Shown here: one piece after another, positions 1 through 35,126 of the stretch
How positions within the stretch are numbered: position 1 is the stretch's first letter
Layout: the number at the start of each line of letters is the position of its first letter
Source of the DNA: a virus
IMG/VR virus record: IMGVR_UViG_3300045988_060248
Reading direction: 5' to 3' (one strand)
DNA: 35,126 nucleotides
Translations under genes and position numbers: made by a program
Notes under the pieces: model-generated
What the model was told of the DNA's origin: nothing
What the model saw: only the letters and a program-made list of their open reading frames with translations
Database searches by the model: none

Positions 1-55
1 CTAACGCATGGTTACTGTTTCCTGTTCTTTTGTAAGCTCGTCTGAATGTAATAAA
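1..55. repeat. Terminal exact direct repeat, copy 1 of 2 (identical to 35072-35126); wrap-around of a circular or terminally redundant molecule
   Basis: ctaacgcatggttactgtttcctgttcttttgtaagctcgtctgaatgtaataaa is read at both ends of the window, 55/55 identical. Confidence 0.95.
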
Positions 56-411
56 TACTGCTCTATCAGCTGCGCTGCTGGCTGCCAGCCGTAGCAGACG
101 GCGGTATAATAGCCCTGCTGCCGCAGATATTCTAACCACTCTTTCTGTTTCTTGGTCGTCGTGTTCTTGCCTGCCTTAAGCTCTATGTAAAGCCCGTGAT
201 ACCCAGCCCTTGCAGCTGGTAGCATAATATCCGGCACACCAGCCTTTACGCCCTGCCTCTTAAGTGCCACCGCTGTTGTTGCATCACGTTTGCCGCCGTT
301 TGGTACGTGGTGCATATATTCCAGTTCTGGCATACGCCCCGTATTGTACCCAGCCCAACTAAATAGCGCCTCTTGGTGTCCGCTCTCGTCGTCCAGTCTA
401 AAGTTTCTCAT
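1..411 (-). CDS. VRR-NUC domain (PD-(D/E)xK fold) nuclease
   Basis: 136-aa ORF with ATG at 409-411. GVPDIMLP...GLYIELKAGKNTTTKKQKEWLEYLRQQGY fits the D..ExK core and K..Q..W tail of VRR-NUC proteins. The stop is at 1-3, and ParA follows across the circular junction. Confidence 0.7.
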   Translation of the reverse strand: MRNFRLDDESGHQEALFSWAGYNTGRMPELEYMHHVPNGGKRDATTAVALKRQGVKAGVPDIMLPAARAGYHGLYIELKAGKNTTTKKQKEWLEYLRQQGYYTAVCYGWQPAAQLIEQYLLHSDELTKEQETVTMR

Positions 412-646
412 TTTCTCGCCTCGCTTTCTGCTTGTATTCTACGTACTGGCAAATTCTGAAAAACAGCCCGTCCCTGCTGCTGCCTCTGGCTACCTCTACC
501 GCCAATATGTCTATTGTCTTTCCTTTGGTTGTCTGGCTGCCGTTTTTTACGTCCCAGCGGCATATATTGTAAAATCTGCACCGCAGGCAGCAACTCCTAC
601 AGTTCTTGCCTTTCTGGAATAGCCAATATTTAAGCCTTTCTATCAT
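398..646 (-). CDS. Hypothetical Cys-rich small protein (82 aa)
   Basis: ATG at 644-646 overlaps the stop of the upstream micro-ORF (ATGA). Cys cluster NCRSCCLRCRFYNIC. Its 3' end overlaps the VRR-NUC start by 14 nt. No family recognised. Confidence 0.45.
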   Translation of the reverse strand: MIERLKYWLFQKGKNCRSCCLRCRFYNICRWDVKNGSQTTKGKTIDILAVEVARGSSRDGLFFRICQYVEYKQKARRENEKL

Positions 647-795
647 TTCTGCCCCTTTCTGTCGTCGTTATCGTTCCAGCGTTCCCAGCTCTGCATTTCC
701 TCTGCTGCGTGTAGTGTCGCTGTAATGATTGACAGCAGCGTAAGCGCCAGCGCTGGCAATACAATTATTACCAGTGCAATAAATGCTATTATCAT
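643..795 (-). CDS. Small membrane protein (50 aa; below the ORF-track cutoff)
   Basis: Hand translation gives MIIAFIALVIIVLPALALTLLSIITATLHAAEEMQSWERWNDNDDRKGQK. It has one clear TM helix, starts 1 nt after the Rep stop, and its stop overlaps the next start. Confidence 0.45.
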   Translation of the reverse strand: MIIAFIALVIIVLPALALTLLSIITATLHAAEEMQSWERWNDNDDRKGQK

Positions 796-796
796 T

Positions 797-1564
797 TCAT
801 CCCCCCCTATCCGTTAATTTTACTAAGGTGTATCTTAAGTACCCATAACCGTAATACTCTGGGCTGTGTACTCCCTTGCTTATGCTGTTTTTGTCTACGT
901 AGTAACCTTTTATTGCCTGTGGCTCTGTCTTGAAATACTCACGGTCTGAAATTATGTGATACTCTGGCTCTGGTCTTATTAAATTCTTACTGCAATTCCA
1001 GCGCTTACCCTGTAACGCCCCGTCAGTGCCCTTTTTGTGTGTTCCTGTGTATTTGATTAAATAACTTGCCAACTCTGCATAGTTGCCGCTATCGTCCAGT
1101 GGGAATACCTTAACCCTGTTATGCCCCTCGTATGCCTTATACCAGCAGCGTTGTAAAATCTCTGTGTCAATTTTATTTACTACAAGGTGGTGATGCCTCG
1201 CACCTTTCTTGCCTATCTCCATAACGTGTATGTATTTGAATTTTAACCCTGCTTTTCTGTACTCCTTTCTGCACTCCCTCAAAAATACGTCTATGTCCTG
1301 CCGCATCTGCTCCGGCGTTCTGTCCGGCTCTCCTTTCCTGCGGATATAGTCAAGCACTAAATGGTAGTCCCCATAGCCATAGTTCGCATTTATGAGTATC
1401 CTTAACTTTCTCTCTGCCTGTCTGGTGTTTACTTTCTCCTGCTCTTCTTTTGTTGGCTTTACCTTATCCCCTCTGCTAATACCTTTCTTTTTGTATCTGC
1501 TGGTAAAGTACCTCTCTATCTCTATCGTATTTCCCGCTTTTGTTACCCTCTCTACGTATGGCAT
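797..1564 (-). CDS. rep: HUH-superfamily rolling-circle replication initiator (pC194/pUB110 Rep_1-like or phiX gpA-like)
   Basis: Motif 1-like GDYHLVLDY, HUH motif GARHHHLVVN and catalytic Tyr motif ELASYLIKYTGTHKK (Y-x3-Y / ExxKY type). The ORF opens at a TTG (1603), but ATG at 1562-1564 (MPYVERV) has the RBS GAGAGGTAGATAT. Confidence 0.7.
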   Translation of the reverse strand: MPYVERVTKAGNTIEIERYFTSRYKKKGISRGDKVKPTKEEQEKVNTRQAERKLRILINANYGYGDYHLVLDYIRRKGEPDRTPEQMRQDIDVFLRECRKEYRKAGLKFKYIHVMEIGKKGARHHHLVVNKIDTEILQRCWYKAYEGHNRVKVFPLDDSGNYAELASYLIKYTGTHKKGTDGALQGKRWNCSKNLIRPEPEYHIISDREYFKTEPQAIKGYYVDKNSISKGVHSPEYYGYGYLRYTLVKLTDRGG

Positions 1565-1597
1565 ATATCTACCTCTCTGTCGGTTCGTTAATACTTT

Positions 1598-1629
1598 TAT
1601 CAAGTGTTAAAACGGGCTGCCCGCCCGTT
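1598..1629 (-). promoter_or_regulatory. Candidate double-strand origin or attenuator: GC hairpin plus CTTGATA motif upstream of rep
   Basis: Minus strand reads AACGGGC-GGGCA-GCCCGTT (7-bp stem, 1611-1629), then TTTAACA, then CTTGATA (1598-1604). This lies about 35-65 nt upstream of the rep ATG. Confidence 0.35.
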
Positions 1630-1636
1630 AAATTCC

Positions 1637-1665
1637 TTGACTTTGCGCCATACATAGCTTATAAT
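1637..1665 (+). promoter_or_regulatory. Near-consensus sigma-70/sigma-A promoter on the plus strand
   Basis: TTGACT (1637-1642), a 17-nt spacer, then TATAAT (1660-1665). It is the only strong plus-strand promoter noticed in the window. Confidence 0.6.
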
Positions 1666-1671
1666 TTTTAT

Positions 1672-1735
1672 AGTATTTCAAAGCTGTATAGCTTAGCGCC
1701 TATGGTGTTTCCCCACCGTAGGCGCTTTTATTTTT
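1672..1735 (+). ncRNA. Putative ~62-nt countertranscript (antisense RNA) to the rep mRNA leader
   Basis: Bounded by the promoter at 1637-1665 and the intrinsic terminator at 1695-1735. It contains a small stem-loop AAGCT-GTAT-AGCTT (1681-1694). No RBS-preceded ORF lies inside. Confidence 0.5.
1695..1735 (+). terminator. Rho-independent terminator (plus strand)
   Basis: AGCGCCTATGGTG-TTTCCC-CACCGTAGGCGCT forms a 13-bp stem with one G-U pair, followed by TTTTATTTTT. Confidence 0.7.
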
Positions 1736-2277
1736 CATGTTTCCTGTCGCTCTCTTATACGGCTTAAGGCGTACTCATAAGCTCGCCTGTATGAGCCGCT
1801 GCAATCGTAGCTTGTGCGTCCCTTACACCCCTCATAGTTCTTGCCTGTCATACAAGCATATACTATTCTGTTTCTGCAAAACTCACAGCTATGTCGCTTT
1901 GCGTAATCGCTCGCCGCCCTCTCCTGTCGTTTTTTTTCATATTCCAGATATTGCTTAATCTCGTTTGCATCTATAATTGCAATCCCCAGCATATTTGCTG
2001 TATGTATTTCTCTGTCCATTCCCTCTGTTATGCCGTATTTCACGCCAGCAATAACAAAATCGCAGCCTTTCAGCAGCGCAAGCCCCGCCGTCATGCCCCT
2101 TGCCCGCTCTTCCGGCTTTTTGTCGTCCATGCACTGCGTCATATATAAATGCGGCGTAATAGGCGCTAAGCCCGCCTCTAATGCCTGCCGTGTCAGCTGC
2201 TGCGCATAATCTATGTTTCTGTCCAGCTCTGCGCCGTCTTTCGCCCTGTACGGGCTGCATATATAAACCTTTCTCAT
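1735..2277 (-). CDS. DUF4406 / nucleoside 2-deoxyribosyltransferase-like protein with Cys-rich C-terminal extension
   Basis: MRKVYICSPYRA...ITPHLYMTQCMDDKKPEERARGMTAGLALLKGCDFVIAG..GITEGMDREIHTA..LGI matches the pattern of this family. The C-terminus has 6 Cys (CEFC..C..C..C). Confidence 0.55.
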   Translation of the reverse strand: MRKVYICSPYRAKDGAELDRNIDYAQQLTRQALEAGLAPITPHLYMTQCMDDKKPEERARGMTAGLALLKGCDFVIAGVKYGITEGMDREIHTANMLGIAIIDANEIKQYLEYEKKRQERAASDYAKRHSCEFCRNRIVYACMTGKNYEGCKGRTSYDCSGSYRRAYEYALSRIRERQET

Positions 2278-2594
2278 GCCTTTTTACCCGCTTTCTGTTG
2301 TGCCTCTGCCCGTGCCTGTTCATTTCCTGCCAGATATGCTGCTAAGCACATCAGCTCGTCTGCTCCCTTTTGGTCTATAAAATTACAATTAACGCAGCAT
2401 TTACAATACCCCGTAATCTGTAAATATCTGTCGTATACTTCCTGTGGTGTCTGGCACTGCTTTAAGCTGTCTACCATGCCTGCAAGCTGCTGTATTGCCT
2501 TTATGCCTGCCTCTCCACCCTTTCCGTGTATCCCTACTGTAATCTGCCGCATTTTTGTTGCGCCGTCTGCTCCTAAAATTATTTTACTTTTCAT
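2274..2594 (-). CDS. Hypothetical protein (106 aa) with CKCCVNC cluster
   Basis: The ORF opens at a GTG (2606), but ATG at 2592-2594 has the RBS GAGG. Its stop overlaps the next start (ATGA). Confidence 0.5.
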   Translation of the reverse strand: MKSKIILGADGATKMRQITVGIHGKGGEAGIKAIQQLAGMVDSLKQCQTPQEVYDRYLQITGYCKCCVNCNFIDQKGADELMCLAAYLAGNEQARAEAQQKAGKKA

Positions 2595-2838
2595 TCTGTG
2601 CCTCACTCTCTTCCTTGAACCCTGCCAAAAGTATTGTCATTGCGTCTATCGCTGTATCAAAATGTTTTCCCAACTCCGCTGCGTCAATAAGCCCCTGCTT
2701 TGTGTTTCTCCCGTTCCCTTTCATTACTTGCGCTTGCAAAATAGGTTTTAACTGGCTAAGCCCATCTATGCTGTTCTCTAACTCTTCCTCACTCACGCAG
2801 ATTTTTACATAACCCTTACCGATATTCTCAACACTCAT
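2584..2838 (-). CDS. Hypothetical protein (84 aa)
   Basis: ATG-initiated ORF packed between neighbours with short overlaps. No family recognised. Confidence 0.5.
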   Translation of the reverse strand: MSVENIGKGYVKICVSEEELENSIDGLSQLKPILQAQVMKGNGRNTKQGLIDAAELGKHFDTAIDAMTILLAGFKEESEAQNEK

Positions 2839-3556
2839 TTTCTGCCTCTTCCTTTCTTCTAATCAGCCGTACTGATACCTCGTAAGCTGTGCGCTGTTCT
2901 CTTTCTCCTGTGGCTGCGTCAAGTACCTTTTCATACTGGCGGCTCTGATACCGTCCCAGCAGCTCTACAGTGTCGCCCTGCTGCCACTGCGCCGCCTCGT
3001 CCGCCTGTTCCTGCCAGCAGATGCACGGTAAATAGCAGTTACCGCCTGTAAGCTCATTTCTTATCTTTACCGTAATATCAGTAATGCGCTTGCCCCTTGG
3101 CGTTTCTCTGTATGTTGGCTTATTCGCTATAACGCCTCTTACTGCTGCCTCGTCTTGCTCTACTGCCTTTTCCGATACCGCCACAAAATCTGCCAGAATA
3201 TATACCAGCAGTCTACCGCTCTGGAAGTCCTTAATCGTCTGCGCCTTACCTGTCAGTAAAAGCCTGCTGCCCTCTACAAATTCCTGCATAACGTCAAATT
3301 CTATGCCGTTGCAAGCCCTGTATGGTACGTCCTCTGCAAATACTACCGTTACCTCGTCCGGCACGCCGCTTGGTCTTACTGTTTCCAGCTTTGCCATATA
3401 ACCACAAAACGGCAGTCCGCATAGCTGCTTAATTTCCTTAATCTGTGTAAGCGTCCCTACCAGTCCCGCTGCATTTCCCTTGATACCGCCACCTGTAAGC
3501 TCGTCCATGATCGCAGTATCTAAATCCCGTAAAAAATCTGGCTTTTTCTTTGTCAT
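2828..3556 (-). CDS. Tandem OB-fold, SSB-like DNA-binding protein
   Basis: The C-terminal half (ITDITVKIRNE..YLPCICWQEQADEAAQWQQGDTVELLGRYQSRQYEK...RTAYEVSV) follows the SSB OB-fold pattern. The N-terminal half has a second OB-like segment (VTVVFAED...GSRLLLTGKAQTIKD..GRLLVYILAD). Confidence 0.45.
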   Translation of the reverse strand: MTKKKPDFLRDLDTAIMDELTGGGIKGNAAGLVGTLTQIKEIKQLCGLPFCGYMAKLETVRPSGVPDEVTVVFAEDVPYRACNGIEFDVMQEFVEGSRLLLTGKAQTIKDFQSGRLLVYILADFVAVSEKAVEQDEAAVRGVIANKPTYRETPRGKRITDITVKIRNELTGGNCYLPCICWQEQADEAAQWQQGDTVELLGRYQSRQYEKVLDAATGEREQRTAYEVSVRLIRRKEEAENEC

Positions 3557-3576
3557 ACTTCCTGCCCTTTCCTTTC

Positions 3577-3876
3577 TTATATGTAAATGGTGTAGTAAAG
3601 CGACATCTGCAAATCACTAAACTTATACTGTGCTGTCTGCTCTGGCTCTAATGGTTTCATAAGCCCCAGCTCTTTCCAGCGTCTGTGCGTTATCTCTGGC
3701 ACTGCTCTAAACTTCTTTACCTCATGCCCGCTGTATTTTCGGTATTCCTCGCTTATCTCATGGTCTGCAAACGGTTTGAACGCTGCCAGATACCCTACGT
3801 AAACCTCTGCTTTGCCCTCGATAATGCGCAGGCGGTCTGAACTCTCCAGCGTGCCTATAAATTCCTTTACTGTCAC
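3577..3876 (-). CDS. Hypothetical protein (99 aa)
   Basis: GTG start at 3874-3876 preceded by AGGAGAGG. Confidence 0.5.
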   Translation of the reverse strand: MTVKEFIGTLESSDRLRIIEGKAEVYVGYLAAFKPFADHEISEEYRKYSGHEVKKFRAVPEITHRRWKELGLMKPLEPEQTAQYKFSDLQMSLYYTIYI

Positions 3877-3888
3877 TGTCCGCCTCTC

Positions 3889-4230
3889 CTACTTCTCTGG
3901 CATTTCGTACAGCCTCGGTATTACTGCTGCAAACGGCTGTACGTCCATGCCGCCCCTTATTACGGCTGCACCGCCAGCCGTAAACAGATAGCTTACGCAC
4001 GCTTTCTGTATCTCGTCCAGCACCTCTAAGCAGCGCTCTTTTGTGGCATACTCTCCAATTTCCTCTAAGCACCCGTCACTTATGCAAATTACGTGGCGCT
4101 TTTTGTCTGCCTCTGCGCCGCCTCTCTTTTTCTTTACGTCCTCATACTCTCCGTACTCTACGCAGGCGTAATTACCGCCCAGTCTATACAGCTTTTCTTT
4201 ATTCTGGCTGCGTATATATACCTCGCTCAT
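3889..4230 (-). CDS. Hypothetical protein (113 aa)
   Basis: ATG-initiated ORF in the operon frame. No family recognised. Confidence 0.5.
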   Translation of the reverse strand: MSEVYIRSQNKEKLYRLGGNYACVEYGEYEDVKKKRGGAEADKKRHVICISDGCLEEIGEYATKERCLEVLDEIQKACVSYLFTAGGAAVIRGGMDVQPFAAVIPRLYEMPEK

Positions 4231-4235
4231 TGCCT

Positions 4236-4478
4236 TTATCTCCTTGCCTCTAAGTTTTCCATTTCAGAAATGCAGTTCGACGGTATCAGCTCATAAGCTT
4301 CCGCTTCTATTTCTGTAAGCGCCTCTTTATACTCAATGTATCCCCACGCCTGCCGTGCTATCTCTGGTACGTTCTGCCGTTCTTCAAAATTTTCTATATG
4401 TAAAATTTCATTTCCCTGCGGCTTTGGAAATGTCCCCAGTGATAACGGGCGTAAAGGGCTGTAATATCTGTTGCTCAT
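4236..4478 (-). CDS. Hypothetical protein (80 aa)
   Basis: ATG start overlaps the upstream stop. No family recognised. Confidence 0.5.
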   Translation of the reverse strand: MSNRYYSPLRPLSLGTFPKPQGNEILHIENFEERQNVPEIARQAWGYIEYKEALTEIEAEAYELIPSNCISEMENLEARR

Positions 4479-5005
4479 TCTCCCGCCCCGCTTTCCTCTA
4501 TCATTGCTACCCTGTTACGTTTTTCTATCCCCGTAGCCATAAATGCTATTTTCATATCTCTTTCGTTAAATTCGTCGTAGTTTCCTTTCGGTGCATCTTC
4601 TGGAAAAATCTTCTGTGCCTGTATGAAAGCGTCCATAAATGTACCTAATTCCTCATAAAACACATTTCTGTAAAATTCAAACTCTAACTCTATTTCGATT
4701 TTTTGCGCTTTCGTACAATATATGCCGATTTTTTGCCGCCGTCCGTATGGTTTATATGTGGTTCTGTCTGATTTTGCGCCCATAACCTTATACATACACT
4801 GCCGCAGTAACTTTATTTCATGCTTTCCGTTGTATGAAAATATCGTATATTCATACTCTTCCTTTTGCAGCTCGTCCAAGGAATTTATACCGTTATCCTT
4901 AAGCAGCTTTGAAAGTTTCTTTTGCGCTGTCGTTTTCTCGCCACCTACGCCCCGCTCTGCCAACGCTTGCAGCTTTTTAATACGCTGTATTGTTTTTTCG
5001 TCCAT
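4475..5005 (-). CDS. DUF2786-like domain protein
   Basis: The N-terminus IQRIKKLQALAERGVGGEKTTAQKKLSKLL resembles the DUF2786 helix-pair signature. The ATG lies 29 nt inside the 3' end of the methyltransferase gene. Confidence 0.45.
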   Translation of the reverse strand: MDEKTIQRIKKLQALAERGVGGEKTTAQKKLSKLLKDNGINSLDELQKEEYEYTIFSYNGKHEIKLLRQCMYKVMGAKSDRTTYKPYGRRQKIGIYCTKAQKIEIELEFEFYRNVFYEELGTFMDAFIQAQKIFPEDAPKGNYDEFNERDMKIAFMATGIEKRNRVAMIEESGAGE

Positions 5006-5975
5006 GTGGTTCTGTTTCTCCTAATAGTATCTTTCTAAATATACTCTCGAATATCGGTACTGGTATGCTATTGCCAGCCTGCTTATAAAGCGGCATTGTG
5101 TAGCGCCCTACTCTTTTATGCACTGTTGCTGCCGCCTCGTAGTCTGCATCTGTGTAGCCTTGCAAACGCCAGCACTCACGTTCTGTAAGGTATCTGTAGC
5201 GCCCGCCGCCCATATCTATTACCTGTGCTGGCGTTCTGTCCTGCCTTGCGGTAATTGTAAAAGCACAATCCTCTATTACTGTTGCCCGTCGTATTCCTTT
5301 CTTTCCGATTGCATCTAAAACGCTCGGCTGTGTTACGTCATACACTGGCGGCGCATCTGGTAGTAAAAAGTCGTTTATATCTTTCATGGGCGTTTTTATT
5401 AAATCATCAAAAGAAAATTTTTCTTTTCCCAATACAGATACTGTGAAAACTCTTTCTCTTGCTTGCGGTAAACCAAACTCTCTTGCGTCCAGTATTTCAA
5501 AATTGCTGCTATATCCCAACCGTTCCATTTCTGATAAATACAAGTTGAAATTTACCCGCATATAGCGGCTTAACACATTTTTAACGTTTTCCCATATTAC
5601 GTACTTTGGTTTCCATTCTCCCATTTGTTCGATAATATGAATTGTTTCCCACATAAGGCTTGAACGTGTGCCGCTACCTTTGTCTGCTCCCTTACCTCTA
5701 TTTATCCGTCCCGCCTCTGCTGTCGCTTTTCCTTGGTGTCCTGCTATGCTAAAATCTTGGCAAGGGCTGCCATGTATTAAAATATCTGGTTTTAAATTCC
5801 AGCCTACGACGCTCTGCGTCTTATATGGCAGCTCGTCCGCAAACATTGCGTTATAGGAACGTACCGCCTTTTCGTCTATCTCTACATAGTCAATGGCTTT
5901 TACTGGTATGCCGATATTACGCAATGCGCAGCGTGGACTACCGATCCCGCCGAATAGCTCTAAAATCTGTATCAT
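4977..5975 (-). CDS. DNA (cytosine-5)-methyltransferase
   Basis: Motifs are in canonical order: I ELFGGIG, IV GSPCQDFS, VI WENVKNV, VIII QARERVF, X GNSIPV. Start chosen at MIQILELF (ATG 5973-5975, RBS AGAGGG), 4 nt after the upstream stop. Confidence 0.9.
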   Translation of the reverse strand: MIQILELFGGIGSPRCALRNIGIPVKAIDYVEIDEKAVRSYNAMFADELPYKTQSVVGWNLKPDILIHGSPCQDFSIAGHQGKATAEAGRINRGKGADKGSGTRSSLMWETIHIIEQMGEWKPKYVIWENVKNVLSRYMRVNFNLYLSEMERLGYSSNFEILDAREFGLPQARERVFTVSVLGKEKFSFDDLIKTPMKDINDFLLPDAPPVYDVTQPSVLDAIGKKGIRRATVIEDCAFTITARQDRTPAQVIDMGGGRYRYLTERECWRLQGYTDADYEAAATVHKRVGRYTMPLYKQAGNSIPVPIFESIFRKILLGETEPHGRKNNTAY

Positions 5976-5979
5976 GTTT

Positions 5980-6420
5980 CTATACCCTCTCTTTTGTAGC
6001 AAAATAGTAATTGTCTGTTATCAGCATTTCTTTGCTGAAAAGACACGCAAGCCCCAGCGGTACGGTAATAACCGCTATTGTTATGTCGCCCTCTGTCGCC
6101 CATGCTGCCATCACGGTAACTGCCAGCGTTACAAGTCCATAGGCTTTCTGCTTAATGAAATACCAGCGGCGGGCTTTCTTTTCCTGCTCCCTCTGTCGCC
6201 TCTGTTCTTTTTTCTTTCGCATATCTGCCATTGCATCTGCATAGCCTTTCTGGTATGCATCCTCTACTTTTAAGGCCTCTGCTATCATTCTCTGTCTCTC
6301 TTCCTTTCGGCGGCGCTCTCTGTCTTTCCATGCGTGCCGCTCTCCTGTTCTGGCGTTTGGTTTTACCGTGCGGGCTGCTTTTCGCATTAAAAAGCAACTG
6401 AAAACCTGTTGATCGTCCAC
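5980..6420 (-). CDS. Hypothetical membrane protein (basic coiled N-terminus, two C-terminal TM helices)
   Basis: RERRRKEERQR...KKEQRRQREQEKK is followed by LVTLAVTVMAAWA and IAVITVPLGLACLF. The start is uncertain (GTG 6420 or ATG 6387). Confidence 0.45.
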   Translation of the reverse strand: MDDQQVFSCFLMRKAARTVKPNARTGERHAWKDRERRRKEERQRMIAEALKVEDAYQKGYADAMADMRKKKEQRRQREQEKKARRWYFIKQKAYGLVTLAVTVMAAWATEGDITIAVITVPLGLACLFSKEMLITDNYYFATKERV

Positions 6421-6523
6421 ATACTTTCTGGCTGGTATGACCGCCGCTATTTTTCCACGGTATACAGATTGCAGCTATTAGCCTGCTGCCCTCTGCCGCA
6501 GGCTCGCCATGCCTGCTACACAA

Positions 6524-6597
6524 TGTGCCGTGTGGGATTTGAACCCACGACTTGCCGCTTATGAGGCGGCTGCTCTAACCAGCTGAACTAACGGCAC
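6524..6597 (-). tRNA. tRNA with CAT anticodon (elongator Met, or Ile2 if lysidinylated)
   Basis: Hand-folded cloverleaf: GTGCCGT-TA-GTTC-AGCTGGTTA-GAGC-A-GCCGC-CTCATAA-GCGGC-AAGTC-GTGGG-TTCAAAT-CCCAC-ACGGCAC-A. It has a 7-bp acceptor stem and a G1-C72 pair (so not an initiator). No CCA is encoded. Confidence 0.9.
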
Positions 6598-6619
6598 TCG
6601 TGGCGGCTGTTGCCGCCTA

Positions 6620-6847
6620 TTACTCGCCTCTATTTTCAGATATAAACCAGAGATAGAGCGCCTTTACCTCGTAATGGCTTAATATCTCCATTTGTTCCAT
6701 ACACTCTAAAAAACCTCGTAATTTTCCTCTGGTTCTTTCGCTCTCTTCTTTAAGCCCCTTTCTTTTTGCTCTGTCAATCAGTACAGAAAGAGTTTTGCAG
6801 TAATTCATTTGCTTTTCATTCAGTTTGTTAAGCGCCTCTCTCGTCAT
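6620..6847 (-). CDS. Hypothetical protein (75 aa)
   Basis: ATG-initiated ORF. No family recognised. Confidence 0.45.
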   Translation of the reverse strand: MTREALNKLNEKQMNYCKTLSVLIDRAKRKGLKEESERTRGKLRGFLECMEQMEILSHYEVKALYLWFISENRGE

Positions 6848-6867
6848 GTCTTTTACCTCTCTTTCGT

Positions 6868-7062
6868 TTATAGTGCCTGCTGCCCTGCTGCTGCCGTGTA
6901 AGTTTTCAATGTAAGCCCGCAGCGTTTGAACTCTCTATAAATTGTGTCCCTATGCGTTCCCAGCGCCTCTGCAATATCGCTTACACTGCTGCCATGCTTA
7001 CTCATAGCCTCTATGGTCTGCCTGTCCTCATAATGCAGACGCTTATACTTTCGTTTTCCCAT
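6868..7062 (-). CDS. Stand-alone IS30-type helix-turn-helix (HTH_38-like) protein
   Basis: KRLHYEDRQTIEAMSKHGSSVSDIAEALGTHRDTIYREFKRCG aligns by eye with the N-terminus of the transposase at 8037-9098 (RQLTWTDRISIEALKKAGHSVIEIAEQLGVHRSTIYNELKRGE). Confidence 0.6.
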   Translation of the reverse strand: MGKRKYKRLHYEDRQTIEAMSKHGSSVSDIAEALGTHRDTIYREFKRCGLTLKTYTAAAGQQAL

Positions 7063-7107
7063 GCTCTATGCTCCTTTCTTTTGGGCGACGTTGCCGCCGC
7101 CCTTTCC

Positions 7108-7731
7108 TCATTTTTCTGCTACAGCCTCTGGCTTACAAAGAATGTGCATACACAAAAGCCCCTTTATAGCTGTTGGTAAATCATACGGTATAATTTTTTC
7201 TTCATTGCACTGGTCGAACATTGCGTTTATTCCTGCTATTTGCCATTCTTCTACGTCATTCTCTCCACTTTTCAAAAATTCCGCTGCGTCCCGTGCCTCT
7301 CTTATGCAATCTTTCATAACTCTTGCGTTATTGTCGTGTACGCTTACTCTAAATTGCAGTTTATCCGGCTCTTTCTTTCGCTGCTCTTCAAACTCTGCCG
7401 CTTCTCTCTTCTCTGCATCCTCTTCGTTAAGCATCTCGTCAGCGAACCAATAAACCAGCTTATATAGCCTCTTTATTGCTTTCTTTCGGTTTTCGCTTAA
7501 TTCTACTTTTTCCTCTGCCTTGTCTGAATAGATACGGCTTTTGCTGTACTCTGTACTCCAAAACTCTGTTACGCCGTTCTCTGTTCTCTCGTAAAATATC
7601 CCGCTACCGTCCTTGCATACATACTGCTTATGAATGACGTTATTTTCCATGCTTGATGTTTCTTCGTATTCTTTCCCGTACAATACTGCCGCTTTTGCTG
7701 CCTCATACTCTTCAAATTTCACTCTTTCCAT
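7108..7731 (-). CDS. Hypothetical protein (207 aa, acidic, coiled-coil segment)
   Basis: Start moved to MERVKFEEY (ATG 7729-7731, RBS AAGAGAGG), because the ORF-track start (GTG 7791) lies inside a terminator hairpin. Confidence 0.55.
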   Translation of the reverse strand: MERVKFEEYEAAKAAVLYGKEYEETSSMENNVIHKQYVCKDGSGIFYERTENGVTEFWSTEYSKSRIYSDKAEEKVELSENRKKAIKRLYKLVYWFADEMLNEEDAEKREAAEFEEQRKKEPDKLQFRVSVHDNNARVMKDCIREARDAAEFLKSGENDVEEWQIAGINAMFDQCNEEKIIPYDLPTAIKGLLCMHILCKPEAVAEK

Positions 7732-7753
7732 TCTCCGTACCTCTCTTTCGTTG

Positions 7754-7794
7754 TAAAAAAATAAGCGTGTCAGAGTTTTTACGCTCTGCACGCT
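7754..7794 (-). terminator. Rho-independent terminator (minus strand)
   Basis: Minus strand reads AGCGTGCAGAG-CGTAAAAA-CTCTG(A)CACGCT (11 bp with one bulge), followed by TATTTTTTTA. Confidence 0.6.
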
Positions 7795-7816
7795 CTTCTT
7801 TTCTGCTGTTTCCTAT

Positions 7817-7861
7817 AAAAAAAGAAAATCGGCAGAGGCTTTATAACCTCTTGTCGATTTT
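7817..7861 (-). terminator. Rho-independent (potentially bidirectional) terminator
   Basis: Minus strand reads AAAATCG-ACA-AGAGG-TTATAAAG-CCTCT-GC-CGATTTT, followed by CTTTTTTTA. The plus strand has an A-run before the stem and TTTTCATT after it. Confidence 0.5.
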
Positions 7862-7862
7862 C

Positions 7863-7891
7863 ATTCTAAAACTTATCAGTAAAAATGTCAA
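7863..7891 (-). promoter_or_regulatory. Near-consensus promoter (minus strand)
   Basis: TTGACA (7886-7891), a 17-nt spacer, then TAGAAT (7863-7868), read on the minus strand. Confidence 0.5.
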
Positions 7892-8036
7892 CATTAAATT
7901 CGACATTTTTTCATGTTTTTATCTTTTTGCCATTTTGCACAATACGCAGCCTGTTTTATTGTAGATTTTCACTTTTAGGCAGCGCAATAGTAAGGCTGCC
8001 ACTTCTGCCAGCCTCTCACGCCCCCTATTTCCGTTC

Positions 8037-9098
8037 TTATGCAAGCTGCTTTACCTCTTCCTCGAATAGTTCCCCTGCTGAATGATAGCCATGTATTTTG
8101 CGTGGGTATCCGTTTATCCAGTTCTCTATACTCTCTACCTCTTCCTCTGTCCTGTCGTCAAAATTTGTGCCTTTCGGTATCTTCCGGCGTATCATCTTAT
8201 TTGTTACCTCATTTGTGCCACGCTCCCAACTGCTGTATGGGTGGCAGTAATATACCTTTGTCCGTTTCTCTCCCTCGTTGATAATAGAACGCTGTAAGCC
8301 CTCTGCGTCTGCAAACTCACTGCCGTTGTCTACCGTGATTGTCTTAAATACCCGCTTAAACATTTCAGCGCCCCATTTTCTTTCTAATCTGTCCAGTGCC
8401 GCTACTACTGCCTCGTCTGTATGGTCTGGCAGCTTAAATATAATCTCGTTTCTGGTTTTCCGCTCTGTCAGTACCAGCAACGTATTTTTTGACTTTCCCC
8501 GCTTACCTAAAACGCTGTCCATTTCCCAGTTGCCAAACTCTTCCCGTGTATCTATCTCTTTCGGGCGTTTGTCTATACTCTCTCCTGCTGCCGCCCTTTT
8601 CTGCTGCCTCTGTACTTTCTTATAATTTCTCTTCTTATTCTTCTTTACTGGCAAATTCTTATTAGACAGCTTAAGGAAAATACCCTTGTCAATGTAGCTG
8701 TATAAAGTCGTTACGCATACTGTTACGGAAAAGTCCCCCTCTTTCCCCTGTGCTTTCAATTCTCCCAGTACCGCAGCTGGGCTGTAATCTTCATTTACTA
8801 TTTTATCCTCTATATAATTTGCGTATGCAATATCGTTGCCTATTTTAAGCTGTGTACCCCTTGCCTTTAAGTTTTCCTCTGCTTTCATTTGTGCCTTGTT
8901 TGGGCTATAACTTAATGTTTCTGTATAGTCGCTATTTCTGTGCATATATTCCCCTCGCTTAAGCTCATTGTATATAGTGCTGCGGTGTACTCCCAGCTGT
9001 TCTGCTATCTCTATCACGCTATGCCCTGCTTTTTTCAATGCCTCAATACTTATACGGTCTGTCCATGTCAGCTGTCGGCTGCCTTTCTTATTCGCCAT
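8037..9098 (-). CDS. IS30-family DDE transposase/integrase (353 aa)
   Basis: N-terminal HTH (ISIEALKKAGHSVIEIAEQLGVHRSTIYNELKRG). The DDE region (WEMDSV...ITVDNGSEF...YYCHPYSSWERGTNE) is typical of IS30. No terminal inverted repeats could be found by eye. Confidence 0.85.
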   Translation of the reverse strand: MANKKGSRQLTWTDRISIEALKKAGHSVIEIAEQLGVHRSTIYNELKRGEYMHRNSDYTETLSYSPNKAQMKAEENLKARGTQLKIGNDIAYANYIEDKIVNEDYSPAAVLGELKAQGKEGDFSVTVCVTTLYSYIDKGIFLKLSNKNLPVKKNKKRNYKKVQRQQKRAAAGESIDKRPKEIDTREEFGNWEMDSVLGKRGKSKNTLLVLTERKTRNEIIFKLPDHTDEAVVAALDRLERKWGAEMFKRVFKTITVDNGSEFADAEGLQRSIINEGEKRTKVYYCHPYSSWERGTNEVTNKMIRRKIPKGTNFDDRTEEEVESIENWINGYPRKIHGYHSAGELFEEEVKQLA

Positions 9099-9142
9099 TT
9101 CTGCTACCCCTCTTTTGTTCCTGTTCTTTCCCCATATACGAC

Positions 9143-9177
9143 GAAAAGCCGCAAACTCTTTTGCAAGTCTGCGGCTT
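9143..9177 (-). terminator. Rho-independent terminator after the HIRAN gene
   Basis: Minus strand reads AAGCCGCAGACT-TGCAAAAG-AGTTTGCGGCTT (12 bp with one G-U), running into TTTTCG. Confidence 0.55.
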
Positions 9178-9187
9178 ATGCCTTTAC

Positions 9188-9871
9188 CTATTTACAACAC
9201 TTTTTACAAGCGGTGTATTTCTTCTTTGCTTGGCTTAGCGGTATTCTCTTTGGGTTTTTCATTCCCGAACAGTTAGGCTTACTATGGTATTTTTTGTTGC
9301 TACGATCTACATATACTGTAGTTTCTCCCGTATGCTGGCTTACGATGGGTGTTTCATCCTCGATTACGTCAAGCTCTATATTGCATCCGAACGTCTGTAC
9401 CCCCCCCCCAGAAATTTCCAGTATTTCTGCGGTGTAGCGGGCTTTCGGGTACTTTCTCGCCAAGTCCCCCGCCAGCTCTGCCGATAGATTGCCTATTACC
9501 TTATCGCCCCACTTTACGTATGCGGCAGGCTCTCCGTTGTATGTATACTTTTCTACTGTAATATCTTCACTGCCGGACATTCTGCTTAAAATATCCTGCC
9601 TGTTTTCTCCGTCCTCATTATTGAACGTCACGCCTACTACTTTCGTTCTGATTGTATCTAAAACTCTGCCACCAGCTACAGCGGCAGGCGCTGGCGTTCT
9701 GTCTCCGTTCTCTTTTCCTGCGCTTTTCTTTTTCAATCCAAAATAGACGCATACTACCGCAACCACAATGCAGCCACCACCACCTGTTATATTTCCAGAC
9801 GGCAGCGCCGTTAAACCGCTTACTGCAAATAGTGCAGCCACCACCAATAAAATTACCTGTTTCTTTGTCAT
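9188..9871 (-). CDS. Membrane-anchored HIRAN-like domain protein with C-terminal Cys motif
   Basis: Two N-terminal TM helices (VILLVVAALFAVSGL, CIVVAVVCVYFGL). The HIRAN-like core is TKVVGVTFNNEDGENRQDIL...GEPAAYVKWGDKVIGNLSAELAGDLARKY. The C-terminus is YHSKPNCSGM....LSQAKKKYTACKKCC. Confidence 0.5.
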   Translation of the reverse strand: MTKKQVILLVVAALFAVSGLTALPSGNITGGGGCIVVAVVCVYFGLKKKSAGKENGDRTPAPAAVAGGRVLDTIRTKVVGVTFNNEDGENRQDILSRMSGSEDITVEKYTYNGEPAAYVKWGDKVIGNLSAELAGDLARKYPKARYTAEILEISGGGVQTFGCNIELDVIEDETPIVSQHTGETTVYVDRSNKKYHSKPNCSGMKNPKRIPLSQAKKKYTACKKCCK

Positions 9872-9892
9872 AGTAAGCCCTCGCTTTCGTTT

Positions 9893-10090
9893 CTACTTCA
9901 ATTCTAAAATTTCATCAGCAGAGGCGTTAAGCTCTCTGCAAATTTTCGCAAACGCTGGCACGCTAGGCGTTCTTTCTCCGTTTTCCCAGCGGCTTATATC
10001 TTTCGGGTAAACTTGCAGGCGCTCTGCAAGTTCCTTTTGCGTCACGCCTGCCGCTTTTCGTGCTTTCCTTATGTTCTCGCCTAAATTCAT
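9893..10090 (-). CDS. XRE-family (Cro/CI-type) HTH transcriptional regulator, 65 aa
   Basis: NIRKARKAAGVTQKELAERLQVYPKDISRWENGERTPSVPAFAKICRELNASADEIL is a canonical HTH_3 pattern. RBS is AGAGAGG. Confidence 0.85.
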   Translation of the reverse strand: MNLGENIRKARKAAGVTQKELAERLQVYPKDISRWENGERTPSVPAFAKICRELNASADEILELK

Positions 10091-10185
10091 GCCTTACCTC
10101 TCTTTTCTTTCGCTCTCAAAATGAAAGCAATAAGTAGCTTTACAAGTCCTACTGCTACTAAAAATACTCCTAATTTCAAAAGCAT
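10087..10185 (-). CDS. Micro-ORF, 32-aa single-TM peptide (below the ORF-track cutoff)
   Basis: Hand translation gives MLLKLGVFLVAVGLVKLLIAFILRAKEKRGKA. Its TGA overlaps the XRE ATG (ATGA). The RBS is weak. Confidence 0.3.
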   Translation of the reverse strand: MLLKLGVFLVAVGLVKLLIAFILRAKEKRGKA

Positions 10186-10267
10186 ACTCTTTACTCGGCT
10201 GTGGGTTTGTGTTATATTTCTTATAGGCGGCGGGCTTATCGCCCGCCTGTCGGTTAGGGCTTTCGCC

Positions 10268-10387
10268 CTAACCTATGTACTTACCAATTATGATAAGTAT
10301 TATGCCTATGATTAAGTCTATCAATGCGTTGATTGTCAGGTCTCGCCATTCGATAGGCTTTTTCTTTTGTTTCTTTTTCTTACCCAT
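10268..10387 (-). CDS. Micro-ORF, 39-aa single-TM peptide (below the ORF-track cutoff)
   Basis: Hand translation gives MGKKKKQKKKPIEWRDLTINALIDLIIGIILIIIGKYIG. A strong RBS, AAGGAG, lies 10 nt upstream. It is the first ORF after the consensus promoter. Confidence 0.5.
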   Translation of the reverse strand: MGKKKKQKKKPIEWRDLTINALIDLIIGIILIIIGKYIG

Positions 10388-10451
10388 TGTGCCGTTTCTC
10401 CTTTCCAGTGGCTTTGCCTCTTATTTGTTCTTATCTCCTTTCCATGATTTA

Positions 10452-10480
10452 ATTATATACCCATTTGGGTAACTTGTCAA
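10452..10480 (-). promoter_or_regulatory. Perfect-consensus promoter with an embedded 6-2-6 inverted-repeat operator
   Basis: Minus strand reads TTGACA (10475-10480), a 17-nt spacer, then TATAAT (10452-10457). The spacer contains TACCCA-AA-TGGGTA (10458-10471). Confidence 0.7.
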
Positions 10481-10512
10481 CGCTTTTATGCAGAAAATAC
10501 TATAAAATATGC

Positions 10513-10549
10513 AAAAAAATAGAGGGCAGACAGCGAACCGCCAACCCTC
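10513..10549 (-). terminator. Terminator after the endolysin gene (end of the late operon)
   Basis: Minus strand reads GAGGGT...GCCCTC as a hairpin, followed by TATTTTTTTG. Confidence 0.5.
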
Positions 10550-10555
10550 GAAAAC

Positions 10556-11965
10556 TTAAGCTAATCTTGTGGCATAATCTAAGCTAATCCAGCCTGCGCC
10601 ACTCTTTAAGCGTCCCCAGCCAGCACTTGCGCCCTGTCCGGCTTTCACTTCCACAATGGTAAATACTCCCTTTCCTGTTTTTTCTCCCGTCTTTGCATAG
10701 TTTGTGCCTGCTCCCGTTCTGATATTAAGGTCTAAAATATCTACCTGTACGCTAAACGGAACGTCTGCGCTTGCCTGCTGCCCTGCTGTGGTATATACCG
10801 CTTTGCCGTTATCATCATATACGGTATAGCCCGCCTTACAAGCACTCTTTGCATTTTCCAGCGACGTAAACGCCCCCAGCTGGCTTGCTGCGTCCATCCA
10901 GCTCTTGCGCACTCTGTAATACTTTGTATTGTTTCCTGCTGCATACTTTTTATAGTATCCCTCGCCGTACTCTGCACGCTTTTTCTTTACTGTTTCGCTC
11001 TGGTCTGCTGGCTTTTCGTATCCAGTAAGAACGGCATCAGATGCAGCACGCACGCTGCCCGCCTTTTTCAGTGCGTCCATTACTGCTGTGTATCCCTGCA
11101 ATTCTTCCCATAAAAAGCCCAGCTGCATATTAAGGTCTGCAATGGATACGCCCGCCTGTTTTGCATGATTAAGCAGCGCCTGCTTTCTGCTCCAATACGT
11201 CCACTGCGCCAGCCCATAGCCTGCACTGTCCTTTACAAAATTGCCATAGCTGCCATTTTCCACCGCTGCTGTATATTCTGCGTCCGTCTTACCCAGCTTA
11301 TTGTTATAGGTGTTCTGTAAGTTGTTCGGCATAAGCCCGCTTTCAGCGTACAGATTACCCATAATACCAGCCACGGCATAAGCATTTAAGCCCTTGCCTG
11401 TAAGAAAATTCCAGATTGTTTTTTCATTGCCGCCCTGCGGTGTTTCTGCCTGCCCGCTGATTTTACGTTTAAACTCGTCCCATGTGTGGGCGCTGGTGTT
11501 GTATACATACGGGTTAGGGCAAATCTTGCCCGTTACGTCGTAATGTCTGATTACACGAGATGCAGGCACGCCATATTTATTCATAAGGTAACGGGTAAGC
11601 TCTGCCGCTGCCTCTACTGTTGCGTCCTCAAAATACCAGTCTTTATCTGTTGCGCCCATGCTCTTTGTGTTTTTCTTCCTTACGCACATTTCAATACCGA
11701 TACTATTAGCGTTTCGGCACTCTGCGTGCTTATAGCTCGACGCTCCGCAATGCCACGCTATATTAGCGTCCTCTACGCACTGCCATACCTCGCCGTTAAA
11801 TCCTACAAAGTAATGCGCCGACGCATTTCTATTGCCGCCGCCATAATATCGGCAGTTATCCTCTGCGCCGCCCAGTGCGCCTACGTAATGGATAACGATA
11901 TATTTAATTCTGGAAATGCTGCCCTTGTTGAAATTGTACCCGCTTATCATTCTGTTAATTTTCAT
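10556..11965 (-). CDS. Multidomain endolysin: N-acetylmuramoyl-L-alanine amidase + phage-lysozyme2-like + SPOR-like + SH3b
   Basis: Amidase_2 (IVIHYVG..SAHYFVG..AWHCG..RHYDVTGKICP). Lysozyme2-like (GIMGNLYAESGL..YGLAQWTYWSRK). SPOR-like (YYRVRKSW..LGAFTSLENAKSACKAGYTVY). SH3b (LNIRTGAGTNY...GWGRLKSGAGWISLDY). ATG at 11963-11965 is preferred over TTG at 12013. Confidence 0.85.
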   Translation of the reverse strand: MKINRMISGYNFNKGSISRIKYIVIHYVGALGGAEDNCRYYGGGNRNASAHYFVGFNGEVWQCVEDANIAWHCGASSYKHAECRNANSIGIEMCVRKKNTKSMGATDKDWYFEDATVEAAAELTRYLMNKYGVPASRVIRHYDVTGKICPNPYVYNTSAHTWDEFKRKISGQAETPQGGNEKTIWNFLTGKGLNAYAVAGIMGNLYAESGLMPNNLQNTYNNKLGKTDAEYTAAVENGSYGNFVKDSAGYGLAQWTYWSRKQALLNHAKQAGVSIADLNMQLGFLWEELQGYTAVMDALKKAGSVRAASDAVLTGYEKPADQSETVKKKRAEYGEGYYKKYAAGNNTKYYRVRKSWMDAASQLGAFTSLENAKSACKAGYTVYDDNGKAVYTTAGQQASADVPFSVQVDILDLNIRTGAGTNYAKTGEKTGKGVFTIVEVKAGQGASAGWGRLKSGAGWISLDYATRLA

Positions 11966-12043
11966 GTTTCCCGCCTTTCCGCATACAAAATAAGCGCCTG
12001 CGGTGTCCCGCAAGCGCTCTTTGCTGCTATGTCCTTATTATCC

Positions 12044-12532
12044 TTATCTTTCCTGTGTCCTGTGTTCCTCTACGCTACCTGTGGTGCTGTCCCCGTCCAG
12101 TTCGTCTGTGTCCGGCAGCTCGTCCGTATACTTTTCCAGAAATTCCCGTACTTTTTCCCATACCTTTTTTACAGGCAACCCGCATAATGCCATATTTTTA
12201 AAAATACTCACTACCTCATAAGCAATGTAAAGCAGTGCGAAAAATTCAGCTACGCCCACTGTATCAAGTCCTAAATATGTACGTGCCTGCTCTGGTATAA
12301 ATCCGATTAAGTTAATCTTAATCAGCACGTCGATTGCCAGCATGAATACCAGAGAAATAAGCATACCTACTTTTCTGATAGCCCCGTCAATGCCTGCGCA
12401 GCTGTTAAATTTTTTCTCTTTGATTGCCCGTAATACTCCAAAAACTGTATCGCACACAATCGCCAATACTACCAGCTGGATAATTTTGTTATGTGCCGCC
12501 GCCTCAATAAATTCTGTAATAGTCATGTTCAT
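12044..12532 (-). CDS. Holin (phage_holin_4_1 / TcdE-like)
   Basis: It has 3-4 TM segments with the motif VLAIVCDTVFGVLRAIKEKKFNS, and sits immediately upstream of the endolysin. Confidence 0.75.
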   Translation of the reverse strand: MNMTITEFIEAAAHNKIIQLVVLAIVCDTVFGVLRAIKEKKFNSCAGIDGAIRKVGMLISLVFMLAIDVLIKINLIGFIPEQARTYLGLDTVGVAEFFALLYIAYEVVSIFKNMALCGLPVKKVWEKVREFLEKYTDELPDTDELDGDSTTGSVEEHRTQER

Positions 12533-12708
12533 AAATCCTGCCTTTCTCTTAATTGCAAATTTTCTGCCCGCTCTTTCAGCTCTGCGCCGTCGTAGCCCAC
12601 TGTCTGCTCCCAGCTTTCCAGAGTGGCTATTAAATCAGCAATAAGCCTGCTTTGCTTTTCTATGGTTTCCTGTTGCTCCTGTACCACCCTTAATAAATTG
12701 CTACTCAT
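12529..12708 (-). CDS. Hypothetical coiled-coil protein (59 aa)
   Basis: ATG at 12706-12708 has the RBS AGGAG. The ORF-track GTG extension was rejected. Confidence 0.45.
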   Translation of the reverse strand: MSSNLLRVVQEQQETIEKQSRLIADLIATLESWEQTVGYDGAELKERAENLQLRERQDL

Positions 12709-12775
12709 GTACTCGCTCCTGCAAATTATAAAATACGCCCCTGCCAGCACTTACACTGTCAGAGGCGATTATACT

Positions 12776-12922
12776 TTACTCATTTGTATAATTGATTGTG
12801 TCGCCGTTCTCGTCAAGCCCTACGGCTGCCAGCTGCTCCTTTACAGCTTCTCTGTATCTCTTCGGCACTGTTTCAATCGTTCTTTTCCCTGCAATAATTA
12901 AAGCGCAATATAAATCTACCAT
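12776..12922 (-). CDS. Small XkdX/CD1375-like tail-fibre-adjacent protein, paralog 2
   Basis: MVDLYCALIIAGKRTIETVPKRYREAVKEQL parallels the upstream paralog. Start set at the internal ATG (12920-12922) by that homology; 12970 remains possible. Confidence 0.45.
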   Translation of the reverse strand: MVDLYCALIIAGKRTIETVPKRYREAVKEQLAAVGLDENGDTINYTNE

Positions 12923-12973
12923 TGTTCTGCATCCTTTCTTTGTGATAAATATTTTTAGAATTTCCAGCATTGA

Positions 12974-13075
12974 TTATGCCCCCAGCTCTTTTTTAACTGC
13001 TTCTCTGTACTTTTCCGGCACGTCGTCAAGTGTCTTTCTGCCTGCTTTTATCAATGCCACATAAAGCTGTACCAT
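12974..13075 (-). CDS. Small XkdX/CD1375-like tail-fibre-adjacent protein, paralog 1 (33 aa; below the ORF-track cutoff)
   Basis: Hand translation gives MVQLYVALIKAGRKTLDDVPEKYREAVKKELGA. Confidence 0.45.
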   Translation of the reverse strand: MVQLYVALIKAGRKTLDDVPEKYREAVKKELGA

Positions 13076-13089
13076 GTTCTCACCCCTTT

Positions 13090-13482
13090 CTATGATGTTG
13101 TTTTTATATTTGCTATTGCATCCATGATACTTTCGTATAAATCTGCAATCGCTCCCATAATAATAAGCTGGTTTTCTTCTCCTGTTATCTGCATTTCTGC
13201 ACTGTCTGCAATCGCTCCCATAACAACTAAATTTCTGTCTACAAGTTCCTGTTGTGCCATGCTTTCACATTCTTCCAGCTCTTTTTGGTACTGTTCGTAC
13301 TCTTTCGGTGTTAATATTGCCTCTTTATATGTCCATACCTTTACTGTGTTGCCGTCTGTCTGCTCTTTCGTTTCCTGCTTTATGTTTTTTCTTACATATA
13401 CGGCGTGTGGGCTTAATGTAGTGTCTAACTCTTTCGGCTTTTCCTGCTGTGTTCCCTCTGCGTTTCTCCAATTAAACTGCAT
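13090..13482 (-). CDS. Hypothetical acidic protein (130 aa), translationally coupled to the RT
   Basis: The ATG overlaps the RT 3' end by 11 nt. An internal 19-nt exact repeat (13142-13160 and 13205-13223) encodes MGAIAD twice. Confidence 0.5.
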   Translation of the reverse strand: MQFNWRNAEGTQQEKPKELDTTLSPHAVYVRKNIKQETKEQTDGNTVKVWTYKEAILTPKEYEQYQKELEECESMAQQELVDRNLVVMGAIADSAEMQITGEENQLIIMGAIADLYESIMDAIANIKTTS

Positions 13483-14536
13483 TTCGTTTTCTCCTTTCCT
13501 GCTTTGCTACGAATTTCTTAAGTTTTCCTATGTTTACATACGGTCGTATATTTTCCCTATAACTGCCATATGTATCGGTATGCTGAATATATCCCATGTA
13601 GCTTATCATGCCCTGCGCCCCTTTTATTGTTGTGTGCTTACCTACACGCCGTGCTTTTCGCATGATACGCACATATATTGATTTCCTCAATATAGTTTTT
13701 TCTCTATAAAACTGCCAACCCATAAAGTCAAGTGGTCTGCCTCTTCCTTTGTATTCAAATCTGAACACTTGCCAGTTTTCTTTTATCCTTAAATGCAGCC
13801 TGTCCCGTAAAAATTGCTCTATGTATCTGTGTATCTTGTGCAGTTCCTTTTTATTCCCGCCGAATATTACTATATCGTCCATGTAACGCATATAATACCT
13901 TGCGTGCAACTGTTCTTTTATATAATGATCTAACTCTGTCAGCATAAAATTTGCAAACCATTGGCTTGTATAATTTCCCAGTGGCAAGCCTTTCTCGCAG
14001 CCGTCAATCACTGTATATATCAATTTCAGCGCCTGCCAGTCTTTTATTTTCCTTTTAAGCATTGCTTTTAACACTTCCTTGTCTACGCTCTCGTAAAAAT
14101 GCTTAATATCCATTTTGAATACGTATTTTGTATTCTTTATGTCGCTGCTTAACCATTTCTTTATACGTTTCTGTCCGTAGTGTGCGCCTCTCTTCGGTAT
14201 GCTGCCGCAGCTATACTGATACATAGGCACGCAAAATATAGGCTGTAATATCTGTATGATGCAGTGGTGTATAATCTGGTCGTATACAAAGTGCGGTTTT
14301 CTTATCCGGCGTATTTTGTTATGTGTTCCCTCGTTTACGATACATGGGCTGTCTACGTGTGGCTTGAATGTGCCATTAAGTAAAATCTTTTGTATCTTTT
14401 CTATGTGAAAGTCCATATTATCTAATACGGCTTTTACATCTGTCCTGTTTCTTTTTCTCCTGCTTGCGCTCGTTATTGCTGTCTTTATGTTCTCCTTGCT
14501 GGCTATCTGCCCCATAAGATTTTTATAAGTTTTCAT
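13472..14536 (-). CDS. DGR-type reverse transcriptase
   Basis: RT motifs in order: KIRRIRKP, SCGSIPKRG, KMDIKHFYESV, GLPLGNYTSQWFANFML (the DGR-specific [ILV]GxxxSQ motif), YMRYMDDIVIFG (YxDD) and DFMGWQF. It lies 154 nt downstream of the TR. Confidence 0.9.
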   Translation of the reverse strand: MKTYKNLMGQIASKENIKTAITSASRRKRNRTDVKAVLDNMDFHIEKIQKILLNGTFKPHVDSPCIVNEGTHNKIRRIRKPHFVYDQIIHHCIIQILQPIFCVPMYQYSCGSIPKRGAHYGQKRIKKWLSSDIKNTKYVFKMDIKHFYESVDKEVLKAMLKRKIKDWQALKLIYTVIDGCEKGLPLGNYTSQWFANFMLTELDHYIKEQLHARYYMRYMDDIVIFGGNKKELHKIHRYIEQFLRDRLHLRIKENWQVFRFEYKGRGRPLDFMGWQFYREKTILRKSIYVRIMRKARRVGKHTTIKGAQGMISYMGYIQHTDTYGSYRENIRPYVNIGKLKKFVAKQERRKRNAV

Positions 14537-14690
14537 TTTGACTTATTCTCCTAAAGGGCTTTCGCTATATCCGTGCTACTAACCCTTACCTTTTTCGGTT
14601 GTATTTCCACTCGCTAAATAGTTATCGCTGTTTCAAGCGCCTGTGGTGTAGGATAATAGGGTACTTGGTTATTGTTCCGTCAATTAGATA

Positions 14691-14800
14691 AGTTAAGCCC
14701 AGCCCGTAATTCCAATTCGAGTGAGAAAGCGCATTGTTCAAATTCAAAGCGCAGCCCACATGCAAGCCGTTATTGCCAGAGCCGCCAAAGCGAGCAAAGC
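14691..14800 (-). repeat. DGR template repeat (TR), 110 nt, non-coding
   Basis: Aligns to 14913-15022 at an offset of 222 nt with 96/110 identity. All 14 mismatches are T on the + strand here (A on the sense strand). Confidence 0.9.
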
Positions 14801-14856
14801 AGCCCGTCAACACGTACCCTAAAACCCCTATGATTTATCTCGTTTTACAATCTATT

Positions 14857-14874
14857 CGGGGGAATACTCCCCCG
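14857..14874 (-). other. GC-rich stem-loop downstream of the VR (candidate DGR target-recognition hairpin/cruciform)
   Basis: CGGGGGA-ATAC-TCCCCCG forms a 7-bp stem with a 4-nt loop. It lies 15 nt after the target-gene stop and 39 nt after the VR end. Confidence 0.55.
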
Positions 14875-14888
14875 TTCCCCCTGTGCAG

Positions 14889-16484
14889 CTACGCTGCTAA
14901 AGGTTGCTCGCAAGTCAAGCCCAGCCCGTAATACCAACCCGAGAGAGAAAGCGCAGCGCCCAAAACCAAAGCGCAGCCCACAAGCAAGCCGTCAGTGCCA
15001 GAGCCGCCAAAGCGAGCAAAGCTTTGTTGTGACGTATTCCACCAGCAGCCGTCTGGTATATATGTACTGTCGCTGCCAGATACTGTAGTAGGTAATAATC
15101 CGTATTCGCTCATATTGTGCGCACTCTGATAGCCGCCACTTGTCCCGGCGATACCAAAGCTCATAGCTGTATATCCGCTACCGCTTGTGCTGTATGGTCT
15201 GCACATCTTAACGCCGTACTTACTTGTCGTGTTATATACAAGTCCCTGCATCAGTTTCCAGATATTGCCCCAGAAATTTTCTGTATGAAATACCTTAACT
15301 ACATCATTTGCTGGCTTTCCGTAAAACTGCCCCTTTGTATTTCCCGTTCCAGATTGTTTTAAGTGGCTTGCTTGGCTCATTCCGGTATAATATCCGTACC
15401 CCCACGCCTGCTGCACATTGTCATTAAGTGACATAAGCCGCAGCAAATCCCAGATAAGCGCCACTCTGCTCCATGTGTCACACTCCCATAAGCTGCCGTT
15501 TGCCTGTGCATATGCAAGCTGTGTATTTCCAGCAACTGTATTACATGGTGTCAAGCCGGATAACGAACGTATTTTATTACTTACGTTTGCGCCGTCGTAA
15601 ATGGAACGTGCGAACCATTCCATAATAGTACCGTCCTCTCTCTGGTGCGCATATGCCTTAAAATCGTCTGTAAGCTGTATGTTGCACACTTGGAAATACT
15701 CATACGTGCTATCCTGCCAGCGTTTTACCCAGCATGTAGGGAATAACGCCATGGCATTACCGCCGTACTCTTTATTTGCTACGTCAGATGCACCGCCGCT
15801 TTTCTTTTTGGTGTAGTCGTCTGGGTTAAGCTCATAATCTACCGTGCCGTCGTATTTCATCATAACGGGCTTATTTTCGCTAACAAACCACACATTAGCC
15901 CATTCTTTCAAATCAACTGCGCCAGTGCTTGTGTTAAGCGTTGCTTTTCCCATTCCTACTGCCATATCTGTAGCCTCTAATCTCGTGGCTGGGTTACTGT
16001 CTGCTTTTGTTCTCTTGTATCCGTATAACACGTATGCTTGCGGCGTAAACTTGGTACGGTTTTTCTGTGCGTATGTATCACTTAATACCCTTAAGCCTGC
16101 TGCCCTGTTATAATAATTATCATTCGAGTACGGAAAAGCCGCTATATAGTATTCTGTGCCGTTCGTCAACCTGTCGATAACCAGCGGTGTACTTTCATAT
16201 TTTCCAAATTCGGTATTATCCACAATTAGTGTGCCGTCGTCCTCATTTAGTGGATAACTGCCAGCTTTCAGAACAATTTTGACACCTTTTACACTACATA
16301 CCCGTTGCCCGTCTATATAGGTGTCGTCTGGTTCTTTGAATTTCAACTTAGCACCGCTGTCTACTGGCGTAATACTGAAAAGCTGCATATCCTGTGGCGG
16401 TATGCCTGCCGTTAATTTTTCTGCTGCCTTTTCAACTTTTCCCGCTGTTTCATCAATAATATACTGTGCCTCTGCGTAGCTCAT
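14889..16484 (-). CDS. DGR target protein: tail-fibre / receptor-binding-module protein with C-terminal variable region
   Basis: 531-aa ORF whose start overlaps the upstream tail gene stop (ATGA). The VR encodes residues ..SFARFGGSGTDGLLVGCALVLGAALSLSGWYYGLGLT.., 8 codons from the C-terminus. Position is within the tail-fibre module. Confidence 0.8.
   Translation of the reverse strand: MSYAEAQYIIDETAGKVEKAAEKLTAGIPPQDMQLFSITPVDSGAKLKFKEPDDTYIDGQRVCSVKGVKIVLKAGSYPLNEDDGTLIVDNTEFGKYESTPLVIDRLTNGTEYYIAAFPYSNDNYYNRAAGLRVLSDTYAQKNRTKFTPQAYVLYGYKRTKADSNPATRLEATDMAVGMGKATLNTSTGAVDLKEWANVWFVSENKPVMMKYDGTVDYELNPDDYTKKKSGGASDVANKEYGGNAMALFPTCWVKRWQDSTYEYFQVCNIQLTDDFKAYAHQREDGTIMEWFARSIYDGANVSNKIRSLSGLTPCNTVAGNTQLAYAQANGSLWECDTWSRVALIWDLLRLMSLNDNVQQAWGYGYYTGMSQASHLKQSGTGNTKGQFYGKPANDVVKVFHTENFWGNIWKLMQGLVYNTTSKYGVKMCRPYSTSGSGYTAMSFGIAGTSGGYQSAHNMSEYGLLPTTVSGSDSTYIPDGCWWNTSQQSFARFGGSGTDGLLVGCALVLGAALSLSGWYYGLGLTCEQPLAA
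14913..15022 (-). repeat. DGR variable repeat (VR)
   Basis: Counterpart of the TR. 14 of the 19 TR adenine positions are substituted, and 0 of the 91 other positions. Confidence 0.9.
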
Positions 16485-17449
16485 TTTGTCGTATACTCCT
16501 CTCTTATTATTTTATTTGTGGTTTCTGTGGCTGGTGTGATAGTTGTAGTTTTTACATAAGTTTTTCCGCTTTTTGTTACAATCGTTTCTGTTACTGTTTT
16601 CTTCCCGCTTTCCTTATCTGTGTTGAATGTGGTTGTTACTGTCGCCTCTTCGTTTGCGGCTACTATACTACCGTCGTCTTTAAATTCTGTTGACTGGGTA
16701 ACAAGCCCGTAATACCTGTTAAATACATCTGCTGCCTGCTGCTCTATTTCATTTTGCAGCTTTCCTGCTGCCGTTGCGTCCAGAATGTCCTTTATGCTCT
16801 CCACCCATGCTATAAAATCTGCTTTCTGTTCTGTTTCCCATGCGCTGTAATTGTCCTGCTCTTCCTGTGTCCAGCTTTCCATATCCGCTATGTACTGTGC
16901 CTTAAAATCATTGAAATAGCTTTCAAACTGATTGTACAGCTCTGTTGTGTCTGCCTGCTCGATCACGCCAGAAACAATACCACATAAGCTGTTATTAAGT
17001 CTTGTGTCCGTAATAGCCGCCTGCGTGATGCTAACCACGCCGCCTGCTACCAGTATGTCTGCTATTGCAATTTCGTAAGCGTCTGCGTTTCTCGTCAGCG
17101 TCGGTGCTGTAGGCTTTGCGCTATATGCGCCTTTTATAATAGCTGCATACGTTTTTCTGTTCGTATAGTCGTTTCTTATCACTATCCTGTCTATACGTGA
17201 TAAAGAGCCGTCTGCTGTGTCCAGCGTCAGTGTAAGGTCTGTGCCATTTATGTAGCCTGCTCCCTCGATACAAGCGCCGCCAGCCTTAACTGTTATGCTC
17301 ATGCCGTCGCCCTCATATACCTTTAATGCGTCGGCACTCTTGTAAATTACCCCGTTCCCTATCAGCTGTGCAAAATATGCCCTAAATTCTTCGGCTTTAT
17401 ATTTCCTATCGCCGCCCACGCTGTTATATGGAAAACATTGCTCTGCCAT
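16481..17449 (-). CDS. Tail fibre / baseplate upper (BppU-like) structural protein
   Basis: The N-terminus FPYNSVGGDRKYKAEEFRAYFAQLIGNGV resembles the conserved N-terminus of Gram-positive siphophage BppU/receptor-binding scaffolds. It sits after the Tal-position gene. Confidence 0.55.
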   Translation of the reverse strand: MAEQCFPYNSVGGDRKYKAEEFRAYFAQLIGNGVIYKSADALKVYEGDGMSITVKAGGACIEGAGYINGTDLTLTLDTADGSLSRIDRIVIRNDYTNRKTYAAIIKGAYSAKPTAPTLTRNADAYEIAIADILVAGGVVSITQAAITDTRLNNSLCGIVSGVIEQADTTELYNQFESYFNDFKAQYIADMESWTQEEQDNYSAWETEQKADFIAWVESIKDILDATAAGKLQNEIEQQAADVFNRYYGLVTQSTEFKDDGSIVAANEEATVTTTFNTDKESGKKTVTETIVTKSGKTYVKTTTITPATETTNKIIREEYTTK

Positions 17450-17460
17450 ATCTTATACCT

Positions 17461-18630
17461 CTACTTTCTTACTTTTTTTATTTTTTCTATCAGTGACGGC
17501 AGACTATCTCCAAAAGTAACCTCTATAGTTTCCTGTCCGTTCTGGCTCGTCTGTGTTATCTTTGTTACTCTTGCGTCTATCTTTACTCCCCAGCGCTTTT
17601 CTATGCTGGTTACTACATCCCCTACTGTAAAATCTCTTTTATACTGTAGGTTTTTACTTACGTTTATCGTCGAAACAAAGTTTATAACCTCGCCGTATGT
17701 TTCAAGTTCGCCGTTTGCCTTTGTTACCATAAGCTCTAAGTACTGGCTTTCTGGTATCGGTGTGTCCTCTCCTGCTTCGTTTTGTGCTGTCCTGCTTATG
17801 TCGGTAGCCTCTATAAAAAGCTCGTCCCTGTCAATCCCTGCCGTTTCTGTTTCTTTCCATACTTCTATCTGTGGCTGTTCGCCGCTTTCATCCGCGGCAC
17901 CGATAACATAGGCTGTATTTTTCATACTCTCTATGCTTTCTGTATATTCCTGCTCATTCACGTTATCAAAATCTCGTGAGAATATGCAGGGTGTGTTACC
18001 CTGTTTGTTTGTGGCTGTAAGGTCTTTTCCCTTATAAAGCCAAAAGCCGTACTGCTTTGTCCTTTCGTTTACAAGAATGTCGTAGCCCAGTTTTCCTGCA
18101 AGCGCTCTGTTATATATTTCTGTCTGTGCATCTGCTCCAAACTCTGCACTGTATTCAATACTGCTGCCGCCTAAATCTTCCTGCGGCAGCAAGATAAACC
18201 TTTCAAACTTTCTTTTTTCTGCGCTCGGCGTTATAAAGTTTTTAGTTATAATGCTGTTTATAATGTTCTGGTTTGTGTCTGTTAATACCGTCTGCTCTGT
18301 AAGTATTCTTTTTGCCAGCCATTGCTTTAAGAAGCAGCCTTGTACCTCTATCTGTTCTGTGCCGTTTTCGTCTTTTGTTATGTATCTGTACGTGATCTGC
18401 ATAGCACGCCGCCACTCCCCGGCTGCATTGCTGTACTCTGCACTCTCTCCATGCCGTACAATGATGTTGCCTTTTGTTAGTAAGCTATTATTATTATTTG
18501 TAATCGGTGCGAGTATTTTTACATCCCCGTAGTCGCCCTTATCCCAGTATGACGGTTTCCATATAACACTTATTGTCTCGTCTACAATCCCAAGCGGCTC
18601 TAAGTCTCTGCTAAATATTCTTAATTCCAT
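17461..18630 (-). CDS. Tail-associated (Tal-position) protein, Sipho_Gp37-like
   Basis: Assigned by synteny (TMP-Dit-this gene) and by an N-terminus (MELRIFSRDLEPLGIVDE..SVIWKPSYW) reminiscent of the ReqiPepy6 Gp37-like family. Confidence 0.55.
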   Translation of the reverse strand: MELRIFSRDLEPLGIVDETISVIWKPSYWDKGDYGDVKILAPITNNNNSLLTKGNIIVRHGESAEYSNAAGEWRRAMQITYRYITKDENGTEQIEVQGCFLKQWLAKRILTEQTVLTDTNQNIINSIITKNFITPSAEKRKFERFILLPQEDLGGSSIEYSAEFGADAQTEIYNRALAGKLGYDILVNERTKQYGFWLYKGKDLTATNKQGNTPCIFSRDFDNVNEQEYTESIESMKNTAYVIGAADESGEQPQIEVWKETETAGIDRDELFIEATDISRTAQNEAGEDTPIPESQYLELMVTKANGELETYGEVINFVSTINVSKNLQYKRDFTVGDVVTSIEKRWGVKIDARVTKITQTSQNGQETIEVTFGDSLPSLIEKIKKVRK

Positions 18631-18632
18631 GC

Positions 18633-19517
18633 TTATACCCCCAGATATTTATTTGAGTGATATATTGTTACTTCCAGTGCATCAAGTCCGCTTTCTGCGT
18701 CATATCTAAATACATTGTCGCCTATTTCCAGCTGCATAAATGTACTATCTACATCTATGTAGCGGAAATAATCAGTACTGCTGCTGCCTCGCTGCAATAC
18801 CGCCCCTTTACTGCCGTACTCTGTGTTTACTGTAATGCTGTCGCCTGCCTGCATCTCTGCATTTACCTGTATGTATTCTCCTGTATTTACATTTAGCAGT
18901 ATTGGCTTTGATAATGTACCAGTTGCCCTAAATTCTATCCTCATACCTGTTGCAACGTCGCCATTATTATAAACGTCTACAATTACGTTCGGTTCTCGGT
19001 ATCCGAACTCTATGCCCTCGTCCTCTGGTATCTCTAACTCAAATTCAAATGCTGCAATCCAGCTGGCTATATCCTTTTTATCTTCCTGCTGTTCTCTCCA
19101 AAACGGCGACGGGCAATTAAGCTGTATTGTAAAATCGTTATATATCTTTTTCCTGCTAAATACTGGCGCATTGTCTACCTTGCAATCTATAACACGTACA
19201 AAGTCTTTATATATATATGTCAGCGTAGCACTCAACTCTGGATTAAGTACTTTTTGCGCATATCTGCGCAATTCCAGTACCTTATCTTTGTCACGCCTGT
19301 TTATGCTGCCTTTTATATCAATGTCTCGTGCTTCTATCTTCTCGCCTATATAGGTTTCTCCGTGTTGCCCCATAGAGCTACTGGTATACAGTGTATTTCT
19401 TATATCGCTTATACCTGTCACATCATTTGCGACATTCACAAAAAAAGAGCTGCTTGCAGAAAACTCTATGCTTTCGCCCCTCTCATTTGTGTATATCAGT
19501 CTTTCATATTCTGCCAT
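18633..19517 (-). CDS. Distal tail protein (Dit)
   Basis: 294 aa, immediately downstream of the tape measure. Sipho_tail-like pattern. Confidence 0.65.
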   Translation of the reverse strand: MAEYERLIYTNERGESIEFSASSSFFVNVANDVTGISDIRNTLYTSSSMGQHGETYIGEKIEARDIDIKGSINRRDKDKVLELRRYAQKVLNPELSATLTYIYKDFVRVIDCKVDNAPVFSRKKIYNDFTIQLNCPSPFWREQQEDKKDIASWIAAFEFELEIPEDEGIEFGYREPNVIVDVYNNGDVATGMRIEFRATGTLSKPILLNVNTGEYIQVNAEMQAGDSITVNTEYGSKGAVLQRGSSSTDYFRYIDVDSTFMQLEIGDNVFRYDAESGLDALEVTIYHSNKYLGV

Positions 19518-19518
19518 A

Positions 19519-22185
19519 TCACACCGTCCTTGCTATCAGTCTAAAGTTCTTTTCTGCTTCTCTCTGCTGCTTGGCGTAATTTGTCTCATTGGCATAAATA
19601 TACTGATTAACCACCACGCCACCTGTAGCCATCCCGCCTGTTTCTGTACCCTTACTCTGTACCGCTCCATATACTGCCCTGCTGCCTACGTCAAACTCTC
19701 TCGGTATGCTGTTCTGCATAGTGCGCTTTACGTTCTGCATTTCCTTTTCAAAGCCCACGCCGATACCTTGCGCCAGATATACGCCGACTTCATCACGCAT
19801 AACCTTTGACGGGCTGGCAATACCAAAGAATGACTTAAGACCGTCAAGTACTGCGTCCCCAAAACCTTTTATTTTATCAAGTATCCAGTCTTTCGCATTG
19901 TTTATACCGTTCCAGATACCCTGCACAATATTTGTGCCTATTGTTACCATTTTGTTAGGCAAATCTGCAAAGCCATTTACAATGCTTGTGCATACATTTG
20001 CTATTGCTTCTTTTGCTTTGGTCTGCATCTTAACGCCCCATTCTGCAATCTTTACAACGCAGTTTATAATTGTGTTCCATATCTTTTGTGGCAATTCCTT
20101 AAGCGTTGTTGTTACATTAAGCACAAGCGCTGTTATTGCTTCTCCTGCTCTTGCTTTCATGTTCTCGCCCCATTCAATAAGACTTACCACTGCCTGCGCC
20201 AGCACTGGTGCTATCTGCGCAACAAGATTTCCCAATGCGCTTACAATCGTTACTACCACTTGCCATGCTGACGTTGCTATTTGCGGCAATCCTGTAATAA
20301 GTCCCATTACTATTGCCTCGATAATTTGCGGCATTGCTTCTATCAGTAACGGTATTGCCTCAATCAGTCCGTTAATCAGCGCTACCATTATTTCCCCAGA
20401 TGCTGCTATAATAAGTGGCAGCCCCTCTACTAACCCGTTAATCAGAGCCGTTATTATTTCCGGCAGACGTTCTATAATTACTGGTATTGCATCTATAAGC
20501 CCCTGTGCAAGCCCCGTAATAAGCTGTACTGCTGCCTCTATCAGTAAAGGTATGTTTTCTATGAGTGTCTGCGCAATCGTAAGTACAGCGTCTATTATGC
20601 TTGGTATCAATTCCGGCAACGCCTGCCCTATTCCCTCTGCAAGCCCTACCACTATTTCTATTGCCGCTTCTGTAATCTGTGGTAAAAGCTGTAATATTAT
20701 GTCTATAATCTGCGGTGCTAAACCAGATAATATGCTTAACATTTCCGGCAACATACTAACAAGTGTTGTAAGCAAAGCTCTTACGCCATCCATTAGAGGC
20801 GGCAATAGTTCATTCATGAGTTGCGGTATATATGCCGCTAATTCTGTTACCAGCTCTCCCAGCCCGCTTACAACTCTTGGTATTGTCTCTATTATTCTTG
20901 GTATTAGATTATCTACTACTGTCAAAACCGCATCTACTAAATTTCCTGTCAGTGCTGAAAAGTCAGCCTCACTATCTGCCATTCCCGTAAGCCAGTTTTC
21001 CCACGCTGATTTTGCCGTAGCTATCGAACCCTGTATAGTTGTACTCGCTTCTTTTGCTGTTGTTCCAGTGATACCTAAATTTTCCTGTACGGCGTGTATT
21101 GCTGTTACCACGTCTGCAAAATTAGAAACATCCAGCGAACCAATTTCTAAACCCTCTAGCTTTTCTGCGTCGCTAAGCAATCGCTGCATTTCTTCCTTTG
21201 TGCCGCCATATCCTAATTTAAGATTATCCAGCATGGTATAATTTTGTTTTGAAAATCCCATGTAAGCATTTTGTATGCTTTCCATGCTTGTACCCATTTT
21301 ATTAGCATTGTCTGCCATGTCAGTAATCGCCATATCTGCATAATTGCCAGACTGCCACGCATATTCTCCCAGTGAAGAGTTTAACGCTGCTGCAAATCCT
21401 GTTACAGTTTCCATGTACTCATTTGCAGAAAGCCCAGCCGTTTTATATGCGTTATTTGCATTGTCTAATACTGTCTGTTGCCTGTTCTGATAGTCGTTGA
21501 ATGTCTGCGCTGCCATTTCCATAGACATTCCTACGCCCTCTGCGTATTCTTCTACGCTGCCATATGACGAACCGAAAAGAGTTTCCACGCCACCTACAAG
21601 CTGCTCATAGTCTGCGTATCCCTCTATTGCCTTGGTTGTAAGCGTTCCTACTGCTGCCGCCGCTGCTGTTGCTGCTGCCGCCATTGCCGTTGCCATTACT
21701 CCCCCGATTTTTTTTACAGTATCGCCTAGCCCGCTAAATTTGCTTTCTGCTTTTTCTGCCTCTGTGCCGCTTTTCTTTACATCTTCGCCCATATCGTCAG
21801 CGGCTTTCCCTGCATCTTCTAAAGCCTTTTCTGTGTTCTTAAGCTCCTGCTCGTTTTTTACAAGCGCTGCTTTTTGGTAGTTTAATGTTGTCTCTAATTT
21901 TTTACTTTCTTCGCTGTTTTCTCCTGTTGCCTGTCTGCATCTGTCTAATGCCTTTTGTGTTTCGTCCACTTTTTTCTTTTGCTCGTCGTAGCTTTTCTTT
22001 AGTACGTCCTGCTTTGCCCGTAGTGCTTCTACACTACTTGCATTGTCCTTGTATTCTGCCGTTACAAGTTTCATTTCAGAATTTAGCACCTTAAGGGTGC
22101 TGTTAATTTCTCTGCACGCTGCTTTATACTCTGCCTCACCGTCAAAGCTAAGCCGTGTTTTAATATTTTCTGTTTTATCTGCCAT
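19519..22185 (-). CDS. Tape measure protein
   Basis: 888 aa with an N-terminal coiled coil and a long run of ~11-residue IPxLIxA-type repeats. It lies downstream of the chaperone pair. Confidence 0.85.
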   Translation of the reverse strand: MADKTENIKTRLSFDGEAEYKAACREINSTLKVLNSEMKLVTAEYKDNASSVEALRAKQDVLKKSYDEQKKKVDETQKALDRCRQATGENSEESKKLETTLNYQKAALVKNEQELKNTEKALEDAGKAADDMGEDVKKSGTEAEKAESKFSGLGDTVKKIGGVMATAMAAAATAAAAAVGTLTTKAIEGYADYEQLVGGVETLFGSSYGSVEEYAEGVGMSMEMAAQTFNDYQNRQQTVLDNANNAYKTAGLSANEYMETVTGFAAALNSSLGEYAWQSGNYADMAITDMADNANKMGTSMESIQNAYMGFSKQNYTMLDNLKLGYGGTKEEMQRLLSDAEKLEGLEIGSLDVSNFADVVTAIHAVQENLGITGTTAKEASTTIQGSIATAKSAWENWLTGMADSEADFSALTGNLVDAVLTVVDNLIPRIIETIPRVVSGLGELVTELAAYIPQLMNELLPPLMDGVRALLTTLVSMLPEMLSILSGLAPQIIDIILQLLPQITEAAIEIVVGLAEGIGQALPELIPSIIDAVLTIAQTLIENIPLLIEAAVQLITGLAQGLIDAIPVIIERLPEIITALINGLVEGLPLIIAASGEIMVALINGLIEAIPLLIEAMPQIIEAIVMGLITGLPQIATSAWQVVVTIVSALGNLVAQIAPVLAQAVVSLIEWGENMKARAGEAITALVLNVTTTLKELPQKIWNTIINCVVKIAEWGVKMQTKAKEAIANVCTSIVNGFADLPNKMVTIGTNIVQGIWNGINNAKDWILDKIKGFGDAVLDGLKSFFGIASPSKVMRDEVGVYLAQGIGVGFEKEMQNVKRTMQNSIPREFDVGSRAVYGAVQSKGTETGGMATGGVVVNQYIYANETNYAKQQREAEKNFRLIARTV

Positions 22186-22188
22186 AAA

Positions 22189-22383
22189 TTAAAAGCCCCC
22201 TAGTGCTATGTCTATATCGTCCATGTTTTCATTTCCGGCATTTGCTGGCTTTTCATAGCCAAATATCTGTGGATTATATTCTTTGTGATACTTAAATAGT
22301 GTCAGTATCTGGTATGGTGTTTTTCTCCATGCCTGCTGCTCTGTGTACCGCAGCATTACTGTTGCTATATAGAAAAGCCGCAC
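22189..22383 (-). CDS. Tail assembly chaperone, gpT-like distal segment (possibly expressed by -1 frameshift from the upstream gene)
   Basis: Its frame is the -1 frame of the upstream ORF and stays open for about 50 nt upstream of that gene's stop. The only in-frame start is GTG at 22383. Confidence 0.45.
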   Translation of the reverse strand: MRLFYIATVMLRYTEQQAWRKTPYQILTLFKYHKEYNPQIFGYEKPANAGNENMDDIDIALGGF

Positions 22384-22388
22384 AGTGT

Positions 22389-22781
22389 CTAGCTTTTCTG
22401 TGCGGCTTTCATTTCCCCCTCTGTATCTTCTGTTATATTATTGTTATTTTCTTTCTCTCCTGTCGTTCCGGCAGCAAATGCAGCAAATATAGCTTGCTGT
22501 ATTTCTCGTAAGTTACCTGCGTTTATCAGCCTGCCTACTTTTTGCTCGCTTAATGTTTCTGCGTTTTCATTTTCTGCAAGTCTTGCCTCATTGATAAGCA
22601 AAGTGAATAACCATCTTGTATCTTTTACCCAGTCCTTGTTATCCTGGTTAAATACCTCGTGCAGCTTGTCATAACCGCCAAAGCGCTCCTGCATTTCATC
22701 CAGTGCGTTTAGAGAAAATAATAAGCCGTATTCTTCGCCGTTTAATGTAATGGGATATGCCCCGCTTTTCATTGCATTCAT
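22389..22781 (-). CDS. Tail assembly chaperone (gpG-like)
   Basis: 130 aa, acidic, located between the major tail and tape measure genes. Confidence 0.6.
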   Translation of the reverse strand: MNAMKSGAYPITLNGEEYGLLFSLNALDEMQERFGGYDKLHEVFNQDNKDWVKDTRWLFTLLINEARLAENENAETLSEQKVGRLINAGNLREIQQAIFAAFAAGTTGEKENNNNITEDTEGEMKAAQKS

Positions 22782-22784
22782 ATA

Positions 22785-22814
22785 TCAAATATGGCGCAGC
22801 TGTTACGCTGCGCC
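22785..22814 (-). terminator. Hairpin / weak terminator after the major tail protein gene
   Basis: Minus strand reads GGCGCAGC-GTAACA-GCTGCGCC (8 bp), then ATATTTG. The U-tract is poor. Confidence 0.35.
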
Positions 22815-22827
22815 TTTCCCCCTTTCT

Positions 22828-23391
22828 TTATACTGATACTGCATCTGCTGCTGGCTCTGGCACGGCATTAAACCATGCTTTAGCTGTTTCATCTGTTTCT
22901 TTTCCTACATAGTCAGCTTTCCACTTGTCGTGTTTCTTATTTCTCATAAATGTAAGCTCTATTTCTGGTGTCTGGTAGTTGATGCTCTCGCCCTTAGTTT
23001 CAAACTTTTCTGTGGGAATTTTTGCCCTACATTTAAGCAGCCAAATATAGCGGTATTTGCCGCCCGTCTTTTTTGCCCTAAATCCTACGGCAACGTATGG
23101 CGGGTTATCCTCGCCACCGCTCCATACAACGCCTTTTTCGTCTACTTTCTTCCCTAAAATTTCTGCTGATACTTCCGGCATTAAATCATCAATACCCAGT
23201 TTAAGCGTACCGCTTGCAAATTCGCTGTCGCTCTGCGCTAATGCGTCGTCTACGTAAAGCGCACCGTCTGCCGTTGATACTGATAATTCAGCTGTCATAG
23301 CTCCTGCCATTTTTTTAGGCGTTCCGTATGTCTCTGCGCCGTCTGGTTCTGTAATTACAGAATAATAAAGGTCTTTCAATCCTAATGTCAT
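22828..23391 (-). CDS. Major tail protein (phi13-family-like)
   Basis: 187 aa. MTLGLKDLYYSVITE...YGTPKKMAGAMTAELSV pattern, plus synteny. Confidence 0.75.
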   Translation of the reverse strand: MTLGLKDLYYSVITEPDGAETYGTPKKMAGAMTAELSVSTADGALYVDDALAQSDSEFASGTLKLGIDDLMPEVSAEILGKKVDEKGVVWSGGEDNPPYVAVGFRAKKTGGKYRYIWLLKCRAKIPTEKFETKGESINYQTPEIELTFMRNKKHDKWKADYVGKETDETAKAWFNAVPEPAADAVSV

Positions 23392-23392
23392 T

Positions 23393-23719
23393 TTATCGCT
23401 CCTTTAATATCTCAATGGTTATAGGCACTAACCAGTACCCCGTTTCTGTTTCGTAGCTTTCTGCATCTATGCTGTTGATATAAACGCCTGCTGCTTTCAA
23501 TACCTCTTTTGTCTTATCAAGCTGCGCCTCAAAATCGCCCTTATTGAAAAGCGTAACTCTATACATTTCCCTGCGCTCTTTCTCTTCGTCGTCTGCATTT
23601 ACCGCAGGCGTACCCAGCAGCCGCAAAAATGTATAGTATGCGTCCGGCTTATCCCGTCCAGTGTATACGCCCCTCTGGGCTGGCAGCCCTGCGCTTTCTA
23701 AAATCTCCTGTATGCTCAT
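23393..23719 (-). CDS. Tail completion / tail terminator protein
   Basis: Assigned by synteny between the gp10-like and major tail genes. 108 aa. Confidence 0.45.
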   Translation of the reverse strand: MSIQEILESAGLPAQRGVYTGRDKPDAYYTFLRLLGTPAVNADDEEKERREMYRVTLFNKGDFEAQLDKTKEVLKAAGVYINSIDAESYETETGYWLVPITIEILKER

Positions 23720-24147
23720 TTGCCCGTTTCACTCTCCCATATACTGCGCTGCGCCTCTACTACCTTTTCGTGCGCCTTGGCGTTTGCAGTTGTCATATAC
23801 GGGCGTGCCTGCTGGCTGCTTGTCCCGTATTCTGCCACAAAGCCGATTGTTGCATAGCGCACTTTGCTTTTATCGCCTTTCCTGTCGTTTCCATGCCCTG
23901 CCCGTCCCTGCGGGTATATCTCTACGTATTTCTCCGTATCGTCGCCCTTTACGTCCGTGGCTTTTATGGAATTGATAAAACCGCCCGTTTCGTTCAGTCC
24001 CATTGCCTGTGCCTCTGCTTTCTGTGCCTCTATCAGCACATCAGCGCCAGCCTTAAGCATTTTCGGTACTGCCTCAACCGTGGCGGTTTCTCTCCTGCCG
24101 AAAGCGTCTATAATATCTTCCAGCCCAACTGTATTAAATTCTCCCAT
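23716..24147 (-). CDS. HK97 gp10-family head-tail joining protein
   Basis: 143 aa. ...YATIGFVAEYGTSSQQARPYM... pattern, plus synteny. Confidence 0.6.
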   Translation of the reverse strand: MGEFNTVGLEDIIDAFGRRETATVEAVPKMLKAGADVLIEAQKAEAQAMGLNETGGFINSIKATDVKGDDTEKYVEIYPQGRAGHGNDRKGDKSKVRYATIGFVAEYGTSSQQARPYMTTANAKAHEKVVEAQRSIWESETGK

Positions 24148-24149
24148 GC

Positions 24150-24473
24150 TTACACCTCGTTTCTGTGGCGTAAATCTGTAAGCGTAAGCTCTATGGTGTC
24201 TATCCCTGTATCGTAGGTCTTAAGTACAAAATAGCGCCGCCCGTTTACTTCTACTACGTCCTCGCCGCCATAATCTACCTTGTGTACCTCGTACTTTGCC
24301 TCTACCAGTTTTCCTGTCTGCTGGCTCTTAAAATATTCACTGTACCCTACTGATTTTTTGTTACAGAATACAGTGCGGGTGCTTTCTTCCGGCTTTACTG
24401 CAAAGCCGTTTTTATTTACCCTGTTTTCTGCTGTTGTTTCTGCAATAAGTGTTAATTCGTCCAGCCACTCCAC
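24150..24473 (-). CDS. Head closure / head-tail adaptor protein (SPP1 gp16-like)
   Basis: Start set at GTG 24471-24473 (RBS GGGGTG), directly after the upstream stop. The 47-codon extension in the ORF track overlaps the upstream gene. Confidence 0.55.
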   Translation of the reverse strand: MEWLDELTLIAETTAENRVNKNGFAVKPEESTRTVFCNKKSVGYSEYFKSQQTGKLVEAKYEVHKVDYGGEDVVEVNGRRYFVLKTYDTGIDTIELTLTDLRHRNEV

Positions 24474-24477
24474 CGCT

Positions 24478-24813
24478 TTACACCCCACTTTCTGTGCTGT
24501 TGGTGTCCGTTTCGGACACTTGCGGCGCTGTGTTGTATTCTGCTGATAAAGATAAGCGCATTTTAAGTGCGTCGTATGACTTTCTAAATTGTTCCGCAGC
24601 ATTGTTAAAACCAAACTCTGCCTTGCAATACAGTGTAATTGCTCTGATAATCAACCCGTCTGTCTCTTTTATCACTTTTACGCCGTCGTTTTTCATATCA
24701 GCTTTGCAGGCGGCTATACAGTCGTTTATTTCCTCTGTGATTTTCTCACTGGTGCTGCTTATACGCAGCGCCGCCCGCATCTTCTCGGTTAATGTTGTGG
24801 TATCTGCTGCCAT
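24478..24813 (-). CDS. Head-tail connector protein (gp6-like)
   Basis: MAADTTTLTEKMRAALRIS...IRAITLYCKAEFG pattern. ATG at 24811-24813 has the RBS AGAGGG. Confidence 0.6.
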   Translation of the reverse strand: MAADTTTLTEKMRAALRISSTSEKITEEINDCIAACKADMKNDGVKVIKETDGLIIRAITLYCKAEFGFNNAAEQFRKSYDALKMRLSLSAEYNTAPQVSETDTNSTESGV

Positions 24814-24830
24814 AGCCTGCACCCTCTTTC

Positions 24831-25289
24831 TTACTCTGTCATTACTACTGCTACGCCTGCCTCTTCCAGAACTGCTGCACGTTCTTTGCTTACTGTGTAA
24901 GTTTCCCCCGTATCCTTAATCTGGTTTAATTCCTTGTCAAGAAAACGACGCTTTGCTTTCACTTTTACCAGCCCTGCTGCTTTCTTTTCTTCCTCGGCTT
25001 TGGCTGCTGCCTCTGCTGCTGCCTTTTCCTCTTCGGCTTTGGCTGCCGCCTCTGCTGCTGCCTTTTCCTCTTCGGCTTTGGCTGCTGCCTCTGCCGCTGC
25101 CTCGGCTGCTACTTTTTTATCCTCTTCCGTAAGTTCGCTGTCGTCTGGTATGTCTACCTCGACGGCTGCGCAGCGTGCAGCAATTTCTTTCTTTGTTCCC
25201 TCTGCATCTACGCCCAGCTGCTTTGCCAGTTCCTGCAAATCCTCTTTCTTATAGCTTTCCAGCTCTTTTGCGTCTAAGTATCCTTTCAT
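24831..25289 (-). CDS. Hypothetical head-module protein with N-terminal SAP/Rho-N-like helix pair and Ala/Glu/Lys tandem repeats
   Basis: LQELAKQLGVDAEGTKKEIAARC is followed by three copies of AAAEAAAKAEEEK. Confidence 0.55.
   Translation of the reverse strand: MKGYLDAKELESYKKEDLQELAKQLGVDAEGTKKEIAARCAAVEVDIPDDSELTEEDKKVAAEAAAEAAAKAEEEKAAAEAAAKAEEEKAAAEAAAKAEEEKKAAGLVKVKAKRRFLDKELNQIKDTGETYTVSKERAAVLEEAGVAVVMTE
24984..25100. repeat. Three tandem copies of a 39-bp in-frame repeat
   Basis: cttttc(c/t)t(c)ttcggctttggctgc(c/t)gcctctgc(t/c)gctgc at 24984-25022, 25023-25061 and 25062-25100, with 1-3 mismatches between copies. Confidence 0.85.
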
Positions 25290-25305
25290 GCTCTGCCTCG
25301 CTTTC

Positions 25306-26538
25306 TTACACTGCTGTTACACCCTTTTTAACTAAGATAATGCCCGCAGCGTCAGCTACTTTGCCGTCCACTACCATTAAGCACTTATTCTTAATCTTGT
25401 TGTTGTCGTGGTCTGTCCATTTCACTACCTGCATTTCCATGTTGGTATTGATAACGTAATCAGAGAAATTCATAAATACTGCGATTACGTCGCCCTCGTT
25501 TGCGTCGTCCCAGCTCGGTAAAACGTCGTCCTCTACAGTTTCCACATTCTTACCCATAAAACGGTATGTTTCCTCTCCGTTCACGCCGTAGTTTGTGCGT
25601 CCGATAGGCTGCCCGTTCTTATCTTCCATGCCGTCAATGCCAGTATCAAAAGTGGACTGGTTCATAACAAAGCTGCCGTTTCTGTACGCCTTTTTCATTT
25701 TGCCTTTTACCTTGTGCCAGCCGTTCCAGCTTGCATACTCTTCCGGTGTCAGAGTAATTACAGCTGTTACCCTGCTGTCTTTCAGAACGCCCAGCGGCTG
25801 CCCCTCGCCTGTACCGTTGAAAATGGCAATTTCGATAGCCTTTACCATTGCCTCTGTTGCCATAGGTACGAACAAATCAGTAAACATTTTCAATGTTACT
25901 ACATTTGCTAAAATGCTCTGGGAAATTTTGCACTCCAAACCGTAATAATTGAAAGTTACGGAATTTTTAGCAGATGCTTTCTGGTCGTCGCTGCTCTTTG
26001 CCTCTGTAATCCAGTGTGCAGTAGGCTTTAAGTCTGCAATCGGAATGGAAACGCCGCCCTGTACGTTAATCTTACGCACCTTTGCATAAATGCTGCCGTA
26101 GCTTTCCAGTTTCTGGATAATTTCATTCATAATAGTTGTCGGAATTACAGCGCCGCTGTCTGCTGTGGTGGTGGTTTCAGCTGCTCTGTACTCTGCCGGA
26201 ATAGCAACGCCTCTGCATACATAATTCATAAACGCTTTTCTGTATGCCGTAGTGTCGTATTTGTCCTCTGGTTCTCCTGCTCCTGCGCCGCCTGCTCCCT
26301 TGAAATTTCTAAGCAGCGTGGTATCTGCTCCCGCTCCACCTGTCGGCTCTCCTGCTGCAATTCTTTCAAGCAGCTTTTTACGTTTCTCTGCCGCTGTCAG
26401 TAAAGCGGTACGCTCTTCCTGTAAGTCTGTTACCTCTGTTTCCAGTTTTGTAATTTCCTCGTCCGTAAGCTCTGCCGCTCTGGTGTTAAGCTCTTCTTTG
26501 ATTTCGGCTAATCTTGCCTCAATTTCCTTTAATCTCAT
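25306..26538 (-). CDS. Major capsid protein, HK97 family (with N-terminal coiled-coil delta domain)
   Basis: 410 aa. MRLKEIEARLAEIKEEL... is the delta-domain coiled coil, followed by the HK97-type body. It lies downstream of the prohead protease. Confidence 0.85.
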   Translation of the reverse strand: MRLKEIEARLAEIKEELNTRAAELTDEEITKLETEVTDLQEERTALLTAAEKRKKLLERIAAGEPTGGAGADTTLLRNFKGAGGAGAGEPEDKYDTTAYRKAFMNYVCRGVAIPAEYRAAETTTTADSGAVIPTTIMNEIIQKLESYGSIYAKVRKINVQGGVSIPIADLKPTAHWITEAKSSDDQKASAKNSVTFNYYGLECKISQSILANVVTLKMFTDLFVPMATEAMVKAIEIAIFNGTGEGQPLGVLKDSRVTAVITLTPEEYASWNGWHKVKGKMKKAYRNGSFVMNQSTFDTGIDGMEDKNGQPIGRTNYGVNGEETYRFMGKNVETVEDDVLPSWDDANEGDVIAVFMNFSDYVINTNMEMQVVKWTDHDNNKIKNKCLMVVDGKVADAAGIILVKKGVTAV

Positions 26539-26568
26539 AGTCTGTGTTCTCCTTTTTTGTTTTGATTT

Positions 26569-27168
26569 TTATAAGCTCGCCTTAATCTTTAGTATTGCTG
26601 CCCGCCTCTTAAGCAACTCCTGCCGCTCCCGCTCATAACTCCTACTCGCAAAAGCACGGGCGCTTATTTCAGTATCGTTATTTGCCGGAATACTCACGGC
26701 TGATACATCATAAACCTTTTTGATTTTCAAAATTGTTCTTGTATGTGTTTCTCTGTCGTAGCTTTCCTCTGCCACTGTAAACGCCCATGACATTTTAGTA
26801 ATCATTCCTGCGCTTATGTCTTGATACAGCCCACGGGCTAAGTCTGTCCGGCTTAAGTCTGCTGCCACGAAAAGCCCCTTTACGTCCGGCTCTAAAATCA
26901 GCGTATTATTTGACTGTCTGGCAAATACTCTGCCCTCATGGTCGTACTGCATGATAACGTCACTCATGTCTGCGCTGTCTAATGCGTGTGCGTCTATTCT
27001 TTCGTAAATCTTTGTGCCGTCCTCAAACTCATATAAAAGGTATGGCGCATTAAATGTAGTAGCGTAGCCCTCTACGTAGCACTCCGACTGTAAGCGCTTT
27101 TCGCCGGAACTCTGCGCAGCCAGAGGCGCTACCAGCGTTCTATATTCCCGCTCTTTCTTAACTGGCAT
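26569..27168 (-). CDS. HK97-family prohead protease
   Basis: 199 aa. EGYATTFN...IMQYDHEG..FAR pattern. It lies between the portal and capsid genes. Confidence 0.8.
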   Translation of the reverse strand: MPVKKEREYRTLVAPLAAQSSGEKRLQSECYVEGYATTFNAPYLLYEFEDGTKIYERIDAHALDSADMSDVIMQYDHEGRVFARQSNNTLILEPDVKGLFVAADLSRTDLARGLYQDISAGMITKMSWAFTVAEESYDRETHTRTILKIKKVYDVSAVSIPANNDTEISARAFASRSYERERQELLKRRAAILKIKASL

Positions 27169-28408
27169 TATTTACACCCTCTTTCTCTTCCTGTCCGTTC
27201 TGCGGTTCTTCTCCCGCTGCTGGTTCTGTCTGCTGCGGTACTTGCTGTATGATAACTGGCTGCTCACTTCCTTTGTGCAGTTCGCTTACCTCTGTATATT
27301 CCTTTCGGATATAATACTTTTCCCCGTCCTCAACGTGTGCCATGTTCCATATATCCATTACGCCGTTTCTGTTCAGTAGCGCACGGTCAAAAAGCTGTGT
27401 GCTTACGCTTAACTTTGTGGCGTTGCTGGCGTATTGTAGGCGGTTTGCAGAAAAGAAAATAGCATTGCCGCAGGCTCTTTCTCTCTCTGTAAAGCTCATA
27501 TTTGTCATAACAAGCGATAGCTGTATTGCAAACGGCTCTATTTTCCCCTCGTAGTAAGCATTCCACGTATTTTCATCAAATTTATTTTGCAGAATATCCA
27601 TATTTGTGCCAAAATGCGTGCATACATTTTCCTGTATGTGCTGCATCTGCAATGCGTTTGGCGTATACGGTTTGCTTTCTACCTGTTTCAGCTCACTAAA
27701 CTTGTTATCATAAATAATCATGCCGCTATCGTTGTCGGCGCTTAAGTTATCCTCTGTAAAGCGTTTCCGCTCTTTCTTTATATCCTCTGGTTTCAGTATA
27801 TTTGCCACCTTTGCCAGAAAACGGATATTTGCAGAATTTTTTACAGCGTTTATAATTCCCTCATTCTGCGTATGTATCAACTGCATAGTTGGTGCAAGCG
27901 TGCTGTTGTCCTCTCCGAAAAGGTCATCTTTATATTCAAAGTCTGTCATAATGCCTACACGCTCAAACTCAATAGCTCCATAGCTGCCATTTGCAAACAG
28001 ATACCGTAAATATAATTGTCCCTCACTCTCTACCACCTCGCAGCGTTCAGCTCGCAGCGGATACCAGCCACATAATCGCCCGTATTCGTCCTCGATAGGT
28101 ATAATAAAAGCGGTGTGTTCCACCGCTACATACGTTGCCAGACGCTTTATAAATTTTGTTGTATCCATAAAGTAGTTGGGTTTATGCTGCAATGTCTTTT
28201 CCAGCGACTTAAGGGCGCTGCCCTCTATCTCCGGCTTTAGCTTGCTGCAGTGTGTGGCAAAATTATTTATAGCCGTTCTGGTTAAATCCATTTCATACAC
28301 GCCGCCGCTAAAGCTGGTAAACGTCGGGCTGTATCCGTTCAGCATTTTGAAATAATTACCTATGGCTTTTAATTCTTTGCCATGAAAAAGATAGTCTAAA
28401 AATTTCAT
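27158..28408 (-). CDS. Portal protein (HK97 family)
   Basis: 416 aa, directly after TerL. Its 3' end overlaps the protease gene by 11 nt. Confidence 0.8.
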   Translation of the reverse strand: MKFLDYLFHGKELKAIGNYFKMLNGYSPTFTSFSGGVYEMDLTRTAINNFATHCSKLKPEIEGSALKSLEKTLQHKPNYFMDTTKFIKRLATYVAVEHTAFIIPIEDEYGRLCGWYPLRAERCEVVESEGQLYLRYLFANGSYGAIEFERVGIMTDFEYKDDLFGEDNSTLAPTMQLIHTQNEGIINAVKNSANIRFLAKVANILKPEDIKKERKRFTEDNLSADNDSGMIIYDNKFSELKQVESKPYTPNALQMQHIQENVCTHFGTNMDILQNKFDENTWNAYYEGKIEPFAIQLSLVMTNMSFTERERACGNAIFFSANRLQYASNATKLSVSTQLFDRALLNRNGVMDIWNMAHVEDGEKYYIRKEYTEVSELHKGSEQPVIIQQVPQQTEPAAGEEPQNGQEEKEGVNNAS

Positions 28409-28425
28409 GCCGTTTACACTCCTTT

Positions 28426-30081
28426 CTATGCGGCATTTTTAAGCAGCTCGCCGCACTCTTCCCAGTATTTCTGCCGCACGGTCATTGCATCTATGACAGA
28501 TACAAAGCCGTCGATATGCGCCCGCTGCTCGATTTTTATAGGTCTGAATTTTCTTGTTTCCATGTTGTGCTTAAGCGCAACATTTAAGAAATGTGTCTTT
28601 AGTAAATTGTTGTCGGCAATCTTAAAATCGCCGTCTTTTATGATGCCCTCAAACTCCCGTATAACTGGTGTAAGGTTTTCGCCTTGGTAAACGTCGTCCA
28701 TGTGAAAACCATAATTTGCCATATCGGTAATAAGGTACTGGGCGCTGTATCTGTCGTAGCCGATTTTCAACGGTCGTATGCCGTAATCTTCCAGCAGCAT
28801 AGTAAACCAGCCGTAAACGTCGTGGTAATCTACGTAATTCTCGCCGCTTAAGGTTATCAGCCCCTTTTTAACGAATATGTCATACGGCACGCCGTCCGTA
28901 GCCTGTAAGTATTCCAGCCTGCCCCGTGGCATAAAGAACTGTGTAAACGCATACAGTGTACCGTCTTTCTGAATAACCACACTGGCTGCCGTTAAGTCCG
29001 TTGTCTGGCTTAAGTCAATGCCGCCCACTGCGTAGCAGTCCCTAAAGTCCTCTAAGATCTTTTCTACTCCGGCGTTCTCTACTGTCTGATATTCCAACCA
29101 TGCAATAGAGCTGTTCTGCTTGATATTGCAATACTTTGTAAGGAACTCTGCTTTTTTACTTAAGCTGCCCTCTGCTACTGCTATCTCGTCCATAAAGAAA
29201 CTTTCTTTTACGGATACGCCCATGTTAGGGTTAGCCTTTTTCAGTTCGTCTATGTCGTTCCACTTCTCCACATCATCAATCATGTAAAGGAATGGTAATA
29301 GCCTGCGCTCTTTGCTGTTTCCTTTCAAGAAACTTGTGCTACGTTTCATTAGTTCATCATAAATACTGTCGTTGATATATCCGGCAGTGCTTATGCTCAA
29401 TATCATAGGTTGAGTACGTGCGCCTAAAGCGGATTTCATAACCTCATACTGCTTTAGTCCAGCGTCCCCGCTCCATGCTGCCATTTCATCACATACCACA
29501 AGCTGCGGGTTAAATCCGTCTGACTTCTTGGCATTAAAAGCAATCGGTTTTATTACCGTGTTGCTCTCCGCAATATAAATATCGCTGCGCCGTTTCTTTG
29601 CCAGCTCCGCTAACTCGTCCTCTGCCTGTACCATTTGATAAAATCCGTCATACACCAGCGCCGCTTGGTCTAATTTCGGCGCTAAGCAGTATATTTCTTG
29701 TCCATACTCCGGCTCTAAGTACGCCATATATGCAATAATCGCAGATGCAAATAAACTTTTTCCGTTTTTTCTGCCAATTACAATAAAAATTTCACGGAAA
29801 ATACGTATTTTTTCTGCGTCCTGTATGCCAAAAATAACAGAAACTATGGCTTTCTGCCATAGCTCCAACTTGATTAAATCATTACGTCCCTTGCTGTGGT
29901 GGCAAAAGTTCTCTATGAACCGTATAGCCTTATTCGCAGCCTTTGCATTAAAAAAATACTCCTGCTTTTGCAGCCCGTTTATAATGATTTCGTATATTTT
30001 CTTTATCCATTTTCCCGCTATGATTTCGCCGCTTGTAATCTTTGCGTGGTACTCATAGATATAATTTCTATAAGGCGGCAA
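28426..30081 (-). CDS. terL: Terminase large subunit
   Basis: 551 aa. Walker A-like GRKNGKS, Walker B-like LVVCDEMA, and a C-terminal nuclease region. The only available start is TTG at 30079-30081. Confidence 0.85.
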   Translation of the reverse strand: MPPYRNYIYEYHAKITSGEIIAGKWIKKIYEIIINGLQKQEYFFNAKAANKAIRFIENFCHHSKGRNDLIKLELWQKAIVSVIFGIQDAEKIRIFREIFIVIGRKNGKSLFASAIIAYMAYLEPEYGQEIYCLAPKLDQAALVYDGFYQMVQAEDELAELAKKRRSDIYIAESNTVIKPIAFNAKKSDGFNPQLVVCDEMAAWSGDAGLKQYEVMKSALGARTQPMILSISTAGYINDSIYDELMKRSTSFLKGNSKERRLLPFLYMIDDVEKWNDIDELKKANPNMGVSVKESFFMDEIAVAEGSLSKKAEFLTKYCNIKQNSSIAWLEYQTVENAGVEKILEDFRDCYAVGGIDLSQTTDLTAASVVIQKDGTLYAFTQFFMPRGRLEYLQATDGVPYDIFVKKGLITLSGENYVDYHDVYGWFTMLLEDYGIRPLKIGYDRYSAQYLITDMANYGFHMDDVYQGENLTPVIREFEGIIKDGDFKIADNNLLKTHFLNVALKHNMETRKFRPIKIEQRAHIDGFVSVIDAMTVRQKYWEECGELLKNAA

Positions 30082-30087
30082 TATTGC

Positions 30088-30441
30088 TTACTCTTCCCGC
30101 AAAGCCGCCAGCCTGCTTGTCTTTCGTTTCGCAGCTGGTACTAATTCCGTAAGCTGCTTAATCACTGCTGCATAGTTCTTACTAAGCGCTATGTAGGTTT
30201 CTGCCTCTGGGCTTTTCTTTGTTCCCCACTGGTTCTGCCCGTTCTGGTACTCACTCGTCCATCCGTCTTTTTCAAGTTTCGCCTGCAAGTCGTCCAGCTC
30301 AACGCTCATAAATGCAGCCTTTTCTATCAGCGGCGTTACTAATTTTCTTTTGTTTTCGTCTAAGTCCTTGAAAATACCCTTAAGTCTGGTCTTTTCGGTC
30401 TTTATCCTCTGTTCTTTGGTTTTCTCTTTCTTTGTTGCCAT
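30088..30441 (-). CDS. terS: Terminase small subunit (P27 family-like)
   Basis: ..LVTPLIEKAAFMSVELDDLQAKLEKDGW..EYQNGQNQWGTKKSPE.. pattern. Start set at ATG 30439-30441 (MATKKEK). The upstream GTG extension encodes a Gly/Arg-rich stretch within a G-rich spacer. Confidence 0.65.
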   Translation of the reverse strand: MATKKEKTKEQRIKTEKTRLKGIFKDLDENKRKLVTPLIEKAAFMSVELDDLQAKLEKDGWTSEYQNGQNQWGTKKSPEAETYIALSKNYAAVIKQLTELVPAAKRKTSRLAALREE

Positions 30442-30546
30442 TCCTTTACCCCGCTTTCCATTCCTGCGCCGCACCACACCCCCTACACCACCCGTGCGCA
30501 CGCCCGTAGGGTAATTTTAGGGTATCCCCCTCGGTATTCGCCCCCT

Positions 30547-30846
30547 TTAATTATTTTTCTGATATGGGGGGAGTATGCCGCCGTTCTCGTCGAACTGATA
30601 CCGCTTATGCCTCTCCTGTTTGTGGTGTTCCTTGTTGTGGCAGTCTTGGCACAACGCCTCTAAGTTATCCCAGCACAACGTAACGCTTATGTCGTTTATG
30701 TTCTCTCTGTTAAGCCAGCGCTTATGGTGCACTATCTTTGCGGGCTGCCCGCAGCGTTCACAAATATAATCTTGTGACATTAAATAAGCGGCTCTGGTTT
30801 TTTCCCATGCCGCTGATAAATAAAAACTCTTAGCCCATGCTTTCAT
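30547..30846 (-). CDS. HNH endonuclease (terminase-associated)
   Basis: CERCG...VHHK...NL..LCQDCHNKEHH; adjacent to terS/terL. Confidence 0.85.
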   Translation of the reverse strand: MKAWAKSFYLSAAWEKTRAAYLMSQDYICERCGQPAKIVHHKRWLNRENINDISVTLCWDNLEALCQDCHNKEHHKQERHKRYQFDENGGILPPYQKNN

Positions 30847-30920
30847 ACTGTCCCCTCTCTTTCTTCATTCCCCAGCGCCCTAAGTTTCATGCGCTGGGTG
30901 GAGGCTAAAGAATGAATAGA

Positions 30921-30973
30921 AAAAGAGTAGGCAACTGCTGCCGCACATGGCTTAAGCTATCGCCTACTCTTTT
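30921..30973 (-). terminator. 12-bp perfect inverted repeat with 29-nt loop; terminator-like on the minus strand
   Basis: Minus strand reads AAAAGAGTAGGC-(29 nt, containing the palindrome GCTTAAGC)-GCCTACTCTTTT, followed by TCTATTC. It starts about 4 nt after the predicted TSS of the promoter at 30983-31011. Confidence 0.4.
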
Positions 30974-30982
30974 CATGCTACC

Positions 30983-31011
30983 ATTGTATCTCTTTTGTTT
31001 TCCCATGTAAA
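30983..31011 (-). promoter_or_regulatory. Candidate late promoter upstream of the packaging/structural operon
   Basis: Minus strand reads TTTACA (31006-31011), a 17-nt spacer, then TACAAT (30983-30988). Confidence 0.5.
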
Positions 31012-31027
31012 CACCACGTTTTTACCA

Positions 31028-31606
31028 TTACTTTACCACGCCAGCTGTGCGCTCTTCATCAACCCCCCACAATAATACTGACAGCTCGTTTATGATACCT
31101 GTTACCCAACGCCTTGGCGTATTCTTTCCTGTGTCCAGTTCCTCTGCAATTTCCGCATAATCCATGCCCTGCATGAAATACATTTCAAAAGCCTTGTACT
31201 CTACGCCTCTGCCTGCTGCCTCTCTGCGGCGTTCTATCTCTTCTATCGCCTTGTCTATATGCGCTGTCATTATCAATGTCTTAAAGCGTGTTCGTCTGAT
31301 ACTCTCTAAGTACGTACGCTGTTGCTCGTCCGTCATGCCCTTAAGCTCTAACTGCTGCCCGTCGCTTATGGCGTTCTCGATATGAAAAACCGCATCACGG
31401 TAACATTTCATAAGCGTAAAAGTGTTGTGGTATTTCTCTTTCTTCCGCTCCTGCTTTTCCTGTCGTTTCAGTTCCGTTATTGCAGCCTTTGCCTGTTTCT
31501 GCATCAGCTCTGTTAATTCGCTTTCGTGCAGCTGTACCCAGCTTTCAGCCTCTGGCGGCATTTCCACCCCTGCTGCCGCTGTTGTCTTTGTTTCTTCCTG
31601 CTCCAT
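31028..31606 (-). CDS. Sigma-70 region-4-like HTH protein (candidate late-gene activator/antiterminator)
   Basis: The C-terminus YKAFEMYFMQGMDYAEIAEELDTGKNTPRRWVTGIINELSVLL resembles sigma region 4 and phage RinA/ArpU/DUF1492-type regulators. It sits directly upstream of the late promoter region. Confidence 0.5.
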   Translation of the reverse strand: MEQEETKTTAAAGVEMPPEAESWVQLHESELTELMQKQAKAAITELKRQEKQERKKEKYHNTFTLMKCYRDAVFHIENAISDGQQLELKGMTDEQQRTYLESIRRTRFKTLIMTAHIDKAIEEIERRREAAGRGVEYKAFEMYFMQGMDYAEIAEELDTGKNTPRRWVTGIINELSVLLWGVDEERTAGVVK

Positions 31607-31626
31607 GTTCTGTACCTCGCTTTCTG

Positions 31627-32022
31627 TTAATTAAACGGCAGCTCTTCGTCTGCTCCCTCTGGGATATTCATAAACCCGTCACTCTCCGGCAGCTGCTGCC
31701 CTCTCGCCTCTGCCTCTGCTTTGCTCTCTCCAAATCCTACGCTATTTGCCACAACCTCTGTGTAATATACCTTGCCGCCCGTGCGCTGGCTCTCGTAGCT
31801 GCCCGTTTTAATCTTGCCCGTAACCTCTACCCTGCTGCCTTTGCTTAACCATTTCTGCGCCCATTCCGCAGTACGCCCGAAACACTTAATATTTATAAAA
31901 TCTGTGTCTTTCCCGTCGTCTACTGCAAGCGTAAAGCGGGTAATAGCTGTGCTGTTATCCTGCCCGCCGTATCTAAGCTCTGGCTCTCTTGTAAGCCGCC
32001 CTGTAAGTGATACGTTATTCAT
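31627..32022 (-). CDS. ssb: Single-stranded DNA-binding protein
   Basis: MNNVSLTGRLTREPELRY...FINIKCFGRTAEWAQKWLSKGSRVEVTGKIKTGSYE is the OB fold, with the acidic tail DEELPFN. Confidence 0.9.
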   Translation of the reverse strand: MNNVSLTGRLTREPELRYGGQDNSTAITRFTLAVDDGKDTDFINIKCFGRTAEWAQKWLSKGSRVEVTGKIKTGSYESQRTGGKVYYTEVVANSVGFGESKAEAEARGQQLPESDGFMNIPEGADEELPFN

Positions 32023-32110
32023 GCTTTCTGCTCCCCTCTTCCAGTTTGTCCAGCTTTGAAAATATAGCCAGCAATTCCAGTGCTATAATTCCCAGTAAAA
32101 TATTAGTCAT
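32015..32110 (-). CDS. Micro-ORF (31 aa; below the ORF-track cutoff)
   Basis: Hand translation gives MTNILLGIIALELLAIFSKLDKLEEGSRKHE. Its start overlaps the upstream stop and its stop overlaps the ssb start. Confidence 0.3.
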   Translation of the reverse strand: MTNILLGIIALELLAIFSKLDKLEEGSRKHE

Positions 32111-32381
32111 TTTCTACCGCCTCGCTTTCTTCTCTCAATCCTGCCGCTACATTGCTAAACGCCGCTGCTACGTTCTCGCATAACGTCGCCAGTGCTGGCT
32201 TTATACTCTGTACCAAGCGGTTAAGCGCTGTCGCCAATGTTTCTGCTGCTGTTGGCAATGTTTTATTTATCTGCCTTGCCATTTTTCTTGCAAGCCTGCG
32301 CTGTTTTCGCTTGTCCAGCTCTAACGGCGGGTTTACTCCGTGCTTTTTCTTGTAGTTCTTTTTCCACTGTCTGTATTTCAC
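32103..32381 (-). CDS. Hypothetical basic protein (92 aa)
   Basis: GTG start overlapping the upstream stop (GTGA). No family recognised. Confidence 0.45.
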   Translation of the reverse strand: MKYRQWKKNYKKKHGVNPPLELDKRKQRRLARKMARQINKTLPTAAETLATALNRLVQSIKPALATLCENVAAAFSNVAAGLREESEAVEND

Positions 32382-32545
32382 TGCTTACGCCCCTTTCTCC
32401 ATATTGCATACGGCAGTACCCATACTGGCGCTGTTATTATCAGCACCGCTTTTGCTATGCATATCATCACAAATACTGCTATGTCTACTGCTACCTGTAC
32501 AAATTCTTCCAGTGCATCTACTATACCGTCCATAAACTCAAACAT
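32378..32545 (-). CDS. Small membrane protein (55 aa; below the ORF-track cutoff)
   Basis: Hand translation gives MFEFMDGIVDALEEFVQVAVDIAVFVMICIAKAVLIITAPVWVLPYAIWRKGRKQ. Both ends overlap the neighbouring genes. Confidence 0.45.
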   Translation of the reverse strand: MFEFMDGIVDALEEFVQVAVDIAVFVMICIAKAVLIITAPVWVLPYAIWRKGRKQ

Positions 32546-32771
32546 TTACTACCTCGTTTTCCTGCTTAATCTCAACATTTCTGCCGCCTCGCTGCTTTAT
32601 AATTGCCTCTACGTGCAAGTATGCAGGCAGCATAACCACGCTACCTGTTCGTAACTGATATTCTACGCTTTTCCGCATCTTCTCGTATTGCTCTGCCTTA
32701 CAAAACGCCGTACAGCCCAGAATAATTGTAAATACCTGTGCTTTCTTCTTTTTCCGCTGCCGTCTATTCAT
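32538..32771 (-). CDS. Hypothetical protein (77 aa)
   Basis: The ATG overlaps the ParB-like stop region by 8 nt. Confidence 0.45.
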   Translation of the reverse strand: MNRRQRKKKKAQVFTIILGCTAFCKAEQYEKMRKSVEYQLRTGSVVMLPAYLHVEAIIKQRGGRNVEIKQENEVVNV

Positions 32772-34032
32772 GCTCTGCCCCGCTTTCCGTGTCCGTTTCG
32801 GACACCTCTCCCGTATAGTCTGTTACTCTGATACCCAGAATGCAGTAGCCCTCTGTAAGCCCTGTATAATCTTCCAGCATATAAATAATATCTGCATCAA
32901 TCGTGCGCCCTGTGTGCTTACCGTCCTTAAATTCCAGCATTTTAAGGCTGTCGCCCCGTTTATAGCCTCTGTCATTCTTCCGCAGTTCAAAGCTCTTTTT
33001 CCCGCTTACTACGTCCTCGTAATAAGATGCCACTATTTTTACCTCATGCTGCTTATGCTCTGTGTTTCCCTCGCTTGGCAGATGCTCCATTTTTTCTGCG
33101 TCTGTCCGCTCCTGCAATTTCTTCTTTGTCTGTCGGTCTATAGCGTCCTGCTCTTCGCTGTATCGCTGTTCGTCTGTCTTTTCAGCCTCTGCCTTATTTA
33201 TGTACTGGTCGCATTTCTGGCACGTTCCCGTTTTTACGTTGCAGTCCTTGTATTTCTGGCAGGAATAGCACAAAGACGTTATGCTTTCTGGGTGCGGTGT
33301 TTCGTAATCGTCCCCCGCCTTTTTCTCTGCTACCTTTTCCGCTATTTCCTTTGCCCTCACATTTTTGCCCGCTGCTGCCTTTTCTGCTATTTCTTTCTGC
33401 TCGTCCTCGTCCAGCTTGGCTGCCTCGTATGCAGCAGTGATACCTAAATTGCCCTCTTTCAGCTGCTCTTTAATCTCCGGCGTTGCGTTGTTGTTGATTG
33501 CGTCCATTCTGGCTACGTTTGTGCTGCTCTCGTTTATCATTGCTGCTACTAAATCACGCATTTTGCCCTGTATCTCTAATCCGTCCTCTTCCTTGGCTCT
33601 GATAAGCGCCGCTTTAGTACGCTCTACTAATCTAGTTTTTTCATAGGCTGTAAGTTCCTGCGTGTATCCATTGCCAGCCAATAAGCGCAGCTCATACATT
33701 GCCTCGCTCATATCCATAAAGCGGTAAAGCACTTTCTCATACTCCTTATGCCCCCGCTCTAAGTTCAAAATATTTGCCGCATTACGTCTGTGTCCGTCGA
33801 TTATGCGGTATTCCCCGTTTACCCTCGCTAATACTGTAGGCTGCTCCTGTCCTACGTGTAAAAAGCTGTCTGCCAGCTCTTCTATGTTCTCTAATTTCTG
33901 GTGCGTATTCTCCTGCGCTGCCTTTACCTCGTAAGGGCTTAAATAAATCTCTTTGTATCCGTCCGTCTGTGCCTGCTGCCCTGCTGCTTTCGTCTTTGCG
34001 TTCAGAATGTCGTTAATGCCAAACTTTGCCAT
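32764..34032 (-). CDS. ParB-like N-terminal domain protein fused to a Cys cluster and a C-terminal ASCH/DUF3850 (PUA-like) domain
   Basis: ParB/Srx box: ELADSFLHVGQEQPTVLARVNGEYRIIDGHRRNAA. Cys cluster: CYSCQKYKDCNVKTGTCQKC. DUF3850-like: HEVKIVASYYEDVVSGKKSFELRKNDRGYKRGDSLKMLEF. Confidence 0.7.
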   Translation of the reverse strand: MAKFGINDILNAKTKAAGQQAQTDGYKEIYLSPYEVKAAQENTHQKLENIEELADSFLHVGQEQPTVLARVNGEYRIIDGHRRNAANILNLERGHKEYEKVLYRFMDMSEAMYELRLLAGNGYTQELTAYEKTRLVERTKAALIRAKEEDGLEIQGKMRDLVAAMINESSTNVARMDAINNNATPEIKEQLKEGNLGITAAYEAAKLDEDEQKEIAEKAAAGKNVRAKEIAEKVAEKKAGDDYETPHPESITSLCYSCQKYKDCNVKTGTCQKCDQYINKAEAEKTDEQRYSEEQDAIDRQTKKKLQERTDAEKMEHLPSEGNTEHKQHEVKIVASYYEDVVSGKKSFELRKNDRGYKRGDSLKMLEFKDGKHTGRTIDADIIYMLEDYTGLTEGYCILGIRVTDYTGEVSETDTESGAEHE

Positions 34033-34037
34033 ATTCT

Positions 34038-34235
34038 CTACCTCGCTTTCTCAATCCTTTGTTTTTTCTTACACTGTCCCATTACTCCGTTGCACATTTC
34101 GCACGTTCTCCAATGCTCGCAAGCGTCGCTTTGCGGGCATTTCTGCCCTGCAAATTTGCCGCCCCAGTTCCAGCACTCCGTACCGCCAGTCCTGCGGCAA
34201 TGCCAGTAAACGCATAATCTCTCTTTATGTGCCAC
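34038..34235 (-). CDS. Small Cys-rich (9 Cys) protein between parA and the parB-like gene
   Basis: GTG at 34233-34235 has the RBS GAGGT, directly after the ParA stop. Sequence (V/M)AHKERLCVYWHCRRTGGTECWNWGG..CPQSDACEHWRTCEMCNGVMGQC. The ORF-track ATG extension overlaps ParA. Confidence 0.4.
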   Translation of the reverse strand: MAHKERLCVYWHCRRTGGTECWNWGGKFAGQKCPQSDACEHWRTCEMCNGVMGQCKKKQRIEKAR

Positions 34236-34240
34236 GATTG

Positions 34241-35044
34241 CTACCTCGCTTTCCCTGTATACGCTGTTACAAATTTCTTGTACCCCTGCGCCGCTCCGCA
34301 GCATGGGCTATACTCATAAATCGGCTTACGCATGAAAGTATTTTCTGCTACTTTCTTGGAATACCGAATAATACCCAGAATATTAAAATCTGTCTTTTGT
34401 TCCAGCCACTCTACGCCTGCTGCCTCGCCGTCTGTGTTCTGGTATGACGTAATCAGTACGCCTGCCAGCTTTAATGCTGGGTTAAATGCCTTTGCGTCCT
34501 CTATCTGCTCTGTCACAATGTCCAGCCCCTCTAAAGCGTCCTCGTCCACCTTTACGGGTACTATTACCTCGTCCGTGATCGCCAGCGCATTTACGACATT
34601 AAGCCCAATATCCGGCGGGTTATCAATGATGCAGTAATCGTACGCCCTCTCTGTTTCTATATAGTCAAACTTTGCATAGCCGAACCCCAGCACTTTTGCT
34701 GTTACCAACGCCTTGTATCTCTCTATTTGGTTTTCGCTGTCCTCTTTTGTTAAATTCCATGTAGCCCCAAATAATGACATATTTGCCGTTACAATGTCGA
34801 TACCCTCATACTCTGTATGCTGTATCAGCTCGTTTGCGCTTTCCCAGTCTCCAGCCAACAACTTTGTAACTGGTGCTACGTTTTCTGCGTCATATCTGCT
34901 GTACGCCTTGCTTAAATTTCCCTGCTTGTCGTTGTCAATCAGCAACACCTTATAGCCTCGCCTGTAAAGCTCATACGCCATGTTTGCCGCTGTAAAGGTC
35001 TTGGCTACGCCGCCCTTTAAGTTCAAAATGCTTATTGTTTTCAT
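34241..35044 (-). CDS. parA: ParA/Soj-family partition ATPase
   Basis: Deviant Walker A NLKGGVAKTFTAANMA, Walker A' LLIDNDKQGN and Walker B-like YCIIDNPP. Confidence 0.9.
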   Translation of the reverse strand: MKTISILNLKGGVAKTFTAANMAYELYRRGYKVLLIDNDKQGNLSKAYSRYDAENVAPVTKLLAGDWESANELIQHTEYEGIDIVTANMSLFGATWNLTKEDSENQIERYKALVTAKVLGFGYAKFDYIETERAYDYCIIDNPPDIGLNVVNALAITDEVIVPVKVDEDALEGLDIVTEQIEDAKAFNPALKLAGVLITSYQNTDGEAAGVEWLEQKTDFNILGIIRYSKKVAENTFMRKPIYEYSPCCGAAQGYKKFVTAYTGKAR

Positions 35045-35071
35045 TCTTTGCCTCTCTTTCCTGCGTCGCCC

Positions 35072-35126
35072 CTAACGCATGGTTACTGTTTCCTGTTCTT
35101 TTGTAAGCTCGTCTGAATGTAATAAA
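35072..35126. repeat. Terminal exact direct repeat, copy 2 of 2 (identical to 1-55)
   Basis: 55/55 identity with the window start. It duplicates the last 18 codons of the VRR-NUC gene. Confidence 0.95.

Follow-up and report, generated by a model that had tools for sequence, protein, structure and literature searches.

The rep leader of the virus analyzed here contains a cis-encoded antisense RNA gene, predicted from sequence, whose product would be a ~63-nt countertranscript made directly beside the double-strand origin. Our analysis covers the entire 35,126 nt of IMG/VR record IMGVR_UViG_3300045988_060248, hereafter the window, to which all positions refer. In our model, to which we assign a probability of about 60%, the antisense RNA would act on rep translation via a switch between alternative pairings in the leader (Table 1).

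The initiator Rep matches Pfam family PF23343 (REP_ORF2-G2P, E = 3e-13), PHROG 3584 “replication initiation protein” (E = 1e-65), and PHROG 3419 “rolling circle DNA replication initiation”, while a comparison with PDB sequences gave no match. Between the upstream gene and rep, we found neither a sense-strand promoter nor a U-tailed sense terminator, and we infer that the rep leader is supplied by read-through from the upstream gene. Two candidate leader peptides, a 12-codon ORF over the upstream stop codon and a 29-codon ORF starting inside Y', were rejected, as they have no ribosome-binding site and are absent in clades B and C.

Table 1. Elements of the rep leader and flanking genes in the window.
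Feature	Position	Strand	Basis or remark
rep, HUH rolling-circle initiator, 255 aa	797..1564	-	motifs HHHLVV and YLIKY
rep start, AUG (1564-1562) plus codons 2-4 (1552-1563 = UGCCAUACGUAG)	1552..1564	-	predicted 12-bp helix with Y'
rep ribosome-binding site GAGAGG	1572..1577	-	7 nt 5' of AUG; read from sequence
Nick-site box of double-strand origin, CACTTGATAAAAGTATTAAC	1587..1606	-	top-conserved block of leader alignment
Outer inverted repeat, ATCAAG (1599-1604) and CTTGAC (1636-1641)	1599..1641	.	94% paired in 26 leaders
Inner origin hairpin, AACGGGC-N5-GCCCGTT	1611..1629	.	stem kept, loop variable
Antisense-RNA promoter	1637..1665	+	11/12; -35 overlaps the origin's outer inverted repeat
Element Y' of rep leader, AAGCUAUGUAUGGCG	1646..1660	-	predicted to pair with b or the rep start region
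Predicted antisense RNA (ctRNA), ~63 nt	1672..1734	+	promoter and terminator; predicted fold
Element b of rep leader, GCUAUACAGCUU	1681..1692	-	inside antisense target; predicted to pair with Y'
Terminator hairpin (13 bp) and T run, TTTTATTTTT	1695..1735	+	terminator scan, covariation
Upstream gene, DUF7768 / nucleoside 2-deoxyribosyltransferase-like	1735..2277	-	Pfam and PHROG matches

The predicted antisense transcription unit and its conservation

A preliminary description of this DNA had placed a ~62-nt RNA with two stem-loops and no credible ORF, antisense to the rep leader and countertranscript-like, between a TTGACT-17-TATAAT promoter (1637-1665) and a 13-bp stem-plus-tail terminator (1695-1735). 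All of these elements are recovered here, and comparative evidence strongly supports the antisense RNA. The promoter is formed by the -35 hexamer TTGACT (1637-1642) and the -10 hexamer TATAAT (1660-1665), separated by a 17-nt spacer, which together match at 11 of 12 positions. On the plus strand, it is the one match of at least 11/12 in the 35-kb window; both strands together hold three such matches, compared to 0.8 expected from 200 dinucleotide shuffles. Since 53% of the shuffles also contain at least one match of 11/12, the promoter alone is not significant. The terminator hairpin (1695-1726) starts 29 nt past the -10 hexamer and combines 13 pairs, eight of them G-C, with a 6-nt loop and the tail TTTATTTTTC. 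Its stem is the longest among all terminator-like sites found in the window, and its T run directly adjoins the upstream gene's stop codon (1735-1737). The juxtaposition of a promoter with a long-stemmed terminator in a 131-nt intergenic gap makes a chance origin of the unit unlikely.

With its 5' and 3' ends predicted from the promoter and terminator positions, the antisense RNA would lie wholly inside the 131-nt gap that separates rep from the stop codon of the upstream gene. It would comprise a 9-nt 5' tail, stem-loop SL1 (1681-1694, loop GUAU), stem-loop SL2 (1695-1726, loop UUUCCC), which is its intrinsic terminator, and a U run. The fold of 1672-1735 has two stem-loops at -27.7 kcal/mol (z = -7.7), and none of 200 shuffles is equally stable. 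The sole ATG in the RNA lies within a stem, has no ribosome-binding site, and opens a frame that runs beyond the terminator. At the sequence level, the unit therewith carries what marks the ctRNA class, a promoter of its own opposite the rep leader and an intrinsic terminator ending a short stem-loop RNA whose predicted length falls within 50-150 nt. The preliminary description had also called this the only plus-strand unit. The minus strand indeed carries all tiled genes, including the small ORFs of the gap at 10091-10555, a pattern that fits the claim while the sequence cannot prove it. Plus-strand ORFs at 10121-10315 and 10275-10472 were considered as a hidden divergent gene and rejected, as the opposite strand has membrane-like small ORFs with ribosome-binding sites.

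The antisense RNA is, as judged from sequence searches, not a member of any curated Rfam family. At gathering thresholds, tRNA-Met was the only Rfam match in the whole window, with no antisense-RNA family, and BLAST of 1600-1740 against plasmids gave no match. A permissive Rfam search added generic terminator-like matches and, as the best match, RF00236 (ctRNA_pGA1 of Corynebacterium rolling-circle plasmids; 1683-1740, plus strand), with 34.4 bits (E ~1e-5) against a gathering threshold of 45 bits. This match spans the small 5' stem, the terminator hairpin AGCGCC...GGCGCU, and the U-rich tail but lacks the 24 nt inside the first stem-loop of the family; it is essentially a generic terminator. 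Other ctRNA families of Rfam gave no match. With our covariance model R1, the window yields one copy (1670-1734, 77 bits).

We compared 57 distinct rep-upstream regions from IMG/VR contigs, Lachnospiraceae genomes, and named phages. About 50 of the 57 keep the promoter, hairpin, and T run at the same place, with hexamer scores of 8-12/12, spacers of 16-17 nt, a hairpin start 23-38 nt beyond the -10 hexamer, and a T-rich tail, although such counts overstate the independent events since many of the sequences are closely related. The preliminary description had proposed the conservation of promoter and terminator as a check, which the unit passes. It is kept in phages with a Rep only ~30-35% identical (phiCs5676-1, PhiS63, Dulem virus 34, MT835488). 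Across three clades, the hexamers occupy the same columns though the spacers differ, and the T run is kept despite differing upstream genes. Further, TTCCC is kept in the loop in 17 of 25 relatives. The unit is absent from the Arawn group (L001, L136), and lineage L119 seemingly lost the -10 hexamer while keeping the structures. Inspection by eye of two small plasmids encoding a related Rep (L087, L088) showed the nick box and no comparable antisense promoter/terminator unit. IMG/VR yields 137 relatives and the GTDB species representatives 59 loci, mostly from Lachnospiraceae. Clostridium, Terrisporobacter-like, and lemur-gut phages share this architecture although their Rep proteins are very distant. 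The distant lineages L082-L086 and L147 escape covariance model R1; their units cannot be aligned but are analogous in architecture.

The terminator displays compensatory changes and one compensatory indel across the three clades, with compensatory changes in 10 of 12 pairs (RNAalifold). Pair 40/57 of alignment A3 occurs as U.G (n = 10), C-G (n = 9), and U-A (n = 2); it pairs on the antisense strand only, since U.G would become a C.A mismatch on the other strand. Moreover, 21 of 25 distinct hairpins are more stable in the antisense than in the sense RNA form. RNA-level selection thus seems to act on the antisense strand.

Alternative pairings of the rep start region

Element b, which lies in the antisense target, is a near copy of the rep start region and would serve as its decoy. 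The complement of both, Y', is not covered by the antisense RNA because it sits under the spacer of the antisense promoter. There, GCCATAC is kept in nearly all relatives, whereas spacers normally vary freely. The leader is predicted to form two conserved, mutually exclusive helices, in which Y' (1646-1657) pairs either with b (1681-1692) or with the start region (1552-1563). In 26 diverse leaders, the Y':start helix is 84% paired and the b:Y' helix 78%, compared to 29-42% in slid controls. Five pairs of the b:Y' helix are changed on both sides in this set, and the observed covariation score of the switch helices is reached by none of 500 shuffles. For Y':start, 42 sense-strand-valid G.U pairs stand against 7 A.C. 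In lineage L141, the three elements change in concert (b GCCAUAU, Y' AUAUGGC, start GCCAUAU), and lineage L134 has separate complements for b and for the start region.

In the window, the Y':start duplex (-19.4 kcal/mol) is stronger than that of every 22-nt window in the rep coding region. The duplex between promoter complement and start region falls into the lowest 0.5% of rep-coding windows in 15 of 21 family members and into the lowest 3.2% in 19 of 21; it is also low in the independent lineage L086. By the window-scan null, Y':start is not significant in Dulem virus 34, MT835543, PhiS63, and phiCs5676-1. The nascent-leader MFE contains b:Y' in 17 of the 26 leaders, while masking of the antisense target yields Y':start in 22 of 26. 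Among the 21 leaders in which both helices can be forced, the two states differ by 0.1-13 kcal/mol, and by less than 6 in 16. In phiCs5676-1, the translation initiation region (TIR) is unpaired with a probability of 0.79, which masking lowers to 0.45. The thermodynamic MFE of the window leader holds Y':start even without the antisense RNA, so that the ON state requires an assumed kinetic, co-transcriptional fold.

The covariation supports sequestration of the start codon by Y', which would otherwise be held by the decoy b in the antisense target. In the proposed mechanism, rep is transcribed by read-through from the upstream gene, and pairing of b with Y' in the emerging leader would leave the AUG free, allowing Rep to be made. 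The antisense RNA probably docks via its conserved UUCCC(G) loop onto the complementary leader hairpin and would then zip across b, releasing Y'. With b bound by the antisense RNA, the start codon should consequently be locked away by Y', which would close a 12-bp helix over the AUG and codons 2-4 and switch off rep translation. The antisense RNA is thus a predicted negative regulator of Rep. Control would most likely be exerted by shut-off of Rep synthesis, as in small plasmids, by a route that probably differs from attenuation. The RNA could limit initiation after induction; as its promoter is near-consensus and host-type, it could also silence rep in the lysogen. Two of the conserved features could have other causes: the three GCCATAC-like elements could have evolved in concert as DNA repeats bound by Rep, and TTGAC of the -35 hexamer could be conserved as part of the origin inverted repeat instead of a promoter.

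A tentative and rather unlikely extension is that the RNA represents a replication-immunity element and not a governor of copy number. It would be made constitutively in the lysogen from its host-type consensus promoter while the rest of the one-directional genome is presumably quiet, blocking nickase synthesis by read-through and sparing the chromosome in situ rolling-circle initiation. Further, it would silence the rep messages of superinfecting relatives in trans via the common UUCCC loop and the b decoy. We compared co-resident prophages (L103 and L111 of Otoolea muris; L108 and L133 of a MAG) for divergent RNA “immunity types”. The sole difference between L103 and L111 concerns part of the terminator stem, with loop and b being shared, which lends the idea weak support at best. 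If it were true, abundant IScream gut phages (see below) would possess a second, RNA-based immunity layer.

Plain antisense action without a switch is an unlikely explanation on its own. Here, RNase III would cut the ~60-bp duplex and split rep from the upstream message, destabilizing rep in the same way as lambda OOP does with cII, or the strong convergent promoter would obstruct the rep-sense RNA polymerase through collision or occupancy. By construction, the RNA is fully complementary to its target, a near-consensus promoter opposes incoming sense transcription, the terminator keeps the RNA out of the upstream gene, and lambda OOP is similarly placed just upstream of a replication gene. What such action leaves unexplained is the copying of the start region by b, the conserved Y' in the promoter spacer, and the covarying Y':start and b:Y' helices. 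It could operate alongside the leader switch.

The origin within the leader and further explanations

The leader also contains a predicted replication origin, formed by the hairpin at 1611-1629 and the CTTGATA box. The nick box CACTTGATAAAAGTATTAAC with its core CTTGATA is invariant or nearly so in all relatives and also occurs in Arawn, phiCs5676-1, and small plasmids with a related Rep. The box compares with the phiX174 origin and with TCTTGATAATAAGGGTAAC, the sequence of a pC194-type origin. The latter is listed as an RCORI sequence in PMC7072734. By analogy, nicking is predicted on the minus strand between 1601 and 1600 (CTTG^ATA). With this box, an inverted repeat, and an HUH rep gene nearby, the region has the features of a pC194/phiX174-type origin. 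The outer inverted repeat encloses the inner hairpin, its one arm (ATCAAG) being the complement of the nick core and the other (CTTGAC) overlapping the -35 hexamer. The inner hairpin itself lies 5 nt from the invariant nick box. In lineage L145, the G+C hairpin is absent and the outer inverted repeat alone remains, together with the antisense unit.

The same hairpin had been described as terminator-like and as the site of transcription attenuation of the pT181/pIP501 type, in which the antisense RNA would cause premature termination of the rep-sense transcript at 1611-1629 (GCCCGUUUU). The AACGGGC/GCCCGTT stem does exist, is G+C-rich, and lies between the antisense target and the rep ribosome-binding site, and UUUU follows it in the window as well as in roughly half of the relatives; moreover, attenuation and translational control can coexist, as in pSK41 (PMC5703833). 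In the minus-strand terminator scan, however, the hairpin is not called because its U run is merely UUUU, with two of the U residues within the stem. Arawn, Dulem virus 34, MT835543, L129, L134, and L140 lack the U run, and apart from Arawn the lineages without a U run or, in the case of L145, without the hairpin keep the antisense unit. The preliminary description had further suggested folding the leader for mutually exclusive terminator and antiterminator structures. The hairpin of the window leader is present in both the free and the antisense-target-masked fold, and in most relatives checked, all local hairpin pairs are present in the full-leader fold. Neither a rho-independent terminator 5' of the rep ribosome-binding site nor a pre-emptor pairing with its 5' arm was found, and no pairing competes with the hairpin in the window or the relatives checked. 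Its fixed position beside the invariant nick box fits an origin element. On conservation and folding, we therefore reject the hairpin as a conserved attenuator, and attenuation is left as an improbable account of the unit.

Still more doubtful is a role of the unit for the origin itself. Transcription away from the origin hairpin would supply negative supercoiling that melts or extrudes the nick site, or the plus-sense RNA would anneal near the 3' end of the displaced minus strand and prime the lagging strand as a single-strand origin (sso). A distance of just 7 nt separates the -35 hexamer, itself belonging to the outer inverted repeat, from the origin hairpin; the sso geometry would fit, with a position upstream of the nick site and an RNA complementary to the displaced strand; small plasmids encoding a related Rep have a structured region at this location; and the ~35 window ORFs scanned against Pfam, which are part of the gene set, include no helicase or primase gene. 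Against this, the intrinsic terminator and conserved T run release the RNA, contrary to the requirements of a primer, and the displaced strand forms no double-stranded promoter, the -10 hexamer being in a loop. The start-codon helix would also be unexplained, and the ssoA-like CS-6 motif TAGCG(T/A) was rejected, as TAGCGC in the window corresponds to TAGCCC in clades B and C. Finally, that promoter-like and terminator-like sequences adjoin by chance and without function is next to negligible: an 11/12 promoter match per 35 kb is not unusual, as the shuffles indicate, but the unit recurs at the same place, covarying, across dozens of lineages down to ~30% Rep identity.

Host element and relation to known systems

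IScream prophages were defined by their IS30-bounded architecture (PMC12823448), that is, a full-length IS30 transposase at one end, a truncated IS30 at the other end, no other integrase, and integration in Clostridia. The window conforms to this architecture. The ORF at 8037-9098 contains HTH_38 and rve domains and matches PHROG 4646 “transposase” at 1.5e-144, the ORF at 6868-7062 is an HTH_38-only fragment, and homology to integrated copies stops near 7078. Near-identical copies reside inside chromosomal contigs of 0.5-3 Mb, and 97%-identical prophages are carried, for example, by Roseburia yibonii BX0805, Coprococcus ammoniilyticus H1_22, and Pilosibacter fragilis CSJ-4. Among the ORFs scanned, which are part of the ORF set, there is no tyrosine or serine recombinase, and no convincing IS30 terminal inverted repeats were seen around 8037-9098. 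By these sequence features, the host element is a temperate, integrating, IS30-bounded IScream gut prophage. Consequently, plasmid-style copy control, to which the preliminary description had pointed, does not follow. It is not established in view of the chromosomal copies and the IScream architecture, yet the contig is circular and encodes ParA and a ParB-like protein.

Among known systems, the predicted mechanism is closer to the pSK41 model, itself a proposal, than to pT181 attenuation, the likeness being one of working and not of membership. RNAI of pSK41 binds the leader ~100 nt ahead of the TIR, and the proposed consequence is a stem-loop that sequesters the TIR (PMC5703833). Like the antisense RNA here, it is short, with two stem-loops and a 5' tail. 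In silico, the target here (1672-1734) lies 108-170 nt upstream of the AUG at 1564, and the Y':start helix is the counterpart of the TIR-sequestering structure. In contrast, the pSK41 Rep is a theta-type RepA_N protein, whereas Rep here is a REP_ORF2-G2P-type HUH rolling-circle protein, and RNAI has no sequence similarity to the antisense RNA. Moreover, only here does the origin lie within the leader, the target contain the start-region decoy b, and the host represent an integrating tailed prophage.

RNAI/RNAII of pT181 and RNAIII of pIP501 are likewise countertranscripts against a rep leader of a Gram-positive replicon, where alternative leader structures decide Rep output (PMC5703833). Both depend on a pre-emptor and on a rho-independent terminator immediately 5' of rep, whereas the candidate hairpin here is part of the origin, without conserved U run and without competing pairing. 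In pMV158 (RNAII), and as predicted for pC194 and pUB110, a countertranscript with an intrinsic terminator inhibits Rep translation (PMC4485353, PMC5703833). These rolling-circle replicons have the pC194-type nick site CTTGATA in common with the window, but their RNAs overlap or abut the rep TIR directly, while the RNA here ends >100 nt upstream and is predicted to act via Y'. No CopG-like repressor gene adjoins rep here.

Lambda OOP occupies a comparable junction just upstream of a replication gene, opposite to all neighboring transcription. It is directed against the 3' end of cII and works via RNase III, and lambda replicates in theta and then sigma mode using O and P, without an HUH nickase. 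OOP is also a short promoter-to-terminator antisense RNA of a temperate phage (for context, PMC3349717), but has no sequence or structural similarity to the antisense RNA described here.

In plasmids, control of rep genes by antisense RNA is textbook knowledge, while our full-text literature search returned no report of it in the rolling-circle modules of tailed prophages. The paper defining IScream mentions no rolling-circle replication, replication initiator, or antisense RNA (PMC12823448). If the prediction holds, a rolling-circle rep module with an antisense RNA would be widespread, and the map of origin, nick site, regulator RNA, and leader switch would be testable for prevalent, uncharacterized human-gut prophages. 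It would also exemplify an origin that lies within the regulatory leader of the gene for its initiator. In deposited genomes, spurious small “hypothetical protein” calls lie over the RNA, such as CS5676_0051 in phiCs5676-1, which could then be corrected.

Predicted antisense unit opposite the rep leader

The plus strand carries a promoter with an 11/12 match (TTGACT-17-TATAAT) and, beginning 29 nt past its -10 hexamer, a hairpin of 13 bp (8 G-C) followed by TTTATTTTTC. The hairpin lies within a 131-nt gap separating two minus-strand genes and has the longest stem among the terminator-like sites found in the window. The 64-nt RNA delimited in this way is predicted by folding to form two hairpins (-27.7 kcal/mol, z = -7.7) and holds no credible ORF. 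All other tiled genes lie on the minus strand, including those of the 10091-10555 gap, where small minus-strand ORFs have ribosome-binding sites. The promoter, the terminator-like hairpin, and the two-hairpin RNA with no credible ORF of the preliminary description are confirmed; that this is the only plus-strand unit is consistent with the sequence. At least 11/12 promoter matches occur three times in the whole window on both strands, compared to a mean of 0.8 in shuffles, 53% of which contain at least one; therefore, the promoter alone is unremarkable.

Coordinates of features in the window
Feature	Position	Strand	Remark
Antisense promoter	1637-1665	+	
Terminator hairpin	1695-1726	+	
Antisense RNA (folded segment)	1672-1735	+	
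b	1692-1681	-	GCUAUACAGCUU
Y'	1657-1646	-	CUAUGUAUGGCG
rep start region	1563-1552	-	A-UGCCAUACGUAG
Nick box	1587-1606	-	CACTTGATAAAAGTATTAAC
G+C hairpin	1611-1629		AACGGGC/GCCCGTT
rep	797-1564	-	
Full IS30-family transposase	8037-9098	-	HTH_38 + rve
Truncated IS30 piece	6868-7062	-	64 aa; HTH_38 only
ParA-like ATPase	34241-35044	-	
ParB-like protein fused to DUF3850	32764-34032	-	
tRNA-Met (CAT)	6524-6597	-	68.6 bits; early region, close to truncated IS30 piece
Sigma-70 consensus promoter, TTGACA-17-TATAAT	10480-10452	-	12/12; just past endolysin terminator
Second promoter	7891-7863	-	11/12; upstream of gene 7108-7791 of no assigned function
51-nt unit, three tandem copies	24974-25102		39-nt spacing; inside ORF 24831-25289
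111-nt segment, repeated	14690-14800 / 14912-15022		222-nt spacing; 87% identical

Comparison with relatives places the unit under constraint. In 80 IMG/VR loci, which fall into three clades by their intergenic region, the hexamers keep their alignment columns and a distance of 17 nt (TTGACT/TATAAT, TTGCTT/TATAAT, and TTGATA or TTGATT/TATACT), while spacers and flanks vary. Across the clades, G-C pairs of the terminator stem are replaced by C-G or by A-U, and a single insertion is compensatory; the T run is kept despite differing upstream genes. Addition of 59 loci from species-representative genomes extended the range to about 60% Rep identity, and 57 distinct rep-upstream regions were all scored by script. 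The conservation that the preliminary description had proposed to look for is found in about 50 of the 57: the antisense promoter matches at 8-12 of 12 positions with a spacer of 16-17 nt (perfect TTGACA-17-TATAAT in L138), and a strong hairpin follows 23-38 nt past the -10 hexamer, ending in a T-rich tail. The stem pairs covary. RNAalifold recovered the terminator from 25 diverse antisense sequences, and 10 of its 12 pairs show compensatory changes. One pair occurs as U.G (n = 10), C-G (n = 9), and U-A (n = 2) and would be a C.A mismatch on the other strand. Moreover, the antisense RNA is more stable than the sense RNA in 21 of 25 distinct hairpins, and the loop TTCCC is kept in 17 of 25 while the stems vary, as expected for the loop of first target contact. 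We conclude that a predicted small antisense RNA gene is under selection at the rep leader.

Distant phages show an equivalent promoter/hairpin architecture in unrelated sequence, namely Clostridium phage phiCs5676-1 (TTGACT-17-TATATT with TG, 13-pair hairpin, T8), PhiS63 (TTGACT-17-TAGAAT), MT835488 (9-pair hairpin, T7), Dulem virus 34, and MT835543. We built a covariance model for the antisense RNA; it finds one copy in the window and no match in the distant lineages. In one relative, L137, it has a second match (8436-8497, minus strand; 30 bits, E about 1e-3) some 1.5 kb upstream of rep, where a TTTACA-18-TATAAT promoter and a hairpin with T run are seen by eye, antisense to the region upstream of a different small gene (8576-8779); RNAs of this kind may serve at more than one site in these phages. 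Annotated "hypothetical protein" CDSs of 36 and 43 aa, covering the antisense RNA/origin region of phiCs5676-1 (1320-1430) and Dulem virus 34 (1325-1456), are probably spurious gene calls.

There are exceptions to this pattern. In the group of Butyrivibrio phage Arawn (Arawn itself, 3522-3612, and L136), the rep-upstream gap of 91 nt contains origin elements only (nick box and adjacent hairpin) and no antisense promoter/terminator unit; the group is either a "knock-out" of natural origin or is controlled in another way. The -35 hexamer appears to be lost in L129, and the -10 hexamer in the G+C-rich L119 (9790-10024), which keeps the terminator-type hairpin with a weak T run, b, Y', the outer repeat, and the nick box. 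Because L119 retains them without a recognisable -10, the leader structures may matter even without an antisense promoter.

Predicted alternative pairing of the leader elements

Within the leader, Y' can pair either with b (8 + 4 bp), located inside the antisense target, or with the rep start region (12 bp), which b effectively mimics as a decoy. Y' is not covered by the antisense RNA because it lies beneath the promoter spacer. In an alignment of 26 diverse leaders, many of them closely related, Y':start is paired at 84% and b:Y' at 78%, compared to 29-42% in slid controls, and the observed covariation score was reached in 0 of 500 shuffles. On the rep-sense strand, the non-Watson-Crick cells of Y':start comprise 42 G.U versus 7 A.C; therefore, this helix is a feature of the sense strand, i.e. 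of RNA. All three elements are altered together in L141 (GCCAUAU, AUAUGGC, and GCCAUAU for b, Y', and start), and C-G pairs lengthen both helices in L144 and L146. Separate complements in L134, AUACGGCAU for start AUGCCGUAU and GGCAUAGCU for b, speak against a single protein-binding repeat.

Folding of the nascent leader, with the start region left out, forms b:Y' in 17 of 26 cases; Y':start is preferred in 17 of 26 full leaders and in 22 of 26 with the antisense target masked. Both helices can be forced in 21 leaders, the two states being 0.1-13 kcal/mol apart (<6 in 16). Compared with 22-nt rep coding windows, the promoter-complement:start duplex of 19 of 21 family members ranks in the lowest 3.2%, that of 15 even in the lowest 0.5%, and it is likewise among the lowest in the independent lineage MT835488. 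In phiCs5676-1, the initiation region has an unpaired probability of 0.79, which masking reduces to 0.45; by the window-scan null, Y':start does not reach significance in Dulem virus 34, PhiS63, or phiCs5676-1. The minimum free energy structure of the window's own leader already contains Y':start in the absence of antisense RNA; an ON state therefore has to be assumed on kinetic grounds.

We infer an order of events in which b would hold Y' during leader synthesis, leaving the AUG open, until the antisense RNA took b and Y' would close over the AUG. The scheme corresponds to the model proposed for RNAI of pSK41 (PMC5703833), an unrelated replicon. Cleavage of the sense-antisense duplex by RNase III or interference between the convergent promoters may contribute in addition, but b and Y' are left unexplained by either.

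Origin and the hairpin at 1611-1629

The most conserved block of the leader is the nick box CACTTGATAAAAGTATTAAC, which hardly varies across all relatives, Arawn and phiCs5676-1 included; plasmids of 1.5-1.6 kb whose Rep is related have variants of it upstream of rep. The box resembles the phiX174 origin, CAACTTGATATTAATAAC, and an origin of the pC194 type, TCTTGATAATAAGGGTAAC. The sequence TCTTGATAATAAGGGTAAC is given for a rolling-circle origin in PMC7072734. The G+C hairpin lies 5 nt from the box, its stem kept and its loop free to vary, and is surrounded by an outer inverted repeat, GTCAAG...CTTGAT (94% paired), whose left arm overlaps the -35 hexamer. On sequence grounds, this hairpin is best assigned to the origin.

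The preliminary description had read it as a terminator for attenuation of the pT181/pIP501 type. The hairpin exists but is not among the sites called by the terminator scan. Its U run is missing in several lineages, L145 keeps the antisense unit without the inner hairpin, and folding of the window and the relatives checked found no pairing that competes with it; lacking a conserved U run and a competing pairing, the attenuation model therefore fails two defining features. In most relatives checked, all local hairpin pairs are present in the full-leader fold, and in the window the hairpin forms both in the free fold and with the antisense target masked, so that the suggested terminator/antiterminator alternation was not found.

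The antisense unit itself could serve the origin by supercoil-driven extrusion or displaced-strand priming, which fits the geometry; however, the conserved terminator releases the RNA, in conflict with such a role, and the -10 hexamer sits in a loop of the folded strand. Chance juxtaposition of promoter and terminator is excluded by their conservation.

Replicon, host element, and related systems

The rep product matches Pfam REP_ORF2-G2P and the PHROGs "replication initiation protein" and "rolling circle DNA replication initiation"; HHHLVV and YLIKY motifs are seen in its translation, and this gene, downstream in the minus sense, is a predicted HUH rolling-circle initiator. The gene upstream of rep is DUF7768, nucleoside-deoxyribosyltransferase-like. 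Further, the window encodes a terminase, lysis genes, two SSB-like proteins, a sigma-like protein, a C5 methylase, and DarA_C. The contig, with an exact 55-nt direct repeat (1-55 and 35072-35126), is a 35,071-bp circle with a 55-nt assembly overlap, and in integrated bacterial copies positions 1 and 35126 are contiguous, the junction being crossed without a break.

Copies with 97% identical Rep lie inside 0.5-3 Mb chromosomal contigs of Roseburia, Coprococcus, Pilosibacter, and other Lachnospiraceae, and homology to them breaks off near position 7078. The window ORFs scanned included no tyrosine or serine integrase, and a search for IS terminal inverted repeats gave nothing clear. The element has the architecture of the "IScream" prophages, a group with IS30 boundaries that was described in 2025 (PMC12823448) and in which IS30 transposases serve as integrases (PMC12823448, PMC12934698); the defining paper mentions neither rolling-circle replication nor a replication initiator or antisense RNA (PMC12823448). 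The nearest named phage is Arawn (66% Rep identity). Prophages with ~97% Rep identity (L089-L099, L143) occur in genomes labelled as different genera, even Phascolarctobacterium and Segatella MAGs, whose copies on short contigs are possibly mis-binned; the spread over genera fits the reported broad host range of IScream phages.

Plasmid-like copy control, as first suggested, is not established: the element integrates, though circular in the assembly, with ParA and ParB-like genes. Silencing of the nickase in the lysogen by the antisense RNA is at least as plausible. The ParA/ParB-like pair, which might support an episomal phase, occurs in a phage with chromosomally integrated relatives, and Arawn is without it at the equivalent place.

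No Rfam family is matched at threshold by the antisense RNA; the best match, ctRNA_pGA1 (34.4 bits versus a threshold of 45), covers essentially the terminator only. Functionally, the predicted RNA is in the countertranscript class. Its nearest counterpart in mechanism is pSK41; pC194- and pMV158-like plasmids come closest in replicon type, and lambda OOP in being placed in a temperate phage. In the literature searched, no rolling-circle module of a tailed phage is described as having a unit of this kind.

Small membrane-like ORFs follow the sigma-70 consensus promoter, as does an HTH gene of the Cro/CI type (9893-10090). Both this promoter and the second one are intergenic and near the presumed attachment region.

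Follow-up and report, generated by a model that had tools for sequence, protein, structure and literature searches.

The window analysed here, a stretch of 35,126 nucleotides, very probably carries a functional diversity-generating retroelement (DGR) without an accessory gene, arranged in the order target gene with variable repeat (VR), template repeat (TR), spacer RNA and reverse transcriptase (RT) in the tail module of a temperate siphophage of gut Clostridia. The DGR-bearing genome is a circular phage genome of ~35 kb and represents a common, highly prevalent temperate siphophage or prophage of human-gut Clostridia. The first-pass annotation of this DNA had proposed a complete DGR, and the class of the RT, the adenine-only divergence of the two repeats, the VR variation among relatives and the fold of the target all support that proposal. 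Gut viromes contain DGRs in abundance, the classic context being a gut phage with a tail-fibre target, and the element is a real and ordinary instance of a well-known system. The annotation had also presented the architecture and genomic context as new, and this part does not stand because the accessory-less target–TR–RT order has already been catalogued as Architecture A (Wu et al. 2018, PMC5758913). The features of the element are listed in Table 1.

Table 1. Positions and characteristics of the retroelement features in the window
Feature	Position	Strand	Characteristics
130-aa ORF	13090-13482		phrog_20201; overlaps the RT stop codon by 11 nt
DGR reverse transcriptase, 354 aa	13472..14536	-	Pfam RVT_1; phrog_1423; full-length alignment to 8ub7_A
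Structured TR–RT spacer RNA	14542..14650	-	Multi-stem, reaching the RT ribosome-binding site; Rfam RT-4/RT-18 matches; covariation
TR-bracketing helix, 3' strand GUACCCUA-UUA-UCCUA	14649..14664	-	Starts 25 nt after the TR
TR	14689..14800	-	112 nt; 20 adenines, mostly in AAY codons
TR-bracketing helix, 5' strand UAGGG-GUUU-UAGGGUAC	14814..14830	-	13 nt upstream of the TR; pairs with 14649-14664
GC-rich hairpin CGGGGGA-GTAT-TCCCCCG	14857..14874	-	37 nt downstream of the VR; similar hairpins in relatives
Hairpin GCAGC-GTA-GCTGC over the target stop codon	14885..14897	-	Compensatory stem changes in relatives
DGR target gene, 531 aa	14889..16484	-	phrog_5302 'tail protein'; AF2 model; position after Dit, Tal and 322-aa tail genes
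VR	14911..15022	-	Codons 488-525 of the target gene; 15 differences from the TR, all at TR adenines

Template and Variable Repeats

An automated repeat search paired 14690-14800 with 14912-15022 at 87% identity and with a start-to-start spacing of 222 nt. A base-by-base comparison of the 110-nt blocks 14691-14800 and 14913-15022 on the sense strand confirms the 14 differences noted at first pass: all 14 mismatches fall on TR adenines (hypergeometric P = 6e-14), with 14 of the 19 adenines and none of the 91 other bases substituted, and 13 of them lie at codon positions 1 or 2. The homology is, however, 2 nt longer at the 3' end than had been thought, which adds a fifteenth difference (A-to-G), and in the full 112-nt pair all 15 mismatches are at adenines and none of the 92 other bases is changed. 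The VR had been placed eight codons before the stop; it does end near the C-terminus, but the 110-nt VR reaches codon 524 of 531, leaving seven sense codons and the stop codon. The translations given for the two repeats were re-derived and are correct. The adenine-bearing codons of the TR consist of seven AAY, two CAY, TAC, TTA and ACT, and this codon design allows a computed ~9e10 stop-free protein variants. The 3' end of the VR is rich in G and C (GGGCTGGGCTT), and the similarity between TR and VR stops right after ACTT. The gap between VR and TR is ~110 nt, and on the same strand the RT start follows the TR after 152 nt. An assembly duplication is excluded as the source of the repeat, since the TR/VR pair recurs in metagenome assemblies made independently and in the sequenced genomes of three Butyrivibrio phages.

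The Diversified Target Protein

The 531-aa target protein has no family match in a Pfam search. Its AF2 model (pLDDT 90.6) shows an N-terminal helix, an FN3-like domain and a C-type-lectin/FGE-like domain with the VR at the C-terminus. A Foldseek search with this model returns TaqVP, a DGR variable protein, as the top PDB fold match (E 7e-10), in agreement with the fold anticipated by the earlier annotation, and the best viral structural matches, found in BFVD, are labelled 'tail collar fiber protein' (E 2e-43). The gene position and the predicted fold together point to a probable tail fibre or receptor-binding protein, whose C-type-lectin-like domain would most likely bind the host receptor. 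As this function is deduced from fold and position, and as the tail-tip module also encodes a Tal-like protein and the 322-aa protein, the diversified protein could instead be an auxiliary tail adhesin, involved in glycan or mucus binding or in reversible first contact, rather than the primary receptor-binding protein. This is somewhat unlikely, as the viral proteins closest to it in structure bear tail-fibre annotations and the target of the one experimentally studied phage DGR is a receptor-binding tail-fibre protein.

RNA Structures around the Template Repeat

The 8-bp core of the helix that brackets the TR is 100% paired in 13 distinct sequences, with compensatory double changes at four pairs, and more distant relatives have a contiguous helix of 13-16 bp in the same place. 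The 8-bp helix of the window, taken alone, has a length within chance expectation, and its support comes from covariation. Both the bracketing helix and the stems of the spacer are backed by compensatory changes and by register-shift controls. The alignment of the spacer has a mean column identity of 84%, with compensatory changes at five pairs. The spacer scores 50.0 bits against Rfam RT-4 (E 8e-8; gathering score 73.5) and 33.6 bits against RT-18 (gathering score 41.3), and because both scores are below the gathering scores, it is a divergent relative of RT-18 and RT-4 and not a formal member of either family. In 10 Avd-less relatives with 41-49% RT identity, the RNA at the same position passes the RT-18 gathering score. 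These matches suggest that the orphan Rfam motifs RT-18 and RT-4 have a likely function in DGRs.

Two hairpins lie between VR and TR or close to the target stop codon. The stems of the stop-codon hairpin read GCGGC..GCCGC and GCGTC..GACGC in relatives, as judged by eye. A GC-rich hairpin with a 4-nt loop is found at a position similar to that of 14857-14874 in most related Avd-less loci, with different, co-varying stems, and the hairpin of the window is a candidate for a target-site hairpin or cruciform. Among the described features of DGRs is a GC-rich inverted repeat that follows the IMH (Wu et al., PMC5758913).

Absence of a Recognisable Avd

Avd is present in 74% of DGRs and is thus not universal. 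A Pfam scan of 31 ORFs of the window gave no match to bAvd or 23S_rRNA_IVP, and an Avd profile HMM built from 13 loci found nothing among the 434 six-frame ORFs of the window (best E 0.79), nor in any locus of the compact clade. The two Pfam families, like the custom profile, do detect Avd in distant relatives. The general Pfam scan also gave no match to HRDC, MSL or CH1 domains among the 31 ORFs. Directly downstream of the TR, the window has no evident long stem-loop that would resemble the 'Avd-binding stem-loop'. The cassette is a TR–RT core without an accessory gene, which corresponds to Architecture A1.

Presumably, either the RT and its RNA suffice, or they are assisted by an unrecognised factor, be it a host-encoded Avd-like protein or a non-homologous phage protein. 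There is a tentative case for the first of these, namely that the clade forms a DGR class with a mechanism of its own that is independent of Avd in the strict sense, in which the RT, perhaps through its basic C-terminal tail, the RT-18-type spacer and a TR-bracketing 'stop' helix together yield a self-primed, adenine-mutagenic cDNA. It is unlikely that the element is accessory-free in appearance only, with an Avd-like role filled by the 130-aa ORF or by a host protein. The ORF overlaps the end of the RT gene and, as a member of phrog_20201, has no known function. In many relatives, including some with RT identity as low as 41%, its N-terminal ~64 residues are encoded directly behind the RT. 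On the other hand, it has no similarity to Avd and occupies the usual place of small tail-associated genes before the holin, and its co-occurrence with the RT is equally well explained by the shared synteny of the phage backbone. Moreover, many Avd-less relatives with adenine-specific TR/VR pairs lack this ORF after the RT (loci L028-L031, L033, L035-L037, L043, L049, L051 and L052).

Diversification among Related Genomes

Comparison between independent assemblies and genomes indicates that the DGR is active in nature. The window differs from the independent metagenome contigs L007, L008 and L010 at 24-26 positions in 10.5 kb, the count for one contig being 24 of 10,500 nt. The TR is identical, and the 14 differences that lie in the 112-nt VR are confined to TR-adenine sites. 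Consistently, the 7 kb compared between the Butyrivibrio phages Arawn and Idris hold 14 differences, and the 13 that fall within the VR are without exception at TR-adenine sites. The TR is identical across independent contigs that carry different VRs, and the VR is the sole hypervariable stretch among near-identical contigs. All 10 hypervariable columns of the target among 15 cluster members correspond to TR-adenine codons. The 90% cluster of the target comprises 562 distinct sequences, while the corresponding figures for its neighbours (RT, Tal, Dit and the 322-aa protein) are 88-137, and the exact neighbour proteins occur on 102-506 contigs whereas the exact target protein occurs on 3. The related genomes thus vary in the VR almost solely at TR-adenine positions, the pattern that the first-pass annotation had set against change at other bases; the non-adenine differences between TR and VR in relatives are one internal C-to-T in L006 and, in L005 as well as L006, a G-to-A at the 5' boundary position.

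One genome by itself does not tell present activity from past activity, and the adenine pattern could in principle be the record of a fossil DGR whose diversification has ended. This is very unlikely, since genomes that differ by ~0.1% elsewhere carry completely different VRs with the changes confined to adenine-templated sites, each target variant is found on 1-4 contigs compared with hundreds for the neighbour alleles, and the RT ORF, the TR and the RNA elements are intact and conserved.

Reverse Transcriptase

The RT has the features ascribed to it at first pass, being a 354-aa protein encoded in the orientation of the TR, starting 154 nt past 14691 and carrying both YMDD and LGNYTSQ. The latter motif (13961-13981) has the DGR signature [I/V/L]GxxxSQ as opposed to QGxxxSP. 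The best relative of solved structure is chain 8ub7_A, which aligns over the full length with 116 bits (E 2e-32) and whose residue numbering (R74, I181, Q187 and D215/D216) agrees with the literature description of Bordetella bRT. No group II RT exceeds 67 bits against the RT of the window, about 50 bits behind bRT. The RT does not fall among the RTs of group II introns, retrons or Abi systems. The arginine corresponding to R74 of bRT is kept, I181 is matched by the leucine within LGNYTSQ, and YMDD is common to both enzymes. An adenine-only TR/VR pair lies immediately upstream of the RT in most relatives with enough upstream sequence, and more distant RT relatives are found in canonical target–avd–TR–RT cassettes.

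That the RT is instead a defence or abortive-infection, retron or group II intron RT to which the repeat is unrelated is scarcely credible, because its NCBIfam matches to such models are all sub-threshold (group II, 98 bits against a cut-off of 300; Drt3a, 82 against 200; retron St85, 68 against 235) and both its motif and its closest solved relative, as well as the repeat pair directly upstream in relatives, are those of a DGR, even though Friedersdorff et al. read the homologous RT of Arawn and Idris as a prophage-immunity gene and did not recognise the DGR. The published immunity-gene reading is corrected here: the enzyme of Arawn and Idris is a DGR RT.

A Model for Diversification and Its Significance

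An RNA spanning the TR and its flanks would be transcribed. Covariation shows that in this RNA a segment 13 nt before the TR pairs with one 25 nt after it, which closes the TR into a loop, and that the downstream spacer folds into a conserved multi-stem RNA. The RT would bind this RNA and copy the TR into cDNA with random nucleotides opposite template adenines, a step that we infer from the spectrum of mutations, from the kinship of the RT with bRT and from the conservation of the residues involved in adenine mutagenesis. The cDNA would then replace the VR at the 3' end of the target gene, probably guided by the GC-rich 3' end of the VR and the downstream GC-rich hairpin. No Avd would take part. 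Neither a promoter for the TR RNA nor a cDNA priming site was identified in the sequence of the element. The outcome would be the diversification of 10 to 12 codons, giving about 1e10-1e11 possible proteins, on the C-type-lectin-like domain of the tail fibre, and since this domain most likely contacts the host receptor, the phage may be able to track changes in the host surface.

A DGR acting on the tail fibre of a gut phage is expected biology, and layouts without an accessory gene have had their place in catalogues since 2017-2018, so that the value of the element is practical. It offers an unusually clean natural demonstration of activity, in which near-identical genomes differ almost only at the adenine-templated sites of the VR. 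To our knowledge, all detailed knowledge of the DGR mechanism derives from the Avd-dependent Bordetella element. The TR-bracketing duplex and the structured spacer, together with the cultured phages Arawn and Idris, make the mechanism of an Avd-less DGR experimentally approachable, with the two phages serving as a cultured system for Avd-independent retrohoming. An Avd-independent class, if real, would be a minimal two-component diversifier of one protein and one RNA, and a working diversifier of this kind would interest builders of DGR-based mutagenesis tools. The additions to what is already known are modest, comprising the covariation-supported TR-bracketing helix, the kinship of the spacer to RT-18 and RT-4 and the cultured Arawn/Idris system.

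Comparison with Known Systems

The prototype DGR of Bordetella phage BPP-1 (mtd–avd–TR–brt) and the element of the window are alike in the adenine-specific transfer of information from TR to VR, in the location of the VR at the C-terminus of a tail-fibre protein with a C-type-lectin fold and in the GC-rich hairpin after the VR. Their RTs are homologous over the full length (E 2e-32) and share [I/V/L]GxxxSQ, the R74 equivalent and YMDD, whereas the RT of the window has a longer, basic C-terminal tail. BPP-1 has an avd gene, and VR and TR are separated by a whole gene in BPP-1 but by ~110 nt in the window, which lacks avd. The helix bracketing the TR resembles the Bordetella avd:Sp 'cPRT Stop' duplex as a pairing of upstream and downstream RNA, but its upstream strand is intergenic in the window and comes from the 3' end of avd in Bordetella. 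The RNA motif of the spacer is RT-18/RT-4-like in the window and RT-10 in BPP-1.

Architecture A is reported for 29% of 372 DGRs, and Avd-independent retrohoming was already inferred for accessory-less elements (Wu et al. 2018, PMC5758913). The element resembles Architecture A1 and the avd-less RT Lineage 3 of that study in its TR–RT core, its adjacent upstream target and its lack of an accessory gene, the likeness to Lineage 3 being one of layout. Sub-lineage 3A occurs only in Bacteroides and relatives; the clade of the window, by contrast, is found in Clostridia phages.

The target shares the C-type-lectin/FGE-like fold with C-terminal variable region with TaqVP of Thermus aquaticus (PDB 5vf4), at ~15% sequence identity and a TM-score of 0.36-0.48, but has in addition the N-terminal helix and the FN3-like domain. 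The same fold with a C-terminal variable region is common to the BFVD models of gut-phage 'tail collar fiber' proteins. RT-18 (RF03021) and RT-4 (RF03025) occupy the same place as the spacer of the window, immediately upstream of the RT start, and share with it stems and the blocks GUGGAAAUA..CCG.AAAAGG..UAGUAG..GAAA..AGGAG. Neither Rfam model includes the TR-bracketing helix. RT-18 and RT-4 were described as orphan 'RT motifs', only RT-10 being tied to a DGR, with speculation about the rest (Weinberg et al. 2017).

The Butyrivibrio phages Arawn, Idris and Closwp03 (genus Arawnvirus) have the cassette and the synteny of the tail module in common with the window, at ~73% nucleotide identity, and carry a 111-nt TR/VR pair and the same RNA elements without Avd. 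They belong to another phage lineage from rumen or chicken samples and have a VR–TR spacing of 242 nt compared with 222 nt in the window. They are cultured and their host is known, which for Arawn and Idris is Butyrivibrio fibrisolvens DSM 3071.

Template and variable repeats

A repeat search of the window returns a direct repeat on the minus strand (14690-14800 and 14912-15022) with a spacing of 222 nt. Within a 110-nt block of this pair, the template repeat (TR) and the variable repeat (VR) differ at 14 positions, all of which are template adenines, and so 14 of the 19 adenines and none of the 91 other bases are changed (P = 6e-14 for all 14 mismatches landing on adenines by chance). This confirms the adenine-only divergence described in the first-pass annotation, whose translations of TR and VR are also correct on re-reading. 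Homology extends 2 nt further at the 3' end and adds a 15th mismatch, A-to-G; the repeat boundaries are therefore set as listed in the table. Of the 14 changes in the shorter block, 13 lie at codon position 1 or 2. The TR adenines are held by seven AAY, two CAY, one TAC, one TTA and one ACT codon, a design that allows about 9e10 protein variants and makes stop codons impossible. The reverse transcriptase (RT) gene has the same orientation as the TR and starts 152 nt past it. A 63-aa ORF overlapping the TR is the TR read in the frame of the target gene, a copy of the target C-terminus, and is probably not a gene.

Coordinates of the features discussed in the text
Feature	Position	Strand	Remarks
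TR	14689-14800	-	Repeat comparison
VR	14911-15022	-	Codons 488-525 of the 531-codon target ORF
Target gene	14889-16484	-	
RT gene	13472-14536	-	354 aa
63-aa ORF	14622-14813	-	GTG start
130-aa ORF	13090-13482	-	phrog_20201, function unassigned
Bracketing helix, upstream arm	14814-14821		13 nt upstream of TR
Bracketing helix, downstream arm	14657-14664		25 nt downstream of TR
Hairpin spanning the target stop codon	14885-14897		Downstream of VR; in many related loci, stem covariation
GC-rich hairpin, 4-nt loop	14857-14874		Downstream of VR; in most related loci, stem covariation
IS30-like DDE gene	8037-9098	-	HTH_38 and rve
ORFs of the SSB/methylase/HNH group	2828-3556, 31627-32022, 4977-6002, 30547-30846	all -	

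Reverse transcriptase

The RT matches Pfam RVT_1 and the phage RT family phrog_1423 (E 2e-104). 8ub7_A leads the solved structures by a wide margin (116 bits, E 2e-32, residues 2-326 aligned with 3-316), and group II intron RTs come next with at most 67 bits. In 8ub7_A, R74 lies in KPRLIS, I181 and Q187 lie in PIGSLTSQ and D215/D216 lie in YMDD. Since this numbering agrees with that given for Bordetella bRT in the cryo-EM and mutagenesis papers, 8ub7_A is taken as bRT, the RT of the prototype diversity-generating retroelement (DGR). Of these residues, the window RT keeps the R74 arginine and the YMDD, and its LGNYTSQ has a leucine where bRT has I181. The stated DGR signature is [I/V/L]GxxxSQ, whereas group II and retroviral RTs have QGxxxSP. 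NCBIfam gives only sub-threshold matches to group II, Drt3a and retron models, and these classes were rejected because the bRT match is far stronger and the DGR motif is present. Assignment of the RT to the DGR class is thus upheld.

Target protein

Sequence methods place the target in a single family, phrog_5302 'tail protein'; Pfam and NCBIfam return no family for it, and a sequence search of the PDB returns no match. With 74 homologues as input, AlphaFold2 gives a confident model (pLDDT 90.6, pTM 0.83). In the PDB its fold is closest to the three chains of TaqVP, a DGR variable protein from Thermus aquaticus (E 7e-10), in agreement with the C-type-lectin-type fold anticipated for the variable end, and its N-terminal part is matched by FN3 domains. 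In a library of viral models, the top matches are gut-phage proteins annotated as tail fibre or tail collar fibre (lowest E 2e-43), and an FGE/sulfatase-modifying-factor-like protein is also among the matches. The gene order is tape measure, Dit (Sipho_tail/SPP1_Dit), Tal-like (Sipho_Gp37), a 322-aa protein and the target, followed by holin and endolysin. From its fold and gene position, a receptor-binding role of the target is a reasonable inference.

Activity in nature

Three independent comparisons of related genomes indicate that the DGR is active in nature. The whole cassette is common to the window and the cultured Butyrivibrio phages Arawn and Idris, at about 73% identity. The 7 kb compared between Arawn and Idris span the RT, TR, target and tail genes and contain 14 differences; 13 of these are within the VR, and all 13 are TR-adenine sites. 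Three loci from other human-gut metagenomes (L007, L008 and L010) have a TR identical to that of the window and differ from it at 24-26 of 10,500 positions; 14 of these are inside the 112-nt VR, every one at a TR-adenine site. Among 15 members of the target cluster, ten columns carry 3-9 residues each and all ten correspond to TR-adenine codons, whereas the remaining 30 variable columns show only 2-4 residue types, most of them simple two-allele splits. Few changes fall outside the adenine sites: L006 has one internal C-to-T, and at the 5' boundary position a G-to-A is seen in both L005 and L006.

Exact copies of neighbouring proteins were counted as a control at the population level: there are 506 contigs with Dit, 282 with the Tal-like protein, 102 with the 322-aa protein and 3 with the exact window target. 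The 90%-identity cluster of the target contains 562 distinct sequences, and the Dit, Tal and 322-aa protein clusters contain 88-131 each. The contig counts of the three neighbours (16481-19517, minus strand) also show that the phage is very prevalent in public metagenomes, and these contigs include host contigs of more than 400 kb.

Phage genome and host

The first 55 nt of the window (1-55) are identical to the last 55 nt (35072-35126), and so the assembly is circularly closed at about 35,071 bp. The gene content comprises replication, a C5 methylase, lysogeny, lysis, the DGR, tail and head modules and terminase. Two SSB-domain proteins, the C5 cytosine DNA methylase and an HNH endonuclease adjoining the terminase are ordinary phage features unrelated to the DGR. 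The same phage is integrated next to host genes in a 52-kb contig (L005), where homology stops at about 7877, some 160 nt beyond an outward-facing IS30-like DDE gene, and no tyrosine or serine integrase was seen. This agrees with the recently proposed 'IScream' type of phage, in which an IS30 transposase is used for integration (preprint, PMC12247996). The samples are human-gut metagenomes; the nearest RT-bearing genomes are a Eubacteriales MAG (81%), Butyrivibrio (73%) and Pseudobutyrivibrio (66%), and one target homologue is labelled Roseburia sp.

Absence of Avd

The gap between VR and TR is only about 110 nt, and so an avd gene, which encodes the usual accessory protein Avd, would not fit there. 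Pfam finds no Avd-like domain in 31 ORFs of the window. As a positive control, 75 RT-related loci from viral contigs were scanned with a simple TR/VR finder. In relatives with at least 41% RT identity, the distance between VR and TR starts is 168-258 nt, with two exceptions (378 and 518 nt), and in relatives with 25-35% RT identity it is mostly 536-677 nt. These wider gaps are filled by bAvd-like ORFs (PF22296, best E 7e-31). A custom Avd HMM built on 13 bAvd-like ORFs from distant loci detected Avd in 22 distant loci, in none of the compact-clade loci, which have short VR-TR spacing, and in none of the 434 six-frame ORFs of the window (best E 0.79). Therefore, as judged by these searches, Avd is absent from the window element and from its whole clade.

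In the Avd-less clade, the C-terminal tail of the RT tends to extend further and to be more basic than in Avd-associated relatives (window 13472-13560; L011-L080): 129-221 residues follow YxDD, versus 119-151, and the final 30 residues mostly include 7-11 K/R, versus 3-7. Speculatively, the basic tail might compensate for the absent basic Avd protein. The 130-aa ORF overlaps the RT stop codon by 11 nt, and many Avd-less relatives, Arawn and Idris among them, have its N-terminal ~64 residues conserved immediately behind the RT. Since it is missing from many relatives with good TR/VR pairs, it was not adopted as an accessory factor of the system; it may be a partner that some DGRs use and others do not, or no more than a tail-module gene in shared synteny.

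RNA structure around the TR

An upstream segment, 5'-UAGGGUAC-3', is complementary to a downstream segment, 5'-GUACCCUA-3', so that an 8-bp helix would bracket the TR. In 13 distinct sequences, 100% of cells are paired, with double compensatory changes in four pairs, and register-shifted controls fall to 32-56% paired over the whole structure. The helix is extended by 5 bp (UAGGG/UCCUA) that hardly vary. RNAduplex z-scores over the whole window carried no information, and a longest-helix statistic was used instead; by this statistic the window's own 8 bp are of chance length for such sequences, and it is covariation that supports the helix there. Eight of 14 more distant Avd-less relatives examined have the same helix in an uninterrupted form of 13-16 bp (P <=0.013 against shuffles). 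An AGGG start upstream and a UCCU end downstream are common to most of the eight, and the inner sequence is different at each locus.

The 152-nt spacer between TR and RT has a mean column identity of 84% among 13 relatives, above expectation for non-coding DNA. RNAalifold gives a multi-stem structure with compensatory changes in five pairs and supports CC[A/G]C/GUGG as the register of the P1 stem; a CACC/GTGG register failed, being mis-registered. Folded as a single sequence, the spacer has an MFE that does not improve on shuffles (z -0.14). Folding of the TR 3' end with the spacer gave no consistent template:primer duplex or priming adenosine. Candidates for a sigma-70-type promoter for the TR RNA and for an intrinsic terminator after the target occur at chance-level counts, and none is convincing.

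The window spacer matches the Rfam motifs RT-4 (50 bits, E 8e-8) and RT-18 (33.6 bits), both below the gathering score, and RT-18 is above threshold at the same position in ten Avd-less relatives. RT-14 is carried by Avd-containing cassettes and RT-17 by another small group in which no Avd was detected (RT-14/RT-17 loci: L066, L073, L079 (about 3820-3981); L053 (719-816); L054 (3657-3754)). The motif-defining paper linked only RT-10, the Bordetella spacer, to a DGR and speculated on the rest. It would therefore seem that several motifs of the RT-1 to RT-19 series represent DGR spacer RNAs from different clades.

Comparison with known systems

The element is an active DGR of a temperate gut phage of high prevalence, and it diversifies a tail-fibre protein at its C-type-lectin tip; the DGR reading of the first-pass annotation is right and the finding is real. 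Its suggestion that architecture and context would be new does not hold: a TR-RT core with no accessory gene is Architecture A of the DGR survey by Wu et al. (PMC5758913), accounting for 29% of 372 DGRs, and the tail-fibre context is typical. The same survey describes one RT lineage without avd and infers Avd-independent retrohoming. What is worth keeping is the clean population evidence of DGR activity, the evidence from covariation that Avd-less DGRs have a structured spacer and a helix bracketing the TR, and the link from this element to the orphan motifs RT-18 and RT-4.

When Arawn and Idris were first described, their RT was interpreted as serving prophage immunity or abortive infection. 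It belongs instead to a DGR whose TR/VR pair is 111 nt long (L001/L002, locus 2904-4558), and over the 7 kb compared nearly all differences between the two phages are at adenine-templated VR positions. Since these cultured phages carry an apparently active copy, they could model Avd-independent retrohoming.

The GC-rich hairpin downstream of the VR resembles the GC-rich inverted repeat described downstream of IMH in other DGRs (Wu et al., PMC5758913). In cryo-EM of the Bordetella RNP, the avd:Sp 'cPRT Stop' duplex directly adjoins the template:primer duplex and indicates where cDNA synthesis ends, and the authors' survey of this duplex covered Avd-containing DGRs only. The TR-bracketing helix of the Avd-less elements is the counterpart of the 'cPRT Stop' duplex.
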